Shown here: positions 1-64,000 of the stretch, in pieces | Numbering within the stretch: position 1 is the stretch's first letter | Layout of the letters: every line of letters begins with the position of its first letter | Virus record (IMG/VR): IMGVR_UViG_3300021255_000114 | Coordinates: 167,942 to 231,941 of that record | Length of the DNA: 64,000 nt | Strand: one strand, 5' to 3' | Source: a virus | Lineage: Duplodnaviria; Heunggongvirae; Uroviricota; Caudoviricetes | Position numbers and translations under genes: made by a program | Notes under the pieces: generated by a model | The model's database searches: none | Seen by the model: the letters and a program-made list of their open reading frames with translations, nothing else | What the model was told of the DNA's origin: nothing

Positions 1-1062
1 AAAGAACTAGTTGAGAAATACAACGTAACGTCAAAAATTTTTATTACCAAATTACTTGGTAATAAAAAGAGAAGTTTATCAGAGGCTGCTAAACTTGCAC
101 ATAAAAAGAAACCTGAGAAATTTAAACTGAGTGAAAAGGCTAAAGATAAAATAAGAACTGCACGTTTAAAATTCATGAAAGAACATCCAGAACAGACCGC
201 ATGGAGACAAAAAAATGAATCATATCCGGAGAAGTGTTTCATTAAAATGTTATCAGATTATGGGTTTGATAAAAAGTATTTGATATATAAAGAATATTCT
301 GTATTCCCGTATTTTATAGATTTCGCTTTTTTTAATGAAAAAGTTGCGGTGGAAGTTGATGGTTCTCAACATTTAGAACCCGAAAGGGCTGAAAGTGACA
401 GAAAAAAAGACCTTCTTTTATTGAATAATGGGTGGTATGTTATTCATTTTACCGCTACAGATGTTGTGAAGAATCCTTCTATGATAGCTGAGAAACTAAA
501 CGAATTTATTTCAAATAAAATGACGTGTAAAGTTGAAAAAGTTGGGATATTAAAAGCACCAAAAACGAGACAACCGGTGCCAAGAGAAGAGAATGGCAGA
601 ACTGCGAAACAAAACAAAAGCGCTTATAAAAGCAGAAAAGTAATGAATAGGCCGTTAAAAGATGAACTTTTTAAAATGGTTTGTGAGTTACCTTTTATGG
701 AAATTGGGAGAAAATATGGTGTCGATGGAAACACCATAAAAAAATGGTGTAAAAATTATGGATTACCATATAAAAAAAGTGACATTGATAAAATAATAGG
801 TAAAGAGCACCCATACAAAAAGCGCGAGATTATTTGTGATAATTGTGGAAAAAAAATTATCACTGATAATAAAGGTGGACGTTTCTGTTCGGTGAATTGC
901 TGTAACGAATATAATAGAAAGCACCCAAATGAATCAATAACACTAAGACGTAGACATATCATAAAAAATACACCTAACGGTGTTTTAACAAAACGCGTTA
1001 GTGAGGATGAATTGCAACAATATCTCGATGATGGGTGGGTAATTGGAAGGAAATTTAAATAA
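1..1062 (+). CDS. Homing-endonuclease-like protein (DUF559/Vsr-like nuclease, HTH, Zn finger), 5' truncated by window edge
   Basis: Frame open from base 1; IDFAF...AVEVDGSQH nuclease motif, KKWCKNYG HTH, CDNCG/CSVNC; directly upstream of a tRNA-like RNA. Confidence 0.75.
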   Translation, partial: KELVEKYNVTSKIFITKLLGNKKRSLSEAAKLAHKKKPEKFKLSEKAKDKIRTARLKFMKEHPEQTAWRQKNESYPEKCFIKMLSDYGFDKKYLIYKEYSVFPYFIDFAFFNEKVAVEVDGSQHLEPERAESDRKKDLLLLNNGWYVIHFTATDVVKNPSMIAEKLNEFISNKMTCKVEKVGILKAPKTRQPVPREENGRTAKQNKSAYKSRKVMNRPLKDELFKMVCELPFMEIGRKYGVDGNTIKKWCKNYGLPYKKSDIDKIIGKEHPYKKREIICDNCGKKIITDNKGGRFCSVNCCNEYNRKHPNESITLRRRHIIKNTPNGVLTKRVSEDELQQYLDDGWVIGRKFK

Positions 1063-1075
1063 GTGTTTTTATCTT

Positions 1076-1247
1076 GCGGGTGTGGACAAATAGGTAAAGT
1101 CACCCATAAAGGCTTTGGGGAGTGTCTAATAATCTTGCGGTCTTGCAGTACATAGGTTGCGCAGCCTGATATTGGGAAAAGGCAGGAAAATAAGCACAGG
1201 GAATAAAGTACACATTCTGAATGGGGGTTCGATTCCCCCCATCCGCA
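1076..1247 (+). ncRNA. Expanded tRNA-like RNA (172 nt)
   Basis: Acceptor GCGGGTG/CATCCGC, D arm GAC-AAATAGGTAAA-GTC, T arm GGGGG-TTCGATT-CCCCC; 9-nt loop in anticodon position; ~100-nt insert. Confidence 0.75.
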
Positions 1248-1261
1248 CAAAAAAACTATAA

Positions 1262-1425
1262 TATTCCGTATATGGGGCATAACTGTCCGTGGATTAAAAC
1301 GCAAAGAACACGATGTGAGCGCGAGGTGGGTTCCAGTTGTCAAGTCTATAGAGACAAGAGATGGCATAAGAAACAAGAGAAAAGCAGTGGTTTCCACTGA
1401 AGAGGCTTGTGGAGAAAAAGGAATA
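1262..1425 (+). ncRNA. Candidate structured ncRNA
   Basis: Outer TATTCC/GGAATA; hairpins TTGTC/GACAA and CAGTGG/CCACTG. Confidence 0.35.
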
Positions 1426-1469
1426 CATGGGTTATATAATAAACCGTTGCGTTGTTATGGTTATTTTTT

Positions 1470-1478
1470 GATATTTAT
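1470..1478 (+). promoter_or_regulatory. GATATTTAT motif (putative phage late promoter)
   Basis: Same motif upstream of genes at 54314, 63878 (+) and 56377, 62175 (-). Confidence 0.5.
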
Positions 1479-1483
1479 ATTAT

Positions 1484-2296
1484 ATGGCAATAAAATTAAC
1501 AAAGGAAGGTTTAAAGGAGAAAATCCGTGAAGTTCTATCAGAACAGACTGTAGGACTACCAATGCATTTCAGGACGGTATATGACGATATTGGTGATGGT
1601 AGGCCTTTTGAAAAAACACTTATGGAGGGTTTGATAAAAACATATCCAATGTCGTATGTTGAGAATTTTTTCAAACGCAGGTATACAATGGATGTGTTTC
1701 GGAAGAATTTCGATTATGAGGAAGGGCGTGTTATTTTGGTTTTTTATCCAAACAGCGACGCGATAGATGAAGTAATTAAAACATTGGATAGGTTCGGCTA
1801 TTTCCTTTCGTGGCATGATAATACAACATATCAATTCGAACCCAAATTCCAAAATGAATTCACTGTGGAAGATTTGAAATATAACGGTTGCCGTTATTTG
1901 CTTCATGTATCACCCGTTTACAACAAAGAGAAAATCCTACAGAACGGTTTGTCTCCTGTATTCAGAAATGACGAATTCACTTATCCCGGCAGAATTTATC
2001 TCTTTTTAAGTGATATTTCAGACAGGGAGTTAAAGAATATGACAATACGCCTTTCCGATGCGAACAGAAGCAAAGGAAACAATGGTGTTTATACCTTATA
2101 TAGAATTTCCTTTGATGGATTGTGGAATGCAAAATTCTGCATCGATCATAATGCAAACCATGCGGTCTATACACAGGATAATATACCTCCTAGCAGCATA
2201 AGCGAAATTGGGGAAATTGATACGAATGGTTTATACTATGGTTTGGACAGGGAGAAACTGAACGCTTCAAGGCGAGAAGAAAATAATAATTCATAA
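1484..2296 (+). CDS. Hypothetical protein with C-terminal ART/KptA(Tpt1)-like fold
   Basis: LLHVSPVYNKEKILQNGLSP...GRIYLF resembles the H-x-S/T..I...GL ART signature. Confidence 0.45.
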   Translation: MAIKLTKEGLKEKIREVLSEQTVGLPMHFRTVYDDIGDGRPFEKTLMEGLIKTYPMSYVENFFKRRYTMDVFRKNFDYEEGRVILVFYPNSDAIDEVIKTLDRFGYFLSWHDNTTYQFEPKFQNEFTVEDLKYNGCRYLLHVSPVYNKEKILQNGLSPVFRNDEFTYPGRIYLFLSDISDRELKNMTIRLSDANRSKGNNGVYTLYRISFDGLWNAKFCIDHNANHAVYTQDNIPPSSISEIGEIDTNGLYYGLDREKLNASRREENNNS

Positions 2297-2313
2297 AAAA
2301 ATACATTTACTTT

Positions 2314-2703
2314 ATGATTACAGTTGAAATGTTGACTGCTGCTGTCTACACATTTATCGGCCTTTCAGCCCTTATTGTCGTCCTCACGCAGATTGTCAAG
2401 GATATTTTCAAAACAACCAAGGATTGGCAGAATCACCTTGCTGCATTTTGCACTTCATTGGTAACAACCGGTATTGTATTGCTTATCGGTATCTATGGTG
2501 GAGTCGGAATCTTTGCAGGTTTCTGCACCGTATGCGCTTCAAGTTGGCTTCTGTTTGCCGGCATCGTAATCGCATGTACTTTCATGGCTAACGGCCAATG
2601 GAGTTACGAGGTGGCTAAAAAGTTCCTTGAATTTATCGGTCTTTTGACCAATCAGCCGACTCCAAACAAGAGCAAGGAAATTGAAGAGAAGCACGCTGAG
2701 TAA
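2314..2703 (+). CDS. Membrane protein, holin-like
   Basis: 129 aa, three hydrophobic segments, charged C-terminus. Confidence 0.5.
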   Translation: MITVEMLTAAVYTFIGLSALIVVLTQIVKDIFKTTKDWQNHLAAFCTSLVTTGIVLLIGIYGGVGIFAGFCTVCASSWLLFAGIVIACTFMANGQWSYEVAKKFLEFIGLLTNQPTPNKSKEIEEKHAE

Positions 2704-2789
2704 AAAATCAGCGAAAAAAAAAATGGCGCCGCATTGAAATCAAGGTTCAAAGACCCTGAGAGTGGTTCGAATCCACACGTAGTACAGTA

Positions 2790-3134
2790 TGGCTGACTAG
2801 GTTGAAGGTAGGACGGCATACCCGGTGTCGCATAATCCGGAATCATCGAGAGGTGTATCCGGGTTCAAACAGGTGTCGTTGATAGACACAGGAACGCATG
2901 TAAGACTTCAGTTCGAATCTGAACGGGTCCACGATGTCACGTAGGAATGAATCCAGGACATGAAGGTCGCGGCCACCTTAAGGTCGTATTTGGGCTCGAC
3001 TTGGCTTTGATTGCGTGTTAGTATGGTGTAAGGAGATGTCTGCTAGTTGTTTAAATGGCAACACAAACTATCGTTATGCAATGGCTGCCTGATATTGGCA
3101 CCCAAAGCGAGTTGGCCACGAACTAAATCGTGGC
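2790..3134 (+). ncRNA. ssrA: Circularly permuted (two-piece) tmRNA
   Basis: Acceptor piece ends TTCAG-TTCGAAT-CTGAA-CGGGTCC-A (2907-2931); coding piece starts GGGCTCGACTTGGCTTTGA at 2992 (G3:U70); tag GNTNYRYAMAA* at 3057-3092 after TTAAAT; 2790-2798 pairs with 3110-3118. Confidence 0.9.
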
Positions 3135-3141
3135 AAATTTC

Positions 3142-3215
3142 GGTGCGTTAGTTCAGCTGGCTAGAATGCCGCCCTGTCACGGCGGAGGTCATGGGTTCGA
3201 GTCCCATACGCACCG
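3142..3215 (+). tRNA. tRNA-Asp(GTC)
   Basis: Full cloverleaf, loop CT-GTC-AC. Confidence 0.97.
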
Positions 3216-3234
3216 CTAAATCAATAAATTATCT

Positions 3235-3360
3235 GAGGATACGTACGTGCAATTAATGTTGCATAAGTAGTTCTGGTCACGGTCAAGTACGGGTGGTGTC
3301 GGTGTCTAAATCGTGTACACACCGAAAGGAGGTTCAAGACAGAATTTGGAACCTGTGTAG
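3235..3360 (+). ncRNA. Candidate structured ncRNA
   Basis: Hairpins TGCAA/TTGCA, CGGTGT/ACACCG, AGGTTC/GAACCT. Confidence 0.35.
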
Positions 3361-3378
3361 GAATATTTATTGATTTTC

Positions 3379-3462
3379 CCCGGAGTGCCGCAATTGGTTA
3401 GACGGAGTACACCCAAAATGTACCGCTCGTTGAGCATGTGAGTTCGACTCTCACCTCCGGGA
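3379..3462 (+). tRNA. tRNA-Leu(CAA), C33 variant
   Basis: Cloverleaf with long variable arm; loop CC-CAA-AA. Confidence 0.9.
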
Positions 3463-3468
3463 CAAAAC

Positions 3469-3540
3469 GGGCCGGGTAGTGTAATGGCTGCACGTCACAT
3501 TTGCACTGTGACAGAGGGGTTCGAATCCCACCTGTGTCCA
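3469..3540 (+). tRNA. tRNA-Ala(TGC), imperfect acceptor/T stems
   Basis: TCACA-TTTGCAC-TGTGA anticodon arm; G3:U70; bulge and mismatches. Confidence 0.75.
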
Positions 3541-3550
3541 CATAATTTAT

Positions 3551-3890
3551 GCTCTGGTGGCGGAATGGTAGACGCGAGGGAGAAGCGAAAGAAAGCGGAG
3601 TCCCTCCTGTTTTGGAAACAAGACAGTAAAAAATTGGATGAATTCGGCTGAAGGTTATGGGATCCGGAGGGCGAGCCAAGCATCAGATATATTTGATGAA
3701 GGTGTACAGACTACCTGAGCAGTTTAATCTGCTTAATAACAGGAAGTAGTTGCAATTAGTATTGCAATGAAAAAGCGTCCAATATTACCTAAACCCAAGT
3801 TGGGTATGGTACGAAGAGATAGTCGATGTTGATAACAGCTTAAAATCCCTTGCCCGCAAGGGCGTGTGGGTTCGAATCCCACCCGGAGCA
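3551..3890 (+). tRNA. tRNA-Leu(TAA) interrupted by group I intron
   Basis: Exons 3551-3581 and 3839-3890 join to AGGGA-CTTAAAA-TCCCT; acceptor GCTCTGG/CCGGAGC. Confidence 0.9.
3582..3838 (+). ncRNA. Group I intron (IA-like, P7.1/P7.2), no ORF
   Basis: P3 TTGGATG/CGTCCAA, P7 GACTA/TAGTC, GAATTCGG and GAGCCAAG core, J8/7 GAAGAGA, terminal G. Confidence 0.9.
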
Positions 3891-3896
3891 CATAAA

Positions 3897-3981
3897 GCCG
3901 GTATGGTGAAATTTGGTTAGACACGCCTATTTTAGGGGTAGGTGGGCATTGCCCATATCCGTTCAAATCGGATTACCGGCA
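3897..3981 (+). tRNA. tRNA-Leu(TAG)
   Basis: Cloverleaf with long variable arm; loop TT-TAG-GG. Confidence 0.95.
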
Positions 3982-3991
3982 CAAAGTAAAT

Positions 3992-4064
3992 GATACGGTA
4001 GCTCAGTTGGCAGAGCCCGTGACTTTTAATCACGTGGTCGAGAGTTCGAATCTCTCCCGTATCA
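3992..4064 (+). tRNA. tRNA-Lys(TTT)
   Basis: Full cloverleaf, loop CT-TTT-AA. Confidence 0.97.
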
Positions 4065-4090
4065 CGAATTAAACAGTAATTAAGTATTTT

Positions 4091-4609
4091 ATGAAGGTAA
4101 TAAATTTATTTGGCGGTCCGGGCACAGGGAAATCCACGACTGCTGCCGCTTTATTCGCCCTTATGAAGAGGGAGGGATATAATGTGGAACTTATTACTGA
4201 GTTTGCCAAAGATTTAGTTTGGACTGAGAGAACGAAGGAACTCGGGGACGAGATATACATTTTCGGAAAGATGTATCATAAACTATGGAGATTGAGGGAT
4301 AAAGTGGATTATGTTATCACGGACAGCCCTCTACCGTTATGTTATTATTACGACAATGAAAATATCAAATATTTCAAGGAATTCGTAATGAATGCTTTCA
4401 ATAGTTTCGATAACATTAATTTTCTTCTTAAACGTCATTTCAAATATCAGGAGGAAGGGCGGATTCAGAATGAGGAGGAGGCTAATCTTGTTGATGAGGA
4501 TATCAGGGATTTGATTGAATCAAACAACATCTACATTTGGAAAGAAATTTGTGAGGATAAACCGGAAGAGAAAATTTTGGAAATCACGGAAATGATTTTA
4601 AACAGATAA
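4091..4609 (+). CDS. P-loop nucleotide kinase (NadR/AAA_28-like)
   Basis: GGPGTGKST Walker A; VITDSPL. Confidence 0.8.
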   Translation: MKVINLFGGPGTGKSTTAAALFALMKREGYNVELITEFAKDLVWTERTKELGDEIYIFGKMYHKLWRLRDKVDYVITDSPLPLCYYYDNENIKYFKEFVMNAFNSFDNINFLLKRHFKYQEEGRIQNEEEANLVDEDIRDLIESNNIYIWKEICEDKPEEKILEITEMILNR

Positions 4610-4611
4610 AG

Positions 4612-4746
4612 TTGCCCCTACACATCAGTCCATAGGAGTGGATGCAGACGTGCTCCAACCGAAGATTGGACGATGCGCCAGGTAGGACGGAACGTATGTC
4701 GTGAAGCGGCACCTCAGCGTGGAAGCAAGAGCATTTTCTGAGGTAA
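4612..4746 (+). ncRNA. Candidate structured ncRNA
   Basis: GC-rich non-coding spacer; ACCTCAG/CTGAGGT, TCCAA/TTGGA. Confidence 0.35.
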
Positions 4747-4750
4747 GTTT

Positions 4751-4823
4751 CGGGGTGTAGTTCAGTTGGAAGAACGCCTGGTTTGGGACCAGGAGGTCAT
4801 CGGATCGTGCCCGGTCACCCCGA
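4751..4823 (+). tRNA. tRNA-Pro(TGG), T loop ATCGTGC
   Basis: Cloverleaf, loop TT-TGG-GA. Confidence 0.93.
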
Positions 4824-4838
4824 CTGAAAATTAATAAT

Positions 4839-4912
4839 GGGGAGATAGCAAAGGTGGTCAATGCGGGTGACTGAAAATCACCAGATATGTGGTTCGACTC
4901 CTATTCTCCCCA
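4839..4912 (+). tRNA. tRNA-Phe(GAA)
   Basis: Cloverleaf, loop CT-GAA-AA; weak T stem. Confidence 0.9.
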
Positions 4913-4958
4913 CAAGATAGCAGAATTGATTCGAATATAAACGAATATTAAAATCTGA

Positions 4959-5189
4959 TTAATCCGAGTATAGGCCACTAAGTAGATTGAAGTAAGTATT
5001 CCAAACAATTCCGGAATAATGTTGGATACGTTGAGCGGAGGCGGATGAACTCCGGCGTTCAATGAACCGTGTTGATTACCGTGAGGTAATCATAAGAGGC
5101 AACGCAACAGAGGCATAACACTGCATAAGCAGGGCTACGTAACCAATCGTAGTGCCACAGTCCGTAGCTCGCAAATTTACTCGGTTAAA
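4959..5189 (+). ncRNA. Candidate ~230-nt structured ncRNA
   Basis: Closing stem CCGAGTA/TACTCGG; internal GATTAC/GTAATC, GGAG/CTCC, CTACG/CGTAG. Confidence 0.5.
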
Positions 5190-5190
5190 T

Positions 5191-5273
5191 GGAGAGTGAA
5201 CCCTTGAGGAAAGGGGCCTTCCTGCTAAGAAGTGCGGTCGGTTTCGGCTGAGTTTCGAGTACTCCGCTCTCCG
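5191..5273 (+). tRNA. tRNA-Ser(GCT)
   Basis: Acceptor GGAGAGT/GCTCTCC, loop CT-GCT-AA, long variable arm, G73. Confidence 0.88.
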
Positions 5274-5280
5274 CAAGCAG

Positions 5281-5445
5281 TTTGAATGACGCTGAGACTA
5301 TAATCAAGCGTTGTGGTATGTTCACCACAGGCATATTGCTTAATATGGAACTAAGGGAGAGGTAACGTTACTCATTAAAACTATGGCGGGTAGGATAGGA
5401 TTATCCGTGGCAGTCGGCGAAATGTTAAAACAGGATGCCTAAATT
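5281..5445 (+). ncRNA. Candidate structured ncRNA
   Basis: AGGCAT/ATGCCT closing; TGTGGT/ACCACA, CATATT/AATATG, GGATA/TATCC. Confidence 0.45.
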
Positions 5446-5456
5446 AATCCAAATTC

Positions 5457-5576
5457 GGTCTGATAGTTTAGTGGTTAGAATAACGTAATTATGGCTTCTG
5501 TATATGGAAGCATTGCAGCAATTATAAAATTTAGCCAGTCACGCCGTAGACGGAAGTTCGATTCTTCCTCAGACCT
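5457..5576 (+). tRNA. tRNA-Asp(GTC) with 48-nt insert (5486-5533) in anticodon stem
   Basis: Removing insert gives ACGGC-CAGTCAC-GCCGT; acceptor GGTCTGA/TCAGACC. Confidence 0.85.
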
Positions 5577-5643
5577 CAAACTACGGAGTTGGTGTTCCAT
5601 CCTTCGTGAGTGTGGTTACTCAAAAAACAATATGGAGCAAAAT

Positions 5644-5763
5644 TTCGGTGTAGTGTAACAGTAGCACGACGATTGAATATGGCTTCTGCTTATGGAAACC
5701 TCACAGCAAACGATATCAATGCTATGGGAGCCGTTAGTGGCTGTGCAATTCAGCCCACCGAGA
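5644..5763 (+). tRNA. tRNA-Pro(TGG) with 49-nt insert (5672-5720) in anticodon stem
   Basis: Removing insert gives ACGGC-TATGGGA-GCCGT; acceptor TTCGGTG/CACCGAG. Confidence 0.85.
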
Positions 5764-5770
5764 CAAAATG

Positions 5771-5901
5771 GACGATGTAGCTCAATTGGATTAGAGCACG
5801 TATTTCATGGCTTCTGTTTTACGGAAACCTCACAGCAAATAATGTCAATTTATGGTCTCTTAAACCCGTGGTTGTCGGTTCGAGTCCGGCCATCGTCCCC
5901 A
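5771..5901 (+). tRNA. tRNA-Lys(CTT) with 53-nt insert (5801-5853) in anticodon stem
   Basis: Removing insert gives CGGGT-CTCTTAA-ACCCG; acceptor GACGATG/CATCGTC; encoded CCA. Confidence 0.88.
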
Positions 5902-5991
5902 ATAGTATCTCCCATAATCGGTTATGAAAATTTAACCGAGAGTTGGTGGCAAGTATGATTCCCGGGGCAGTCTCGGGTGTGTATGGTGAAT

Positions 5992-6070
5992 CCTGCAATA
6001 TCGCCACTGTCTTATACACAGTCATTAACAGCGTAATTGGTGTATCCAGGTTCGAGTCCTGGTTGCAGGA
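5992..6070 (+). tRNA. tRNA-Ile(TAT)-like, D arm absent/relocated
   Basis: Acceptor CCTGCAA/TTGCAGG; ACTGT-CTTATAC-ACAGT; T arm CCAGG/CCTGG. Confidence 0.8.
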
Positions 6071-6113
6071 CGAAAAAGTTTATATAAAAGTACAGTTAAC
6101 ACATTAGTATAAT

Positions 6114-6231
6114 ATACCAATGGCGGAACAGGTAAACGCACGGAGGCATCCGGTTCGCAGTTCGAGTCTGCAAGTAGGTAGGCATACCGAAAAAAGTGGC
6201 CACGATGGAGGTTCGAATCCTTCTTGGTATA
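6114..6231 (+). ncRNA. tRNA-like RNA with two T arms and no anticodon loop
   Basis: Acceptor ATACCAA/TTGGTAT; D arm; CGGA-GGCA-TCCG; GCAG-TTCGAGT-CTGC; GGAGG-TTCGAAT-CCTTC. Confidence 0.75.
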
Positions 6232-6315
6232 CAAAACAAGAAACACACGTCAGATATGTATGCTGATGAGAAAACCATTATCGTTGGCGCCGGCGGTGTG
6301 AGTGTGTTTCAATTT

Positions 6316-6391
6316 GGCTGGGTGGCGGAATTGGCAGACGCGCCACACCAAGGATGTGGTTTTTCTGTGGGTTCGACTCCCACCCCGGCTA
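6316..6391 (+). tRNA. tRNA-Leu(AAG), C33, short variable region
   Basis: CCACA-CCAAGGA-TGTGG; Leu-type D arm. Confidence 0.8.
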
Positions 6392-6403
6392 CACAGATAA
6401 ATT

Positions 6404-6516
6404 GATTGTATTACATAATGGTAATGAGGTGAGAGAAAAGGAGACGTTACGAACCTCGTTGAGAGGGAGTTGAATGAATATCCGCTGCGGTATCGGTTCG
6501 AATCCGATTGCAATCA
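6404..6516 (+). ncRNA. Expanded tRNA-like RNA, purine-rich centre
   Basis: Acceptor GATTGTA/TGCAATC; D arm CAT-AATGGTA-ATG; T arm ATCGG/CCGAT; 22-nt loop in anticodon position. Confidence 0.7.
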
Positions 6517-6640
6517 CGTGAAAAGGTGTAGAGTTTATTAAGAAGTTTCTTTCTTAGTGCACCAACAAGCCTTGCGGAAATCGATTATATCAAAAATGTA
6601 CATATCCGTTGCAAGGATGACCCAAATGAAACTTCAACCT

Positions 6641-6717
6641 CGGGCTGTATCTCCTCTCCCTGATAAGGAGTAGAAAGAGTAGTTGGTTACACGTTGGTTC
6701 GACTCCAACCAGCCCGA
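6641..6717 (+). tRNA. tRNA-Ile(GAT)-like, D arm absent/relocated
   Basis: Acceptor CGGGCTG/CAGCCCG; CTCC-CTGATAA-GGAG; AGTTGGTT loop 3' of anticodon arm. Confidence 0.82.
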
Positions 6718-6794
6718 CATTTTTAACTTCAAGTTTATTAAATATATAAATTTGATTTAGTTGTTGCTTTAAGTTATATTTATATAATAAAGCA

Positions 6795-7484
6795 ATGATT
6801 ATGGATAACAAAGAATATTTGAACAAAAGAAATTACACTAATTTTAAGAACGCAAGAAAACGTTTAAAAGAAAGACTTGTTGAATATAAGGGAGGAAAAT
6901 GTGAAATTTGTGGATATAATAGATGTATTAGCGCTCTTGAGTTCCATCATCTTGATCCTTCCCAGAAAGATTTTGCAATTTGTAGCGGTGATGTTAAATC
7001 GTATGAAACGATGCGAAAAGAGGTGGATAAATGTATTTTAGTTTGTGCTAATTGTCATAGAGAAATACATGAAAAAGAACATAAAGAAATTGATAGGAAG
7101 TATCTTGAAGAGGAGAAACGGATATTGGCAGATATAATGGTTCAAAGAGAAAACGGAAAACATTGTAAGATTAAGAATTCCTATGAAATATTAAAGTATA
7201 CAGACGTTTTTAAAGATATTGAGAACGGTATGCCAAGAGAAGAAATTTTTAAAAAGTATCACATAAACAACAAAACGTTTAACAAGTTTCTTAAAGAAAA
7301 CAACATCAATTATTTTAACGCCAACCGAGCGTTAATAAAACCAACTAAAGAAGAACTTGAGAAACTTTTAAAAACGAATTCTAAAACAAGTATTGGTCGT
7401 ATTTTTGGTGTTTCTTGTGGTGCTGTTATAAAATGGTGTAAAAAATATGAAATACCATTAAAAGAAGATAAGGAAAAAGAATAA
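6795..7484 (+). CDS. HNH homing endonuclease
   Basis: CEICG...LEFHHLDP...VCANCHREIH; C-terminal HTH. Confidence 0.88.
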   Translation: MIMDNKEYLNKRNYTNFKNARKRLKERLVEYKGGKCEICGYNRCISALEFHHLDPSQKDFAICSGDVKSYETMRKEVDKCILVCANCHREIHEKEHKEIDRKYLEEEKRILADIMVQRENGKHCKIKNSYEILKYTDVFKDIENGMPREEIFKKYHINNKTFNKFLKENNINYFNANRALIKPTKEELEKLLKTNSKTSIGRIFGVSCGAVIKWCKKYEIPLKEDKEKE

Positions 7485-7519
7485 TGTAGAAATCGGTGGT
7501 TCAAATCCACCCAAGCCGA
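7485..7519 (+). pseudogene. Orphan tRNA 3' half (Ile-like)
   Basis: GGTGG-TTCAAAT-CCACC-CAAGCCG-A with no matching 5' half seen. Confidence 0.75.
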
Positions 7520-7540
7520 CAGAAATAAATTTTAAACAAA

Positions 7541-8467
7541 ATGGAACATCATTTAGGCAAAAAAATATTAGGTGTTGATGAAATAAGGCTAAAACTCCAT
7601 AACGAATATATTTGCGAGAAATGGTCGAGGAGTGATGAAATTGATGATGCTGTGTTGAAGATTTATAAGTGCATTGAAAATACGATAGGAGAATCCTCGG
7701 TGAATTCGATAAACACTGGTTTGGATTTATATGTCGGAAACTGCGAATGTAGTTTATTTGGTGAGAATGTACTGATAGAATATTATGTATATAACGCCGA
7801 TTCAGATGAAATCATCCAAGAGGTTATTGATGGGGCTTATAGCCGGAATGGTTACGACGAAGCAACCAAGGAGTTTATTATAACGATATATCTCGTAAAC
7901 GGGGAGGTTATTGAGCCTATTTCCACGAAAAACCTTTCGCATGAAGTTGAACATATGCTTCAAATACAATATGCAAAAAAAAGCAATAAAAACTACAAAC
8001 AATTAAATGGTTCGGAATATCAATATGCATCCGAGGTTTTGGACGATGAAGCATCATCTCAAATAGCCAAAAAAATTGCGTGGTTGTTCTATTATTCGAA
8101 CAGGCATGAGCAGGATGCATTGATGAATGAGTATTACGAAGATTTAAGGAATAACCGTCAATTCATAATAGATAAGAATTCCGAAATGCACACTAAGCTT
8201 TTTTCTTATGAACATTTGGCTGAATGGGCTAAATTTTGCAATACAGAAGAGTTTGTAAATGAATTGGCCAAATATAAGGAGTTCGGCTATAATAGGAATG
8301 CATTTTTGCTTATGATTGAGAAAGGCATCAAACGATTCAAGAAAAAAATGAAAAATGTTGAAAAACATTTTGAGAACCGAGTGGCATACCTGAATGAACA
8401 AAAACGTCATTATACCGAGAAAGCGATCGGTAGAATGAGAAGGATTGAAATACCATTAAAAAATTAG
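7541..8467 (+). CDS. Hypothetical protein with HEXXH motif
   Basis: SHEVEH; 308-aa open frame. Confidence 0.55.
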   Translation: MEHHLGKKILGVDEIRLKLHNEYICEKWSRSDEIDDAVLKIYKCIENTIGESSVNSINTGLDLYVGNCECSLFGENVLIEYYVYNADSDEIIQEVIDGAYSRNGYDEATKEFIITIYLVNGEVIEPISTKNLSHEVEHMLQIQYAKKSNKNYKQLNGSEYQYASEVLDDEASSQIAKKIAWLFYYSNRHEQDALMNEYYEDLRNNRQFIIDKNSEMHTKLFSYEHLAEWAKFCNTEEFVNELAKYKEFGYNRNAFLLMIEKGIKRFKKKMKNVEKHFENRVAYLNEQKRHYTEKAIGRMRRIEIPLKN

Positions 8468-8473
8468 AAGTAA

Positions 8474-8606
8474 TAAACGTCAGACGCTAAGTACCGAGGA
8501 GCGACGGAGTGGTTAAACGTCAGACCTAATCGGTAAGATCCCGAGCGAATAGATGGATAGGATTAAGACCACAATCAAGAAAAGACGTTAAGTCTGCGCC
8601 GCGTCA
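8474..8606 (+). ncRNA. Candidate RNA with D-arm-like hairpin, no T arm
   Basis: GACG-GAGTGGTTAAA-CGTC; CAGAC/GTCTG; outer GACGC/GCGTC; repeat TAAACGTCAGAC. Confidence 0.45.
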
Positions 8607-8625
8607 AATTATTATTTCTATGTAT

Positions 8626-8699
8626 TGTCCTGTAGTTCAGTTGGTTAGAACGTCACCCTTTGGAGGTGAATGTCGGCTGTTCGAATCAGCCCGGGACAA
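8626..8699 (+). tRNA. tRNA-Gln(TTG)
   Basis: Full cloverleaf, loop CT-TTG-GA. Confidence 0.95.
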
Positions 8700-8815
8700 C
8701 CCGGTTTAACAACGTTCAATTGCCGGAGCTTCGCCTATAGAAGAAGGAAATATAGGTAGTTACACACTTATAGGTAAAGTGGCGTTGAATCCTCAAACGA
8801 AATTGGGGATTATTT

Positions 8816-8890
8816 GTCTGCGTAGCTCAGTTGGTTTAGAGCATCTGACTTACATTCAGAAGGCCGCAGGATCGTGCCCTGCCGTGGACA
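8816..8890 (+). tRNA. tRNA-Val(TAC), T loop ATCGTGC
   Basis: Cloverleaf, loop CT-TAC-AT. Confidence 0.93.
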
Positions 8891-8891
8891 C

Positions 8892-9050
8892 TACCGTTTC
8901 GGACGTGGCCGAAAGCCGTAAAAAACGAGGTAAAGTGTGGTATAAGCCGAAGATATGACCACAACGGTTGGTGGATAAACCGCAAAAGATAGGAACCCAC
9001 CCGTGGGTGCTTGTACGGAGCCTTTGCATACGTTAAACTAAATCCGTATC
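8892..9050 (+). ncRNA. Candidate structured ncRNA
   Basis: ACCGTT/AACGGT, TGTGGT/ACCACA, GGC-CGAAA-GCC, ACCCAC/GTGGGT. Confidence 0.4.
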
Positions 9051-9054
9051 ATAT

Positions 9055-9131
9055 GGTAAGTGTGGCCAAGATGGTTAAGGCACCGGATTGTGGATCCGGA
9101 AATTACGTCGGTTCGATCCCGACCACTTACC
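9055..9131 (+). tRNA. tRNA-His(GTG)
   Basis: G-1:C73, loop TT-GTG-GA. Confidence 0.96.
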
Positions 9132-9141
9132 CAAAAAAATA

Positions 9142-9301
9142 GCGGCGTGGCCGGTCCGTATCGGAGCGGTGTGTGCAAAGGTTTTAAGCCCTGAGGATGG
9201 CGTACGAATTCTCAAAACAACCGGGAATTGCAAGGCACAAGGAACGAATAAAGTTGGCATACAGCGTGCAGAACCGGGTTCAACTCCCGACGTCCGCCGC
9301 C
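9142..9301 (+). ncRNA. Expanded tRNA-like RNA (160 nt)
   Basis: GCGGCG/CGCCGC terminal stem; CGGG-TTCAACT-CCCG T arm; large centre without clear anticodon arm. Confidence 0.55.
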
Positions 9302-9383
9302 AAATAACTATTTATTTTTTAAGAGAGAATATTATGGAAAGAACTTCTAATTCGGGCTATGTCTAAGATAAAACTTAGACAAT

Positions 9384-10154
9384 ATGTATATCAAAGATTT
9401 AGAAAAAGCAGAAACGCTCCCTTACAGGTTGAGCATCAGGAAAAGTTCCGATTATGACAGTTGGGACTCTTATCATGTTTGTGGTCGTGGTTATTATACG
9501 TGGTTTCAACGTTTTTTGGAGAAACACACCGATGAACCATTTGACAAGGTTTTTTCCTTGTTGAAGGAAAGGCTGAAAAAGAAGAGGGTTAATCCGGAAG
9601 ATTCAGAGGGATTGATTCGTTATTTTCTTGATGAGGTGCTTTATAGTCAAAAATACCATTGGTATCGCTATTACGTGGATGACAATGGAATAATCAGGTA
9701 CATTCCTCGTGATAGGAAAAATCGTGACAAGATTCTTAAATTCGGAGAACCGGTTATTAGGTATTTTTTCAAGGAAGACTGCAAGAACTTTATTCCTGTT
9801 CTTATTGCCTTATATGGCTATGAATGGACTTATCGTGCCTTGGAGCAAGGCATTAGTTTAAACGAATACTGTTCCAAAAACAATTATCCATGGAAATTCA
9901 ATGAGGCTTGTATGCGTCGCGGTTGCAAACCATTGGATTGGGGTGGTGATTATTGGTATGACCTATGGAGGAGAATCGAGGAATACCCTTATGTCGAACG
10001 TTTGGATTATCACTCGCCTGAATGGTGGAAATACCATTATGAAGTTGTTGATGCGCAGAGGAAACACGACAGGGAAAGAAAACGTGAAAAGATTGATAAA
10101 TTCAATCAGTGCGAATCATGCCAAGAGGGGCGTAAGCCGATATTAATCGGGTGA
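9384..10154 (+). CDS. Hypothetical protein
   Basis: 256-aa open frame. Confidence 0.7.
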   Translation: MYIKDLEKAETLPYRLSIRKSSDYDSWDSYHVCGRGYYTWFQRFLEKHTDEPFDKVFSLLKERLKKKRVNPEDSEGLIRYFLDEVLYSQKYHWYRYYVDDNGIIRYIPRDRKNRDKILKFGEPVIRYFFKEDCKNFIPVLIALYGYEWTYRALEQGISLNEYCSKNNYPWKFNEACMRRGCKPLDWGGDYWYDLWRRIEEYPYVERLDYHSPEWWKYHYEVVDAQRKHDRERKREKIDKFNQCESCQEGRKPILIG

Positions 10155-10158
10155 TTCA

Positions 10159-10230
10159 GACCGGGTAGCCAAGATGGTAAGGCTCGAGTCTGCAAAACTC
10201 GGAGCGCGGGTTCGATCCCCGCCCCGGTCA
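10159..10230 (+). tRNA. tRNA-Cys(GCA)
   Basis: Cloverleaf, loop CT-GCA-AA; A73 instead of usual U73. Confidence 0.93.
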
Positions 10231-10291
10231 CAATTGTAAAAAATCTACCTGCTATCCAATATGGATAATTTTTAACGTTATTTAACGTTTC

Positions 10292-10317
10292 AGCCGTGCG
10301 AAATGTACGGCTTTTTT
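10292..10317 (+). terminator. Intrinsic terminator ending RNA island
   Basis: AGCCGT/ACGGCT hairpin plus T run. Confidence 0.7.
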
Positions 10318-10319
10318 AG

Positions 10320-10327
10320 TATCTTTG
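10320..10327 (+). promoter_or_regulatory. Bacteroidetes sigma-A -7 element TATCTTTG
   Basis: TAnnTTTG consensus; recurs at 13051, 17836, 20180, 26501, 29501, 37948, 40479, 45257, 49620. Confidence 0.8.
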
Positions 10328-10334
10328 CAATGTT

Positions 10335-11057
10335 ATGAATGAATTTGAAAAGATGTTGAAAGATTACCTGGTAGGTTATTGCAGGGGATCGAAGGTGTAT
10401 GGTACATATATTGAAGGTGTTTCCGACGAAGATTACCTTTATATTGTTCCGGATTGTTACGACGAATTTCTTTCACAGTTTCCTAAAGGAATCGGCCAAT
10501 ATACCAAAGTAGACAATACAAGGCATTATTGTACTAATGATTTGGATGGGGAAATGCGGATTGAAGGCAAAATGCCCGATATATCATGTGATTATGAATT
10601 TGTAACCGAATCAACCTTCCTGAAAATGATTGACGCCAATGATATTGTAGCGTTGGAGGCAATATTTGTTCCAAATGGATGGTGGTACGGTTTGACGGAG
10701 AAACATTTCGAATACTGTAATAGATTTAAGTTGGATTTATGGAAATTGCGTGAGAATGTTTCCGCCATATGTTCAAACAGTTGGGTCAAATGCAAGAAAA
10801 AACTAACTGTTGAGAAGGATTATAATCTTCGTGTCGCACAGAAATCGTTGTTCCATAGTCTGAGAATATATATGTTCGGAATACAGATAGCCGAGAATGG
10901 AAGAATCGTTGATTTCGGATGTGCAAGGGATTTGTGGCATAATATATACAAAGTGGAGAATCCTCAATGGGAATACTATAAGGCAGCATATCAGAAGAAA
11001 TTCAACGAGTTAAGAAGTAACTTGGTGAAACTTTGCCCAAGGCCAGAAGAAAAATAA
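10335..11057 (+). CDS. Pol-beta-superfamily nucleotidyltransferase (RlaP-like)
   Basis: GSKVYGT...SDEDY motif. Confidence 0.75.
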   Translation: MNEFEKMLKDYLVGYCRGSKVYGTYIEGVSDEDYLYIVPDCYDEFLSQFPKGIGQYTKVDNTRHYCTNDLDGEMRIEGKMPDISCDYEFVTESTFLKMIDANDIVALEAIFVPNGWWYGLTEKHFEYCNRFKLDLWKLRENVSAICSNSWVKCKKKLTVEKDYNLRVAQKSLFHSLRIYMFGIQIAENGRIVDFGCARDLWHNIYKVENPQWEYYKAAYQKKFNELRSNLVKLCPRPEEK

Positions 11058-11329
11058 AGAAAATGCTTATTTATTTTTGGAAAATAATGAATAAAAGTAG
11101 TATATTTACATTGTTGGTGATAGTGATTGGAACACTGTTATGTGTGTTCATTTCATTTAAGGCAATGTTCCTTTATTTCGGGATATTCTGTGCATTGATG
11201 TTTTTCAACATAACGTTATCAACTATGACGAATGTTTTGAGCGGTGCGGCAGTGGAGAGGAATGACACATTTTGGAGAATTGTGATGATAGTGCTTGCGT
11301 CGCTGTTCATTGGATTGACGATGATATAG
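11033..11329 (+). CDS. Small membrane protein
   Basis: Three hydrophobic segments; start uncertain. Confidence 0.6.
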   Translation: MPKARRKIKKMLIYFWKIMNKSSIFTLLVIVIGTLLCVFISFKAMFLYFGIFCALMFFNITLSTMTNVLSGAAVERNDTFWRIVMIVLASLFIGLTMI

Positions 11330-11355
11330 GAAAATAATTTATAAAACACAATAAA

Positions 11356-11583
11356 ATGGCTGAAAAGAAAAACAAGAAAAACGAAGTAATTGATTCAATT
11401 CCCTTGACACCGGATATCGAACAGTCGATTGACATCCTTATCCAATGTGCCAATATCGCTCAGAAGGGTGGACTGCTTTCATTGCAGGATGCAACCTATG
11501 CAAACCAGGCGGTGAATATGCTTGCGCAGTACTTACCAAAACCGCAGGTTGAGGAAAATAACGAAGAAAAAGAAAGTAAGTAA
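11356..11583 (+). CDS. Hypothetical protein, paralog of next gene
   Basis: SIDILIQ...SLQDAT..NQAVN. Confidence 0.7.
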   Translation: MAEKKNKKNEVIDSIPLTPDIEQSIDILIQCANIAQKGGLLSLQDATYANQAVNMLAQYLPKPQVEENNEEKESK

Positions 11584-11846
11584 TGGCCGGCAAGAAACAT
11601 ACAATTCCAGAAGGTGCCACGGTTTATCCATGTGTTACGCCGGAAGAGGCTGAAAAACTTAAAAAGGAAGTAGGTGAAAAAACGTCTAAAGAGCCCGAGG
11701 TCTATGTAACATATGAGATGAGGCAAAGCATAGACGTATTGATACAGGGTGTTGAAATGGGGCAGAGATCTGGAATATATTCTTTCCAAGACTCAACACT
11801 GATCGGACAGGCTATCAACGTTCTTAACGATTATCGAATTAAATAA
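11583..11846 (+). CDS. Hypothetical protein, paralog of previous gene
   Basis: SIDVLIQ...SFQDST..GQAIN. Confidence 0.7.
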   Translation: MAGKKHTIPEGATVYPCVTPEEAEKLKKEVGEKTSKEPEVYVTYEMRQSIDVLIQGVEMGQRSGIYSFQDSTLIGQAINVLNDYRIK

Positions 11847-11867
11847 TTCAAGAAAAACAGGAATAAA

Positions 11868-12140
11868 TTGATGGAACCAAACCAAATCGACACATGTAAT
11901 GTCAGTTCGAATGTCTTGAATAATGTGTCCCTCATAGAAAATGCTGATGCGTCATTGAGTTGCGCAAGTGAGTATTGTATTGAAACACCTTATTACTACT
12001 CGTCAGCACCGATTGTTTCGCTTACTGGTACTATATATAACACTACACCATTTTCTTTTGATTTCTCATCTATTGTTTATGATGATTGTTTCAGGCTAAA
12101 AAGCAACAGAAAACGCTTAAATTTGAAATTTTGCCTATGA
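11868..12140 (+). CDS. Hypothetical protein
   Basis: C-terminal LKSNRKR motif shared with next gene. Confidence 0.6.
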   Translation: MMEPNQIDTCNVSSNVLNNVSLIENADASLSCASEYCIETPYYYSSAPIVSLTGTIYNTTPFSFDFSSIVYDDCFRLKSNRKRLNLKFCL

Positions 12141-12493
12141 GTTATTTGAAATCTGGCATAAGCGGAATAGCATACCCTATGAATACTGTAAGTGATCCCA
12201 TGCGATATTGGATGGATCAAGTGAAAGAAAGTAAATCTCAAGTAGGTCAAATATCCCACCCTGACCGTAACAAAGAATTAATTGATGAATGTAGAAATTT
12301 TCAAATGGGGACGAAGTTTAAAGTGATATTTAATAACAATTCCAAATTTGGTTTAGAAGCTCCCATAGGTAAAATATTTTATATGGATTTTGTCTATGAT
12401 GATGGGCAAGCGCATTTGAAAAGTAACCGCAAACGAATAACATTACAATTTAATTGGATGGAGGAAGTTAATTATGGAACCTGTATCGATTGA
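12137..12493 (+). CDS. Hypothetical protein
   Basis: ATGA overlap; LKSNRKR motif. Confidence 0.6.
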   Translation: MSYLKSGISGIAYPMNTVSDPMRYWMDQVKESKSQVGQISHPDRNKELIDECRNFQMGTKFKVIFNNNSKFGLEAPIGKIFYMDFVYDDGQAHLKSNRKRITLQFNWMEEVNYGTCID

Positions 12494-12678
12494 TAAATGT
12501 TGTACAATAGGATGGTACGGAGGATTACCCGTTTTGAAACCGGAAAATTTCTCTTTTCGCTTCGAAGATGTATGGAGTGATATCAGTGATGACGGGCTTG
12601 TTTTGGTAAGTCGCAGAAAAAGGCCGAAACTAATTTTTAATGTATAAGAAATAATTGTTTAACTAAAATAGAAAAAAC

Positions 12679-12993
12679 ATGAAACGTTTAGAAGCAAACA
12701 TGCGCAAGAAGTGTGAGACTGCAAAGATCAGCCTCAGAATTGAAATGGTGGAGAGTGCCCTTGAGACCGCAAGGTTGAAGAGCCGTGAGAAACTCATCGA
12801 TGCCGATGCAAAGTTGCAGAAGGCCATGGAAGATCTCTCAGAGAGCACGAACATCACCGGCATTCTCAACAACATGGTGTCGTACTTCAATGACAAGAAA
12901 GATGCCGAGGCCGAGCTTGAGTTGGCAAAGGAACTTGAGGCTTATCTCAATGAGGAAGTCGAAATTGATCCTGAGACCGATAATTGCAAATAA
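12679..12993 (+). CDS. Coiled-coil hypothetical protein
   Basis: Open frame, strongly biased codons. Confidence 0.7.
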   Translation: MKRLEANMRKKCETAKISLRIEMVESALETARLKSREKLIDADAKLQKAMEDLSESTNITGILNNMVSYFNDKKDAEAELELAKELEAYLNEEVEIDPETDNCK

Positions 12994-13085
12994 AATTCTG
13001 CTTTAACGCTTTTTAAGAACCCGGTGTTTATTTCATTGGGTTCTTTTTGGTATCTTTGTGCTGTTGAAATTAAACAGAAATACAT

Positions 13086-13670
13086 ATGAGTACATTTAAA
13101 ACAAGGAAGGAAAAACGCATTGAACGTACATGGAAATTTATCGGTTTTCTGTTAGTCTTGGCAGGTCTTGCATTCGTTACGCACAAGTTTATTGGTTTTG
13201 ACCGTGTATTCGGCGCGTACAATAATGATACTATTCCTGATAAACTTGACACCGTATCCGATACGGTTTACCTGAAAGACGACATTATCCGTGATTCAAT
13301 CCAACTCGAATTTAAAGATGGCCATCATTATTTAACCATTATGGTTGGTGGCTTGAAACTCAAAGGCATGTTCGATTCTGGTTGTACGAGTGGCATATCC
13401 GGCGGTTCCATTGAATATTTGTTCCTATCAAGGCACGGCTATATCAAACCCGTCGGTGGCCACCAGGCCATTATAGCAAACGGGGACACAATCGATGCGG
13501 TTTCGTGTATGGCTTATAATGTTGAACTGGGTAATATAAAATTTGACAGCATCGAATGCTCGTTCAGCAACCATGAGAATGCGCCCGTGCTTATCGGCCA
13601 AGGGATAATATCCAAACTCGGAAAACAATACATAGACTACAACACCAACAAATTATATATACTCAAATAA
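13086..13670 (+). CDS. Membrane-anchored retropepsin-like aspartyl protease
   Basis: N-terminal TM; FDSGCT catalytic motif; LIGQ. Confidence 0.8.
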   Translation: MSTFKTRKEKRIERTWKFIGFLLVLAGLAFVTHKFIGFDRVFGAYNNDTIPDKLDTVSDTVYLKDDIIRDSIQLEFKDGHHYLTIMVGGLKLKGMFDSGCTSGISGGSIEYLFLSRHGYIKPVGGHQAIIANGDTIDAVSCMAYNVELGNIKFDSIECSFSNHENAPVLIGQGIISKLGKQYIDYNTNKLYILK

Positions 13671-13903
13671 TGACAAAAGACACTTTTTTAAGAAATTTCA
13701 AGATAGTTATTGAACCGGCTATTGAGAGGATTGAAATACCCTTGTCGTCGTTCGCCCCTTTTGTTGAAGCCGTTCGTGATGTGGCCGACGACTATGACAT
13801 CCACACCGAGGAAGTGGAGCAGTTCATAGAACGGCATCGTGAGGAATTCGAAGGTTTGATTGGGCAAAAAGTTTCTTTAGAGTCAAAACTTGGGTGGTCA
13901 TGA
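13670..13903 (+). CDS. Hypothetical protein
   Basis: Coupled open frame. Confidence 0.6.
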   Translation: MTKDTFLRNFKIVIEPAIERIEIPLSSFAPFVEAVRDVADDYDIHTEEVEQFIERHREEFEGLIGQKVSLESKLGWS

Positions 13904-14331
13904 GAATATATCTTGCAGCATCGTTATCACAGGATAAACGAGAAACAACGGAAAAAGTAAGACAAATACTTTTGAAAAAAGGATTTGATGTCTATAACCC
14001 TGTGGACAATTTTATCCCAAATGCATGGGATTACCCAAATACGGAATGGGGATTGATGGTTTTCACAAACGATATGACAGCCATCAACAACTCGGATATT
14101 GTGGTTGCTGTTTCCTACGGTAGGATTAATGACACCGGCGGAACATGCTGGGAAATCGGATATGCTTTTGGAATCGGAAAGAAGGTAATAGTGGTAGAAA
14201 TGGATCAATCTGTTCCCATCAGCTTGATGATTGCCAATGGAAGTTATGCGAGAGTAAGTGGTTTGAGCGGCATCGAGGAATACGACTTTAGCACAATGCC
14301 AAGAAGTAGAACAAACACAGAACAGAAATAG
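13900..14331 (+). CDS. Nucleoside 2-deoxyribosyltransferase family
   Basis: IYLAAS...SDIVVA...GTCWEIGYAFG. Confidence 0.85.
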   Translation: MRIYLAASLSQDKRETTEKVRQILLKKGFDVYNPVDNFIPNAWDYPNTEWGLMVFTNDMTAINNSDIVVAVSYGRINDTGGTCWEIGYAFGIGKKVIVVEMDQSVPISLMIANGSYARVSGLSGIEEYDFSTMPRSRTNTEQK

Positions 14332-14377
14332 TTATGGCAAAGGAAGATAAAGATTGCTAAACTTAATTTGAAATAAA

Positions 14378-15091
14378 ATGAAAAAATCAGAACAAAGGGC
14401 TTTTGAAGAGTTTCCTGAACCCAGCGAAATCAGAACAGGGGTGGTTACCGATGAAGAGAGTTTGAGACAGGCTTACATATACGGATATGAACAGGCTGAA
14501 AAAGATAAGAATGAGGAAATCTATAACGACAAAACTGTACTTCCGAAGGCTGAGGCCGTGAAATTTGCTTTTGATTTGTTTGACCAGTTTGCCAAGGAAC
14601 TTATCACGGCATTGGGTAATACAGCCAAAAATAAGAAAGACGCTGCGCGTAATATTGAATTAAATGCAGATTTAGGCGGTACTTGGAATAGCGAGAAAAT
14701 GATGCAGGTCAGAAATCTTGAATATGAGGGTGATGTGTTTAATGAAATCAAGGACAGAATTCACAAAGAGTATGCATTGATAATGCAGCCTATTGAATAT
14801 AACTGGCCTATTGACGAAATTTATCGGAAAATAAAAATTTCCAAAAACATTGATGTTGACACACTTCTTAATGAGGATAAATACATAGGCAGGGGTAACT
14901 ACGAAAAACTACGGTCGTTTAAGGTGAAATTGGCTAATATGCTTGAACATTACGCTTGCACGTCATTTGATTTGGGTTATAAACTAAGTGAAATGGAAAA
15001 TAAAGATGAAGACATACGTAATTTTGACGAGCTGGTGGTTTGGGAACTTAACAAAATCGCAAAACCTTGCAGGGAGGATATTGAACTATGA
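14378..15091 (+). CDS. Hypothetical protein
   Basis: 237-aa open frame. Confidence 0.65.
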   Translation: MKKSEQRAFEEFPEPSEIRTGVVTDEESLRQAYIYGYEQAEKDKNEEIYNDKTVLPKAEAVKFAFDLFDQFAKELITALGNTAKNKKDAARNIELNADLGGTWNSEKMMQVRNLEYEGDVFNEIKDRIHKEYALIMQPIEYNWPIDEIYRKIKISKNIDVDTLLNEDKYIGRGNYEKLRSFKVKLANMLEHYACTSFDLGYKLSEMENKDEDIRNFDELVVWELNKIAKPCREDIEL

Positions 15092-15486
15092 AATTCAAGA
15101 AGTTCGATAAAGATAAGCGTGGGCATTTTGGTTACTGGTTTAATCACGTCAAGGCGTTCAATTATGTTGCATGGAAATTGGATGTATGGAAATTCAAATA
15201 CCTGTTTCATGATTTTGAAAAACCATGGCTGATGCTGTTTTTCCTCGGTGATTATTCCAAGGTACAGAAATGGCACAGAACCCATAACGCACACCATTTG
15301 GAATATAAAGGTGAGCATGACTGGGAGGCTATGGTTTTAGATTGGCAATGCAGTCATTACACAAAAACGAGTAAGACATTGCTTGCAATCGGAGAAGCGA
15401 ACCGGAAACTCCATGACGGTGAAATGGATTATAATGATTATTGCAAGTTTGTTTCGGTAGCAAGGAAATTAGGGTTAACAGAATGA
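15088..15486 (+). CDS. Hypothetical protein, HD-like His motifs
   Basis: LFHD...WHRTHNAHH...MVLDW. Confidence 0.55.
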   Translation: MKFKKFDKDKRGHFGYWFNHVKAFNYVAWKLDVWKFKYLFHDFEKPWLMLFFLGDYSKVQKWHRTHNAHHLEYKGEHDWEAMVLDWQCSHYTKTSKTLLAIGEANRKLHDGEMDYNDYCKFVSVARKLGLTE

Positions 15487-15677
15487 AGAAACGCAGATTT
15501 GACGGTTCGTTGAATGAGCATTGGACGTGGCACGGCAAAAGCATGAAGTCGAAACATAAATATAATACGAGGGAGGAAGCGTTGAATGCTATCATTGAAC
15601 AGAAATTGGATACTAAAGGATATAACGCCTACGAGTGTAGCATATGTGGTATGTGGCATATCGGGCATAAACATTAA
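15483..15677 (+). CDS. Small Zn-binding hypothetical protein
   Basis: YECSICGMWHIGH. Confidence 0.6.
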   Translation: MKKRRFDGSLNEHWTWHGKSMKSKHKYNTREEALNAIIEQKLDTKGYNAYECSICGMWHIGHKH

Positions 15678-15690
15678 CTAAACACGAAAA

Positions 15691-16202
15691 ATGGATAACG
15701 AAACATTCCAAATGAAATATAGGTATTTTAGAGACATCGTATTTGATGGTAAATTACCGGAAAAGTAAATTTCAGCCAAAGGTCAAAAAATGATTTATTG
15801 GGGCACTTTTATGTTGATTATAAAACCGGTGATTATACTATAACTGTAACAGATAAATATGATATGCCGGAATGGCTTTTAGATAGTATAATTATCCATG
15901 AAATGGTGCATTTATACGACTACCATAATTTCCCGGAACATTTCCAAAAACAAACATTTGATAGATTGAGATTGGTAGAAAAGCATCATGAATTTATGAA
16001 GGGAGTATATGGTGATAATGCAGTAAAAAGAAAGGAATATAATTATATTTGGCTTTATGATTACTATAGAATGAAGGGCTATTATGATGTCCATAATACC
16101 GCTATTTTTAAAGAATTTATAAAAAAAGTTAACAAAAAAGGATATCTTTTAAGCCCTCATGTTACCAAAAAAATGATGGCTGCATGTAAAATTTTGAAGT
16201 AA
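15691..16202 (+). pseudogene. SprT-like metalloprotease gene with -1 frameshift near 15760
   Basis: MDNETF...KLPE stops at 15768; -1 frame continues KVNF...IIIHEMVHLY. Confidence 0.65.
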
Positions 16203-16219
16203 TTAAAACAATTGAAACG

Positions 16220-16838
16220 AATGGAAAAGAATAATCTAATAGTTGATTCAATTAAAATGTATGGTGGTTGGAGAAGGGCTTTGAATGCGGCACGTTTGAC
16301 CGCAGGTAAAAAACCTCTTGCTAAAGAGCCATCCGATAAGTGGAAGGCCAAGATGTTGTTGGCTGAACACAGTCCAATAAGATTGGTTGAGTATGATGGT
16401 ATATGGCATTTTATCAAAATGTGGATTACAACCCACCTCGTCCGCCATCATGAAGGTATTGAGAAATTTGTTGCAACACAACGAGTCGATAGAAACCCGG
16501 AATTAGCCGGTATGGATAGGGATGAACTACCGCAGGGATTAGAGAACACGATGATGATTTCGGCTAACGCACAAGCGATCATCAATATTTCAAGGAAACG
16601 CCTTTGTACTTGTGCATCACCGGAAACGCGTGAAGCATGGAAGGCTATGCTGGAGGAAATAAGGAAATGTGATCCTGTGTTAGTTGACAAATGTGTACCG
16701 GAATGTGTATATAGAGGTTTCTGTCCGGAATTTGATCGGTGTTGTGGATATTGCAACACAGAAGCCTTTTTGAATAAACTTAGGGATTACCGTGATATTG
16801 AGAAATATGCATCAACTAAAGATAAAGACAACAACTGA
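16220..16838 (+). CDS. thyX: Flavin-dependent thymidylate synthase
   Basis: AEHSPIR, THLVRH, SRKRLC, VPECVYRG. Confidence 0.8.
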
Positions 16839-17013
16839 AACCGAAGTAACCTGCAATGGCAAACCGGTTTATGAGGTTCTGAAGATGGCGGCAGACCTTG
16901 CACACGAGGTTTTAGAGGAATTATCAATATACCGTCAGGAACACGACCTTGACCCATTGACTTTTGAATGCGAGGGAAGCTGCTGTGCATTCCTCGATGA
17001 GATTGGAGATTGA
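16807..17013 (+). CDS. Hypothetical protein
   Basis: Short open frame between thyX and next gene. Confidence 0.5.
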   Translation: MHQLKIKTTTETEVTCNGKPVYEVLKMAADLAHEVLEELSIYRQEHDLDPLTFECEGSCCAFLDEIGD

Positions 17014-17018
17014 ATAAA

Positions 17019-17789
17019 ATGGAAACAATTGCACGTTATATACACGGCTCGGAGGATAGCACCGACCTTGATGTTATCTACATTGTAGACGAATTGCCTG
17101 ATAAGGCTGAATGCAAGAGGTGGTGTTCCGAGGACCCATTGGAGAACAGGAACCTTGCCACCATTGTTGATGGCCGGATTGATAAGGTGTACAAGGGAAG
17201 CCCCGATGAGGTCAACAATGCCCTGCTCAACACCTATATGCTGCATAAGCAGGACTTTCCTTTGCTTGTAACACATGAAGTGAACCGGAACCTTGAATTG
17301 AAGGCTATCCGCTCAATGCGGATGATATTATCACACCTTTCAAGAACAGAAATGCGCCCGTCAATCAAGGCTGCATTGCATGCAGATTGGATAATTAGAA
17401 AAAAGGTTTTGCAGGAAATCGCGGAGAATTGGTATAAAATAACCATTAATAATCGTGGGCATAAAATGTCTGCAAAGGATATATTGAAGGTTGTGGCTTT
17501 CCAATTAGGTCAAACAATTGCACTTATAAACGGGGAGGAATTGTACACCAAGTGGAAAATTTCAAACAAATACCCATATCTAAAACCATACCTATACAGG
17601 GAGGATGAAGCATTTGATAGGAATAACAGTGGCCTTGAAACCGCTATGTGGAGATATCTCTATCTTATAGAAACCACACCGTCATTGGAGATTGATTATA
17701 ATGTAACAGGTACGCAGGAAGTGCCGCTTATAAAGTTCAAGAATAGTGGTAATGTTTATAGCCTTATAACAGAGGAACTTATAAATTAA
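17019..17789 (+). CDS. Putative nucleotidyltransferase-fold protein
   Basis: HGSEDSTDLDVIY (GS..D.D motif). Confidence 0.55.
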   Translation: METIARYIHGSEDSTDLDVIYIVDELPDKAECKRWCSEDPLENRNLATIVDGRIDKVYKGSPDEVNNALLNTYMLHKQDFPLLVTHEVNRNLELKAIRSMRMILSHLSRTEMRPSIKAALHADWIIRKKVLQEIAENWYKITINNRGHKMSAKDILKVVAFQLGQTIALINGEELYTKWKISNKYPYLKPYLYREDEAFDRNNSGLETAMWRYLYLIETTPSLEIDYNVTGTQEVPLIKFKNSGNVYSLITEELIN

Positions 17790-17871
17790 TTAAGAAATTT
17801 TAAGAAAAAATTTTCTAAAAATACTAAGAAAATGGTATCTTTGCAATGGTGAAAAATAAATATGAAATAAT

Positions 17872-18327
17872 ATGAACTTGGAAGAGCCTATTGTTTCGGT
17901 TGAATTAGCGAAACTCTTGCCATCAAAAGGATATGATGTAATCACGGAGAAAACATGGGGAACTTACCCATCATATAAAGGGGAGCCGCTTGACTTTGAT
18001 CATGAAATGGAGTTGCGTGATGAGGGGGTACCCGATTCAGAGATTGTTGACATGGATGTGCTGTATGATTCTTGGTGGTTTCCAAATCATAATGGAAACA
18101 CTTATCCTGCACCGACACATGGTTTGCTAAACGACTGGCTTATTGAACGTTGGGGCATATGCATTCTTGTTGTCCCATATATTACCACTGAAGGTGTGAT
18201 GTGGTGCTGTGAGTGCAAACGGCTTCATAATGATATGATTGAGCCTTTATTTAATAAAGCCGGATTTTCGGAACGTTCCGAATGCTTTGAATATGGCGCA
18301 TTAAAGGCATTGGAGGAAATCATATAA
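17872..18327 (+). CDS. Hypothetical protein
   Basis: First gene after promoter. Confidence 0.65.
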   Translation: MNLEEPIVSVELAKLLPSKGYDVITEKTWGTYPSYKGEPLDFDHEMELRDEGVPDSEIVDMDVLYDSWWFPNHNGNTYPAPTHGLLNDWLIERWGICILVVPYITTEGVMWCCECKRLHNDMIEPLFNKAGFSERSECFEYGALKALEEII

Positions 18328-18510
18328 AAATATATTATGAAAAGATTTTTAAAAAATTGGTGGGGCATAATAGTGGTATTCCTCTTTATGGCAGGGATAT
18401 GCATTTGGGCCGGCACTTGGCCATCAAGCCAACGGTATCATAAATATCTGTATTGGGAGTATTTCTCAAACGACACAACCTTAGTTTTGAAGAAATAAAC
18501 CGCAACAATC

Positions 18511-18930
18511 ATGGAAAAGACCATTCAGGAATTCATAGAAAATTACAACGAACGAATCGACTGGAACATCGAGCTCCGCCAGCGCCTCAACAGCGAACTG
18601 TTCTCCGACCACGAGACCACAGCCGAAATCCTTGAGGACTATCTGTCCGACCGGAAGATCACTCCTGAGAACTACGAAATAACAGGTGCTGTCATATACA
18701 AGAACAGTCCCGCCCATTACGAGCTGCACGTCTACAGCTACCTCACTTATGGCGAGGCATACTTCTGGACGACTTTCGGAATGACCAAGGAGGAATACAT
18801 TGCCGACCGCATCAACGTCATCAAGAGGGTTCTTTCCCGAGAGATCGCCTCCACCGACAGCAAGATTGACGCTCTCACCATCAAGAAGGAAAAACTGGAA
18901 CAGTTCAATTGTAGAATTAATAATCTGTAA
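18511..18930 (+). CDS. Hypothetical protein, GC-richer codon usage
   Basis: 139-aa open frame. Confidence 0.65.
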   Translation: MEKTIQEFIENYNERIDWNIELRQRLNSELFSDHETTAEILEDYLSDRKITPENYEITGAVIYKNSPAHYELHVYSYLTYGEAYFWTTFGMTKEEYIADRINVIKRVLSREIASTDSKIDALTIKKEKLEQFNCRINNL

Positions 18931-18933
18931 GGA

Positions 18934-19239
18934 ATGGAAAACGTATGCGATAGAACGGTTGAGGAAGTGGACGTGCCAAACAACATTGAGGAAGCAATGA
19001 AAGCCCTTGATGTATTGCTGTCGGACGAAGATAAACACTACCTAAAGACCGAGCCGAAGGCGGCAATTATGGTACACCACACGCTCGGAAGGTGGATAAG
19101 GAACAATTGGGGATTGTGGCAAGAAGAATACAATGCCCTAAAGACACTGTTCACCAACATTGGAATCGAACATCCGGATGATATGTCGAATGAAATTATA
19201 AAGAAATACATAGAATACATAAAGGGAAAGGAAAAGTAA
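18934..19239 (+). CDS. Hypothetical protein
   Basis: HHTLGRWIRNNWGLW...HPDDMS conserved-looking motif. Confidence 0.7.
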   Translation: MENVCDRTVEEVDVPNNIEEAMKALDVLLSDEDKHYLKTEPKAAIMVHHTLGRWIRNNWGLWQEEYNALKTLFTNIGIEHPDDMSNEIIKKYIEYIKGKEK

Positions 19240-19240
19240 A

Positions 19241-19459
19241 ATGCCGATGAAACAGTTTTTTAAAATGTGGAGATTACAAAATGGTGAGGACCGCGAGAAA
19301 GCAAATAAGCAAATCATGGATAAAATAAATGATGGCTGGCTCATCAAGCAAATGGAACATATCCCAAGCAGTAAGGATGGAAACAGTCTTGTTTTTGCCG
19401 CATCTCTTGCTGTATTGTTTGAAAAAGAAGAAAACTGGGGGAATGATGGACGAGATTGA
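19241..19459 (+). CDS. Hypothetical protein
   Basis: Coupled open frame. Confidence 0.55.
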   Translation: MPMKQFFKMWRLQNGEDREKANKQIMDKINDGWLIKQMEHIPSSKDGNSLVFAASLAVLFEKEENWGNDGRD

Positions 19460-19652
19460 AAATAAGGCAAACATCCTATTGTCCGAAGCAATGGACTCCT
19501 ACTACAATACCATCAACCATTTCGGTGGCAAGTGGATATTGTCGGCACACGATTCCATTAAAGCGTGGCTTAGAGGATATAACGCCAACGAGCATAATAA
19601 TAAACTATATAACAAGGCACTTGAGTTGTTGGAAATAACTAAAATATATTAA
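19446..19652 (+). CDS. Hypothetical protein
   Basis: Coupled open frame. Confidence 0.5.
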   Translation: MDEIENKANILLSEAMDSYYNTINHFGGKWILSAHDSIKAWLRGYNANEHNNKLYNKALELLEITKIY

Positions 19653-19675
19653 TTAGGGATAAAATAAATTAAGTT

Positions 19676-19969
19676 ATGGTATTCTATCACGGAACCTCTC
19701 AAGAGAATTGGGAACAAATTCAGAAGGATGGTGAACTTTATGGATACAACCGGATTCTTTCAAACGACCGCAAGACAGTCCTTCAGGAGTTTAGGTTAAC
19801 ATATCTTGCAACTGAAAAGGAAGAAGCCGCCTGTTATGGCGACGTAATCCTTGAGGTTGAGTACGATCCGTATAGAGAAAATGCGCAGTGCAACCATTTT
19901 GAGGAAGGCTGTTGGCAGATACGTGTTTATGAAGCGATACCGTTGTCTAGCATAAAGAGAATACAATAA
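19676..19969 (+). CDS. Small ART-fold-like protein
   Basis: FYHGTS...I.KDG...YLAT...A..YG. Confidence 0.55.
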   Translation: MVFYHGTSQENWEQIQKDGELYGYNRILSNDRKTVLQEFRLTYLATEKEEAACYGDVILEVEYDPYRENAQCNHFEEGCWQIRVYEAIPLSSIKRIQ

Positions 19970-20216
19970 TGGCATTTCTAAAGAAACTACGCCACACCCA
20001 TGAATACTATTTTATTTCCAACCTGTACGGTGATCAAATAATAAGAAACGGTTTTAAACGTTCCATGTGGCGATGCAAAAAATGTGGAAAATGGAAGGCG
20101 CTCGATAGGCCTTATGATAAGGGCAAATACATTTAACATTTTTTAACCGATAAGATTTCTTCAATTCAAATATTTTCGGTATCTTTGTTTTGCTGAATAA
20201 AATAAAATTAAATATA

Positions 20217-20573
20217 ATGGACTATATTGGAGTGTTGAAACGCTTTGAATCCATTGTACATGATGGACTGTATTATATCCGGCTAGATGATGCTAAATTC
20301 CTGGTGGAAGAAATACTCAAGGACAAGAAGAAGGAATCCTTGATAGCAAAGTCCGTTATTCCGGTAATCGCATGGACGAAGGAGGATGACGAAAATTTCA
20401 GCCATATTATTGTTTTGCTGGATGGGCTTGCCGCTGATCTTGATGAAGGTGAAGATAGGGATCATGTGATTCATCTTATTGATTGGATGGAGGATTTTCA
20501 AAGTGCACTTTCAGAGGCCGGTTTGCGAAACCCGAAGGAATGTTCCGGAAATAATAAAAACAATATTGATTGA
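20217..20573 (+). CDS. Hypothetical protein
   Basis: After promoter; ends NID*. Confidence 0.6.
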   Translation: MDYIGVLKRFESIVHDGLYYIRLDDAKFLVEEILKDKKKESLIAKSVIPVIAWTKEDDENFSHIIVLLDGLAADLDEGEDRDHVIHLIDWMEDFQSALSEAGLRNPKECSGNNKNNID

Positions 20574-20576
20574 CAT

Positions 20577-20886
20577 GAAAGTAGGAAATTGGACAATTTA
20601 CTTCTACAACCCATTTAAAAAGTGGGGAGATAACGAACGCTTGATTGGAATTCAAGGCTATAAAGATTGGCACCATTCATTTGAGTATGACATGCGTTTT
20701 AGTTTGTTTGAAATCCCACATGTAACATTCTGTGCCGCATATACCAACGAAAAGAAACAGGAATACGTAACAAAATTCTATACCATTGCTTCAAAATCCT
20801 ATCGTCGTAGAAATGGTGGGCTTAAATGGCATTGGAAGCACATCGATAGTCAAGGTATCGACGAAGGAAGGTGCTCCGCAGGATGA
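20577..20886 (+). CDS. Hypothetical protein
   Basis: ATG after junction motif; approximate start. Confidence 0.55.
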
Positions 20887-20934
20887 ATTGTTTCATGTAG
20901 ATGTGAATATTGTCACAAACAAAAATAGGATATT

Positions 20935-21162
20935 ATGTGGTGTTTGGAAATTGCTGAGTGCTATGGCGCAGATATAGTTACTTATCCCGATTATTTCACG
21001 CGTTTTGATACGTATGAAGAATGTAAAGCATACTGTGATAAAGAAAACGAAAAATCAACTGATTCAACATATATTCAGCCTCACGAAATGTCCGATGGTG
21101 ATATTAAATCAGCCATAGAACAGGAAGAATATGAAAATGAGATACTTGATAGAATCTGGTGA
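20935..21162 (+). CDS. Hypothetical protein
   Basis: Open frame. Confidence 0.55.
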   Translation: MWCLEIAECYGADIVTYPDYFTRFDTYEECKAYCDKENEKSTDSTYIQPHEMSDGDIKSAIEQEEYENEILDRIW

Positions 21163-21524
21163 TTATGCATAAGATAAGTAAATATGATGAGTTGCTTACT
21201 CGACAGGAATTCAAGGAATATGCCCTTAATCTCTATAGGGGTAAATGCTGTATTCCTGGCTGTAGTGAGGATATGGTCGATGCCCATCATATCATGGATA
21301 GGAAACTATTTTCAAACGGTGGTTATTATCCGTCAAATTGTGCTCCGGTATGCTCAAGGCATCATATACAATGTGAAAATGGAGAAATACGCCTTGACCA
21401 GTTGATTGATTGGATTAAAATACCGCATGAAGCGCTTGTTAAACCGGATAAAATCAATTGCCTAACCAATGAAGAATATAAAGAACTCTTACTAAGCGGA
21501 TTCATTGATAAATGGGGAAATTAA
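21159..21524 (+). CDS. HNH-like protein
   Basis: CCIPGC...DAHHI...CSRHH. Confidence 0.6.
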   Translation: MIMHKISKYDELLTRQEFKEYALNLYRGKCCIPGCSEDMVDAHHIMDRKLFSNGGYYPSNCAPVCSRHHIQCENGEIRLDQLIDWIKIPHEALVKPDKINCLTNEEYKELLLSGFIDKWGN

Positions 21525-21526
21525 TT

Positions 21527-21859
21527 ATGGATAAAGAATATGTAGACAACGATGTATTTGTGTTCAGACTTGGCCTTCCTTGGGAACTTGCAAATCTTGA
21601 AATACCCATATATACTAATCCAGCGCCAGAACCGTGGCATAAAGATTATGATCCGGGGAATGATTTTACATTGGACGAGAGAGAGGATATGGTGAAGAAG
21701 GCTTATTTTACGCCTGAACGCATAAAAGAATTGAAGGTACAACTCATTAAAAAAATTGAGGAAATGGACAATCCATTTGAACGTATATCATGTGCTGATG
21801 TTGATGGCGGTTATAATGTGACTGAAGATAAATTGTTTCATATAAATTGGAAAAAATGA
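21527..21859 (+). CDS. Hypothetical protein
   Basis: Open frame. Confidence 0.55.
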   Translation: MDKEYVDNDVFVFRLGLPWELANLEIPIYTNPAPEPWHKDYDPGNDFTLDEREDMVKKAYFTPERIKELKVQLIKKIEEMDNPFERISCADVDGGYNVTEDKLFHINWKK

Positions 21860-22098
21860 AAAAGTTAATTATTGTAATTCTGTTGTTCATTGGTGTTTTG
21901 ACCTGTTGTAGTTGCACAACAGAAATTCAGGAACAGGACAAAATTGAAGTTAGTGATAGTAAACTTGTTTGCGTAATTGATGGCGTACGCATAAAAAAAG
22001 CAAAGGTCGGGAATCATGAATACCTATTTTCCAAGTATGACCGTAGTTTCAGCATGTGTCACTATGAGGACTGTGAATATTGTGGTAAACGTAAATAG
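21856..22098 (+). CDS. Putative lipoprotein
   Basis: MKKLII...LTCCSC signal/lipobox. Confidence 0.55.
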   Translation: MKKLIIVILLFIGVLTCCSCTTEIQEQDKIEVSDSKLVCVIDGVRIKKAKVGNHEYLFSKYDRSFSMCHYEDCEYCGKRK

Positions 22099-22109
22099 AA
22101 CATAAAATC

Positions 22110-22388
22110 ATGGACATCAATGAACTTCCTGTAGAGATTTTTCAGAAACTCTACAATCTTCGATTGAAAGAAGACGAAAACATTCCATACGATAAATATA
22201 TTTCGAGATTTACTTTCGTTGTTGTGGATGGAAAAGTCTATCATGATAATAGTGAACATTCCAAACAATTGGAGTTAGAATATTTTAAAGTTAAACATGG
22301 TATGTTACGTCTATTGTACATACCCGAAGTCATCGTGGATTCTGAAGGAGTCGTTATAAAGAACAGATACGGAAATAGAGAAGTATAA
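22110..22388 (+). CDS. Hypothetical protein
   Basis: Open frame. Confidence 0.55.
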   Translation: MDINELPVEIFQKLYNLRLKEDENIPYDKYISRFTFVVVDGKVYHDNSEHSKQLELEYFKVKHGMLRLLYIPEVIVDSEGVVIKNRYGNREV

Positions 22389-22402
22389 TTAAAAAAAATT
22401 AA

Positions 22403-22690
22403 ATGAAGACAAGACACATAAACAATTATAATAAACAAAGGAAAAGCCTGATTGAAAAAATAAAATCTGTTGGTGGGCTGAAATATTTTTCAGAACCTGT
22501 GAAGGTCATAGTGAATCCGTTCGAGGCAAGATTGAACGGAAAATTCGAACCCAAAGAGGTGAGTATTATTGGAGTTAGCACAATTCTTGGGTATCTTTCC
22601 CTCAATGCGATAGATGCTGGTTCTGTGGGTGTTTGTGCTGGCGATTTCTACGATGGAAACGAGTTCAAGAAACTTGAGGACGCAATTTAA
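22403..22690 (+). CDS. Hypothetical protein
   Basis: Open frame. Confidence 0.55.
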   Translation: MKTRHINNYNKQRKSLIEKIKSVGGLKYFSEPVKVIVNPFEARLNGKFEPKEVSIIGVSTILGYLSLNAIDAGSVGVCAGDFYDGNEFKKLEDAI

Positions 22691-22930
22691 CGTTTTTTAA
22701 GTTTTTCCATTTATCCCTTTACGTGATTTTTTGATATATTTAGATTGTTGAAACTATAGAAAATGGATAAAGAAATTTTGAAACAATTTGGCATAACCGA
22801 AGACGAATTCAAAGAAATGAGACGGGATTGGCAAAGCAAACGTCCGACAATGGACAAGACATATCTTCAATCACCGCAAGGCCGTCTCATGGACGCAATT
22901 TATGGAAAGAAAAACTAAAAGATTATTGTT

Positions 22931-23647
22931 ATGTACCTAAACGAAGAACATACGGATAAGTTATCCGAGATTAAACGGCAGATAAGTAATTTATATCATG
23001 ATTGTGATATCACCGCACGTGGGAGTGTAATTTGGGAAATCAGACGGTGTTTTGAAGATATGGAACGGCAGAATGAAGTTTCGTTCTTTGTGTGCAAAGG
23101 AAATGACCCACAATCCATTGGAACAATCAAGTTGGGAAACAGCGTGTATGTCATTGATCCATGCTATGAACCCGGTACTTGGTGTTCTGGTGAAGTGCAA
23201 AATTTAAAAACGGGTATATGGAAATGTTTCCGAAAGGTTGCCTACACTGATTGGGGATTCCGTATTGCCGAACTTATCATCCGTCACGAGGATTATCCTG
23301 AAGGTGATATTGAAACACTTATGGAAGGCGTTGATGTGGGTGTGGATTCCGGTCAAGCGGGTTTCTTCGATGCGGCATATTACGAGGAAATGAAATCGGA
23401 GGAAAACAATGAGGAATGGTATGATCGTATATGTGATATTACGCTTGGGGAACATAGTTGTGGAACAATCGACATGAAAGGTGTCGTCGCATCATCCGGT
23501 TTTGGTGATGGCGGTTATAACCTCTATGTTCATGAGGAAAACGGTAAAGTTGTTGGAATGAGAATAGAATTTATTTCTCAGGAAGAAGTTGATAGATATC
23601 ATCAGGAGTGGCTGAAGCCAAAAGAAAATAACAAGGATACGGATTAA
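22931..23647 (+). CDS. DUF4241-like protein
   Basis: GVDSGQAGFFD...SSGFGDGGY. Confidence 0.65.
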   Translation: MYLNEEHTDKLSEIKRQISNLYHDCDITARGSVIWEIRRCFEDMERQNEVSFFVCKGNDPQSIGTIKLGNSVYVIDPCYEPGTWCSGEVQNLKTGIWKCFRKVAYTDWGFRIAELIIRHEDYPEGDIETLMEGVDVGVDSGQAGFFDAAYYEEMKSEENNEEWYDRICDITLGEHSCGTIDMKGVVASSGFGDGGYNLYVHEENGKVVGMRIEFISQEEVDRYHQEWLKPKENNKDTD

Positions 23648-24296
23648 CATATCGAGGAACAGGAACTGAAAGCAAATCTGCTATTGCAGAAAATAGTGCA
23701 ATTGCCAAACGTAAAGGAATACTTCAGCAAGAAACTTTTCGAGGTATTGAACAATGGCTCTTGCGAAATAACAAAAAGCGACCTCGAGGAACTTTTAAAA
23801 AATATTGGATGATGGATAAACAGAAATACGGCGAGTCTATAGTCAATCAGATAATTGATGCCTACAAACACAGCCAGGAATTCCAAAACGACGCAATCAA
23901 ATTTGTCAAAACAGAAATACTCAATGAGATCAATGCACTAAATGCACAAACTTTTTGTGAGTTCAACAACAACGTAAGAAGCGATGAAAATGAAACAATT
24001 TCGAATGTTTGGACCGATGAACTATGCTTGAATGTTGAAATAGCAAAGCAGCGTCGTCAATATTTGGAGGAATTGTTTGAAATCACTTTTGGGGAAGGCG
24101 AACATGCAAGACCATGAAACAGATAATTGAAGAAACATTGGGTAATGGAAGGAAATAATGGCAAGTGATGATTGAACACCGTGTTTTACCACCACAAAAG
24201 GCCACCGGAGAGATTTAAACAACTTTTATGGATAGTTTTCCAACCAATCCTTGAAATGTACACAGAAGGGCTAAAATACAGTTAAATTTAAATTAT

Positions 24297-24509
24297 ATGG
24301 CAGGACAAGAGAAATATATAGACTTCGGAATTGCCCCATATGCACTTCCCGATGTATGCGAGGCACTTTTCAACAACGGAATACATAATGCCTTCTTAAC
24401 TCTTGAGGATGGCAATATCCATGTCAGGTGGAAGTATGATACAAGAAGAAAAATTATTGAGAATAACATTTGTAAAGACAATGATGGAGTAAATAATGGA
24501 GAAGCATGA
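24297..24509 (+). CDS. Hypothetical protein
   Basis: Open frame. Confidence 0.5.
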   Translation: MAGQEKYIDFGIAPYALPDVCEALFNNGIHNAFLTLEDGNIHVRWKYDTRRKIIENNICKDNDGVNNGEA

Positions 24510-24690
24510 ACTTTTAGATTCGGTACTTGATTTATACAATGACATTGAGAGTTGTATAAGTGACCTTACCCATAGCAGATTGCACCATGACGAGGAAATG
24601 GAGAAGAAAGCGGTATCTCAAATGGAGGCATTATTGGTTCAATGCCAACAGGAACTTGATGTGGTGGCGGATTATTTGGAGGATAATTAA
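24496..24690 (+). CDS. Hypothetical protein
   Basis: Open frame. Confidence 0.5.
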   Translation: MEKHELLDSVLDLYNDIESCISDLTHSRLHHDEEMEKKAVSQMEALLVQCQQELDVVADYLEDN

Positions 24691-24771
24691 TGACATACGC
24701 GGAAATAGAGAAATTAAGAATTGAGAAACTAATGAAAGAGCAATAGTCGTAAAACCGAAACAAAATAAAAC

Positions 24772-25101
24772 ATGGATTTTTTAGACGAATACAAGACATA
24801 CCTAAACGCGTATTCCGATATTTTCAAATTCGGTTTTGAGGATGAGAGTACCGGTATAGACAGTCAGTACGCAAACAACAAAAGCGCCTCCACTGGCGAG
24901 GATATTAAATGCCCGATGTGCGGAACAATATTCACGAAGAAACAGTACAGCCAGGCGTTTTGCTGCACCCAGTGCAAAGACGATTATTGGAATCTGAAAC
25001 GTGGGAAAAAGGAACCCGTTGAGGTCAAATACAGCTCAAATGTAATTGAAACAGGGCTAAAAGAATTTTTAAAATTAAAAGAACTTATATGGAAATTATA
25101 G
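24772..25101 (+). CDS. Zn-finger hypothetical protein
   Basis: CPMCG...FCCTQC. Confidence 0.6.
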   Translation: MDFLDEYKTYLNAYSDIFKFGFEDESTGIDSQYANNKSASTGEDIKCPMCGTIFTKKQYSQAFCCTQCKDDYWNLKRGKKEPVEVKYSSNVIETGLKEFLKLKELIWKL

Positions 25102-25475
25102 TAAGTGAAAAAATGATTAATGAAGAGGCTTCTTATCGTTTGGCGATAGAGAATGCAAAACGGGCGCTTCAGGCTACAGTTAATGAAATGGAACAATTCT
25201 ACAAGGAAGTATGTGGTGAACTGAACGATGAATATAAGCATCTAATCGGCAAAAAAGTTCGCATATACACCAAACCTTTCAACGACAGACAAAGGACTTA
25301 CGAAGGTTGTTTTTACGGTTTTGAGGTCAGAAGAGATGGTTACTGTGCCCAATACACTATGGCAACGCCACACGTAAAATTGTTCAAGTGCAAGAAAGAC
25401 GGCAGTGCGTCCAAAATCAAACAGGACGTTTACGAACCCGTTACCAAAATTGTTAAAATCGAGGAAATATCATAG
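25089..25475 (+). CDS. Hypothetical protein
   Basis: Open frame. Confidence 0.6.
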   Translation: MEIIVSEKMINEEASYRLAIENAKRALQATVNEMEQFYKEVCGELNDEYKHLIGKKVRIYTKPFNDRQRTYEGCFYGFEVRRDGYCAQYTMATPHVKLFKCKKDGSASKIKQDVYEPVTKIVKIEEIS

Positions 25476-25487
25476 AGCACACGAAAA

Positions 25488-25649
25488 ATGATCTGGTTTA
25501 TAATTTTATTGGCTATATTGGCCGTCGGCTCAATGCTTTGGGGAATTCATAACACGTTGAAAGAAGCCGAAGATTTAATTGAAGAAGAAAAATTAGAGGA
25601 AAAGAGTCAAGAACAACACGATACACGAACAGGCGGAGAAACTGATTGA
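25488..25649 (+). CDS. 53-aa membrane peptide, paralog of 36108-36269
   Basis: MIWFIILL...HDTRTGGETD* (hand translated). Confidence 0.6.
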   Translation: MIWFIILLAILAVGSMLWGIHNTLKEAEDLIEEEKLEEKSQEQHDTRTGGETD

Positions 25650-25734
25650 TTTTGTGGATTATAAGCACGTCTATCAACAGTATGAAGATGAGAACGTAGC
25701 AACAATAGTTTCAATAGAAGCAATATAAAATATT

Positions 25735-25995
25735 ATGGATAAAATAAAAAATCCCTGTTTGAGAGAAGAGTTGAAATGCCTTAGTGAAGACGAAAAAATC
25801 ACACTGGCAATGCGAATTGCCGAAAAAACCATTGGTTTTGACCTTCAGTCAATGGAATTTAATGACATCGGTAAAAACATCCAAGAACTGATTGAAAAAT
25901 GCACTAACGGTAAATTCACCACCAACGGTGCAAACGGCATAACAGAAGAAGTAATTGCTTATCCGAACGGAAATAATAATGGAGATACTTTTTAA
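25735..25995 (+). CDS. Hypothetical protein
   Basis: Open frame. Confidence 0.5.
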   Translation: MDKIKNPCLREELKCLSEDEKITLAMRIAEKTIGFDLQSMEFNDIGKNIQELIEKCTNGKFTTNGANGITEEVIAYPNGNNNGDTF

Positions 25996-26530
25996 AGAAA
26001 ACGGTTATATCCGTAAAAAAAGTAAATGATGGTCATGTTCCAAATATAGGAGAAACTGTGATTATCAAATATAAGAGTGAAGATAAACCGATAACATATA
26101 AAGTTGTTGAGAGGTCTATGGAAATCGGGCATTTATACGGCGGGATGTGGGTGTCGGATGATGTTAGGTGCTACATAGACATCAAAAAAGTTGAAGATAT
26201 CTCATATAATATAAATTAATATATATATGGATAATTTATACGAAATAGATTGCGGTTCATATGGCAAAATAGCATTTGTCGAAGAAATAGATGACGCAAT
26301 ATGGGATGAAGTGCACAGATTAGCGGAAGAATATTGCAAAGAGCATGAATTCATGTTCTTAACAAGAAGGAAACGCCATCTATTGCAATTTAATTGTATC
26401 TGATATTAATAATAAAAAATAATGGTGGTTTATAAAAAACCGCCATTTCTTTTTTAACATTTTTTAAGAAAAAAATTTCTTGAATATGGATTTTTTGAAG
26501 TATCTTTGTTTTGTTGAAAATAAATAAAAA

Positions 26531-26819
26531 CATGGATTATTTCGTAGAAAAAGACCGAGTTGAGAACTCGAAGGAAGGCAAAGCCTATCGCCAATTATCG
26601 GACGCCATCAACGACACATGTTGGAATCCAGGTGATTTCGCCAAGGCTGCAATGTACGACCATCCGACGCTTCAGCAAAGCCTGATTCGTACAATGGTTG
26701 CAACCATCAATGAGTTTGCAAAGAAGGAATATACCGACGGAAGAAACGAACAAGGCGTTCAGATGTGTAAAAACCTTGTCGCAAGTGGCCTTTTGGATAA
26801 TTTCCTCCCTTGCATTTAA
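26531..26819 (+). CDS. Hypothetical protein
   Basis: First gene after promoter. Confidence 0.6.
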
Positions 26820-26829
26820 TATATTTTTT

Positions 26830-27339
26830 ATGAGGCAAATTATTGATTTTCTTATCAATCTATTTAAAAAATACGTTCCCGAATACCGTGTGGTAAAGGA
26901 AACCCGTGCAGTGAAGGAAACCGCCGACGGACAGAACCTTACACTGCAAACTTTCTATTATCCTCAGGTCAAAAAGAAAAAACGCGGACATTGGGAACGT
27001 ATCGGGATAGTGACGCTTAAACCTGATATTGAGTACTCAAATCGCTATGAGTATTGTCATGATTATGGTTGTTATGATGGAGAGTACGATTCTGAGGAGT
27101 TGGCTTCAAAAGCAATAGAATGCTATACATATCAAGAGGACTACCGTGGAGAGACAATCCGCATGGCTATGTTGGTCCATTGGGGCTTTGAGCATAAAAT
27201 GCCGGAGGTGGTTTATTATATATCCAACGAGGATAGATATTCTTATTATACTCATGCATATAAAACACACGATGAGGTTATAGAGGAAATCAATTCAATG
27301 AAACCTCAAGTAGTGAACGTAGAAACAATTGAAAAATGA
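26830..27339 (+). CDS. Hypothetical protein
   Basis: Open frame; approximate start. Confidence 0.55.
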   Translation: MRQIIDFLINLFKKYVPEYRVVKETRAVKETADGQNLTLQTFYYPQVKKKKRGHWERIGIVTLKPDIEYSNRYEYCHDYGCYDGEYDSEELASKAIECYTYQEDYRGETIRMAMLVHWGFEHKMPEVVYYISNEDRYSYYTHAYKTHDEVIEEINSMKPQVVNVETIEK

Positions 27340-27683
27340 TAAAGAAAGAAGAACTCAAAAAAGGTGATATTATCTGCGAGATAGGTCACAAAGACGTCGT
27401 CCGTGAAGTGTTTGTAAAATCGGTTGGACGGAAATATATCGGTACTGTTTCCAATATGGGGAGCAATTATGTAACAAAATTCGAATATGATACATTGGAC
27501 TATACGGACGGAAAAAACACGTGGTTAATACCTCACTTGTTTTTAGGCACGAAGGCCGAATATGACGCATATATCGATGAATGCAAGGAGAAAAGCGAAC
27601 TAGTTAAAGAAATCCAAAAGAAAATACCATCCTTATCTTTTGACAAATTATCACAAATAAAAGAAATAATTGAAAAAATATGA
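27336..27683 (+). CDS. Hypothetical protein
   Basis: Coupled open frame. Confidence 0.6.
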   Translation: MIKKEELKKGDIICEIGHKDVVREVFVKSVGRKYIGTVSNMGSNYVTKFEYDTLDYTDGKNTWLIPHLFLGTKAEYDAYIDECKEKSELVKEIQKKIPSLSFDKLSQIKEIIEKI

Positions 27684-28714
27684 AGAAACTTAAAAATAGT
27701 AATTATATGGATGAAGACAATAAGATTGGATACGAAGAATGCACTTGTGAAGTTGAAGGAAGGGAGAGTAACCCCACCCTTATTGGTTCGTCAGATCAAA
27801 AAGTACGCAAGGATTCAGAGGATGGCGTTGTTATGGCCGCTCAACAATGGTCAGATGTAAACGGGTGTATTGTTACAGCATCCAATACCTTTTCTCGGCT
27901 TGAATCCGGATATTATAGCCTACATTCTTCCAACAGCCTCGGGCTATATTTTGTAAAGGAGAGGGTAGAGTTGAATAAACTTTATAGACTTCCCAATGAA
28001 GCCACTGATATTATCATGAACGATATTTCAAAGTTCTGGACTTTGGAGGATGTTTACAAGAAGTATCAGCGTGTGTTCCGGCGCAACTATCTCCTCTATT
28101 CGGCCCCGGGAACGGGAAAAACCTCACTTATAAACCTTATGTGTCAGGAACTTATAGAAAAATACGACGGCCTTGTATTTTCTCTAAGTTGCGAGTGGGA
28201 TATTGAGGCGTTCCCCAATGCGGTACGCCGTATACGGAAAATTGAACCAGATCGCAAGATTATCGCCATTATTGAAGATATTGACACGTTTGTGCAAGGT
28301 GGTAGTAGTCTTAATACACTTATCCTTAACATACTTGACGGTAATTTAAAGTTATCTGGCATTGTAACCATTGCAACAACCAATCATATTGAGATGCTTG
28401 AGGATAGATATACCAATCGTCCGTCACGTTTCGATCGCGTTGTTGAATTTCCTCTACCGAATGCTGAAAGTCGTAAGATGTTCATTGAAAAAACAGTCCT
28501 TCCTGACGACCTTAAACGTATCAATATCGATGAATGGGTTGCGAAAACTGAGGGATTCACCATTGACCATATTAATGAACTTATTCTCCTATTTTTTGTG
28601 TTCGGGCATAGTGAGGATGAATCATTTGAAACATTGTTCAAGATGGCACATACTAAAGGTATACTAAAAAATACAACAAGTGTCAACAAGAAATCTATTG
28701 GTTTTGGAAACTGA
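27680..28714 (+). CDS. AAA+ ATPase
   Basis: APGTGKT Walker A, IIEDID Walker B, TTNH, RPSRFD. Confidence 0.9.
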   Translation: MKKLKNSNYMDEDNKIGYEECTCEVEGRESNPTLIGSSDQKVRKDSEDGVVMAAQQWSDVNGCIVTASNTFSRLESGYYSLHSSNSLGLYFVKERVELNKLYRLPNEATDIIMNDISKFWTLEDVYKKYQRVFRRNYLLYSAPGTGKTSLINLMCQELIEKYDGLVFSLSCEWDIEAFPNAVRRIRKIEPDRKIIAIIEDIDTFVQGGSSLNTLILNILDGNLKLSGIVTIATTNHIEMLEDRYTNRPSRFDRVVEFPLPNAESRKMFIEKTVLPDDLKRINIDEWVAKTEGFTIDHINELILLFFVFGHSEDESFETLFKMAHTKGILKNTTSVNKKSIGFGN

Positions 28715-29249
28715 TTCCATGTTTAGTGTAGAGGAATTTTATGAAAGCCGCCTATGTGATTTTTCCCATAATCTCGTCATCAATGATGATTGGTCGTTTG
28801 AACTTCCGGAGGATTTCCTTGAAGAAAACAAAAAAATTTGGACGAAATCGGGATTTTTGGATGGGCTTAGAGAACCCGATAAAACCATTGTTTCCTACAA
28901 CTATGGCATGATGGCTATCTACCTTATGTACAATAAGGAATTAAGCAATGTAACCTATGGTGGGTTGAATCTTGACCCAATGATATTCGCAATCATACGA
29001 TTGGGAGCGTATTCCGAAAAGATCAGAAATCCTAAATTGTTTTGGGACTTTTGCGGCGAATGGCTTCGTGAACGAACCGATTGGATTGATAATTTAAGAC
29101 GCCCCGGAGTAAAGGTTGATGCGGAGGCTGTTGCCTGTAGGATATTAGGCAAAACAATTGAATCAATAATCAAAACGAGCAATGAAAGCGTGGATATTAT
29201 CAGAGATAAAAGAGTACCTCCAATGGAGGAGACTCAAGAAAGAGTTTGA
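28680..29249 (+). CDS. Hypothetical protein
   Basis: Open frame; start uncertain. Confidence 0.55.
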   Translation: MSTRNLLVLETDSMFSVEEFYESRLCDFSHNLVINDDWSFELPEDFLEENKKIWTKSGFLDGLREPDKTIVSYNYGMMAIYLMYNKELSNVTYGGLNLDPMIFAIIRLGAYSEKIRNPKLFWDFCGEWLRERTDWIDNLRRPGVKVDAEAVACRILGKTIESIIKTSNESVDIIRDKRVPPMEETQERV

Positions 29250-29466
29250 GAAATCTGTTCCTGATGAAACCCAAACATATTGGATGGGTAACGGTAACGA
29301 AATTCCACATTGGATAAACCATATGTTGTCTGAGGTTGAGCCTAAATTTATATGGTATGTCCAACACTTCATGGAAAAGCCGAAATCGGACCTTGCAAAA
29401 CGATGCGCGTGGAATGAAATTAAACGCGAGAAAAAGGGGCCTAATATTGATTTTAAGAAAATTTAA
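29182..29466 (+). CDS. Hypothetical protein
   Basis: Open frame ending at terminator. Confidence 0.5.
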   Translation: MKAWILSEIKEYLQWRRLKKEFEKSVPDETQTYWMGNGNEIPHWINHMLSEVEPKFIWYVQHFMEKPKSDLAKRCAWNEIKREKKGPNIDFKKI

Positions 29467-29535
29467 GAAACCGGTATTTTGAATATCGGTTTTTTTATGG
29501 TATCTTTGATGTGTTGAAATATACAAAAAATCTTA

Positions 29536-29816
29536 TGGACAGAAAAACACGGGCATATTATGAGAAAGCGTTGAGGTATCAAATTCAATCGTCAAGATAT
29601 ATAAGTTTGGCATTGAAAAGCCTGTTGCTTGAAAAGGGTATATCCGAGGAGTTTGCTGACAGGTTCGATGTTTCTTTGCTTCATGGAGGTGAGGATAATG
29701 TAACAATGGATGGAGAGTATTTTATTCAAGGATTGGACATTGCTCAACTTGATGAAATGAGTAAAGAAGAGATATACAACCTTGACCCTTCCGAGCCACA
29801 TATAAAACTCATTTAA
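29536..29816 (+). CDS. Hypothetical protein
   Basis: First gene after promoter. Confidence 0.55.
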
Positions 29817-29859
29817 CGTGAAACTATTGGGTTAAAATGAAAAATAACTGAATTGAGAA

Positions 29860-30228
29860 ATGGAGAAACAACTTAAGGAAATAATCGAGAAATTCAGCGG
29901 TGAACCGGTTTACCTTCCGGATGACCAACTGAATGGGTATATTGAATCTCTTGCGAATGTGGTGTACACTGATGGAAAATTGGATTTCAAGCAGTTTAAG
30001 GAAACCATCGACAATATGGTTGCTGTATGCCCAAAGGGATGGAGAAAAGGTCAGGCTGTGTTTAACATGATTGATGCCATATTCGGTGTCGCCCGAGAAG
30101 TGCAATTTGGATGCGGTATTGACTGTTTCTATAACGACGATGCAATCGATGAATTCATAGAGAAATCATATCAACTATATTGGAATCATATCACTAAAGG
30201 CGACTTTGTGGAAGGAGGGATTTCATGA
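29860..30228 (+). CDS. Hypothetical protein
   Basis: Open frame. Confidence 0.6.
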   Translation: MEKQLKEIIEKFSGEPVYLPDDQLNGYIESLANVVYTDGKLDFKQFKETIDNMVAVCPKGWRKGQAVFNMIDAIFGVAREVQFGCGIDCFYNDDAIDEFIEKSYQLYWNHITKGDFVEGGIS

Positions 30229-30539
30229 AGAGATGGTTACATATTAATCTTAAAGATAATTCCTTCTATCAAATTGATTGTACAAAAATCACACATGTAT
30301 ATTATGGCGGTATGAGGTCTTTGACAATTTTCACAGCAAATAATCAATTTTCCATTGAATTCTGTTGGGAGGATTGTAAAGGTTTTAATAAATACAAAGG
30401 ATATGCTAAGGAGATTTGCGATTTTATTGAAAGAGGGGACGAGGACGGTAATATCATGGTGGTTACTGTTGGTGTTTCAAAAAACACCATTCAAGTAACT
30501 AAAAGAGATAGCAGATATAATTCAATTAACATAGATTAG
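30225..30539 (+). CDS. Hypothetical protein
   Basis: Ends NID*. Confidence 0.6.
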   Translation: MKRWLHINLKDNSFYQIDCTKITHVYYGGMRSLTIFTANNQFSIEFCWEDCKGFNKYKGYAKEICDFIERGDEDGNIMVVTVGVSKNTIQVTKRDSRYNSINID

Positions 30540-30593
30540 CATTTTATGTTTGTTAATCTTTAAAAAATATGGTATCTTTAACCTGTTGAAAAT

Positions 30594-30791
30594 ATGGAAA
30601 CATGTAGAATTTATTCATTTGACAATGGTTATTCAACTGAACGCCAAGATGTGGAACGTCAAATTGGGAAAATGTTGAATAGTGGATGGAAAACTAAATA
30701 TATATCAAGCGTTGTCGCTGATGAAGTGGTTTTGACGATCATCTACGAAAAAGAGGATAAGGCGGAAGAAAAACAAAGAAACATAGACTGA
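30594..30791 (+). CDS. Hypothetical protein
   Basis: Ends NID*. Confidence 0.6.
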   Translation: METCRIYSFDNGYSTERQDVERQIGKMLNSGWKTKYISSVVADEVVLTIIYEKEDKAEEKQRNID

Positions 30792-30793
30792 AT

Positions 30794-31294
30794 ATGTATA
30801 TGACGAGACTTAAAAAATGTATCATCCCCGGTTCGTTTGACCCGTTTACGCTTGGCCATCTCGATATTGTCAAAAGCGTATGGGATCTGTTTGATCAGGT
30901 GGATATTATCGTTGCTGTAAACCCGGATAAAGATTATATGTTTACTGCCGACGAACGTGTTGAAATCATCGAAAACATATTAAGCGATATAAATAACGCA
31001 CAGAAGGAATATGTATATGTCCATAAATGGAATGGCATGCTGTATGATTTCTGTAAGGGCAATGAGGATAGCACGTACATTGTCAAAGGCGTGCGTGGAT
31101 ATGATGATCTTGTCTGGGAGAACAAACAGGCTGAATTCAACCTATCCCACAATATCAAGACCATATATGTCCCGTCCATCAGGAAGAACGTTTCCTCGAC
31201 CATTATCAGAGACAGTATCAAAAACGGTGATGGAGTTTGGAAGGAATACGTACATCCCACCACAATCGATTACATTGAAAAGAAAAATCATTAA
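30794..31294 (+). CDS. coaD: Phosphopantetheine adenylyltransferase
   Basis: PGSFDPFTLGHLDIV; VKGVR; VSST. Confidence 0.85.
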   Translation: MYMTRLKKCIIPGSFDPFTLGHLDIVKSVWDLFDQVDIIVAVNPDKDYMFTADERVEIIENILSDINNAQKEYVYVHKWNGMLYDFCKGNEDSTYIVKGVRGYDDLVWENKQAEFNLSHNIKTIYVPSIRKNVSSTIIRDSIKNGDGVWKEYVHPTTIDYIEKKNH

Positions 31295-31295
31295 A

Positions 31296-31796
31296 ATGAC
31301 TGAAGACAAGAAAAAAGAATTCGTACCGAAGAACCTGCGTCCGTGGTGCCATTTCTATAATGGCTCCCGTGGTGATGAAGAGTTGTATCTTGATGTGTAC
31401 GCTGGAGGTAATTATGAACATATGTATATGATTCCGCTTCGCAAGGAAATACTCGAACCTCTTGGCTTTGAGGCGGTGTACGATGAATACACGTCGGATA
31501 TATATTTCCAACGCGATTTCAAGGGATACCGTTTACGTACATTCCCTACCGTCGGGCAGATTCAGATTATAGACCTTAAATACCTGCATACATTGGTACA
31601 CGCTCCTGCTGATTCTCTTAATGAGTTGGAAAATTACCTTTATGCCCTTGGTGAAACTGATATGATGGAACTCGTTACACCGGCCATTACAGAAATAAAT
31701 GATTTCGGAAAAATATACTTCAAACATTTCGATGAGGTTGGCCGCACCTATGAGGAATTCATGGAAAAGTACAGACAAAACAAAAGAGAGGAATAA
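31296..31796 (+). CDS. Hypothetical protein
   Basis: ATG after coaD stop. Confidence 0.6.
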   Translation: MTEDKKKEFVPKNLRPWCHFYNGSRGDEELYLDVYAGGNYEHMYMIPLRKEILEPLGFEAVYDEYTSDIYFQRDFKGYRLRTFPTVGQIQIIDLKYLHTLVHAPADSLNELENYLYALGETDMMELVTPAITEINDFGKIYFKHFDEVGRTYEEFMEKYRQNKREE

Positions 31797-31806
31797 CATA
31801 GATTGA

Positions 31807-32001
31807 ATGGAGGTAAAGGTACATACTCAGCACTATGATGATTCAGAAAGACTTACTAGAGATATTGAATACCTATATAGGGAATTTGGTGATAACCTGG
31901 TTTCTTGGAACGTCTCTGAAAATTTCAACCCATTTGATGGTGAACATTACCGACTGTGGTGGGCGATAAAAGAAGAGGACATACCGACTAACATAGACTG
32001 A
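31807..32001 (+). CDS. Hypothetical protein
   Basis: Ends NID*. Confidence 0.55.
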   Translation: MEVKVHTQHYDDSERLTRDIEYLYREFGDNLVSWNVSENFNPFDGEHYRLWWAIKEEDIPTNID

Positions 32002-32003
32002 CC

Positions 32004-32705
32004 ATGCAATTATTCAAAAAGAAACATATTGAAACAGACGAGAAAAACCTGTCATACATCTATAAATGTGACGAAATTTCCGGCATTACCGAAATTGTTG
32101 TCGGATCATTGTTTGATGTTTCGGTTTCGGAAGAGACGGAAGACGTGATTATTTCAATTGCCAAAATATACGAAAAGCACTTGTCGTCTGGTTTTGATAT
32201 CGAAGATCATATTGCATATAAGACCGCAAAGTTGTATGCGACATTGTCCGGAAGATTTGAATCCACAGGCAAAGATAGGGCGAAAATCATATTGCCTAAA
32301 TCAAAACTAAATATTGATAAGGTTGAATTATCCGGTGCCGTAAATATGATTGGCGGGCATTTCAATGCCATCAGTTGCACAATCGATGTTTCCGGTGCTG
32401 CCGCATTGGAGGCTTCTATTTTTTCTCAACGTGTGAACATCAGTGCATCAGGCGCTTCAAGTGTGACATTGAAAGGAACTGTCTATACATTGAATATTGA
32501 TGCAAGCGGAAGTTCCATTGTATATACTGGTGATGTCGACAACAATAACGCCGTTATCGAGGCGTACGGCGCGGCAAAGGTCTTGGCTAATCCGAGTGAT
32601 TGCGCAGTAGGCCATGCAAGTGGGGCATCAACCATACAATATTCAAGAAACGTTATGTACGAAGAGATTAAAACAAGCGGTGCCGCAAGAAAAAAAGGAA
32701 TATGA
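32004..32705 (+). CDS. GIN/DUF2807-like beta-solenoid protein
   Basis: Repeats of SGAS/SGAA...G. Confidence 0.75.
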   Translation: MQLFKKKHIETDEKNLSYIYKCDEISGITEIVVGSLFDVSVSEETEDVIISIAKIYEKHLSSGFDIEDHIAYKTAKLYATLSGRFESTGKDRAKIILPKSKLNIDKVELSGAVNMIGGHFNAISCTIDVSGAAALEASIFSQRVNISASGASSVTLKGTVYTLNIDASGSSIVYTGDVDNNNAVIEAYGAAKVLANPSDCAVGHASGASTIQYSRNVMYEEIKTSGAARKKGI

Positions 32706-32896
32706 AGACAAAAACTGAATTCAAATATTTTTCCAGTCCGTTTGAATTATCTGATTGGATTGACCGAATGTACGCAAAACATGGAAAACAAATTGTAAAC
32801 GTATCCACATCCGCATACAATATGGGCGGAACAAGTACATACTATTATGTATTTATAACAATACTCCAAAGTCAGGAACGAATTAATATAGATTGA
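32702..32896 (+). CDS. Hypothetical protein
   Basis: Ends NID*. Confidence 0.55.
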   Translation: MKTKTEFKYFSSPFELSDWIDRMYAKHGKQIVNVSTSAYNMGGTSTYYYVFITILQSQERINID

Positions 32897-33427
32897 ATGG
32901 AAGAAAAATATATAAATCATTCGGGCGGTGCCGAGGGCGCTGATTTCTATTGGGGCAAAATCGGTGAGAAATATGGCGTGGTGTCAAATCATTATTGGCA
33001 TGGCAAACAAACCCCGCACGGTAACTTTGAGATATCCGATGATGAATTTGAGGAGGGGAAGAAGGCTGTATATGAAGCCAACAAAACCCTGCATCGCAAA
33101 CCGGAGCGTTACATGAACCTGCTTGCGCGTGATTACAGTCAGGTTAAGCATGGGGAGGCTGTGTATGCAGTTTCACAGTTTGATACAAACGGAAGGACTG
33201 TCAAGGGTGGAACTGGTTGGGCTGTTCAGATGGCCATTGATAACGGCAAGATGGTTTATGTCTTCGATCAGACAATTGGACATTGGTTTGTATGGTTGAA
33301 TGGGAATTGGATACTTGCCAACATACCAAAATTGACGCACAATTTTGCCGGTATCGGCTCGAGGGATATCACGGCAAAGGGTATTAAGGCGATTGAGGAA
33401 GTGTATAAAGAGACATTTGGATATTGA
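32897..33427 (+). CDS. SLOG-like protein
   Basis: HSGGAEGAD...GGTGWAV...FAGIGSR. Confidence 0.6.
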   Translation: MEEKYINHSGGAEGADFYWGKIGEKYGVVSNHYWHGKQTPHGNFEISDDEFEEGKKAVYEANKTLHRKPERYMNLLARDYSQVKHGEAVYAVSQFDTNGRTVKGGTGWAVQMAIDNGKMVYVFDQTIGHWFVWLNGNWILANIPKLTHNFAGIGSRDITAKGIKAIEEVYKETFGY

Positions 33428-33777
33428 TTATGTACGTAGACGTAGAAATACCATTCAACTCGGTTCTTGAGGAGGTGGTGCACGATTCGGTTAAGAATTC
33501 GTTTGGCCCGATTGCTTATCAACCGAAGGTTATAGGTCTTAGCAATGGCCGAGAGATGAAATACTACATTGCACCTGAAAGCGAAGGTAAAATAACCATA
33601 CCGGAAATACTTGAGTTCATGCAGATACAGGCGAATCGTATGGTTCATGATACTGCTTATTCGCGTGACTATACCGTAGGCTATAGGGATGCGATTGAGG
33701 CAATATATCTCTTTATCAGGAAACGCGTTGAAGAGGATTTCAAAAAAAAGGATGAAATTGATCCAAATTGTTGTTAG
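33424..33777 (+). CDS. Hypothetical protein
   Basis: Open frame. Confidence 0.55.
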   Translation: MIMYVDVEIPFNSVLEEVVHDSVKNSFGPIAYQPKVIGLSNGREMKYYIAPESEGKITIPEILEFMQIQANRMVHDTAYSRDYTVGYRDAIEAIYLFIRKRVEEDFKKKDEIDPNCC

Positions 33778-33796
33778 AAAATAGTATATTTGTAAT

Positions 33797-34087
33797 ATGG
33801 AAAACGGTTTATATATGGATTATGTTAAGATTGATTCTGTATTTGTCGATGATATGGGTGGTCACCATAGAGTGCCGAGAATACTTGAGTTGGACAATGC
33901 AATCAACGATATACAGGTAACTGATTTCGGTAACAAGCACAGTACGTTTATAATATACAGGCCTAACTATGAAGAAGAAGTTACTGTTGAGACAGACAAA
34001 CTCGACGAGATTTTCAATGCCATATACAATACGCTGCATGCTCTGTTTTGGGAGGATGAAGACGATGAGGAAACAAATGTTGATTAA
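33797..34087 (+). CDS. Hypothetical protein
   Basis: Ends NVD*. Confidence 0.55.
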   Translation: MENGLYMDYVKIDSVFVDDMGGHHRVPRILELDNAINDIQVTDFGNKHSTFIIYRPNYEEEVTVETDKLDEIFNAIYNTLHALFWEDEDDEETNVD

Positions 34088-34090
34088 ATT

Positions 34091-34363
34091 ATGGTGAAAT
34101 ATATTCAATTAATGTCGCATGACAACGACAGCACATACGACAATCCATCCATGCATACAGAAATACTCCGTTTGGACGAAACAATCCGGGAAGTCTATAT
34201 AAGGAAGACATATCTTGACCGCGCCGAAATGGTTGTGAGTTATAACACAGGCAACTTGGTTGTTACGTTGGACAAAATGGATGCACATAAATGCATGGAG
34301 CGCATTTATCAGGAATTGCTAATGATTTCAAATGCAAACAATACAGAAACAAATAAAGATTAA
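34091..34363 (+). CDS. Hypothetical protein
   Basis: Open frame. Confidence 0.55.
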   Translation: MVKYIQLMSHDNDSTYDNPSMHTEILRLDETIREVYIRKTYLDRAEMVVSYNTGNLVVTLDKMDAHKCMERIYQELLMISNANNTETNKD

Positions 34364-34368
34364 TTAAT

Positions 34369-35372
34369 ATGAAAATCATAAAAAGTGAAGTTATAACCAA
34401 CGAAGACATCAATCGTCATAAGCGACCCAGAATTCGACTATGAATTTGAGGTAGAGGTTCACAAGGTTGGTGAAAACTTTGATAAGATATATGAGGTACT
34501 GAGAAAAATATCATCTGAATCCGAAACAGATGATAGTCATAATAATACTGACTGAAATGGAGAAAAATCAAATATTCAACGAGGATTGTTTTGCGACAAT
34601 AGACAGATTCATTCAAAACAATGAATTCGTCGATTGCGTACTGACATCACCGCCTTACAATATGACAAAACGAAAAGGTGGTTATGCTGATACCGGTCGA
34701 TATGATGTCTACAATGATTGGAAACCCGAAGAGGAGTATATCCAATGGACTATTAATCTGTTCAATAAACTTGACAGTATACTCAATAAGAACAGGGTTA
34801 TTATCTATAACTTTTCCTATTCGATAGAGAACCCTGCAATGCCATACAAGTTGGTATCGGAACTCACTAAAAATACTCCGTTTGAACTTGTTGATACGAT
34901 TATATGGAAAAAGAAATGTGGACTTCCATTTCCCGCAAACGGCAAAAGACTTAGCCGAAATTGGGAATTTGTTTTCATATTTGCAAGACATTCTGAAATG
35001 GATTCATATGAAAACAATCGCAGGGTAAAGTCCGTTAGCGAAAAAACCGGCCAGAAATACTATGAGGCAATCTATAATTTCATAGACGCATCGAACAATG
35101 ACGGTAAATGCAATCTTAACCAAGCGACATTCTCTACTGAACTGTGTCTTAAACTATTCGATATCTACTGCAAGAAGGGATGGACGGTATACGATCCGTT
35201 TATGGGAACTGGAACAACAGGAAACGCCTGTAAATCGTATGGATGCTACTACTATGGAAGCGAAATAAGTGCCGCCCAATGCGAATACGCTGTTAAAAGA
35301 ATTGAATCTAACATAAATTAAAATAATATGAAAATCATAAAAAGTGAAGTTATGACCGATGAAGACATCAAG
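34369..35372 (+). repeat. ~44-bp direct repeats flanking the methyltransferase
   Basis: ATGAAAATCATAAAAAGTGAAGTTAT..CC...GAAGACATCAA at 34369 and 35328. Confidence 0.8.
34557..35321 (+). CDS. N4/N6 DNA methyltransferase (beta class)
   Basis: TSPPY and YDPFMGTGTTG motifs. Confidence 0.92.
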   Translation: MEKNQIFNEDCFATIDRFIQNNEFVDCVLTSPPYNMTKRKGGYADTGRYDVYNDWKPEEEYIQWTINLFNKLDSILNKNRVIIYNFSYSIENPAMPYKLVSELTKNTPFELVDTIIWKKKCGLPFPANGKRLSRNWEFVFIFARHSEMDSYENNRRVKSVSEKTGQKYYEAIYNFIDASNNDGKCNLNQATFSTELCLKLFDIYCKKGWTVYDPFMGTGTTGNACKSYGCYYYGSEISAAQCEYAVKRIESNIN

Positions 35373-35576
35373 TATTTCAATACAACAAAGACAATGATGC
35401 GCCGTGTGCGTACCATGTTGGCCAATCTTGCTGAACGTGTCGAGATCAGTGATGCCAAGAACAAGTTCAAATATTCGGAGGATAAAGTGGATAACGCATT
35501 ATCTATGCTTCAGCTGGTGGATATCTATGCACAACCGGGTAATCGTAACCAACTAAAAATGGATTTTGATGGATAA
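35328..35576 (+). CDS. Hypothetical protein
   Basis: Open frame starting in repeat. Confidence 0.6.
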   Translation: MKIIKSEVMTDEDIKYFNTTKTMMRRVRTMLANLAERVEISDAKNKFKYSEDKVDNALSMLQLVDIYAQPGNRNQLKMDFDG

Positions 35577-35823
35577 GGAAGTAGTACTTGAAATACACAA
35601 GAACGATATGATGTGGCTTGCACTAGGAAGTTGCATATCAGCCGATTCCAATGGTACAAATGAGGAGCGTAGGGAAAACATTAAAACAATGGAGGAACTA
35701 TTAACCACTTTCAAAGAACCGGATGTTATTGGACAGCTTGGTGAGGAATCCATAAGAAACTACGCATCATATTGCGAGAAAGGAATTGAACTATTAAAGA
35801 AAGAAATAGAACAAAATCAATAA
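35566..35823 (+). CDS. Hypothetical protein
   Basis: Open frame. Confidence 0.55.
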   Translation: MMDKEVVLEIHKNDMMWLALGSCISADSNGTNEERRENIKTMEELLTTFKEPDVIGQLGEESIRNYASYCEKGIELLKKEIEQNQ

Positions 35824-35826
35824 TAT

Positions 35827-36084
35827 ATGGCTTTTTTAATCAGATTACTTGCGATAATCCTTATCATCGGTATTATTTATTTTGGCATAAAATCATCCGC
35901 AAAGAAGGAAACCGAGGAAGATATTGAGGATTTTAAGCAACGAAACGAAATTCATCAATTGAAAGAAAAACTCTCTCAAGAGCAATCCGAACATCAGGAA
36001 GATGTTGAATATTTGAATAACAGCATCAAGAAACTAAAGGCGGAACTTGCTGAAGCAAAATCCGCACACGAATATCTTGATTAA
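35827..36084 (+). CDS. Membrane-anchored coiled-coil protein
   Basis: N-terminal TM. Confidence 0.6.
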   Translation: MAFLIRLLAIILIIGIIYFGIKSSAKKETEEDIEDFKQRNEIHQLKEKLSQEQSEHQEDVEYLNNSIKKLKAELAEAKSAHEYLD

Positions 36085-36107
36085 CACTTAAAAAAAAAAA
36101 CATAAAA

Positions 36108-36269
36108 ATGATCTGGTTTGTAATAGTGCTAATTGTATTAGCCGCTGCTTCCCTGTCATGGTCTATACATGACAATTTGAAGGAAGCCGAACGAATAATC
36201 GAAGAGGAAAAATTGGAGGAAAATGGTCAAGAACAATACGATACACGAACAGGCGGAGAAACTGATTGA
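36108..36269 (+). CDS. 53-aa membrane peptide, paralog of 25488-25649
   Basis: MIWFVIVL...YDTRTGGETD* (hand translated). Confidence 0.6.
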   Translation: MIWFVIVLIVLAAASLSWSIHDNLKEAERIIEEEKLEENGQEQYDTRTGGETD

Positions 36270-36771
36270 ACTTGGTATTGATGTCAATACAGCGGAGGAA
36301 TATCCGAAATTTGATCCTGAGAAACATAACACAATCGGAAACAAGGTTGAAATGGAGCCTGAATGGAAATTCGCCACCCGTTTCAAATTCAGGGGAAAAA
36401 CCATTGATGGGGGTGATTGGGTCTATGGAAGGAACATACAGAATCAGATTGATGGGACTGGCCGTGTTTGCATCGATGAGAAATGCAAACAATGTTGGCT
36501 TGTACCCGAAACTGTTGGACAGTATGTAAGCCTAAATGATAAAAACGGTAAGGAAATATACGAAGGTGATATTCTTGAATGCACGGCATACGATCAATCT
36601 TCATGTATAATGGCTGTAGAATGGGACAATAAATTCGACTCGGCGGCTTTCAGGGTTGTTGATTCCAATGGTTATTGGCATGATTTTCATGATTATGTTA
36701 GTTTTGAAGTTATTGGAAACATTCACGATAATCCGGAACTTTTTAAAACGATTGATAATAATTGTTTTTAA
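36223..36771 (+). CDS. YopX family protein
   Basis: FKFRG...WVYG...VGQY...DKNGKEIYEGDI...EVIGNIHDNPEL. Confidence 0.9.
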   Translation: MVKNNTIHEQAEKLIELGIDVNTAEEYPKFDPEKHNTIGNKVEMEPEWKFATRFKFRGKTIDGGDWVYGRNIQNQIDGTGRVCIDEKCKQCWLVPETVGQYVSLNDKNGKEIYEGDILECTAYDQSSCIMAVEWDNKFDSAAFRVVDSNGYWHDFHDYVSFEVIGNIHDNPELFKTIDNNCF

Positions 36772-36783
36772 TCACAAAAATGT

Positions 36784-36999
36784 ATGGCACTTTGGGTTAT
36801 ATTCGGAATTATTTGGCTCGTTGTGGCCGCTGCATTCACTATTGTCATGGGTCTAAAAGATTATAATAGTGGAAACGAACTTATTGATTATGTTTTCTTT
36901 TTCTGCTCTAGCCTTTTATGGCCAATTAGTTTCCCATTAACAACAATTGCATGGTTATTTAAATGGATTGTTGAAAAAATTCATGATCATTTTGTATAA
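36784..36999 (+). CDS. Small membrane protein
   Basis: Two hydrophobic segments. Confidence 0.6.
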   Translation: MALWVIFGIIWLVVAAAFTIVMGLKDYNSGNELIDYVFFFCSSLLWPISFPLTTIAWLFKWIVEKIHDHFV

Positions 37000-37439
37000 A
37001 TCCTTCCGGAAGTAGTGTTTTTAAGAAAAAGAATATAGTAATGTACAAAATGTATGGTTACGGCAGGGGAAACTATTTCCTGACCGGTTCGAAAGGAGCG
37101 GCTCAAATAGATGAAGCAATGAGGAAATTGGAGGGAGAACGCGGCCTTATGTTGAAAACGAGGCGTAAACACGTAACACTTCAATTTCTATTGGGTCCGC
37201 ACAAGAAGAGTGGAACAAACGTCTAATTTCAAAGACAATTATTACCACAAATAAAATAAGCAAATATAAAAGAAATAAATGAGTAAAATAATATTTTATA
37301 TTATCCGTTGCCCAAAATGTAAAAATGGTGTGGTGAAAAGTAGTTTATTTATAAATTCACCATTTATTACGTGCCCTTCTTGTGGTAATAGAATTCATTT
37401 TAAAAATAACATAATTAAAAAATTTACTTAAAATAAACT

Positions 37440-37634
37440 ATGGATAGTATACCACACATATTCGACTCCATGAAGAAGGAGGATTTCAACTTCGACGAGG
37501 TTGGAACAAGATTCCAAAACGATACGTTGGTTGTCTATTACGGGGAGTACACATTGAGCATAGAGCGTTTCTTCTATATTAGAAACCAATCCGGCATTGT
37601 AACGTTAAACGATTTTAAACAAGGAATTTCATGA
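37440..37634 (+). CDS. Hypothetical protein
   Basis: Open frame. Confidence 0.5.
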   Translation: MDSIPHIFDSMKKEDFNFDEVGTRFQNDTLVVYYGEYTLSIERFFYIRNQSGIVTLNDFKQGIS

Positions 37635-37894
37635 TAACATATTTAACTGACAAACGAAAATCCTATCTTGAGGATAAGGACAGGGAGGACATCTGTGCCT
37701 GTGTATGCGATTTTGAAACCGGCAACCATCTTTTAGGCAGACCGCGTAGTTTATCGCATATGGCGCTTATGATGTATCTCGGGGAATTGTCCGACCGTCA
37801 ACCGAATAATGAAATTGAGGAAGAAATCAAGATGTACTTCAAGGCATGCACGGACAAATACCTGATGGACGAATACGAGAAAAAATATAAGTAA
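37631..37894 (+). CDS. Hypothetical protein
   Basis: Coupled open frame. Confidence 0.5.
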   Translation: MITYLTDKRKSYLEDKDREDICACVCDFETGNHLLGRPRSLSHMALMMYLGELSDRQPNNEIEEEIKMYFKACTDKYLMDEYEKKYK

Positions 37895-37984
37895 GCATTT
37901 TTAACAATTTTTAAGAAAAAAGTTTATTCAGGATGCCAAAAATTAGGTATCTTTGCATCGTTGAAACAAATAAAAGAAATTAAC

Positions 37985-38527
37985 ATGAAGCGAATTGGTA
38001 TTATCATCGGCGTATGTATTGCCGCAGTTATCGGAATTACATGGATTAGCATGTATTTCAGTTACAACAACAAGGAAATTGCACTTCGTAAGGAAGCATC
38101 CGCGCAGGAGAAGAAAATCGAGGTTGTCTACGACAAGATGTGGAAGGTGATTTCGCAGAAAGCACAAATTTCCGCTGAATATAAAGAGAGTTTTCACGAA
38201 ATCTACAAGGACATTATCGGTGGGCGATACAGCAACGGGGACGGAAGCCTGATGAAGTGGATCACTGAAGCCAACCCTGAATTCGACGCATCGATTTACA
38301 AGGACCTTATGAATTCTGTTGAGGTGTTACGCACCGAGTTTCAACACTCTCAGGAACGTATCGTAGACATTATAAGGGAACATTCCACATTATGCGAGAC
38401 ATATCCCGGCTGCTGGTTTATCAAAAATACCGAACCTATCGAATATGAGGTTATTTCGTCTACACAGTCCAAGTCGGTAATGGAAACCCGTATGGACGAT
38501 GATGTTGATCTTTTCAAGAAAAATTAA
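37985..38527 (+). CDS. Membrane-anchored protein, LemA-like architecture
   Basis: N-terminal TM then coiled coil. Confidence 0.6.
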   Translation: MKRIGIIIGVCIAAVIGITWISMYFSYNNKEIALRKEASAQEKKIEVVYDKMWKVISQKAQISAEYKESFHEIYKDIIGGRYSNGDGSLMKWITEANPEFDASIYKDLMNSVEVLRTEFQHSQERIVDIIREHSTLCETYPGCWFIKNTEPIEYEVISSTQSKSVMETRMDDDVDLFKKN

Positions 38528-38541
38528 AGATAAAGAAGAAA

Positions 38542-39666
38542 ATGCCCGTTCTAATTTCATTCTTCATACCCTTCATTACCGCAGGTGTTCTTCTGTATTT
38601 CTTCAAGAAGAACGTAACTACTTGGGAGTGGCTTGCGCTTGTTGGATCTTCGATTGTGTTTATCATCATAGTGTATTTTGCCTCCAAGGCGATTTCCCAA
38701 CAGGACACGGAGTACCTTGGCGGATATGTAACAGAAATAAAACACTACGATGATTGGAATGAGAGGGTCAGAAAAACACGGGAGGTGCCATGCGGAACTG
38801 ACAAAGACGGGCATACAACATATTGTACCGAAACCTATTATGAAACGGAATATCATCCCGAGTATTGGGTGATGATAACCACGTTGGATAAATTCGAACA
38901 ACGCATAAAGAAGGAAACCTTCGAACGTTTCAAAAAACGTCTGAATTCTCCCGAGATATTCATTGACATGCACCGCCATTATTATACAAACGACGGCGAC
39001 GCCCAATCCCACAAATGGCTTGGGACTCGGAATACCATTATACCGGTAACGGAGGAGCACAGTTATCATAATCCAATGAAAAACTCGAATTCGATATTCA
39101 GATATTCCGAGATAGACAAGGATTCGGCAAAAGTTCTTGGTTTATATGACTATCCGAAATTCAGCCTATACAACCAAAATCCGATAATCGGATGCAAGGC
39201 TACTGAAAGAAGCAAGGAACAGTTGAATTATGTGAATGCAATGTTCGGTGCAAAATACCAATTCAGGTGCTATATCCTTGTATATCCCGCCGAGAAGGGA
39301 TTGGTTATATCGGAAATGCAGAAAGGCTATTGGCAGGGAGGGAATAAAAACGAACTCATCGTCTGCCTGGGTGTCAACAAGAACAGTGAGGTAGAATGGT
39401 GCAACGCATTCTCGTGGTGCGATGAACCTTGGCTTGAGGTAGAGACCCGCAGTTGGTTCAGCAAGCACACAAAACTGAATCTATATGAATATGGTGTATG
39501 GCTTGAGAAAAATGTTCCAACAAAGTGGAAACGCAAGGAATTCAAGGATTTCGACTACATACAGTCAAGTTTACCGGCCGGTGCCAAATGGGTCATTTTT
39601 GCGCTGACAATGGTTTTCTGTATTGGTTTTAGCGTTTTTGTGGTGGAAAATTGGGAGGATAGGTAG
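38542..39666 (+). CDS. Membrane protein
   Basis: Two N-terminal and one C-terminal TM. Confidence 0.7.
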   Translation: MPVLISFFIPFITAGVLLYFFKKNVTTWEWLALVGSSIVFIIIVYFASKAISQQDTEYLGGYVTEIKHYDDWNERVRKTREVPCGTDKDGHTTYCTETYYETEYHPEYWVMITTLDKFEQRIKKETFERFKKRLNSPEIFIDMHRHYYTNDGDAQSHKWLGTRNTIIPVTEEHSYHNPMKNSNSIFRYSEIDKDSAKVLGLYDYPKFSLYNQNPIIGCKATERSKEQLNYVNAMFGAKYQFRCYILVYPAEKGLVISEMQKGYWQGGNKNELIVCLGVNKNSEVEWCNAFSWCDEPWLEVETRSWFSKHTKLNLYEYGVWLEKNVPTKWKRKEFKDFDYIQSSLPAGAKWVIFALTMVFCIGFSVFVVENWEDR

Positions 39667-39721
39667 AAATTCAAAAGAAAAAAGTATATTTAAATTATTA
39701 AATTATTAAACTGAAAGGAAA

Positions 39722-40435
39722 ATGAGCAAATATTGTTCGATGAAATGTGCGAAGCCGGATGAGAAGGATTTCGATGCATTCAGCAAACTAATGATTCTTG
39801 AAAATCTGTTCGACGGTAGGTATTGGTCAAGCCACGAGGATGAATGGAGGGAATGGAATGACGATGACGAGGATAAACAAGAGTTATTTAAATGCGAGAA
39901 ACGGGTACGTGACTTCTACGACTTATCTGAAACCGATGACGTGTACAACGATATTATCCTTTGTGAATATGTAAGACGTCTCTTCAGGGGCAAGTCATCT
40001 GCATTCCGTCGTGTTGAGATGGCTGCAATGATGGGTATTGACAACTGTTTCGACCCCGATATCGACTATATTGATTGGAAACCGGAAATTAAAAACGCCA
40101 TTGCCTTCTATAATGAAAACAAAGAGTTTGTTGACAATTGGGTGAAGAAAAACGTACTTCCCGAAGAGGAAGAGGATTGCAGAGTCTACGGTATCAATGG
40201 GCCATACTGCGAAAACCATGGATATGTGAAGGATGGGGATGAATACAGTCTTGATACGGATGAATGTACCATTACCTATAATTTCGAGAAAATGACAATG
40301 ACCATTTCGTTAAAACGTGAGGAGAAAAAATCGGTTACGATACATAAAGAGAGGCTTACGCTCTTTGATCTCCGTGAAAATCTGCGTATACTCAAGTGCC
40401 CGAAAACATTGGAGCTTGTAGGAACAAACCTTTAA
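39722..40435 (+). CDS. Hypothetical protein
   Basis: 237-aa open frame. Confidence 0.65.
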   Translation: MSKYCSMKCAKPDEKDFDAFSKLMILENLFDGRYWSSHEDEWREWNDDDEDKQELFKCEKRVRDFYDLSETDDVYNDIILCEYVRRLFRGKSSAFRRVEMAAMMGIDNCFDPDIDYIDWKPEIKNAIAFYNENKEFVDNWVKKNVLPEEEEDCRVYGINGPYCENHGYVKDGDEYSLDTDECTITYNFEKMTMTISLKREEKKSVTIHKERLTLFDLRENLRILKCPKTLELVGTNL

Positions 40436-40517
40436 CATTTTTTAAGGAAAAAGATTTGGCCAATCCAAAAACATTAGGTATCTTTGCACTGTTGAAAATC
40501 AAAAAACGTTAAATTAT

Positions 40518-41633
40518 ATGGCTAAAGAAAATTCGACGGATGTTTCTGTTCAGAAATCCGAAACTTCCCTGTCAATCAACAATTATCAGTATGACGAGAA
40601 GATTGCCCTTCTGACGCCGGCAGAGCGTGAGCATTATGATAAACTGGCAGCTTCCATTAACCCGCAGGATGCAAACAGCATTCAAACTTACGGCACCGAA
40701 TTGAGCAAAACCATCGCCCGTACGGGTGACACGCTACTTCAGTCCGTTCGTTCCACGAGCAACAACGACTTGGCGCAGCTTACCAACGACCTGCTTGGAG
40801 AACTCAACCTTATTAATGTGGATGAGTTGGGGAACGATGGCAAGATTAAGTCAATCATCCGTAACATCCCCATTCTCCGCAAACTTGTCAAGACGGTGGA
40901 GAGTGTCATGGTTAAATATGACACCATTTCCGGCAATGTGGATAAAATTTCGAAAAAAATCGACCAAACCCGCATTGTCGCCATGCGTGACAACAGTTCG
41001 CTTGCACAGATTTTCGATTCTGATAAGGAATATATCCGTCAGATGCGCGAACTTATACTTGCTGCCAAGATAAAGGTGCAGGAGTTGAATGCGCAAATTG
41101 ACGACATGGTTGCCAATCCCGACAAATACGAGGCCTTCGACACCAAAAAGATGATAAGTTTCCGCAACTCGCTCGAAAAGCGTATTGCTGATATGCAGAC
41201 TTCCGAATACACCCTTACGCAAAGTCTTTTCCAGGTTGAAGCCATTGCCGCAGGTAATTCCGAACTTGCACAGCGTGCGGACAACATTGTCAACAACGTT
41301 ATTCCAATTTGGCGCAATCAGCTGGCAAATTCCGTCATCATCCACAATCAGCAGAACAGTATTGAAGCCCAGCAGAAAATCGTCGAGGCCACCAACAAGA
41401 TGCTCAAGGTCAACGCTGAAAACATCCATCGTAATGCAGTTGCGGTTGCCAAGGCCAACGAGGATCCGGTCATTGCACTTGAGACCCTTGAGCACACCAC
41501 ACAGGAATTGGTCAACACCATCCACGAGGTTAAACAAATACATGATCAGGGTGCTGCCAATCGTAAGAACCTCGAATCTTCGTTGAAGAAGTACTCAGAG
41601 CAGCTTGAAAACGCCATTTCTGGAAATGCCTAA
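40518..41633 (+). CDS. TelA/KlaA toxic anion resistance family protein
   Basis: SIQTYG...KKRIADMQ...IPIWRNQL...EDPVIALETL. Confidence 0.85.
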   Translation: MAKENSTDVSVQKSETSLSINNYQYDEKIALLTPAEREHYDKLAASINPQDANSIQTYGTELSKTIARTGDTLLQSVRSTSNNDLAQLTNDLLGELNLINVDELGNDGKIKSIIRNIPILRKLVKTVESVMVKYDTISGNVDKISKKIDQTRIVAMRDNSSLAQIFDSDKEYIRQMRELILAAKIKVQELNAQIDDMVANPDKYEAFDTKKMISFRNSLEKRIADMQTSEYTLTQSLFQVEAIAAGNSELAQRADNIVNNVIPIWRNQLANSVIIHNQQNSIEAQQKIVEATNKMLKVNAENIHRNAVAVAKANEDPVIALETLEHTTQELVNTIHEVKQIHDQGAANRKNLESSLKKYSEQLENAISGNA

Positions 41634-42259
41634 TGTCGCAATCACCAAAAGCTAAGCCTATGAAAATACAGACGATTGTTGGTGGCAAGACAAGTGACCC
41701 GGAACGCCTGTATACACTTGGTGAAGTGTCAGGCGGGACAGGCATAAAGTCTTCCGAATTAAGGGATATATACAAAAAGAATGGTTTTACAACCTATAAT
41801 ATAGGGAATGCTGTATGTATTTCAGAAACGGATTATAAAACCTTGCTTCGTGATTCAGAAGTGAAGGATACGGAAACGCAAGGGGCGGAGACTATTCAAG
41901 AGGAATCCGCCCTGATTAAGACCAAACGCGATTACAAGAACGAGGCAAAAGCAAAAGTAAAACGGAAATTCAAAATAGGTGATTTAATATCACTTAAAAT
42001 TAAATCCAAAGGTGGTTCCAAAGAAGTCATAAAAGGCTTCAAAGTGGTGAAATTCGTTTATTCAATGAATGATACTGAAACCAATGCCCTTATCTTAAAA
42101 CAGATATATGGGCCGAAAGGAACAATGTACACCTTAAACAGACACGATTGTAAAAAACTGCACATCAAATATGAACCCGGTTTGCAAGTATTCTCAATGC
42201 TGCTTAATTGGGGATTATTCAAACCAAGAAACGAGGAAAGAAATGCAAAACAGAACTGA
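41633..42259 (+). CDS. Hypothetical protein
   Basis: Open frame. Confidence 0.6.
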   Translation: MSQSPKAKPMKIQTIVGGKTSDPERLYTLGEVSGGTGIKSSELRDIYKKNGFTTYNIGNAVCISETDYKTLLRDSEVKDTETQGAETIQEESALIKTKRDYKNEAKAKVKRKFKIGDLISLKIKSKGGSKEVIKGFKVVKFVYSMNDTETNALILKQIYGPKGTMYTLNRHDCKKLHIKYEPGLQVFSMLLNWGLFKPRNEERNAKQN

Positions 42260-42455
42260 ATTCATTAGACTGCACAAGGCAGAGACGAATACAAGTCTTG
42301 TGGTGAATGTCGCTGACATTGAATATATCACTGTCGGTGAGGGAGTGGACAAAATCTCCGTTGTGGTTCTCCGCGATTCCCGCGTGGAGCCATTCGCAGT
42401 GAACGAAACACCTGACAAAATCTACAAAATGTTAAGTGTACAGACAAAAGGTTGA
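42243..42455 (+). CDS. Hypothetical protein
   Basis: Open frame. Confidence 0.55.
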   Translation: MQNRTEFIRLHKAETNTSLVVNVADIEYITVGEGVDKISVVVLRDSRVEPFAVNETPDKIYKMLSVQTKG

Positions 42456-42893
42456 AAACTAATAGTTAGAACCAAAGGCGGGCGATTCTTGAAAAGCCAA
42501 ACACATACACCGTCGTTACAACCATATAAAGTGCATACGGCGGCGATTGACCAAGAATACCCTGAATGCTAAACGGCTTATCGGGGCGCATGGTGGTGGA
42601 GAGAGGTTGAAACGGTTGACAAATGGAGAGCCATTATACCTGTTTTTCAGAATAGCAAATGTTTTGATTCAATTTGAGGAGCCCCAGTTTACTGAAGATT
42701 TAGAATTATTTTAAGTTATTTTAAGGGGTAACGCGATGATAAACATATATGATAGTATCGCTTATAGAATGAACAACAAATGTCCCTGTGGATTCGAAGT
42801 TTCGATACCGTGGATTCCGATTGAAACGACTATGAAGAACTTTAAGTTTCGCCGCGCATCAGGACATGTCCGCCAATGGTTTGTTTTTAATAT

Positions 42894-43292
42894 ATGGAGA
42901 AAACGGAAAATTGTGAGGAATGCAATAATAGGTTTCAGGTTTTATGGAACAAAATTGTTTATTTCTTCAGCAAAAAGCAAAAACTTATACCCAAAACAGA
43001 AGCCTTCGATGAATCGACATACGGCAAGTGCATGACAAAGGCACAATATATTGCCAACAAACAAGTGAATATCAATGCACAGATTAGGGAGAAAATAGGA
43101 AATGTGGCTTACAACGCAACAGATTTCGAGAAATATTTCCTGATACTTCCGTTCAATGAAACTGAGGAAGAATGTGCGGAGGAAATACTTAAACCATTCA
43201 TTGAGAGCGGATATAAAGTAGAGAAAATATCGGATTTTTTCCAAACACTTACGGGCACAAATGTTTATATGTTAAATTGGAGAAAATCTTGA
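42894..43292 (+). CDS. Hypothetical protein
   Basis: Open frame. Confidence 0.55.
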   Translation: MEKTENCEECNNRFQVLWNKIVYFFSKKQKLIPKTEAFDESTYGKCMTKAQYIANKQVNINAQIREKIGNVAYNATDFEKYFLILPFNETEEECAEEILKPFIESGYKVEKISDFFQTLTGTNVYMLNWRKS

Positions 43293-43362
43293 AAAAGGAG
43301 AGGGAAAACACTACATTTGAATAGTAAGAAAAATTAAAAAATAACTTTTTAATATTAAAGAA

Positions 43363-44358
43363 ATGAAGCGGCGAGTTGATGTTGTTTTTACACAGCAGAA
43401 AATCGATGACGAACAGGAGTTGGGGCGTTTGAAACACTACTACTTCCTTGTAGACGTCACCACGGATCGTAATGCAGGTCTATATGAAGGTGAACTTATC
43501 AAGGTTCCCAAGTATGACACCCCGATGCAGATTTGTGGGTTTTACAGAATCAACGGGGAATATTACAATGGGGTTAAACTCCAGTCCCTCAATTATGGAG
43601 AAATCACGAAAGTTAAATCAACAGCAAAAAAAGACAAAAAAATGAAAAGCAACAAAGTTATGTCCACATTCATGGACAATTTCAAACGTCAGTTCCTTCC
43701 CGAACTTGACAACAATCTTCGTATCTCATTGAACGGTCAGGTTTGCGCCCCAAAGGGCGGTCAGTACGTGGCAATCGACGCAAACAACGAGTTGGTTTCC
43801 TATCCTGCCGAGTTCACTATGGAGATGCCCGTCTACCTTATCAGCAAGAATGCCGATACAATTCAGTCCGGCGATGTTGTCCGTGATGGAAACAGTTACT
43901 CCAAGGTTATCGAGGTGAAACGCGACGAAAACGGCACCGTTCAGGAGTTCAAGACCCTTTCGTTCAGTGGCAGCGGCCACACTGTGAAACCTATCAAGGA
44001 TTTTGTGCTTGGCCAGAAAACCCTTATGGTAGTTGTCAACCTCTTCAACGGTTTTACCGGCGGCCAGATCAACCCAATGTTCATGCTGCTTGCCGACAAG
44101 GATGCCGACGAGGGTAACGACATGCTGATGATGTTCATTGCCATGCAAGCCATGAATCCCACCAACAACGGTATCATGAACAACATGAACCCCATGATGC
44201 TTATGATGCTTATGAACGGTGACGGAAGCAACGACATGTTCAAGACCATGTTTATGATGAACATGATGCAGAACATGAACGGTGCAAACGGAATGAATAT
44301 GTTTGGCAACATGTCTGAGATGTTCAATGTTCAGCCTAAACAGCAACTTAACGACTAA
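43363..44358 (+). CDS. Protein with Met/Asn-rich low-complexity C-terminus
   Basis: NPMMLMMLMN...MMNMMQNMN. Confidence 0.75.
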   Translation: MKRRVDVVFTQQKIDDEQELGRLKHYYFLVDVTTDRNAGLYEGELIKVPKYDTPMQICGFYRINGEYYNGVKLQSLNYGEITKVKSTAKKDKKMKSNKVMSTFMDNFKRQFLPELDNNLRISLNGQVCAPKGGQYVAIDANNELVSYPAEFTMEMPVYLISKNADTIQSGDVVRDGNSYSKVIEVKRDENGTVQEFKTLSFSGSGHTVKPIKDFVLGQKTLMVVVNLFNGFTGGQINPMFMLLADKDADEGNDMLMMFIAMQAMNPTNNGIMNNMNPMMLMMLMNGDGSNDMFKTMFMMNMMQNMNGANGMNMFGNMSEMFNVQPKQQLND

Positions 44359-44363
44359 AAGCC

Positions 44364-45200
44364 ATGGGTGGAGGATATTACAGTTATAGTGACGCTTCCA
44401 CGAGAAGCTACAATCTCCGCAGTTCGAATGTAAGCCGGGAGGAAATATTCCACAACCGTAAGATGGACAAGGATATGGATATCAAGGGGAAGGTCCGCGA
44501 GTCATGCGACGGTGTGGACCACCCCAAATCCTTCCCTATCATCATTGCGCTTGATGTTACGGGCAGCATGGGTGTTGTTCCTGAAAACCTCATCAAGGAA
44601 GGATTCCCTGAAATAATGAAGAAAATCATGGACGAGGGTGTAGAGGATCCTCAGGTCTGTTTCGTTGGTTTCGGCGATTTCTATTGTGATAAGGCGCCTA
44701 TTCAGGTTGGCCAATTTGAGTCATCCGATGAACTTACCGAGAAGTGGCTGAAAGCCATTTGGCTTGAAGGAGGCGGTGGAGGAAACGGTTCTGAGTCGGC
44801 AGCGTTATCCTATTATTTCGCTGCCAGACATACAAAAATAGATTCCTTCCTTAAGCGTAATAAGAAAGGTATACTCATTACCATTAGTGATGATGCCTGT
44901 AACGGCATTATTGATAAGGAAACAGGTAAAGCCCTTTTTGGTACTTGTGAAAAAGATGTAACTACCAGTGAAATCCTCGAGGAGGCCAAAAAGACTTGGG
45001 ATATCTACCATATCAACCTTATGGACTACCTCGGTCAACACGAATATGTCCGTAGGAATTGGAAAAAGATGCTTGGTGATCATTATATTGAAACCGAGAG
45101 TGCGGATGGCAAGGATATTCCTAACATCATTTCCGGTATCGTACTACGTTCTTACAATGAGTCTACGTCTGACGAGAAACTTACAAGTAATGTCGAGTGA
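44364..45200 (+). CDS. vWA domain protein
   Basis: LDVTGSM MIDAS; EGGGGGN. Confidence 0.85.
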   Translation: MGGGYYSYSDASTRSYNLRSSNVSREEIFHNRKMDKDMDIKGKVRESCDGVDHPKSFPIIIALDVTGSMGVVPENLIKEGFPEIMKKIMDEGVEDPQVCFVGFGDFYCDKAPIQVGQFESSDELTEKWLKAIWLEGGGGGNGSESAALSYYFAARHTKIDSFLKRNKKGILITISDDACNGIIDKETGKALFGTCEKDVTTSEILEEAKKTWDIYHINLMDYLGQHEYVRRNWKKMLGDHYIETESADGKDIPNIISGIVLRSYNESTSDEKLTSNVE

Positions 45201-45309
45201 CATAGGGTTTAACGTTTTTTAAGAAAAAAGTCGAGTATTGTCTCGACTTTTTTTGGTATCTTTGCAAAGGTGAAGGCAAAATATGTTCCATTTATAGTAT
45301 ATTTGTAAC

Positions 45310-45627
45310 ATGATAAAGAAGGAAATTAAAAACAGCGACTATATCAAAGACGGTGAAATAGGCATTGCCGAAATGAGCGTTACCTATATGCAAGAAGCGG
45401 ACACAAATGATAATCCTGATAACATTCAGGTTATGAAATTAACTGCAATACCCGGTGATGCCTGTATGGTTGAGTACAATCCGCAAAACCCGATATATTA
45501 TATCAACATGGAGATTGAACCTAAGGAAGATGGAACACCGGGTCATTGGAGTGTGTCCGAATTCGAAGACCTTCGCCAAATATTCGATGATTTTATGCAA
45601 CGATTGATAAACAACAAAAAGAAATAG
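45310..45627 (+). CDS. Hypothetical protein
   Basis: First gene after promoter. Confidence 0.55.
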   Translation: MIKKEIKNSDYIKDGEIGIAEMSVTYMQEADTNDNPDNIQVMKLTAIPGDACMVEYNPQNPIYYINMEIEPKEDGTPGHWSVSEFEDLRQIFDDFMQRLINNKKK

Positions 45628-45630
45628 AAA

Positions 45631-46230
45631 ATGGATAGAAAATGTAAGAAAAGTGTTGATATCCTGTTAGTTATAGACATGCAGGATGATTTCATAACCG
45701 GCTCACTTGGGACAAAGGAGGCACAGGCCATTGTACCGAATGTACTCGAAAAGGTAAAGAATTTCAAAGGTGACTACATCATATTCACCCGTGACACGCA
45801 TACCGAAGATTACCTTTACACCAAGGAAGGTGAGAAACTCCCGATCCAACACTGTATACAGGGAACAAAAGGTTGGGAAATTGAGAAATCACTCAAAAAA
45901 TGGATTGATGACAATCATTTCGCCGGCGGTATCCCTGTGGGTATAATCAATAAGCCGACTTTCGGTTCGGTTCCTATGCAGGACGGTAGTAGTAACGTCA
46001 TCGACCGTGTGAAACGTGTTATGGAGGAGCATAATGCTGAGTGCCTAAACATCGAATGCTTAGGTCTCTGTACGGATATTTGTCTCATTTCCAATGTTTT
46101 AACACTGAAAGCATTTTTCTATGATTGTGCCGAAATCACCGTTGACAGTAGTTGCTGTGCCGGTGTTACACCAGAGAAACACGAGGCTGCATTGGAAGTT
46201 ATGCGTAGTTGCCAAATCAATATAATATGA
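45631..46230 (+). CDS. pncA: Nicotinamidase/isochorismatase-family cysteine hydrolase
   Basis: VIDMQDDF, RDTH, HCI.GT.GW, KPTFGS, GLCTDIC. Confidence 0.85.
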   Translation: MDRKCKKSVDILLVIDMQDDFITGSLGTKEAQAIVPNVLEKVKNFKGDYIIFTRDTHTEDYLYTKEGEKLPIQHCIQGTKGWEIEKSLKKWIDDNHFAGGIPVGIINKPTFGSVPMQDGSSNVIDRVKRVMEEHNAECLNIECLGLCTDICLISNVLTLKAFFYDCAEITVDSSCCAGVTPEKHEAALEVMRSCQINII

Positions 46231-46445
46231 TGAAACAAGCGACAATAAGAGACCTTGCACTTGAGGCGTGGCTACGCCGAAGGGACAAAGGTGAAATAGT
46301 GTGGCAAACCAAATCAGGTGAAATCATACCGATTCAAAAAATGAGTGACACACACTTGTTCAATGCGATTAACAAATTTTCTCAATACGAGGAGATGAAA
46401 AACATTGGTATTGATAGGTGGGATCTTCTTGGTTTGGACGATTAA
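46227..46445 (+). CDS. Hypothetical protein
   Basis: Coupled open frame. Confidence 0.55.
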   Translation: MMKQATIRDLALEAWLRRRDKGEIVWQTKSGEIIPIQKMSDTHLFNAINKFSQYEEMKNIGIDRWDLLGLDD

Positions 46446-46587
46446 GATTTTTTAATTCTCCGGTTTATACAGTACAGCATAATTTAGGTATCTTTACCAT
46501 GTTGAACAAAATCAAAATAGCGACAATAATATTGGGAACAGTGGCAGCATATGCGCTTGTTGCCGAAATTTTAAAAAAAAATTGAAA

Positions 46588-47064
46588 ATGAAGAAAAATA
46601 AACAGCACAAACAGTTTGACCGTAATCATCTCAAATTTGAGTTTGATAATGTTAGCTTTGAGACGGAGGGTGATACCATCCATTGCTCCATTACCGGATG
46701 TTTCGCCTCGACTTGGCCTTTGCATGATGTGGTTGAACGGGTATTCAAGCGTGAACAGTTCGATGGGGTTGATCTTGCCGGTCAATTTGACACTGTTATT
46801 GGTTGGACGGAATTCGAATCCATTGTGAAGTGCAATGATAACGACAAGTACGACGAAACTGTCGGCAAGCGTATCGCCGAATCCAAGTGCAAGGCCAAAA
46901 TCTATGTGAAGGCGATGAAACTCATCAGTGACATTGCCGAGGAATCCGAGAAGGAAATTCAGCAACTGAAAAATGTCGGTGCAAAGTATCTTGGTTACTA
47001 CGCCAAGGAACGCATGCATCAGTTCAAGGTGGATTATGGGCACAATGGAGACACTGCGAAGTGA
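46588..47064 (+). CDS. Hypothetical protein, related to 51727-52368
   Basis: DETVGKRIAESKCKAK vs NETTGKIIAEAKAKRK. Confidence 0.65.
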   Translation: MKKNKQHKQFDRNHLKFEFDNVSFETEGDTIHCSITGCFASTWPLHDVVERVFKREQFDGVDLAGQFDTVIGWTEFESIVKCNDNDKYDETVGKRIAESKCKAKIYVKAMKLISDIAEESEKEIQQLKNVGAKYLGYYAKERMHQFKVDYGHNGDTAK

Positions 47065-47635
47065 ACTACCTCTGACTAAAGTCAGCGGCTTCCTGTTTCA
47101 CCGACAGGACTCGCCCTACGGTTTCCCGAAAGGTGGAGGTCCCATCTCCACAGGCGTTAATTCCGGTCGCTCCGACCGTACTGTATCTCTTAAGGAATTG
47201 CGAAATAAAAAAGCGTATTTCGACTATTTTGTTGAAGACGAATACACCGCTGGGATTGTACTCGTTGGCGGAGAGATTAAGAGTATCCGCAACGGAAACG
47301 TATCCATGTCAGACAGTTTCTGCTATCTTTCATCTGAGAACGAGATGATACTCAAGAACAGTTACATCAAACTGTATGAAAACGCGGGTATGGTGAAATA
47401 CGATGAACGACGTGAAAGAAAACTGCTTCTCCATAAAGAGGAATTGAGGAAGATACGACGTTTCATGAAGGAGAAGGGCAAAGGTTATACAATTGTCCCG
47501 TTATCGATGTTCTTCAATGAACGAGGTAAATGCAAATTGAAAATCGGTATCTGCAAGGGTAAGAAAAACTACGACAAACGCGAAACGATAAAAGAACGAG
47601 ACATTGACCGTCAGGCCAAAAAAGAAATAGAGTAA
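47045..47635 (+). CDS. smpB: SsrA-binding protein with 48-aa in-frame insert
   Basis: RNKKAYFDY...AGIVL.G.EIKSIR...RERKLLLHK...GKKNYDKRE. Confidence 0.92.
   Translation: METLRSELPLTKVSGFLFHRQDSPYGFPKGGGPISTGVNSGRSDRTVSLKELRNKKAYFDYFVEDEYTAGIVLVGGEIKSIRNGNVSMSDSFCYLSSENEMILKNSYIKLYENAGMVKYDERRERKLLLHKEELRKIRRFMKEKGKGYTIVPLSMFFNERGKCKLKIGICKGKKNYDKRETIKERDIDRQAKKEIE
47061..47204 (-). mobile_element. IS200/IS605 right end / TnpB omega-RNA relic
   Basis: Minus strand encodes TnpB tail STVGATGINACGDG...VKQEA and ends TTTAGTCAGAGGTAGTTCAC. Confidence 0.85.
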
Positions 47636-47636
47636 T

Positions 47637-48650
47637 ATGGATTTTTTAAAAAAGTTATTCAGAAAGAAATCGGATTTCCGGTTTAATTGGAATCTCGCTC
47701 AACGGTTTGTGAACGATTACAGGCTTCCTATCCCAATTATGGGGGAGAAAATGTTCGAATACCATCTCAATCTATATGAAGGTGTATTCGGTTGTCTCTC
47801 CAAATGGAATCAATTATGGTCGTTCATTGACTACAAATACGAAGGGAATCCCGAGAAATTCCTCACGGAATTTTATTCCGTCAGGGAGAGGATTGTAACG
47901 GAGGTTCCTCAAAGTGAGGCATTTCAGAAGTTCAACAACTGTGACATGAACGCCTATGCCACGAAAAACCTTAAACCGCGCTGCTCAAGTCTTTACAATG
48001 AAGACAACATTGGCAAAATGTTTGTGTCGATTGATTTGGCAAAGGGCAATTTCCAAGCTTTGAACTATGTGGACAAGGATATTCTGAAAGCGGAAACATA
48101 CAATGAGTTCATCCGTCGCTTTACTGACATTTACTACATTGAAGAAAGCAAGTATTTCCGTCAGGTTATATTCGGCCAGATGAATCCGAAACGCCATATT
48201 GTTGTCGAGAAGTTCATGATGGGAAAAGTCTATGATTTTTTGAAAGCCAAACACGATTTCAATGACCTTGTTGTTTCCAATTCAGATGAATTGATATACG
48301 AGATTGGCAATTCATTGTTTGAAATGCCGCCTTCTGAACGTCTGCAAGACGAAATTAAAAAAGAGTTGGGTATCGATGTGCATATCAATTTCTTCTTCCT
48401 TAATGGCTACAACCTGTTCTCAGCAAAGGAGAAACACAAACGCTGCACGTTTTACGCAAAGCATGATGCGGAATTCAAGGAGAATGAAGAATTGATGTGT
48501 GTTCCACAGCCCTATTTCGCCATCGTATATAAACTCTATAATAAAATTCCGCTTGTAAGAGAGGATTTCCACTTCAACTACGAGAATATCGACTGTATAT
48601 TCAACGACAATTTCTACATTGAACAAATCAAGCCAAAATACATAAAATAG
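47637..48650 (+). CDS. Hypothetical protein
   Basis: 337-aa open frame; FVSIDL..GNFQAL. Confidence 0.7.
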   Translation: MDFLKKLFRKKSDFRFNWNLAQRFVNDYRLPIPIMGEKMFEYHLNLYEGVFGCLSKWNQLWSFIDYKYEGNPEKFLTEFYSVRERIVTEVPQSEAFQKFNNCDMNAYATKNLKPRCSSLYNEDNIGKMFVSIDLAKGNFQALNYVDKDILKAETYNEFIRRFTDIYYIEESKYFRQVIFGQMNPKRHIVVEKFMMGKVYDFLKAKHDFNDLVVSNSDELIYEIGNSLFEMPPSERLQDEIKKELGIDVHINFFFLNGYNLFSAKEKHKRCTFYAKHDAEFKENEELMCVPQPYFAIVYKLYNKIPLVREDFHFNYENIDCIFNDNFYIEQIKPKYIK

Positions 48651-48658
48651 AACAAAAT

Positions 48659-49513
48659 ATGGTACTTTTAAATGGGGAACCGGTAAAATTCATCAATTTC
48701 CCAGACGGGACGGTAAAGATTGACATCACAAACCCTATGATGTTTGGATATTATGTTGTAACGTGGAGGTATGAGAATGATTCTGAGTTCATACTCATTG
48801 CCTTTATTAAAATGCACATTGACGAAAGGTATCCAGAGGCGACAGGTGTTCTTGAAATGCCCTATATTCCCAATGCTCGTCAAGACCGTGTAAAATCAGT
48901 AAATGAGGTGTTTACCCTTAAACATTTCGCCAAACTTATAAACAGCCTCCATTTTGATAAAGTTCGTGTTCTTGACCCACACTCGCATGTTTCAGAGGCT
49001 CTTTTTGACCGTATTGAAATACAAACTGCCGATAGTTACATTTGTGAGACGTTAGATGATATTACGCATAAATGCCATCTCGATAAAGTAAGCGAAATTG
49101 TGCTTTTCTTCCCCGACGAAGGTGCACAGAAACGTTATAAGACAGACAGCCTTACGGATTATGCGGCATTTTTCGGCAACAAGGTTCGTGAGTGGAAAAC
49201 AGGTCATATCCTTGGGCTTAATATCGAAACGCACACAGACAAGACATTGGATTACCTCAAGGATAAAACGGTACTTATCATCGATGACATCATCTCAGCC
49301 GGTGGTACAGTATATTATTCCATCAAGGAACTTGAGAAGTATGGTGTAAAGAATGTATATGCCTATTGTTCACATCTTGAGAACACCATGTTCAAGGAAG
49401 AGGAGAATAAACTAAGAAATCTTCTTGAGGATGAAGAGAGTGTATTCAAAGGTATCTATACCACTGACAGTATATATAACCATAAACATGATAAAGTTTC
49501 AGTTTTAACATAG
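48659..49513 (+). CDS. Ribose-phosphate pyrophosphokinase-like protein
   Basis: FPDG, PYIPNARQDR, DPHS, FPDEGA, LIIDDIISAGGT. Confidence 0.88.
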   Translation: MVLLNGEPVKFINFPDGTVKIDITNPMMFGYYVVTWRYENDSEFILIAFIKMHIDERYPEATGVLEMPYIPNARQDRVKSVNEVFTLKHFAKLINSLHFDKVRVLDPHSHVSEALFDRIEIQTADSYICETLDDITHKCHLDKVSEIVLFFPDEGAQKRYKTDSLTDYAAFFGNKVREWKTGHILGLNIETHTDKTLDYLKDKTVLIIDDIISAGGTVYYSIKELEKYGVKNVYAYCSHLENTMFKEEENKLRNLLEDEESVFKGIYTTDSIYNHKHDKVSVLT

Positions 49514-49668
49514 ATAACTACACACCGCAGAGAGTGGCAATAATTGCTTCTTGAAAGTTTATCATCTCTGCCAGTTTCCTAATTAATGTTAAAAATTTGG
49601 GTATTTCAATTTTTTTGCTTATCTTTGCATTGTTGAAGTAATAAACTGTAAGAACAAAACAAAAAGTT

Positions 49669-51024
49669 ATGATAAAGGACATTAGATTATCTGAGTTAGA
49701 ATCAATAATGAATTCGACTTACACAGAAAACGGCGACACGGCATTCCGTAGCCACGGCAATAAACTGGTGGATATTCTCTTCAAGTGTGAATACTACACG
49801 AAGAATCCGTCCGCACTGTATATCGGCAAAAGCAACATTGAGAAGTTGTTTTCGATGTTCATTCGTGACCCTCGTTTCGGTCTTGGTTATAAGACCGTTG
49901 GCCGTCGTTTGATGGCGTTGTCCGGCGTTACACCAGAGAACGTTGTTAAGGCCGGTAGTTTCAAGGATTTCCGTGAGTGTCAGGATTTCTTTGAAAACAT
50001 GTTTGATGTTTGGCAGGGATTCCTGTATCAGGAAATCTCCAACGGAAACGAACTCGCAAAGAAGTGGGTTCCCCGTTACAGTTCCAAGAACCTTATGCTT
50101 GCCCGTCGTCTTGCCAAGGCTTGGGGTATGAACAAGCAGCAGTATGGCCACTTTGTGAAGTGCAACACCACCGAGAACAAGCTGAGCCGTCATGAGACTG
50201 AGTCCATTAATTTCGAGCATGTTCCTTCATTGGCCATGTTGAAGTATTACAAGCGTTTCAAGGACGGTGAAGATACTGCAAAGCGTTTTGCGGAATATCT
50301 TGAAAGTGTCAAGAAGGGCGATGCCAAACTGAATGTGGCCGTTACCACTGTATATGACCTTTACAGGAAATCATTTGATGCTGATTTCGACACCGACCTG
50401 TTCTTTGACAAGTTGGAGAAAATCAGTGGCAGTTGGATACCTATCGTCGACACTTCCGGATCCATGTGGGACGGTTATGATTCCATTGGTAAAGCCATGG
50501 CCATCGGCCATTATCTTGCCAAGTGCAGCACATATTGCCCCAACCAAGTCCTATCATTTTCAAGCCAACCCCAGTTGATTACACTTGGTCAACCTGCCCG
50601 TCGTGACACTTGGGGTCCGACCCATCTGCCATCTGCCAATACGCAGTATGGACGCGAGATAAGGTCCATGTATACAGGCGATTGCAGCAATACCAATTTC
50701 GGTGCTGTAATGGAGATTTTATCTCGTCTTAATAAAGAGTATCCGGAGTACCTTGTCGTTCTGTCGGATATGCAGTTCGACTATGGCGGTGGTAATGCAA
50801 AGGATAGCCTTATGAGGAAGTGGCGTTCAGAAGGTATCAATACCAAGATTGTGTGGTGGAATTTCTGTGTAAACAGTCCTACCGTACCTGATTTGGATGA
50901 GTATGGCAACGTATTCTTGAGCGGTTACAGCCCCATGCTCCTGAAGTATATGGATGCCGGTTTCAATGCCGAGACATTCCTCATGAAACTTCTTGCAGAG
51001 TATGCCAAAAACATAACGAAGTGA
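49669..51024 (+). CDS. DUF2828-like TROVE/vWA protein
   Basis: TENGD.A, RDPR.G.G, AKKWVPR, IVDTSGSM, LSDMQFD. Confidence 0.8.
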   Translation: MIKDIRLSELESIMNSTYTENGDTAFRSHGNKLVDILFKCEYYTKNPSALYIGKSNIEKLFSMFIRDPRFGLGYKTVGRRLMALSGVTPENVVKAGSFKDFRECQDFFENMFDVWQGFLYQEISNGNELAKKWVPRYSSKNLMLARRLAKAWGMNKQQYGHFVKCNTTENKLSRHETESINFEHVPSLAMLKYYKRFKDGEDTAKRFAEYLESVKKGDAKLNVAVTTVYDLYRKSFDADFDTDLFFDKLEKISGSWIPIVDTSGSMWDGYDSIGKAMAIGHYLAKCSTYCPNQVLSFSSQPQLITLGQPARRDTWGPTHLPSANTQYGREIRSMYTGDCSNTNFGAVMEILSRLNKEYPEYLVVLSDMQFDYGGGNAKDSLMRKWRSEGINTKIVWWNFCVNSPTVPDLDEYGNVFLSGYSPMLLKYMDAGFNAETFLMKLLAEYAKNITK

Positions 51025-51043
51025 TTTTGTTAATCATGGTTTT

Positions 51044-51088
51044 GACGACCTTCCAGATATTTTTTCTGCGGAGGTTGTTTTTTTTTTA
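51044..51088 (+). terminator. Intrinsic terminator
   Basis: GACCTTCC/GGAGGTT hairpin plus long T run. Confidence 0.65.
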
Positions 51089-51167
51089 ACGAAAAAATGG
51101 CAAAATACAAAGAATTGTAGTATATTTGGTTTAGAAAAACGAAAATAATCAAAATAATTTACACAAA

Positions 51168-51707
51168 ATGTCAACAAGAAGTCATATTATTGTAAGAGAA
51201 AGTGACAAAGCACCCATGTCTGAATGGAGTTACATTTATCACCATTGTGATGGTTATCCTGAAGGTGTTGGACGTGAAATCGGTTGCGCCTTCGAGGAAA
51301 ACATCAGGCCCAACAGCATTGGAAAGAAATACACGTTGGATGAAATTTGCGCCATGATAACAAACATTGAGGACGAATATAGACCAGATAAGCGTCTTCA
51401 TGGCGATGAGGAGTACATCTATGTAGTAACACTCGAAGCGGATAAAGAGGGTGTCGTTCTCGATTGCTATGCAACATTACCATTCAGTTTTAATTCCTAT
51501 GCCGAAAAATTCACTATGGATGCCGGTTATGAATTCATCTTTCAAAGTGTTTATAGGAATAGCACCGCACTAATCCCCTCAGATGAAAAGAAAGAGGAAA
51601 CATACTTTGAGAAGTATAGGGCAAACCTTCATGGTTTTTCAAATGCCACGCTGGTGGATATGATGAGGATGATTTGTGACGAGTTGGCATCAAGAGAGAT
51701 TAAATGA
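51168..51707 (+). CDS. Hypothetical protein
   Basis: MSTRS...YHHCDGYPEGVG. Confidence 0.7.
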   Translation: MSTRSHIIVRESDKAPMSEWSYIYHHCDGYPEGVGREIGCAFEENIRPNSIGKKYTLDEICAMITNIEDEYRPDKRLHGDEEYIYVVTLEADKEGVVLDCYATLPFSFNSYAEKFTMDAGYEFIFQSVYRNSTALIPSDEKKEETYFEKYRANLHGFSNATLVDMMRMICDELASREIK

Positions 51708-51726
51708 AAAACATAAACCAGTCAAT

Positions 51727-52368
51727 ATGGAAGATAAATACACTAACAAAGTAAAAGGCCAACTTCTCGGAAACAAGGAGATTAAACTATCCTTTTTGAA
51801 CAAGGAGTATGTGGTGGACAAGGAAAACGGTGAAACAACTTGCGCATTAACCTGCAAAATCAACTTATCTGACATGGAGAAGAATGTTCTTAATTTTTCA
51901 GATAAGGTTAAAAAGATGGTTGTTGACGGTATTCTGGTATCCTACGACCTTTATTCAAACGAGCCAAAGGTATATTGTGATAAAAGGGATGGGAAAGACG
52001 CCCAAGTGATTGTAAATATACCGAAACACGAGTATTGTTATTTCGACACCTTTACGGTTAAAGCAACTGCGAAGACTGATGGTGATGACGAATTCAATGA
52101 AACTACCGGCAAAATAATTGCTGAAGCCAAGGCGAAACGGAAGGCTTACAGGCGTGCCGAAGTTCTCTTTAAGAGACTGAGTGATATCTTTAGACAGTTG
52201 TCGGAATCCTTTGATTTATATTCACTAGACGTGAAGGGTTATGGGCTTGAAGAAGAACTCCGGTATACATATTATGGAGGCGTTAAATGGTCGGATATGA
52301 ATGAGAAGGAACTCACTAATCAATTGCATAGTGAGCTCGACGGATACATTAAAGATTATGAACAGTGA
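51727..52368 (+). CDS. Hypothetical protein
   Basis: Open frame; related to 46588-47064. Confidence 0.65.
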   Translation: MEDKYTNKVKGQLLGNKEIKLSFLNKEYVVDKENGETTCALTCKINLSDMEKNVLNFSDKVKKMVVDGILVSYDLYSNEPKVYCDKRDGKDAQVIVNIPKHEYCYFDTFTVKATAKTDGDDEFNETTGKIIAEAKAKRKAYRRAEVLFKRLSDIFRQLSESFDLYSLDVKGYGLEEELRYTYYGGVKWSDMNEKELTNQLHSELDGYIKDYEQ

Positions 52369-52576
52369 CGGAATTGTCCATATTACGGACAAAGAACAAT
52401 ATAGACGCTATTTGGAAAAGTATAGATGTTCCAACCTCAAAGAGTTGATAGAAACATTATGGTTTACTTATGGTGTTGATCTCGAAATCTCGAAAAAATT
52501 GGAAGATAGTATAATTTTTTCGGAGACGTATGGCAATAATTCAAAGAACGGTAGTATATTTGAAACAGAAAAATAA
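52358..52576 (+). CDS. Hypothetical protein
   Basis: Open frame. Confidence 0.5.
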   Translation: MNSDGIVHITDKEQYRRYLEKYRCSNLKELIETLWFTYGVDLEISKKLEDSIIFSETYGNNSKNGSIFETEK

Positions 52577-52603
52577 TGCAAAACAAAATAAAATAAACTT
52601 AAC

Positions 52604-53077
52604 ATGAGAGAATTTTCAGTAACAGGTAATCTTGGCGCTGATGCCGAGGTTTTAACAGACAAAAACGGCAGCAATTATATCCGTTTTCGTCTTGCAAACC
52701 ATGAATTTGGAGATCCCGAGAACGAGACCCGTTGGTTTGATGTAACAATGTTCAGTGTCCCGCGTATTTCTTCGTTTCTTAAAAAGGGCACCGGTGTCCG
52801 TGTCATTGGTGATTATAGGGATTCCACCTATCAGAGTGATAAGTACGGCATTCAGATTAACCGTAACATCACGGCATTCAAGATTGATTTTTGGAATAAT
52901 GGCAGACGGGAAGACAGCGAAGAGCAGACAACCCCCAAAACCGCAGAAGCAAAACCTGCTCCGGTTGCAACGGAGAAACCAAAAGCCCCAAAGTCCTCAA
53001 AGGCAGCAAAAGAAGAAAGTGCTCCGGCAGCACCCACAATGCCCGCTGAAGGTGGCGAGGATGATCTCCCCTTCTAA
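52604..53077 (+). CDS. ssb: Single-stranded DNA-binding protein
   Basis: GNLGADAE OB fold; C-terminal DDLPF. Confidence 0.92.
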   Translation: MREFSVTGNLGADAEVLTDKNGSNYIRFRLANHEFGDPENETRWFDVTMFSVPRISSFLKKGTGVRVIGDYRDSTYQSDKYGIQINRNITAFKIDFWNNGRREDSEEQTTPKTAEAKPAPVATEKPKAPKSSKAAKEESAPAAPTMPAEGGEDDLPF

Positions 53078-53105
53078 AAATAATGGATACCAAACAAAAA
53101 ATTAG

Positions 53106-54269
53106 ATGAATCAAATCAAAATTTGTGTAAGCAACAAGATTGTTGATGAGTACGGTAACATATACAACAGTATCCGTCAACTCGCAAAACACCTTCATGC
53201 GGACAGAAATAAGATAAGTTACGACATCAATACGTATGGTGAGTACGTTAACGACGGAGTAACATATAAATTGTTCGACGGGGAAATGGTTTCACAGGAA
53301 CCGACGCAAGCCCGACAAAGGAAACTGACCCGTGAGGAAATCGAGGAACAGAAGGAACTCGAGCAGTTTAGACAGTATAAAGAGGTCAAAAACCTTCAAT
53401 TCGAGGTATATGACATAAAGCCGATAAAGGGATATTCCGCAGGTTACAGATATGCCGTTGCATTGTTCAGTGATGCACATATTGAGGAAACTGTTAAACC
53501 TGAGGCGGTTAATTGGCTTAACGAATATAACCTTGAAATCGCTGAGCGAAGAATCAAGACATATTTCGCCAACCTTGCAAATTGCCTTGAACAAGACAAC
53601 GTGACTGAATTGATTTTCGCTTCACTTGGTGATACAATCTCTTCTTATCTTTTTGAAGAATTAATGGAAACCAATTCAATGACACCTATTGAAGCCACGT
53701 TGAAGGCTCAATCGCTTATTTACAGCGGTCTTCACTATCTTTGCTGTGAGGCCGGTATCAAGACATTGAAGCGCATCCGTTTCGTCGGTATCGTCGGAAA
53801 CCACAGCCGTACCACCAAGAAGATACAACATGCTAATGGGTTCAAATTGAGCTATGAATGGATGATGTATCAGAACATCAAGCAGCAGTGTGAAAACACC
53901 AAACTTCCTATCGACTTCTATATTCCGGAGTCTGAAATCGCGATTATAAAAACTGCGGACGATAAAACACTACTTTTCTGTCACGGTTTTCAAATCAAGG
54001 GTGGCGGAACAAATACGATTTGTGGGGTATATCCGGCGTTACAGCGTTTAGCTTTACGTTGGAGTAAAGTTTTTCACCAAGACAGAATATACATGGGACA
54101 CTTCCATTCATGTATATCCATCCCAAGTGCTGCAATCAATGGTAGTATCATAGGATATAATTCATTTGCTTTAACGAATGCATTTGAATACCAAGAACCT
54201 TGCCAATATTACGAAGTGGTTGATACCAATATTGGTCAACTACTTGAGCGTAAAATATATTGCAAATAG
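53106..54269 (+). CDS. Calcineurin-like metallophosphoesterase with N-terminal HTH-like region
   Basis: SDAH, LGD, VGNH, CHG, MGHFH. Confidence 0.85.
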   Translation: MNQIKICVSNKIVDEYGNIYNSIRQLAKHLHADRNKISYDINTYGEYVNDGVTYKLFDGEMVSQEPTQARQRKLTREEIEEQKELEQFRQYKEVKNLQFEVYDIKPIKGYSAGYRYAVALFSDAHIEETVKPEAVNWLNEYNLEIAERRIKTYFANLANCLEQDNVTELIFASLGDTISSYLFEELMETNSMTPIEATLKAQSLIYSGLHYLCCEAGIKTLKRIRFVGIVGNHSRTTKKIQHANGFKLSYEWMMYQNIKQQCENTKLPIDFYIPESEIAIIKTADDKTLLFCHGFQIKGGGTNTICGVYPALQRLALRWSKVFHQDRIYMGHFHSCISIPSAAINGSIIGYNSFALTNAFEYQEPCQYYEVVDTNIGQLLERKIYCK

Positions 54270-54352
54270 TTAAAATTAATATTCTGAATATTCTTCGTCC
54301 TTGTCCTTTCCTTGATATTTATAGGTATCATCAATTAAAACTATAAAGTATT

Positions 54353-54808
54353 TTGGCAGGACAGGACGATTCTTTTTGTTATATACGGGCAACCGTCGGA
54401 CGTGGAAGGGAAACCATAACCGAACTTGAAAAGAGGGGTGGTAAAAACCTTAACGCCTACAGGGGCGAAGGTGACAAAACCATGATATATTACATAGGAA
54501 AGGATAATGTCATTGAATGGACAAACGATGATACTGAAATTGGATATATCATATTGAACAGCGGATGGACTGAATTGAAACTGAAGGAACCCAAGAAGGA
54601 GCGCATATTCATCATATCGGTCAAGGAAGGCAATGATTCCTGTGAGAAATGCCCCCTATACGGGAAATGCGACGATCCGCAGGAATGGAGATGTGAACTT
54701 GCCGCGTTGTTGAAATCGGATAAACCCTTGGATGGAAAAACATTGGAAATGATCGAGGTTAAACCGGATGATATCCTTCTCCATGTTTTTGAAAAAAATA
54801 GTTTTTAA
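54353..54808 (+). CDS. Hypothetical protein
   Basis: Open frame after GATATTTAT motif. Confidence 0.55.
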   Translation: MAGQDDSFCYIRATVGRGRETITELEKRGGKNLNAYRGEGDKTMIYYIGKDNVIEWTNDDTEIGYIILNSGWTELKLKEPKKERIFIISVKEGNDSCEKCPLYGKCDDPQEWRCELAALLKSDKPLDGKTLEMIEVKPDDILLHVFEKNSF

Positions 54809-55062
54809 TTTTTTCCTTTTTTCTCCTTCAACTGTTGTTCTATTGCGGTTACGATAGCCGAATCCGTAGTATCACAGTATGTCTCGCTCATCCTGACACT
54901 CGAATGCCCCAAGAGTTTGCTCACCACGTTAATAGGGAGTCCCGTTTCAATAAGAAGTGTTGCGAATGTATGCCTTGATACATGCCATGATAGTGAAAAC
55001 GGCAGGGACAGTTTCAAATCCGAATACATCTCCTTCAGATCCTTGTTCACTTCCCCGTTGGA
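54805..55062 (-). pseudogene. C-terminal fragment of tyrosine integrase
   Basis: SNGEVNKDLKE...WHVSRHTFAT...SKLLGHSSVRMSETY; N-terminus missing. Confidence 0.85.
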
Positions 55063-56465
55063 CCGTACACGAAAACTTATGAAATCCTATGATTCCCAAG
55101 TTTCCGCTTCTTGTTTCAACGAGTCACTGCTTCTTAGGTCAGGCTCTGCCTGACGGTCGTCCACAGTTGGGCTCTCCACAAGCGTGAATTCGGGTCTACG
55201 GAACCCTATTATTCTTTTACCCTCTTTGAGGATATTTATTGCAGCGTTCAAATCCCTGTCATGCACCTCCCCACACTCTGGACATCTCCACTGGCGTTCA
55301 CCAAGGGTCAATCCCTTGTAGACATACCCACACTTATTGCATGTCTTTGAACTGGCATACCACCTGTCCACTTTGACAATGTATTTGTAATTAACCATGC
55401 ACTTGTATTCCATCATCCCCATGAACCTGTGGAAGCCAACCTCACTGATAGCCCTCGCTATCCTGTGGTTTTTTAGCATTCCGTCCACATTCAAGTCCTC
55501 CATGAACACCATATCATTCTCAGATAACAGTTTGTTGGTTATCTCATGCAAATACGCCGTTTTCCTGTTGTCTATCCGTTCATATAACTTAGCCAGTTTC
55601 AATCTGGTTTTCTCTCTATTGTGCGAACCTTTCTGCTTTTTAGACAACTGTTTCTGCAAACGTTTGAGACGTTTGTCACACGATTTGTTAAAGTGTTTGT
55701 TAGGAAATACGTCACCATCGCTGGTGACAACGAACTCCTTAACACCTAGGTCGATGCCGACACATTTATTTGTGTGCTTGAACCTGACCAGTTCATGGTC
55801 TGGTATATCCACAAGGATTGACAGGAAGTAGTTACCGCTCTTGGTTTTCGATAAGGTAGCACTTCTTATCTTGTCCTTGTATGCACGTAGACGTGCAAGA
55901 TACAGGTCAGAACATCTGAATTTTATATCCTTGAGGTTTCTTGTCAGGGATATGTGTCTGGTTTCAAACGTGTTTTTGTTGGATATTGCCTCGATAGGGA
56001 ACAACGCCGATTGTTTGTCTTTTTTGGTTTTGAACTTGGGGAACCCACTCTTATGACTGAAGAAGTTGGCATATGCCGTTAGCATCTGCCTGATGCTTTG
56101 CTTCATTATTTTGGTGTTCTGCTCGGCAAGCCAGGAATAGTCTGGATTTTTGAGCAGTTCGCCGTGGAAGTGTTTGGACAAATCGGTCAAACCGATTGAT
56201 TTGCCTTGCTCCTTGTAGGCTGCTTGTTTGTAGTCAAGCATATGGTTATACACAAAACGGTAGCAGCCGAGGATTTTGTTCAAATCCTCCGTCTGCACCT
56301 TGTTCGGGTATATCCGTATTTTGATTCCTCTGAGCATCGGTTCTTTGGTTTGGGTTATTATATAACCCATTTATATATAAATATCACGCTGTTTGAAAAA
56401 GTGGTAAAAAAATGAAGTTTTTTTTGATGAGAAGTACATTTTTATAAGTTTTCATAATTTTTACC
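55063..56465 (-). mobile_element. Non-autonomous tnpB element, IS607-like ends (boundaries inferred)
   Basis: GG at both junctions; subterminal GAAAACTTAT inverted copies; no tnpA. Confidence 0.65.
55087..56370 (-). CDS. tnpB: RNA-guided nuclease TnpB
   Basis: IRIYP HTH, GIDLG, MEDLN, CNKCG/CPECG, DRDLNAAIN; RuvC residues intact. Confidence 0.95.
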   Translation of the reverse strand: MGYIITQTKEPMLRGIKIRIYPNKVQTEDLNKILGCYRFVYNHMLDYKQAAYKEQGKSIGLTDLSKHFHGELLKNPDYSWLAEQNTKIMKQSIRQMLTAYANFFSHKSGFPKFKTKKDKQSALFPIEAISNKNTFETRHISLTRNLKDIKFRCSDLYLARLRAYKDKIRSATLSKTKSGNYFLSILVDIPDHELVRFKHTNKCVGIDLGVKEFVVTSDGDVFPNKHFNKSCDKRLKRLQKQLSKKQKGSHNREKTRLKLAKLYERIDNRKTAYLHEITNKLLSENDMVFMEDLNVDGMLKNHRIARAISEVGFHRFMGMMEYKCMVNYKYIVKVDRWYASSKTCNKCGYVYKGLTLGERQWRCPECGEVHDRDLNAAINILKEGKRIIGFRRPEFTLVESPTVDDRQAEPDLRSSDSLKQEAETWES

Positions 56466-56470
56466 AAGTT

Positions 56471-56890
56471 TTAAGATAACAGTTCATAACCCTTTACTAT
56501 ATCTTTTTCGATGATTTCATCACCAGTCTGATTACTTAAAGAGTTTGACCACCTCCTTAAATTCAAATCCAATTTTTCAATCGCGATATCATATTTTGCA
56601 CGCAATTCCAAACTTATCGCATTCATTTCATTGCTAACGGCTACATCCAACTTCCTCTCCACACGTTTCAAATACGAATATGCACACCTCAAAGCATATA
56701 TCTTTTCTTCCGTGGAGTCTTTTGGCATAAAAAAGGCGTCAGTAACCGCGTCACAACAACCCGAAATATCCGAGATAATATCACTGAATAACTTTTTGTC
56801 ACGGTTTTTCACTTTAACAAATGTCTTATATGCCATCATCTCAAGACCCTTTGCATATCTGAACGCCTCGCAAGTACTTAATGTAGCCAT
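56471..56890 (-). CDS. Avd-like four-helix bundle protein
   Basis: 139 aa, helical, C-terminal RRW.NSL; directly follows DGR-type target. Confidence 0.65.
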   Translation of the reverse strand: MATLSTCEAFRYAKGLEMMAYKTFVKVKNRDKKLFSDIISDISGCCDAVTDAFFMPKDSTEEKIYALRCAYSYLKRVERKLDVAVSNEMNAISLELRAKYDIAIEKLDLNLRRWSNSLSNQTGDEIIEKDIVKGYELLS

Positions 56891-56992
56891 TATTTTCTTA
56901 TTAATATTACTATATTACATATATATTATTTTATCCGAACTTTTTTCCAAATCAAAACGATTTTTTTTTAAGTACCGCTCTTCTTAAAGTGA

Positions 56993-57013
56993 GGGCGGGT
57001 ATCAGACCCGCCC
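56993..57013 (-). promoter_or_regulatory. DGR-type GC-rich hairpin 3' of variable region
   Basis: GGGCGGG-7 nt-CCCGCCC, ~20 nt after target stop. Confidence 0.75.
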
Positions 57014-57031
57014 ATTCAAAAAGATTTAATA

Positions 57032-58507
57032 TTAGATTTTATGAGCGAGAACGGGGCGCACGCGAAAGCGAAAGAACTTATTATCGCGGTAGAGTCGCCC
57101 AACACTGCCGTAGTAGTACCAAGCAGTAGTGACACCGTACTCTCCGCACGACCAGTAAGCAAATGCATTGGAGAGGTTGGTTACAGACAACCCATATGTA
57201 CGCAGTTTATCCAGCGCCCCATTAATCTTGGCGTAAAGGCTATCTTCCACAAACATGGCCAATTCCTCATTAGTTGGCAGATGGAAATGACCCCATTTGT
57301 CGTCCACAACTTGGTAAGATTCCCATGCAGCAGGATAAGCGGGAATGTATTCGCCGCTCAAATCCCTCGACTCCACACTTGCAAGGCGTTCGGTAACGGT
57401 CAGGCCATTACTGTACGAAATGTAGTTAATGCCGTTAAGACGCCTGTTTTCCTGTTCATACATCCTCGCGGCCATATATGCCTCATAACTCCCGCCATAT
57501 TTGTTATATAGCGCCTTGGCTTCATCACTCCCCTCTATACAATCGTTAAACACTTCCGCTTTCATTGGGGTCTGGCTGTCCTCAGCCACATATGAAGCGC
57601 TTCCATTAGTGGTATAATAAGCGATAAACTTGGTAAGATTCCCTGCGCACATATAACTTAGGTTATACCCATTTTTGGCATATTCAACCGTTGTTGCGGG
57701 CGGGAACCATCGCTCAGCCACACCTGCACCGTTTGTGAAACTTCCGAAGATACCCTGTAGTGTATTCGACTGGAATAAACGCGACACGTCACTATCCATT
57801 GCACTGCCCATGAAATAGGTATCCTTCGACAAATCCGTCAATGTGGCATCGCCATCCACAATCATAGTGGACAACGAATGGCCTTCCACCTTCACCTTAA
57901 GCGTGTTATTCACGGTATCGGCGGTCACATTGGCTGTACCGAACGCCGTAGTGCCGTCAGTCGACAGGCAAGCACCCATTGTCGCAGCCACGGAAGAAAT
58001 TGTGGCATTAGCCTCCCACGAAACCACTGCCTTGTTTTGTCCGCTCTCGTCACCGTTAGGCCTCCATTGTTTTCCCGAACGGTTCACGTTGAATGTGAAG
58101 GAACCCGCACCTGTCAAATCCGGGGTTATTATGTAATAGGACGGAATCGCCCATTGAAGACCGGTGCCAGCCTTTGCGTCATCCTTGTGTATGAACAGCA
58201 AAGCCCCGTCCCTTTTCCCGAAACAGACAAAATCCAAGACATTATAGTCACTGCCGAGGCTCGAAGCGTCAAAAGTTTCATATGGTATCAGGAATCTCTC
58301 GCCGAACTCAACCGAATTGGCATTCGTGTTTTCGACAACAATCGAAACAGGCGGATAATCGACCATGGCGAGGGGTATCCTTACATTCACGCCGTCATAA
58401 TGCAGATTCGTCCCGTCAAACGAAACGGTTGAATACTCCGCACTCCTCTCGGGTGACGATGAATTATACGAATCAAAACTGCTGTATCTGAATAAATAAT
58501 TTGACAT
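57032..58507 (-). CDS. DGR target-like protein with C-terminal CLec variable region
   Basis: YWSCGEY...AWYY...G...NK...RVRPVLA; NNC/NNT codon pattern in last ~45 codons. Confidence 0.82.
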   Translation of the reverse strand: MSNYLFRYSSFDSYNSSSPERSAEYSTVSFDGTNLHYDGVNVRIPLAMVDYPPVSIVVENTNANSVEFGERFLIPYETFDASSLGSDYNVLDFVCFGKRDGALLFIHKDDAKAGTGLQWAIPSYYIITPDLTGAGSFTFNVNRSGKQWRPNGDESGQNKAVVSWEANATISSVAATMGACLSTDGTTAFGTANVTADTVNNTLKVKVEGHSLSTMIVDGDATLTDLSKDTYFMGSAMDSDVSRLFQSNTLQGIFGSFTNGAGVAERWFPPATTVEYAKNGYNLSYMCAGNLTKFIAYYTTNGSASYVAEDSQTPMKAEVFNDCIEGSDEAKALYNKYGGSYEAYMAARMYEQENRRLNGINYISYSNGLTVTERLASVESRDLSGEYIPAYPAAWESYQVVDDKWGHFHLPTNEELAMFVEDSLYAKINGALDKLRTYGLSVTNLSNAFAYWSCGEYGVTTAWYYYGSVGRLYRDNKFFRFRVRPVLAHKI

Positions 58508-58541
58508 TTTTTTACTGTTTATCTCTTTTGATTATTATCGT

Positions 58542-61500
58542 TTATGCAAGAGTTGCCTTTTTCCATACCGCCGAATATGTGCCGGTGGCACTGACAGTGA
58601 TAAAGCCTATCCACAACTCAGGCGTTGAACTTATGTTCATGTAGACTTGCCCATTATAGGCCGGTTCACCTATCCACGCCCCAAACAACTCCTCATCCCA
58701 TCCGTCAGGGACAAGATTGGCGTTCGGAGAACCCATGGCCTTTAAGATGCATTCATATCCGCTTCTCGTCGGCTTGTTGATGTTGGCGACTTTATCGGAC
58801 AGCGAAGCCAGCCTTTGATCCAAATCAGCCAATGCCTGTGCCGCCACAAACGAACTTGTCTCGATTGCCTTGTGGTCATCCCTAAGCCATCCGCGATAAT
58901 CCACCCCGTAATGTATGGATAGACTGTCACCACACTTCAACGCGGAAAGAGTATAACTCCCCACCTCATTTGATGCAAGGAAAAATTCGCCACCAAAGTC
59001 ACTGTTGCCGAAAATCATTGAATCGGATGAAACCGTCTCCACTCCCTCGGCCAACTCGTATAGGATGAAAGAACTGCCAAGGCTTGCCATCAGCTCACTT
59101 TCATTTGTTATTGAAGTGGATGAGAGTGAAACCGTCTTGCCCGACAGTGAAAGCGTATTCGCCGTGTAGTCCGTGTGGAACACACCACCGCTCTTCGCAT
59201 CTTCCGGAAGCTTGCAGGTCCATGTATATACGTCTTCATTCACTGTGGACGACCATGACAAACCAGACAAGGCCGCCTTGTTGGAACCCCTGTGGAGATA
59301 TATACCCCTGTCCGCCGTATTCAAATACGCGTAGTCCATATCCGACAATCCCCATTCGCATGTCGGAATGCCGCCAAGCGATTCGTTCGGCTCCACATAG
59401 ACGCCGTTCTTGTACCCGCTCCACACCGGATGGATATACAGACCGTCAAGACTTGTCACCGCAACACCGAGATAGCCGGCCTCAACCGTAATGTTCAGAC
59501 TCTCATAAGTGCTGTTCACACTTGGTATCGTACCCGTACTTCCAATTGTGGGGTAGCCTTCGGACAAAGCGTATACGGCTGACCTGACATATGTGTCGGA
59601 CTCGACTTTCGTTCCGTTGTTGTTCCCGCTGCCGTATTCGGACATAATGCAAGGCACTATCGCCACATACCCCGTTCCGCTGACAATAACACCGGAAGTG
59701 TTGATTGTGGCATTCTCTATCACATAGTCCGGCCGGTACCAGTTACCTCCCAAAGAAAGGAAGCCTCCAACCGGATTGAAACACGTCTTCGTCGTGTCGT
59801 CCCATCTTCCGTTTATTTTCATTATTTGGCTTTTGCCAACATCAGGTATGGTGGCGCTGCCGCCTGTGGTCCTGCCAATAAAACCGGATGACAGGTCAGA
59901 CACCACATCGGTCGATATCGGCTTCAAATTGTCCGCAACACCGGCCTCAAATCCAGGATAATAACCGGATACTTGGGCGTATTCGCCGCTTAAGCCGATG
60001 TTTTTCCTTGCCTGGAGTTTCTCAGCATCGGTTTTGGTGTTTGTCTGATCAGTTGTGAAAGATACATAGTTGTCGTCCAACCTGCGGATTTTATCACGGA
60101 GATTGGTCTGATATCCGATATCCACCAACGTAGGCTTGCATAAACCCGGCGTATTTAAGGCAGCGGTCGTGTTGATGAACTCCTCCGTTCCGAAATCATC
60201 CATCCTGTAGTTCAGGTTAATCCCTTCCGGAAGGTCGACAACTATCGGTGTGGCGAGCTCATAATAAAGCATCACGCCTGACATGGCGGCTTTGAAGGTT
60301 GCGGCGTCTGTGTAAGAAGAATCTCTGACCATTACATGAGATGGATTACTTGTATTTTCCTGCATAAATTTATCAGGCATTGCTGAAGAAGCAAAATAAG
60401 TACCTGTATTATTAGCAATATACAACTTACAAGCAATATCCCCATAACTATAAGCACTTGGAGCCGCTTTTGTTTTAATGGAAGCCCAAAATACATCATC
60501 TACTGAAGAGCTTGGTTTACTCCAAGTCAAATCACCCAAATCCACACTGCCAATTCTCTTTATCGCCTTCCCGTTCGATATCTCGTCATACGCATCACCG
60601 GCACGGCATAACCCGTTCGGAAACAAGGTGGTGCCGTTATGCTCCAATGTCCTTATCCACGACAAATCCGTATTCACGCTCCAATACTTCTCGTAATCAT
60701 CATCACCATCCCTGTATCCACTCCATGATAGGTGTACGCATGTATCCACATTGTTACCACCGGTTAACGTCAGCCTATCCACCCTGTCGGGTGTGAAATA
60801 ACCATCTGTAATTGTAACATCAGTACCGTCACTGTAAGTCAGCCCCGTTTTAGCACCTTTTATCCTGTACTTCTGATCCGCAAGCACATGAACATTCCCA
60901 GTCTGCTTGCTGTTGTCATACTGGTTAAATCCCGTCGTCTGCATATCCGTCGGGTTGAACGAAAGGAGACTACCTGCATCGTAGGCGTAATACGACTCAG
61001 GGAACAGACGTTCAAAAGCGGCGATGGCCTTATCAGTCGTTATCTCATCTACGCTTGACAAACCAAGGGCTGAAACGATACCACTGTCTGATCCGAACAT
61101 CTTCGTGAGGTCAAAGAGCATTATTTTACTTAACGTAATGGTTAAAGGCTCGTTTGGTTTTAGGACATCGTCCCACATCATGTTGGCTCCCTCGACTGGA
61201 CTTGTGAACAAATTAAAATTGTATCCCATTTTCAAAGTTTTGTTATTATATCTTTGTTGAGGAATACCGTAAGTATAATTAAAATTTTCTATATTATATG
61301 CATCTGTTTCAGAACCAGTAACTTCAAAAGAAAGTAAATACGTATGATCTTTAATGTTACAATCTTTAATTTGAAAATACGTATCTCCACTAATGCCTAG
61401 AAAAGTTAGAGTCATGTTTTCAGTATTCACCTTAATTCCATTACGTACACCGAAATTATTTTTCCCCACTAGTTGGTTCCATACTATTGTGTTGCCCTTC

Positions 61501-61787
61501 ATTCCCTGTATGGTTGCGAAGCCGCTCGATACGTCCTTGTCGCCCCCAGTTGACCTGTAAAGCCAACTTGCACTGCTATTTTCGGTATCAGGTGATATGA
61601 GGTTGTCCGCAAGTCCGACCGACATTCCCTCGTAATATCCGGTGGTGTTGGCCTTCACCTCGTCCACTGTGTCGAGCATGTCTATCAGAGTGTCCTGAAG
61701 CACCTGTCCGGTGATTGTCCTTTGGCTGTTGGTCTTTATGTTGTTCTGAATTTCTTCCCTGACTTCAGGGATTGTTGTTATTGCCAT
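58542..61787 (-). CDS. Tail fibre/spike-like structural protein with internal repeat
   Basis: 1081 aa; two GYY.G...G.ADNL...R.TGG modules; adjacent to DGR target. Confidence 0.6.
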   Translation of the reverse strand: MAITTIPEVREEIQNNIKTNSQRTITGQVLQDTLIDMLDTVDEVKANTTGYYEGMSVGLADNLISPDTENSSASWLYRSTGGDKDVSSGFATIQGMKGNTIVWNQLVGKNNFGVRNGIKVNTENMTLTFLGISGDTYFQIKDCNIKDHTYLLSFEVTGSETDAYNIENFNYTYGIPQQRYNNKTLKMGYNFNLFTSPVEGANMMWDDVLKPNEPLTITLSKIMLFDLTKMFGSDSGIVSALGLSSVDEITTDKAIAAFERLFPESYYAYDAGSLLSFNPTDMQTTGFNQYDNSKQTGNVHVLADQKYRIKGAKTGLTYSDGTDVTITDGYFTPDRVDRLTLTGGNNVDTCVHLSWSGYRDGDDDYEKYWSVNTDLSWIRTLEHNGTTLFPNGLCRAGDAYDEISNGKAIKRIGSVDLGDLTWSKPSSSVDDVFWASIKTKAAPSAYSYGDIACKLYIANNTGTYFASSAMPDKFMQENTSNPSHVMVRDSSYTDAATFKAAMSGVMLYYELATPIVVDLPEGINLNYRMDDFGTEEFINTTAALNTPGLCKPTLVDIGYQTNLRDKIRRLDDNYVSFTTDQTNTKTDAEKLQARKNIGLSGEYAQVSGYYPGFEAGVADNLKPISTDVVSDLSSGFIGRTTGGSATIPDVGKSQIMKINGRWDDTTKTCFNPVGGFLSLGGNWYRPDYVIENATINTSGVIVSGTGYVAIVPCIMSEYGSGNNNGTKVESDTYVRSAVYALSEGYPTIGSTGTIPSVNSTYESLNITVEAGYLGVAVTSLDGLYIHPVWSGYKNGVYVEPNESLGGIPTCEWGLSDMDYAYLNTADRGIYLHRGSNKAALSGLSWSSTVNEDVYTWTCKLPEDAKSGGVFHTDYTANTLSLSGKTVSLSSTSITNESELMASLGSSFILYELAEGVETVSSDSMIFGNSDFGGEFFLASNEVGSYTLSALKCGDSLSIHYGVDYRGWLRDDHKAIETSSFVAAQALADLDQRLASLSDKVANINKPTRSGYECILKAMGSPNANLVPDGWDEELFGAWIGEPAYNGQVYMNISSTPELWIGFITVSATGTYSAVWKKATLA

Positions 61788-61953
61788 AATTCTTTATGAT
61801 GTGAATTTTATTTTTCTTTCTATCTATCTTTTTTAAACTATCTGTTTTGAAATTCGTCTTCCGTTCCGTCTGTTTTGTTTGGAAAGTATCAAAAAGGTAG
61901 AAACCTGTGTGATACTTCTGTGATACTTTTTCGGATTTCGGAAATGTTTTTTG

Positions 61954-62118
61954 CTATTCGTTTTCGACGGGTATCCCTATCGCCTTGAAGTACCTTGCGG
62001 TTTTTGTCTCGACGACCGTGTAGGTCGATCTCGTCCTTGTGTCGAGGATAAGGAATCCCGTTTCGGGTGTGAGTCTGAAATAGCCGTTCGGCAGTTTTTC
62101 TTTCTTGATGTGTTCCAT
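61954..62118 (-). CDS. 54-aa hypothetical protein
   Basis: MEHIKKEKLPNGYFRL...PVENE* (hand translated). Confidence 0.5.
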   Translation of the reverse strand: MEHIKKEKLPNGYFRLTPETGFLILDTRTRSTYTVVETKTARYFKAIGIPVENE

Positions 62119-62253
62119 AAGCGGTTTAGATGTTTTCGATATAATTTAAAATGATTCTTTAATATTATATATTAATAAATATCGGTTACGAGAATAAATT
62201 GATGGGGCAATCAGATGCCCGTAGGCGTAATAGTATAATCAGTGACACACGCA

Positions 62254-62295
62254 CAAAAAAAGGCCTTCTAAGATTTTTGGAAGGCTTTTTTTTTT
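62254..62295. terminator. Bidirectional terminator-like hairpin
   Basis: A7-GGCCTTC...GAAGGCT-T run. Confidence 0.6.
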
Positions 62296-62330
62296 AGGGG
62301 GAACAACGGCAATCTTCTTGCAAATTTCCG

Positions 62331-62951
62331 ATGGAAAATAGTATATTTTATAAAAATACATTATATACAATGGAGAATCATGAATTTCAGAAAGGGAAGG
62401 AACCTGATTGGTTCACCTTCAATGTAGCATTTGATTTCGAGAAGGAAATCTGCAAACTGTCCATAACGAACCCGAGGGACATCCATATTCTTGCGAATAA
62501 ATTCCGGGAATGCCTTGAACTACAGGATTCAAAAGAAGAATTCCCGTCTTGGGAGAGACCATCTTTCCATGAAGGTGTGTCGTTTACTTGTTACAATCGT
62601 ATGAAGGAAGCATTTGAACTCTTCAAGCAAGGGGCAATGAAGGCGCCGTTTGCAATGCGCAGGACCACCGGTACAGCAATCCACATTAACGATAAGTCTT
62701 ATAAATCTGCAATCAACGCAAAGATTTATAATCTTGACGAATACAATGAACGCATCGGGCAATACAACCTCAAAAGAGGGCTTATGTTGAGCGATCTTGA
62801 CTTCGACGGTGACTTGTCCGCATCTGATGTTGAAACGCTTTGTGAAGGCTTGAAAACATATGAATCGAAGGACATATTCCCGTCACAATTTTTTAACAAA
62901 GTCAAAATGGAATATTACGGTAAAATAGAAGTGGAGGATAGCAATGCTTAA
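62331..62951 (+). CDS. Hypothetical protein
   Basis: 206-aa open frame. Confidence 0.65.
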   Translation: MENSIFYKNTLYTMENHEFQKGKEPDWFTFNVAFDFEKEICKLSITNPRDIHILANKFRECLELQDSKEEFPSWERPSFHEGVSFTCYNRMKEAFELFKQGAMKAPFAMRRTTGTAIHINDKSYKSAINAKIYNLDEYNERIGQYNLKRGLMLSDLDFDGDLSASDVETLCEGLKTYESKDIFPSQFFNKVKMEYYGKIEVEDSNA

Positions 62952-63840
62952 TGATGACGATATAAGGAAAAGGCTTGAACGCTATCCCGAACCACCTGAA
63001 GTTGCCGAGATAAGAAGGAACATTCAAGAATCGTTTAAAAGGCTTGAATTCCAGGAAGGTCCGCATAAATACTATGTACATGAAGATGATGGTTCTGTAG
63101 ACGAACTTCCAAGTGTATCCGCAACAATATCTAAATGGGAACCATATGTTGATTGGGAGGTGAAGAAGGAAAAGAAAGCTCTTGAACTTGGTATGACTGT
63201 TGATGAAGTTTCAAGGATGTGGAGGGAAAAAAATATAATAAGTACATCAAATGGAACACTAATTCATGCTTTAGGTGAAGCTTATATGTACTTTTTTCAG
63301 GGTAAACCTGATATGATGCCTGATGTTATTAAAAAGATGCAATATGAGGATGGATGGTTGATACCATATGGGCCAAAACAATTTGCGGCCATGCAGTATT
63401 ATATTGATATGTACGATATGTTTATGGATGATAGTAAACCGAATAAACTATGGCCGGTTATGCCGGAATCCCAAGTTTATATACTCAAAGACAACAAATT
63501 TGGCATAACACAGCGTTATGCCGGTACTTTTGATATACTACATGCATATAAAGCAAAAGACGGCAAATGGAAACTTGCTATACATGATTGGAAATCGAAC
63601 GGATCGTTAACAAATAATTTCACAAGGCTCAAGCATCAATATATGAAGCCTCCTTTTGACGACTTAATCGACGAGCCTCTCAGTCATTATTTTTGTCAAT
63701 TGAGCGCCTATTCTTGTGCTTTACAGCAGCTTGGTTATGAAGTTGGGGACAGAAGAATCATATGGCTTAAAGAAGATGGAACTTATGAAAAAATACCGGC
63801 ACCTGATTTTAGTGATAGGATCAAAATAGCCCTAAAATAA
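62944..63840 (+). CDS. PD-(D/E)XK exonuclease-like protein
   Basis: GTLIH, AGTFD, DWKS, QLSAY. Confidence 0.8.
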   Translation: MLNDDDIRKRLERYPEPPEVAEIRRNIQESFKRLEFQEGPHKYYVHEDDGSVDELPSVSATISKWEPYVDWEVKKEKKALELGMTVDEVSRMWREKNIISTSNGTLIHALGEAYMYFFQGKPDMMPDVIKKMQYEDGWLIPYGPKQFAAMQYYIDMYDMFMDDSKPNKLWPVMPESQVYILKDNKFGITQRYAGTFDILHAYKAKDGKWKLAIHDWKSNGSLTNNFTRLKHQYMKPPFDDLIDEPLSHYFCQLSAYSCALQQLGYEVGDRRIIWLKEDGTYEKIPAPDFSDRIKIALK

Positions 63841-63906
63841 CTTTTAACTTGAATGAACCTCATTTCATCTTTATGGTGATATTTATTATTATAACATTAT
63901 AAAGAC

Positions 63907-64000
63907 ATGAGTAGAAAAAGAACATTTGAAGAATTTCTTGAAAAAGCACGAAAAATACATGGTGACAAATACGACTATAGTAAAGTTGAATACGTGGACG
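63907..64000 (+). CDS. Start of probable homing endonuclease (DUF723-like repeat), truncated
   Basis: MSRKRTFEEFLEKARKIHGDKYDYSKVEYV. Confidence 0.7.
   Translation, partial: MSRKRTFEEFLEKARKIHGDKYDYSKVEYVD

Follow-up and report, generated by a model that had tools for sequence, protein, structure and literature searches.

The window analysed here is a 64,000-nt stretch of a tailed-phage genome (IMG/VR record IMGVR_UViG_3300021255_000114), a source record of 372,793 bp that has direct terminal repeats and is rated 100% complete. Within a long tRNA cluster lies a split tRNA-Leu(UAA) gene (3551–3890, plus strand), whose two exons, 3551–3581 and 3839–3890, when ligated give a standard tRNA-Leu(UAA) with the anticodon stem AGGGA/UCCCU and a 7-nt loop. 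The splice points A3581|G3582 and G3838|C3839, which a sequence-only reading had proposed, proved exact, and the same 257-nt insert was called independently by ARAGORN in intron mode as i(32,257). The exons, the intron and its structural elements are as follows.

3551–3581, plus strand: 5′ exon of tRNA-Leu(UAA), positions 1–31, last base A31 (sequence, ARAGORN)
3582–3838, plus strand: group I intron of 257 nt between A31 and C32 (ARAGORN, blastn, Rfam)
3576–3606, plus strand: P1, exon 3576–3581 with guide 3601–3606, top pair A3581–U3601 at the predicted 5′ splice site (fold, covariation)
3582–3599, plus strand: variable P1 loop or extension (fold, family comparison)
3600, plus strand: invariant guide G, mostly unpaired before the first step, pairing with C32 of the 3′ exon in P10 (family comparison, local folds)
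3607–3626, plus strand: P2 with GAAA loop at 3615–3618, its distance to the guide U being 14 nt, against 13 nt in most relatives (fold, register)
3634–3640, plus strand: 5′ strand of P3, partner 3776–3782 (fold, alignment)
3644–3674, plus strand: P4, J4/5 and P5, with mismatch G3647·G3671 in P4, J4/5–J5/4 GA/GA, and docking adenines A3651 and A3668 kept (alignment)
3675–3703, plus strand: P6 and P6a (alignment)
3707–3713, plus strand: 5′ strand of P7, with bulged A3708 and guanosine-binding pair G3709–C3824 (conserved in 34/34; flanking pair covaries G-C/C-G)
3714–3743, plus strand: P7.1 with conserved A-rich bulge (alignment)
3749–3768, plus strand: P7.2, confined to the subgroup of the window copy (fold, alignment)
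3786–3811, plus strand: P8, with an 11-nt-type GAAA receptor read from sequence and a 3-nt insertion before P8 (3782–3784 region) (fold, alignment)
3812–3825, plus strand: J8/7 and 3′ strand of P7, the S element (alignment)
3827–3838, plus strand: very short P9 and omega-G (G3838) (sequence, family comparison)
3839–3890, plus strand: 3′ exon, running from C32 to the discriminator base A73, without an encoded CCA (sequence, ARAGORN)

Compared with shuffled sequences the intron fold had z = −4.3, and the minimum free energy structure of the region contains P1, P2, P3, P4, P6a, P7.1, P7.2 and P8. Among the group I hallmarks, the P, Q, R and S elements, a P3–P7 pseudoknot with P4, P6 and P8, the guanosine-binding site, omega-G and P1/P10 were all found, while the U·G wobble at the 5′ splice site, a near-universal group I trait, is absent. 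Subgroup IA is recognized by one or more extra stem-loops, P7.1 and P7.2, between P7 and P3′, and these stem-loops are present here. A blastn search matched the intron to crAss cr116_1 (79%, E 7e-16) and to the S-PM2 psbA intron (76%, E 5e-5). With the Rfam model Intron_gpI (RF00028; cut-off 50), the window copy scored 17.7 bits (E 0.007) and two homologues 65.6 and 46.8 bits; a scan of the window missed the intron, and a whole-genome scan detected it below the cut-off. P9 of the window copy is minimal, has no stable fold of its own and comes without P9.0.

Two other classes were rejected. Against a group II intron stand the start GAAGC in place of GUGYG, a first base that varies in the family, the 3′-terminal G and the absence of any Rfam group II hit; against the classical tRNA-Leu(UAA) intron (Leu.3Ug, IC3) stand the insertion at 31/32 instead of U34/A35 and the anticodon left intact in the 3′ exon. 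The longest stop-free stretch is 44 codons and no intron-encoded ORF was found in the window copy; no second intron of the same kind was detected in the phage genome by blastn or nhmmer, and no promoter or terminator signals rose above chance.

Other features were observed in this tRNA region. A permuted, two-piece tmRNA at 2842–3215 (ARAGORN; Rfam RF04321, 52 bits) runs into tRNA-Asp, and three tRNA-like genes (5457–5576, ~5648–5763 and 5771–5898) carry anticodon-arm inserts of ~50 nt with a common conserved motif. Free-standing nuclease-like ORFs lie at 175–1062 and 6795–7484, one belonging to the DUF559/REase family and another HNH-like by eye, though not so named by Pfam/NCBIfam.

Related introns in other tRNA-Leu(UAA) genes

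The search pattern used on viral, metagenome and genome collections was anchored at the S element and the 3′ junction alone, which left the 5′ site free. It yielded 48 distinct introns of 220–258 nt, along with one of 344 nt; every one interrupts tRNA-Leu(UAA), and their common layout indicates that the window intron is not a chance pattern. The first search pattern included the terminal G; three further members, found by P4-motif patterns alone, again lie at 31/32 of tRNA-Leu(UAA) and have omega-G. No long introns were found among the family matches, the 3′-anchored patterns being such that ORFs in P9 are excluded. Among the carriers are phage contigs, the longest of 363 kb, as well as two Curvibacter species in culture and several bins of betaproteobacteria; when 401 genomes from the Curvibacter class were sampled, no other match resembling a tRNA 3′ exon appeared. 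The nearest relative, L174 on a metagenome contig, is 90% identical to the window copy, the other members 53–68%; as the family sequences are related, the counts given below do not represent independent events. In the tree, the family falls on one side of a branch with support 71/97, consistent with, though no proof of, a single origin.

In the alignment of 34 members, almost every position of P3, P4, P6, P6a, P7 and P7.1 keeps its pairing in 34/34, with changes on both sides of the helices, and the guanosine-binding pair is invariant (34/34). The earlier suggestion of a phage IA-type intron, made from P7.1 and P7.2, held in part: P7.1 is present in the whole family, whereas P7.2 is found just in the window copy and two close relatives of the 34, and the family is also bacterial. 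Two core positions set the family apart from other introns: J4/5 begins with G, not A, in 44/46 members versus 2/55 (a count whose parser required both P1-contacting adenines), and pair 4 of P4 is a G·G mismatch in 46/46 versus 5/55. The two P1-contacting adenines vary little or not at all among the aligned members and appear kept. The P4 mismatch was rejected as unique to the family or as proof of adaptation, since five other introns share it, mostly in capsid-like genes and with U·G where checked. Loci L366, L367, L368, L369 and L382 (and L370, L373) hold group I introns of this kind, mostly in capsid-like genes, with the P4 G·G and a G at −13.

Might the family splice while the window copy has decayed, or become very slow, the phage relying on the tRNA-Leu(UAA) of its host? 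The minimal P9 without P9.0, the Rfam score and the textbook dispensability of many phage tRNAs would fit such a reading. We nevertheless regard it as improbable, because all core pairs are intact, L174 has the same design, the exons give a good tRNA, and the complete phage genome, in which TTA is used ~1,060 times, offers no convincing tRNA-Leu(UAA) besides the split gene. The window intron is real and conserved, and probably functional, although the minimal P9 and missing P9.0 may make it slower than its relatives.

The surroundings of the split genes were compared for a possible helper. If the junction lies at 31/32 but a protein were required, either as a folding or docking cofactor or as a cutting and joining enzyme, the loss of the U·G docking pair, a P1 as short as 4 bp in most of the family and the minimal P9 of some members would find an explanation. 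Yet no neighbour gene is common to more than 6/46 loci, members turn up in phages and bacteria that are unrelated, and the conserved guanosine pocket, omega-G, P9.0 and both docking adenines fit ribozyme chemistry, which leaves dependence on a protein with only a slim chance. About ten loci have free-standing HNH genes close to the split tRNA, none adjoining the window gene; we guess that these genes are candidates for spreading the intron in trans. Examples are L079 2928–3533 (plus strand) and L187 7660–8481 (minus strand), HNH genes (Pfam PF01844) near split tRNA-Leu, with related ORFs in L200, L211, L385 and L208 and another upstream group in L156, L157, L169 and L204. In L151 and L164, a second group I intron with G in the −13 register lies within a few kb of the A31 intron.

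The predicted 5′ splice site and the register of P1

The 5′ exon, its last five bases counted from the D arm, ends in A31 in 48/48 members, and the guide reads G-U-C in 48/48. The claim of an A-U pair at the 5′ site was thereby borne out: A3581–U3601 sits on top of P1, A31–U recurs in all 48 relatives, and the homologue search for the splice-site pair revealed no wobble. The guide at 3598–3606 also spans the ligated exons as had been read, 3601–3606 pairing with 3576–3581, while G3600, A3599 and G3598 can pair with C3839, U3840 and U3841 (P10). The first intron base is G in 18, U in 17, A in 13 and C in none of the members.

Covariation supports P1 beyond the splice-site pair. Across the 48 members, position 28 and the guide form G-C in 37, C-G in 9, A-U in 1 and U·U in 1, and L155 shows an extra A29–U change matching the guide; position 27 is usually mismatched, so that P1 has 4 bp in most members and 6 bp in the window copy. 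The family guide G-U-C-C covaries with the anticodon stem. Because it copies tRNA positions 39–42, P1 and the anticodon stem are mutually exclusive, and partition-function folding preferred P1 in 45/48 precursors.

To place the A-U pair relative to the core, we used the distance to the GNRA loop of P2. In 31/32 comparison introns, namely the other group I introns among the collected loci with a GNRA-capped P2, a G stands 13 nt before this loop, and in the psbA, tRNA(CAU), tmRNA and capsid-gene cases, checked by eye, it faces the last U of the exon. At the same −13 position, 39/44 family members have U opposite A31, while in the remaining 5/44, including the window copy, the U facing A31 is at −14. 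Three extra bases at the foot of P8 were found in 5/5 of the −14 members and were absent from 33 of the 34 scored −13 members; the five form one clade (support 100/96). One incomplete locus, L183, has −14 but no P8 insertion. These register data put the A-U pair where other introns have their wobble, and the invariant guide G one base further on.

At the other end, P9.0 joins the two bases preceding omega-G to the two that follow P7 in 38/48 members, as AU/AU, GU/AC, GG/CC or AA/UU, three of the non-pairing members being parsing errors. This pairing and co-change just before G|C32 is, judged from the aligned sequences, the P9.0 context of omega-G. Given the 3′ site G|C32, a 7-nt loop requires the 5′ cut after A31. 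Junctions shifted to G30|G (intron ending in A) or to one base further, before U33 (intron ending in C), were rejected, as both lose omega-G and its P9.0 context.

A cut one base further 3′ needs separate weighing, in which the first intron base would pair with the invariant guide G, as U·G where it is U, and the tRNA would have an 8-nt anticodon loop. The invariance of the guide G speaks for it, as do the 17/48 members with U opposite, both Curvibacter copies among them, and the canonical intron Mga42.Leu.1Ug, which is related, has U32·G and lies at 32/33 with a nearly identical guide. In local folds, the guide G is paired with +1 in 7/48 members and unpaired in 31/48. However, 31/48 members, the window copy included, begin their intron with G or A, and the family guide G stands at −14 or −15, in contrast to −13 in the comparison introns and in Mga42.Leu.1Ug. 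An 8-nt loop, looked for among intron-less alleles of related genomes, occurred in 0/34, and all 34 read GGA-CUUAAAA, the predicted junction; moreover, an enlarged-loop tRNA as the sole tRNA-Leu(UAA) would, from textbook knowledge, decode UUA poorly. We therefore consider the shifted cut most improbable and retain the cut after A31. Since the next P10 position beyond the guide G pairs in just 36/48 while the G itself is invariant, sequence conservation hints at a role of this G beyond P10.

The two Curvibacter species bear on whether the junction would be used. UUA is decoded only by a tRNA-Leu with U34. A search of the draft assemblies of C. microcysteis RS43 and C. cyanobacteriorum HBC61 with three patterns brought up no other tRNA-Leu(UAA). 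TTA is rare (21 of 113,520 codons in a 320-kb sample), and dxr has it at codon 363. With no tRNA-Leu(UAA) found besides the split gene, and with TTA used in dxr, correct splicing is probably needed in both species. The gene adjoins tRNA-Gly(GCC), as do 5/6 intron-less orthologues examined; bin G003 has a probable second tRNA-Leu(UAA) copy. The Curvibacter split tRNA (L217 6948–7276, L221) has the stem AGGGA, most close intron-less relatives GCGGA, and in HBC61 (L524, 1969 onwards) an integrase-like ORF follows it; the original tRNA gene may have given way to a version brought in by a mobile element.

Relatives, predicted splicing pathway and meaning

The introns of S-PM2 psbA and cr116_1 are 76–79% identical to the core over 70–100 nt and share the A-rich bulge of P7.1 and the G-binding site, and cr116_1 has P7.2 as the window copy does. 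Both, however, lie in protein genes and have a Watson-Crick P4 and AA/AA J4/5, with a U·G 5′ site in S-PM2, whereas the window intron has a tRNA host, an A-U site, G·G in P4 and GA in J4/5. F-CphI adjoins the S-PM2 intron, much as free-standing HNH genes lie near some split tRNA-Leu loci. The best bacterial BLAST relatives outside the family are the tRNA(CAU) 36/37 introns of the Curvibacter family (L362–L365; E 1e-22 to 4e-10), which have the same P2 register and core and differ by a U36·G site, a Watson-Crick P4 and AA/AA J4/5. These introns (~1460–1730) are of IA type with P7.1 in tRNA(CAU), the classical Ile2 intron being listed as IC3. Canonical U·G group I introns were also seen in apparent T loops of phage tmRNA-like genes (L249, L253, L322, L348). 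Phage tRNA-like genes in L282 (near 6300–6700) and L290 (near 90–350, minus strand) have an extra structured insert before a group I intron and then a short anticodon-like piece, and are possibly doubly interrupted.

The classical cyanobacterial and plastid tRNA-Leu(UAA) intron (Leu.3Ug, IC3) and Leu.3Cg have the same host gene, omega-G and a similar size. They differ by position 34/35, a U·G pair (C-G in 72 Leu.3Cg cases) and an IC3 core without P7.1; their precursors can form the anticodon stem, which in the family competes with P1. Closer in position is Leu.1Ug (Mga42.Leu.1Ug; Williams 2020, bioRxiv 10.1101/2020.01.27.920355), which lies at 32/33 of tRNA-Leu, one base from the family site, and resembles the window copy in subclass, P7.1 and P7.2, a short P9 and GAGUCCG before the GNRA hairpin. 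It departs from the family in having U32 at −1, 13 nt between guide G and loop, AA/AA in J4/5 and a P4 that is Watson-Crick. An ancestor like Mga42.Leu.1Ug may have given rise to the family by a slide of one base, which would explain the invariant G; no 32/33 sister introns in viral contigs were found among the matches listed.

Taken together, we consider it highly likely that the window intron is functional and of IA type, that it belongs to a distinct group I family, probably of single origin, and that it splices at A31/C32 by the standard two steps, with A31 as both the leaving and the attacking nucleotide. In the precursor, the guide, mimicking tRNA positions 39–42, would form P1 by capturing the 5′ half of the anticodon stem, and the GNRA loop of P2 would bind P8 in a ruler-like manner, setting A31–U where other introns set U·G. 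Free guanosine in the conserved P7 pocket would attack after A31; omega-G would then enter the pocket while the invariant guide G pairs with C32 in P10, and exon joining would yield a normal tRNA with a 7-nt loop, whose anticodon stem re-forms to release the product. GTP use, the two-step chemistry and product release are taken over from knowledge of group I introns, and the basis of the explanation here is positions, conservation, covariation, register and the sole-copy status in two bacteria.

How such a P1 would dock is less clear-cut. In the Tetrahymena intron, the amine of G22 binds A207 and contributes 2 kcal/mol or more to docking, which is lowered ~100-fold when the pair is a Watson-Crick G-C (PMC13692252); in the Anabaena intron, the guide must end in NNG (PMC12355055). 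The guide U of the family has no amine like that of G22. Candidate substitutes for the G22–A207 contact are G113 in J4/5, the P4 G·G mismatch and the unpaired guide G; as G·G also occurs in introns with U·G, neither the J4/5 G nor the P4 mismatch can be counted as a demonstrated compensation. The family may instead accept weaker docking, leaning on a rigid P2–P8 ruler. More tentatively, and with some doubt, we entertain a rebuilt docking site, in which the guide G or G113 replaces the wobble-G contact and allows efficient protein-free self-splicing after a Watson-Crick purine; if so, the core could be reprogrammed for cutting after A.

In Williams 2020 (bioRxiv 10.1101/2020.01.27.920355), position 0 (31/32) was among eight tested sites, −1 was scored as U or C only, and U/G accounted for 98.5% of calls, the sole exceptions being Leu.3Cg (72) and four errors; the four 'error' calls could contain the A(−1) class. 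A 2025 database discards introns without the U (PMC11835236), and for trans-splicing ribozymes the U(−1) requirement is described as a major constraint (PMC13692252). The literature searched, to which few subscription papers belonged, yielded no account of an A(−1) group I class. Judged from sequence comparison, the family seems to be a variant of group I introns that runs against the near-universal 5′-site rule, with predicted splicing after A. Intron catalogues overlook a class, U-less introns being filtered out or only U and C listed. If splicing after A is confirmed, the textbook U rule would be broken and RNA-editing tools could widen, with the family as a possible starting point for A-targeting RNA-repair and circularisation tools. 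A natural A-U family, conserved over ~55–90% identity, would provide a direct test of the purpose of the wobble pair, with two culturable bacteria that would have to splice after A to read UUA.

What the first reader, a model, noticed from the sequence alone, without database searches (positions are those of the whole stretch)
5992..6717. Two tRNA-Ile genes with the D arm apparently moved behind the anticodon arm
Seen: Ile(TAT) 5992-6070 and Ile(GAT) 6641-6717 have perfect acceptor and T arms and canonical CT-NAT-AA/AC loops, but only 6-8 nt between acceptor and anticodon stems. A D-loop-like GG motif (TAATTGG; AGTTGGTT in GAGT/ACAC) sits in the variable-arm position. The same architecture in two diverged isoacceptors argues against decay. 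Inference: a rearranged cloverleaf that keeps the D/T elbow; a UAU anticodon would read AUA without TilS.
Basis: partly seen in the sequence, partly recalled or inferred. Interest (0 to 1): 0.85.

Follow-up and report, generated by a model that had tools for sequence, protein, structure and literature searches.

The report
Phage isoleucine tRNAs with rewired core
The two odd genes are conserved members of a large family of phage tRNAs that gene finders mostly miss: the anticodon arm sits inside the D stem and the D loop follows it, a non-cloverleaf fold I could not find described in any paper.

Summary
Window 5992-6070 (anticodon UAU) and 6641-6717 (GAU) have perfect acceptor and T arms and canonical anticodon loops, but no D hairpin.

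They are not decayed. They belong to a family of at least 259 distinct sequences in IMG/VR viral contigs. About 80 cultured phages also carry it, mostly Streptomyces phages, plus crAss-like phages.

The shared fold is:
- acceptor stem, then U8 A9 U;
- a 3-bp helix that encloses the anticodon arm;
- a D-loop-like segment (A14, R15, GG, N20, then Y48);
- the T arm.

All three helix pairs covary through Watson-Crick types. R15 and Y48 covary like the Levitt pair.

Anticodons are nearly all NAU (Ile or Met) or Arg. The base after GG is U in 197 of 201 NAU genes and A in 56 of 56 Arg genes. That matches the known U20 (Ile) and A20 (Arg) identity elements.

This 373-kb phage has no canonical tRNA-Ile, IleRS or TilS, and AUA makes up 32% of its Ile codons.

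My best reading is that these are working tRNAs charged by host enzymes.

This scan already noted the same family on other genomes. I found no published description.

The parts
5992..6070 (+). Rewired-core tRNA-Ile(UAU), subtype F1 (8-nt connector CATTAACA). Layout: acceptor 5992-5998 with 6063-6069; U8 A9 at 5999-6000; U at 6001; helix 5' strand CGC 6002-6004; C 6005; anticodon arm 6006-6022 (anticodon 6013-6015); connector 6023-6030; helix 3' strand GCG 6031-6033; U 6034; D-loop-like segment 6035-6045 (A14 6035, R15 6036, GG 6039-6040, U20 6041, Y48 6045); T arm 6046-6062; discriminator A 6070. CCA is not encoded.
   Evidence: Sequence. Parse. Model R1 69.7 bits, against 22 bits or less for this phage's canonical tRNAs. 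Rfam tRNA 31.4 bits with the D arm deleted. ARAGORN calls it only with a forced 94-nt fold that has a mismatched acceptor stem. Homologs of the same subtype occur in IMG/VR and in Streptomyces phages.
6641..6717 (+). Rewired-core tRNA-Ile(GAU), subtype F2 (5-nt connector AGAAA). Layout: acceptor 6641-6647 with 6710-6716; U8 A9 at 6648-6649; U 6650; helix 5' strand CUC 6651-6653; C 6654; anticodon arm 6655-6671 (U-U top pair, anticodon 6662-6664); connector 6672-6676; helix 3' strand GAG 6677-6679; U 6680; D-loop-like segment 6681-6692 (A14 6681, R15 G 6682, GG 6685-6686, U20 6687, Y48 C 6692); T arm 6693-6709; discriminator A 6717. CCA is not encoded.
   Evidence: Sequence. Parse. Model R1 91.7 bits. 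Rfam tRNA 31.8 bits. ARAGORN misses it. About 85% identical to unannotated loci in Streptomyces phage LilMartin and in crAss-like Kehishuvirus tikkala.
6795..7484 (+). HNH homing-endonuclease gene 77 nt downstream of the GAU gene. It is context: a possible vehicle for the spread of these tRNA genes, not part of the tRNA.
   Evidence: PHROG HNH endonuclease, E = 3e-28. Homologs lie within 500 nt of a family member, on the same strand, in 17 of 187 viral loci. Random placement expects 4.8.
7487..7521 (+). Orphan 3' part of a canonical-looking tRNA (variable loop, T arm GGTGG/CCACC, acceptor 3' strand, A73), starting 2 nt after the HNH stop codon. It is a likely remnant of a displaced canonical tRNA-Ile.
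   Evidence: Sequence. Its only matches in E. coli genomes are tRNA-Ile genes, and they are weak (89% over 28 nt, E = 1). The same order, rewired tRNA then HNH then orphan 3' part, occurs in L013 and L087.

Best explanation
Both genes encode working elongator tRNAs for isoleucine with a rewired core. UAU would read AUA, and GAU would read AUU and AUC.

Proposed fold:
- After U8 and A9, a short D-stem-like helix (positions 11-13 pairing with 22-24, closed by a U-U pair) forms around the anticodon arm. It therefore extends the anticodon stem as one long arm.
- The strand leaving the helix carries the D-loop nucleotides: A14, R15, G18, G19, N20.
- That strand runs to Y48 and into the T arm.

I infer that U8-A14, R15-Y48 and G18/G19 with the T loop rebuild the usual elbow. 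The molecule would then keep the L shape and the acceptor-to-anticodon distance of a normal tRNA, while the D stem is turned end for end.

The host IleRS would charge these tRNAs. For the arginine-reading relatives in other phages, ArgRS would do so. The phage's own CCA-adding-type enzyme, or the host's, would add CCA.

What is shown: conservation, the secondary structure, the isolated covarying pair, the link between identity elements and anticodon, and non-redundancy within tRNA sets.

What is inferred: the three-dimensional contacts, expression, charging and decoding.
For: Family and fold:
- Pattern scans and a covariance model recover the family with a clean score gap. Members score 75-100 bits and the next best hit 34.7. 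In this phage there are two members, at 91.7 and 69.7 bits, against 22 or less for canonical tRNAs.
- On 105 distinct sequences, 98% of cells pair against 67% in shuffles. The covariation score is 0.813 against 0.208 (0 of 500 shuffles reach it) and 0.155 or less when partners are slid.
- RNAalifold returns the same structure unaided.

The enclosing helix, on 259 distinct sequences with the helix positions left free:
- Pair 11:24 is CG 173, AU 67, UA 10, GC 9.
- Pair 12:23 is a standard pair in 257 of 259.
- Pair 13:22 is CG 195, GC 50, AU 7, UA 7.

The isolated pair R15:Y48 is A:U 195 and G:C 53, with 11 others.

Core conservation: when homologs were collected by the anticodon arm alone, U8, A9, the helix, GAAA, A14, GG and U20 are invariant in 68 of 68 sequences, while all seven acceptor positions vary.

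Signs of function:
- U33 and A37 are present in 258 of 259.
- Anticodons are UAU 130, GAU 44, CAU 27 and Arg types 56. Only one odd near-identical pair of sequences has UAC.
- The base after GG is U in 197 of 201 NAU genes and A in 56 of 56 Arg genes.
- The discriminator is A in 201 of 201 NAU genes, and G or A in 53 of 56 Arg genes.
- These match the published bacterial identity sets: Arg uses A20, C35, U/G36 and A/G73; Ile uses A73, U20 and the anticodon (PMC9976931).

Non-redundancy:
- This phage carries tRNAs for nearly all amino acids but no canonical tRNA-Ile.
- Kehishuvirus has a canonical Ile(UAU) and this type as Ile(GAU).
- Only 2 of 189 members have a canonical tRNA with the same anticodon in the same locus.

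Demand and supply in this phage:
- AUA is 32% of Ile codons.
- It has no IleRS-type synthetase and no TilS.
- It has a CCA-adding-type nucleotidyltransferase ORF.
Against: - There are no expression, end-mapping, modification or aminoacylation data.
- The elbow contacts cannot be tested by covariation, because GG and the T loop never vary. No RNA 3D modelling was available.
- Several published E. coli IleRS determinants are not kept: C4-G69, C29-G41 and a fixed U12-A23.
- The enclosing helix is only 3 bp plus a U-U pair. Single-sequence folding does not favour it strongly; the minimum-energy folds differ.
- An unmodified UAU anticodon could also read AUG.
- The host is unknown.
Confidence: 0.75

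Rival explanations
1. These are tRNA mimics that are not used in translation. They could be decoys that soak up host anticodon nucleases or other tRNA-targeting defences. Or they could be cleavage-resistant placeholder alleles that travel with HNH homing endonucleases.
For: Phage tRNAs are known to counter tRNA-targeting defences (PMC11555353, listed). HNH genes lie next to family members more often than random placement predicts. In L087 the cassette of tRNA plus HNH interrupts a canonical tRNA gene. The same tRNA cluster also holds tRNA-like RNAs that cannot decode.
Against: A decoy for an anticodon nuclease needs only the anticodon arm. Here the discriminator and the position-20 base track the anticodon exactly as the synthetase identity rules require. 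The genes also fill empty anticodon slots rather than duplicating canonical genes. U33 and A37 are kept in 258 of 259.
Confidence: 0.13
2. These are precursor forms that are cut and rejoined, by splicing or permutation, into a canonical cloverleaf tRNA.
For: Neighbouring tRNA genes in this phage do carry inserts or introns. Huge phages carry RNA-repair genes, such as a Thg1-like gene noted elsewhere in this genome.
Against: No single contiguous deletion gives a canonical order, and neither does a circular permutation. The 3' strand of the helix lies before the D-loop-like segment, so two cuts and two ligations would be needed (reasoned from the sequence). The covariation fits the direct fold: the helix encloses the anticodon arm and R15 pairs with Y48 across the uncut strand.
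Confidence: 0.04
3. These are decaying tRNA pseudogenes that lost the D arm.
For: Standard finders miss them or misfold them. Rfam scores are only just above threshold.
Against: There are hundreds of homologs in unrelated phages, with invariant core bases, compensatory changes in every helix, and acceptor stems that vary yet stay paired.
Confidence: 0.01

Closest known systems
Canonical bacterial and phage elongator tRNA (Rfam RF00005 cloverleaf), in particular tRNA-Ile(GAU) and tRNA-Ile(UAU)
   Same: 7-bp acceptor stem, A73, 5/7/5 T arm with TTCRA, 7-nt anticodon loop with U33 and A37, U8, A14, R15-Y48, G18 G19, and position-20 identity bases. Total length is 77-79 nt.
   Different: There is no D hairpin between position 9 and the anticodon stem. 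The D-stem-like helix encloses the anticodon arm, so its 13:22 end faces the anticodon stem. The D-loop bases come after the helix and take the place of the variable loop. The multiloop joins three helices rather than four.
Metazoan mitochondrial D-armless tRNAs, such as mt-tRNA-Ser(AGY) (PMC4013460, PMC9427863)
   Same: Only a few nucleotides separate the acceptor and anticodon stems, and there is no D hairpin. These tRNAs are functional despite a non-cloverleaf fold.
   Different: The mitochondrial forms have lost the D-loop/T-loop elements and rely on co-evolved mitochondrial enzymes. The phage family keeps GG, the TTCRA loop, a Levitt-like pair and a D-stem-like helix. It has normal length and must work with ordinary bacterial synthetases, EF-Tu and ribosomes.
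Allo-tRNAs and tRNA-Sec-like tRNAs with 8/4 or 9/3 acceptor/T configurations (PMC5389517)
   Same: Non-canonical tRNA folds found by mining genomes and metagenomes, partly in phages. They are missed by default annotation.
   Different: Those change the helix lengths of the acceptor and T branch but keep the cloverleaf order of arms. Here the order of core elements along the strand is changed.
Circularly permuted tRNA genes of Cyanidioschyzon merolae (from my own knowledge; not checked in a paper here)
   Same: tRNA parts occur in an unusual order along the gene.
   Different: In those genes the 3' half precedes the 5' half, and processing restores a canonical tRNA. Here the acceptor strands are in normal order and no permutation restores a cloverleaf.
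Bacterial and phage Y-RNA-like tRNA mimics, YrlA (PMC4201824)
   Same: Small phage-borne RNAs with tRNA-like acceptor and T modules, lying in tRNA clusters.
   Different: YrlA has no anticodon loop and works with Ro60. These genes keep a canonical anticodon loop, and this phage has no TROVE/Ro60 gene.

Membership tests
Canonical tRNA (Rfam RF00005) | 7-bp acceptor stem with an unpaired discriminator | tested here: met
   7 of 7 pairs in both genes, with discriminator A.
Canonical tRNA (Rfam RF00005) | T arm of 5 bp with a 7-nt TTCRA loop | tested here: met
   5 of 5 pairs in both genes, with loops TTCGAGT and TTCGACT.
Canonical tRNA (Rfam RF00005) | Anticodon arm with a 7-nt loop, U33 and a purine at 37 | tested here: met
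   Loops are CTTATAC and CTGATAA. The stem is 5 bp in the UAU gene, and 4 bp plus a U-U pair in the GAU gene.
Canonical tRNA (Rfam RF00005) | D arm: stem 10-13 with 22-25 closing the D loop, placed between position 9 and the anticodon stem | tested here: not met
   Rfam aligns the D arm as deleted. The covarying helix encloses the anticodon arm instead.
Canonical tRNA (Rfam RF00005) | Score at or above the Rfam gathering threshold of 29 bits | tested here: met
   31.4 and 31.8 bits with sensitive filters. Neither gene is listed by the default gathering run.
Canonical tRNA (Rfam RF00005) | Aminoacylated and used by the ribosome | not testable with these tools
   The helix is CGC/GCG in one gene and CUC/GAG in the other. 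All three pairs covary across 259 homologs.
Y48, then the T arm directly, with R15 and Y48 complementary | tested here: met
   A with U in the UAU gene and G with C in the GAU gene. Family counts are A:U 195 and G:C 53.
   Both genes have an NAU anticodon, U after GG, and A73.
   91.7 and 69.7 bits against 22 or less. Both genes were in the training alignment, but blastn links them to the family independently.
Metazoan mitochondrial D-armless tRNA | D arm replaced by an unpaired connector, with the D-loop/T-loop interaction elements lost | tested here: not met
   The connector bases pair with a downstream strand, and GG and TTCRA are invariant.
Circularly permuted or split tRNA gene | Cutting and rejoining the gene's parts restores a canonical cloverleaf | tested here: not met
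   The acceptor strands are in normal order. No single deletion or circular permutation puts the D loop between the two helix strands (from the sequence).
YrlA / Y-RNA-like tRNA mimic | The anticodon stem is replaced by a Ro60-binding stem, and a Ro60 (TROVE) gene is present | tested here: not met
   The anticodon loop is canonical. There is no Rfam Y-RNA hit and no TROVE gene in the phage.

The most novel reading that the evidence does not exclude
Phages carry a widespread and apparently undescribed class of fully functional tRNAs whose core is topologically rewired: the D stem is flipped and wrapped around the anticodon arm, and the D loop is moved to the variable-loop position. Ordinary bacterial IleRS, ArgRS, EF-Tu and ribosomes nevertheless accept them. 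The class would have switched between Ile and Arg identity by changing position 35 together with position 20. It may spread between unrelated phages in cassettes with HNH homing endonucleases that land in canonical tRNA genes.
Probability: 0.5. Interest if true: 0.92.

Novelty: new variant of a known kind. Interest (0 to 1): 0.82.

Why it matters
[quoted passage not shown] A natural and abundant exception that works with the standard bacterial translation machinery would change that picture.

It would matter in four ways:
- It would show how much of the tRNA core can be rewired while the L shape and the synthetase identity elements are kept.
- It would provide natural scaffolds for orthogonal tRNA design.
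- It would expose a systematic gap in annotation. ARAGORN missed 186 of 189 members, and cultured phage records leave them unannotated or misnamed.
- It would prompt a direct question: does the odd fold help phages escape tRNA-targeting defences or homing endonucleases?

The question can be tested directly, because cultured Streptomyces phages and a crAss-like Bacteroides phage carry these genes.

Tried and rejected
I tested it on 105 homologs and rejected it: one pair is unpaired in 103 of 105 and nothing covaries.
- **Single-sequence folding.** The minimum-energy folds keep the acceptor, anticodon and T helices but do not settle the core. z-scores are only -2.25 and -1.77.
- **Cellular genomes.** One pattern scan gave 120 rows, but only 17 are real members. 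About 280 chance matches are expected in 596 Gb. Sixteen of the real ones are on MAG contigs. One is in Achromobacter anxifer LMG 26857, inside a dense tRNA array with a permuted tmRNA. I therefore cannot claim true chromosomal, non-viral copies.
- **Other anticodons.** Scans in the same frame for G or U at position 35, for C35 with A or C at 36, and for A35 without U36 gave only chance hits, plus one degenerate UAC pair.
- **Pfam on neighbouring ORFs.** This gave nothing tRNA-related.
- **Literature.** Eight full-text searches found no description of this fold. That does not prove absence, because subscription journals are not covered.

Full report
**Setting.** The window is bases 167942-231941 of a 372,793-bp IMG/VR phage genome with direct terminal repeats, 38% G+C. 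Its first 10 kb, and the 4 kb before it, form a tRNA array with a permuted tmRNA.

**The observation.**
- Gene 5992-6070 has a 7-bp acceptor stem, a 5-bp T stem with loop TTCGAGT, and a 5-bp anticodon stem with loop CTTATAC.
- Gene 6641-6717 has the same arms with loop CTGATAA. Its anticodon stem has four Watson-Crick pairs and a U-U top pair.
- Only 7-8 nt separate the acceptor stem from the anticodon stem. About 22 nt carrying a GG motif separate the anticodon arm from the T arm.
- ARAGORN misses the GAU gene. It calls the UAU gene only by forcing a 94-nt fold with a mismatched acceptor stem.
- Rfam's tRNA model does not list either gene in the default run. With sensitive filters it aligns them at 31.4 and 31.8 bits, with the D arm deleted and a long insertion in the variable region.

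**Homologs.** blastn of the region against cultured phages gave about 85% identical 65-nt matches in 13 Streptomyces phages and in a crAss-like Kehishuvirus. They lie in tRNA clusters and are unannotated, or annotated as something else: Yaboi gene 148 is called tRNA-Val(aac). Lined up, these sequences share one layout. Two subtypes appear. F1 has the connector NNTTAACA and includes the window's UAU gene. F2 has the connector NGAAA and includes the GAU gene.

Later scans that left the helix bases free raised the total to 259 distinct full-length F2-frame sequences, again limited by rows. A second blastn found 80 cultured phage records, 77 of them Streptomyces phages and nearly all unannotated at this site.

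**The fold.** The consensus runs in this order:
- acceptor stem (7 bp);
- U8, A9, U;
- three bases that pair with three bases downstream of the anticodon arm;
- one C;
- the anticodon arm;
- a 5-nt or 8-nt A-rich connector;
- the 3' strand of the helix;
- U, A, R, N, N, G, G, N, N, A, C, A, Y;
- the T arm.

Evidence for this fold:
- On an alignment of 105 distinct members, the structure pairs 98% of cells against 67% in shuffles. The covariation score is 0.813 against 0.208 (0 of 500 shuffles reach it), and sliding the partners drops it to 0.155 or less.
- RNAalifold, given only the alignment, returns the identical structure.
- In the first set two of the three helix pairs were fixed by my search pattern, so I rescanned with those positions free. 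On 259 sequences, 11:24 is CG 173, AU 67, UA 10, GC 9. Pair 12:23 is a standard pair in 257. Pair 13:22 is CG 195, GC 50, AU 7, UA 7.
- A divergent F1 member (L127:3788-3865, Arg-UCG) has CAG/CUG at this helix.
- The R after A14 and the Y just before the T stem covary as A:U (195) or G:C (53). That is the behaviour of the Levitt pair R15-Y48.
- When I collected homologs by the anticodon arm alone, every core base was invariant in 68 of 68 sequences while all seven acceptor positions varied.

**How I read the fold.** The helix corresponds to D-stem positions 11-13 and 22-24, with 10 and 25 as a U-U pair. What it encloses, however, is the anticodon arm and not the D loop. The D-loop bases (A14, R15, G18, G19, N20) follow its 3' strand and run into Y48 and the T stem. 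The helix therefore extends the anticodon stem, and together they have about as many stacked layers as the D stem plus anticodon stem of a normal tRNA. The junction-facing end of the helix is flanked by U8 A9 on one strand and A14 R15 on the other. I infer that U8-A14, R15-Y48 and GG with the T loop rebuild the elbow. This is an inference: those bases never vary, so covariation cannot test it, and no RNA 3D tool was available.

**Evidence that these are working tRNAs.**
- *Anticodon loop.* U33 and A37 are kept in 258 of 259.
- *Narrow repertoire.* Anticodons are UAU 130, GAU 44, CAU 27 and Arg 56 (ACG, UCU, CCU, UCG, CCG). Dedicated scans for any other anticodon class found only chance matches and one degenerate UAC pair.
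- *Identity elements follow the anticodon.* The base after GG is U in 197 of 201 NAU genes and A in 56 of 56 Arg genes. The discriminator is A in all 201 NAU genes, and G or A in 53 of 56 Arg genes. Giegé and Eriani (PMC9976931) list A20, C35, U/G36 and A/G73 for bacterial Arg, and A73, U20 and the anticodon for Ile. Both F1 and F2 contain Ile and Arg members with this U-to-A switch, so the switch happened more than once.
- *They fill gaps.* This phage has tRNAs for nearly all amino acids but no canonical tRNA-Ile. Kehishuvirus pairs a canonical Ile(UAU) with this type as Ile(GAU). Only 2 of 189 members share a locus with a canonical tRNA of the same anticodon.
- *Demand.* AUA is 32% of Ile codons in this phage, about 24 per 1000 codons.
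- *Enzymes.* The phage has no IleRS-type synthetase or TilS, so host enzymes must charge these tRNAs. It does carry a CCA-adding-type nucleotidyltransferase ORF, which fits genes that do not encode CCA.

**Weak points.**
- Several E. coli IleRS determinants are not conserved.
- The enclosing helix is short, and single-sequence folding does not single it out.
- How a UAU anticodon avoids AUG is unknown.
- The host is unknown.

**Rivals.**
- *Decay* is excluded by the comparative data.
- *A precursor reprocessed into a cloverleaf* would need two cuts and two ligations, and it conflicts with the covariation.
- *A non-decoding mimic or decoy* remains possible at about 13%. It does not explain why the discriminator and position 20 obey synthetase rules, or why the genes fill empty anticodon slots.

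**A lead on spread.** An HNH endonuclease gene lies 77 nt downstream of the GAU gene. Two bases after its stop codon comes an orphan 3' part of a canonical-looking tRNA, whose only (weak) E. coli matches are tRNA-Ile genes.
- Homologs of this HNH lie within 500 nt of a family member, on the same strand, in 17 of 187 viral loci. Random placement expects 4.8, with a maximum of 15 in 1000 trials. Some of these loci are near-duplicates.
- L013 and L087 show the same order. In L087 the cassette of tRNA plus HNH sits between the anticodon stem and the variable loop of an otherwise complete canonical tRNA.
- This suggests a homing cassette that replaces canonical tRNA genes. I followed it only partly, and HNH genes are common in phage tRNA clusters in any case.

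**Prior knowledge.** Eight full-text searches found no description of this fold. A review of non-canonical tRNAs does not mention phages. A 2024 paper states that all known bacterial tRNAs are canonical (PMC11551756). Earlier agents of this scan described the same "rewired D-arm" family on other genomes (e1-1600370 and e1-282655). I reached the structure independently and tested it here.

**Verdict.** I class the genes as a new variant of a known kind (tRNA), with high interest and functional claims that still need bench tests.

Noticed in passing
window 6795-7521; also L013:8487-9050 and L087:4120-4905 (minus strand): The order is rewired tRNA, then an HNH endonuclease gene, then an orphan 3' part of a canonical tRNA. 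In L087 the cassette interrupts an otherwise complete canonical tRNA between the anticodon stem and the variable loop. HNH homologs lie within 500 nt of family members in 17 of 187 loci, against 4.8 expected.
   Followed up: partly
window 5457-5576 and 5771-5898: Two tRNA genes score 45.9 and 39 bits on the Rfam tRNA model and carry 59-nt and 66-nt inserts in the anticodon region. The inserts share a GGCUUCUGU ... CAGCAA motif. They are too short for group I introns.
   Followed up: partly
window 6114-6231 and 6404-6517: Two further tRNA-like RNAs have perfect or near-perfect acceptor stems, D and T arms, but no usable anticodon loop. One contains an extra internal hairpin that looks like a T arm.
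   Followed up: no
window 2842-3216: A permuted (two-piece) tmRNA gene: Rfam tmRNA_permuted at 52 bits, ARAGORN tag peptide GNTNYRYAMAA. It overlaps the start of tRNA-Asp.
   Followed up: no
window 3551-3891 (genome 171492-171832): ARAGORN in intron mode calls a tRNA-Leu(UAA) with a 257-nt insertion at position 32. This may be a group I intron.
   Followed up: no
genome G000:C1:144462-144860, outside the window: A 481-aa ORF matches the PolyA_pol / CCA-adding nucleotidyltransferase family (88.6 bits). The phage has no IleRS-type synthetase, TilS or Ro60 gene.
   Followed up: partly
L235:6534-6610 (Achromobacter anxifer LMG 26857, contig NZ_CAHLAR010000005.1): The only family member found in a cultured bacterium's assembly. 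It is a rewired Arg(CCG) with A after GG, G73 and an encoded CCA. It lies inside a dense array of 15 tRNA genes with a permuted tmRNA, which is probably a prophage or another mobile element.
   Followed up: partly
L001:1494-1571 (Streptomyces phage Yaboi, NC_048730.1 86686-86764): The gene annotated as tRNA-Val(aac) is a rewired-core tRNA with the loop CTTCTAA, that is Arg(UCU). Most other cultured phage records leave the homologous site unannotated.
   Followed up: yes
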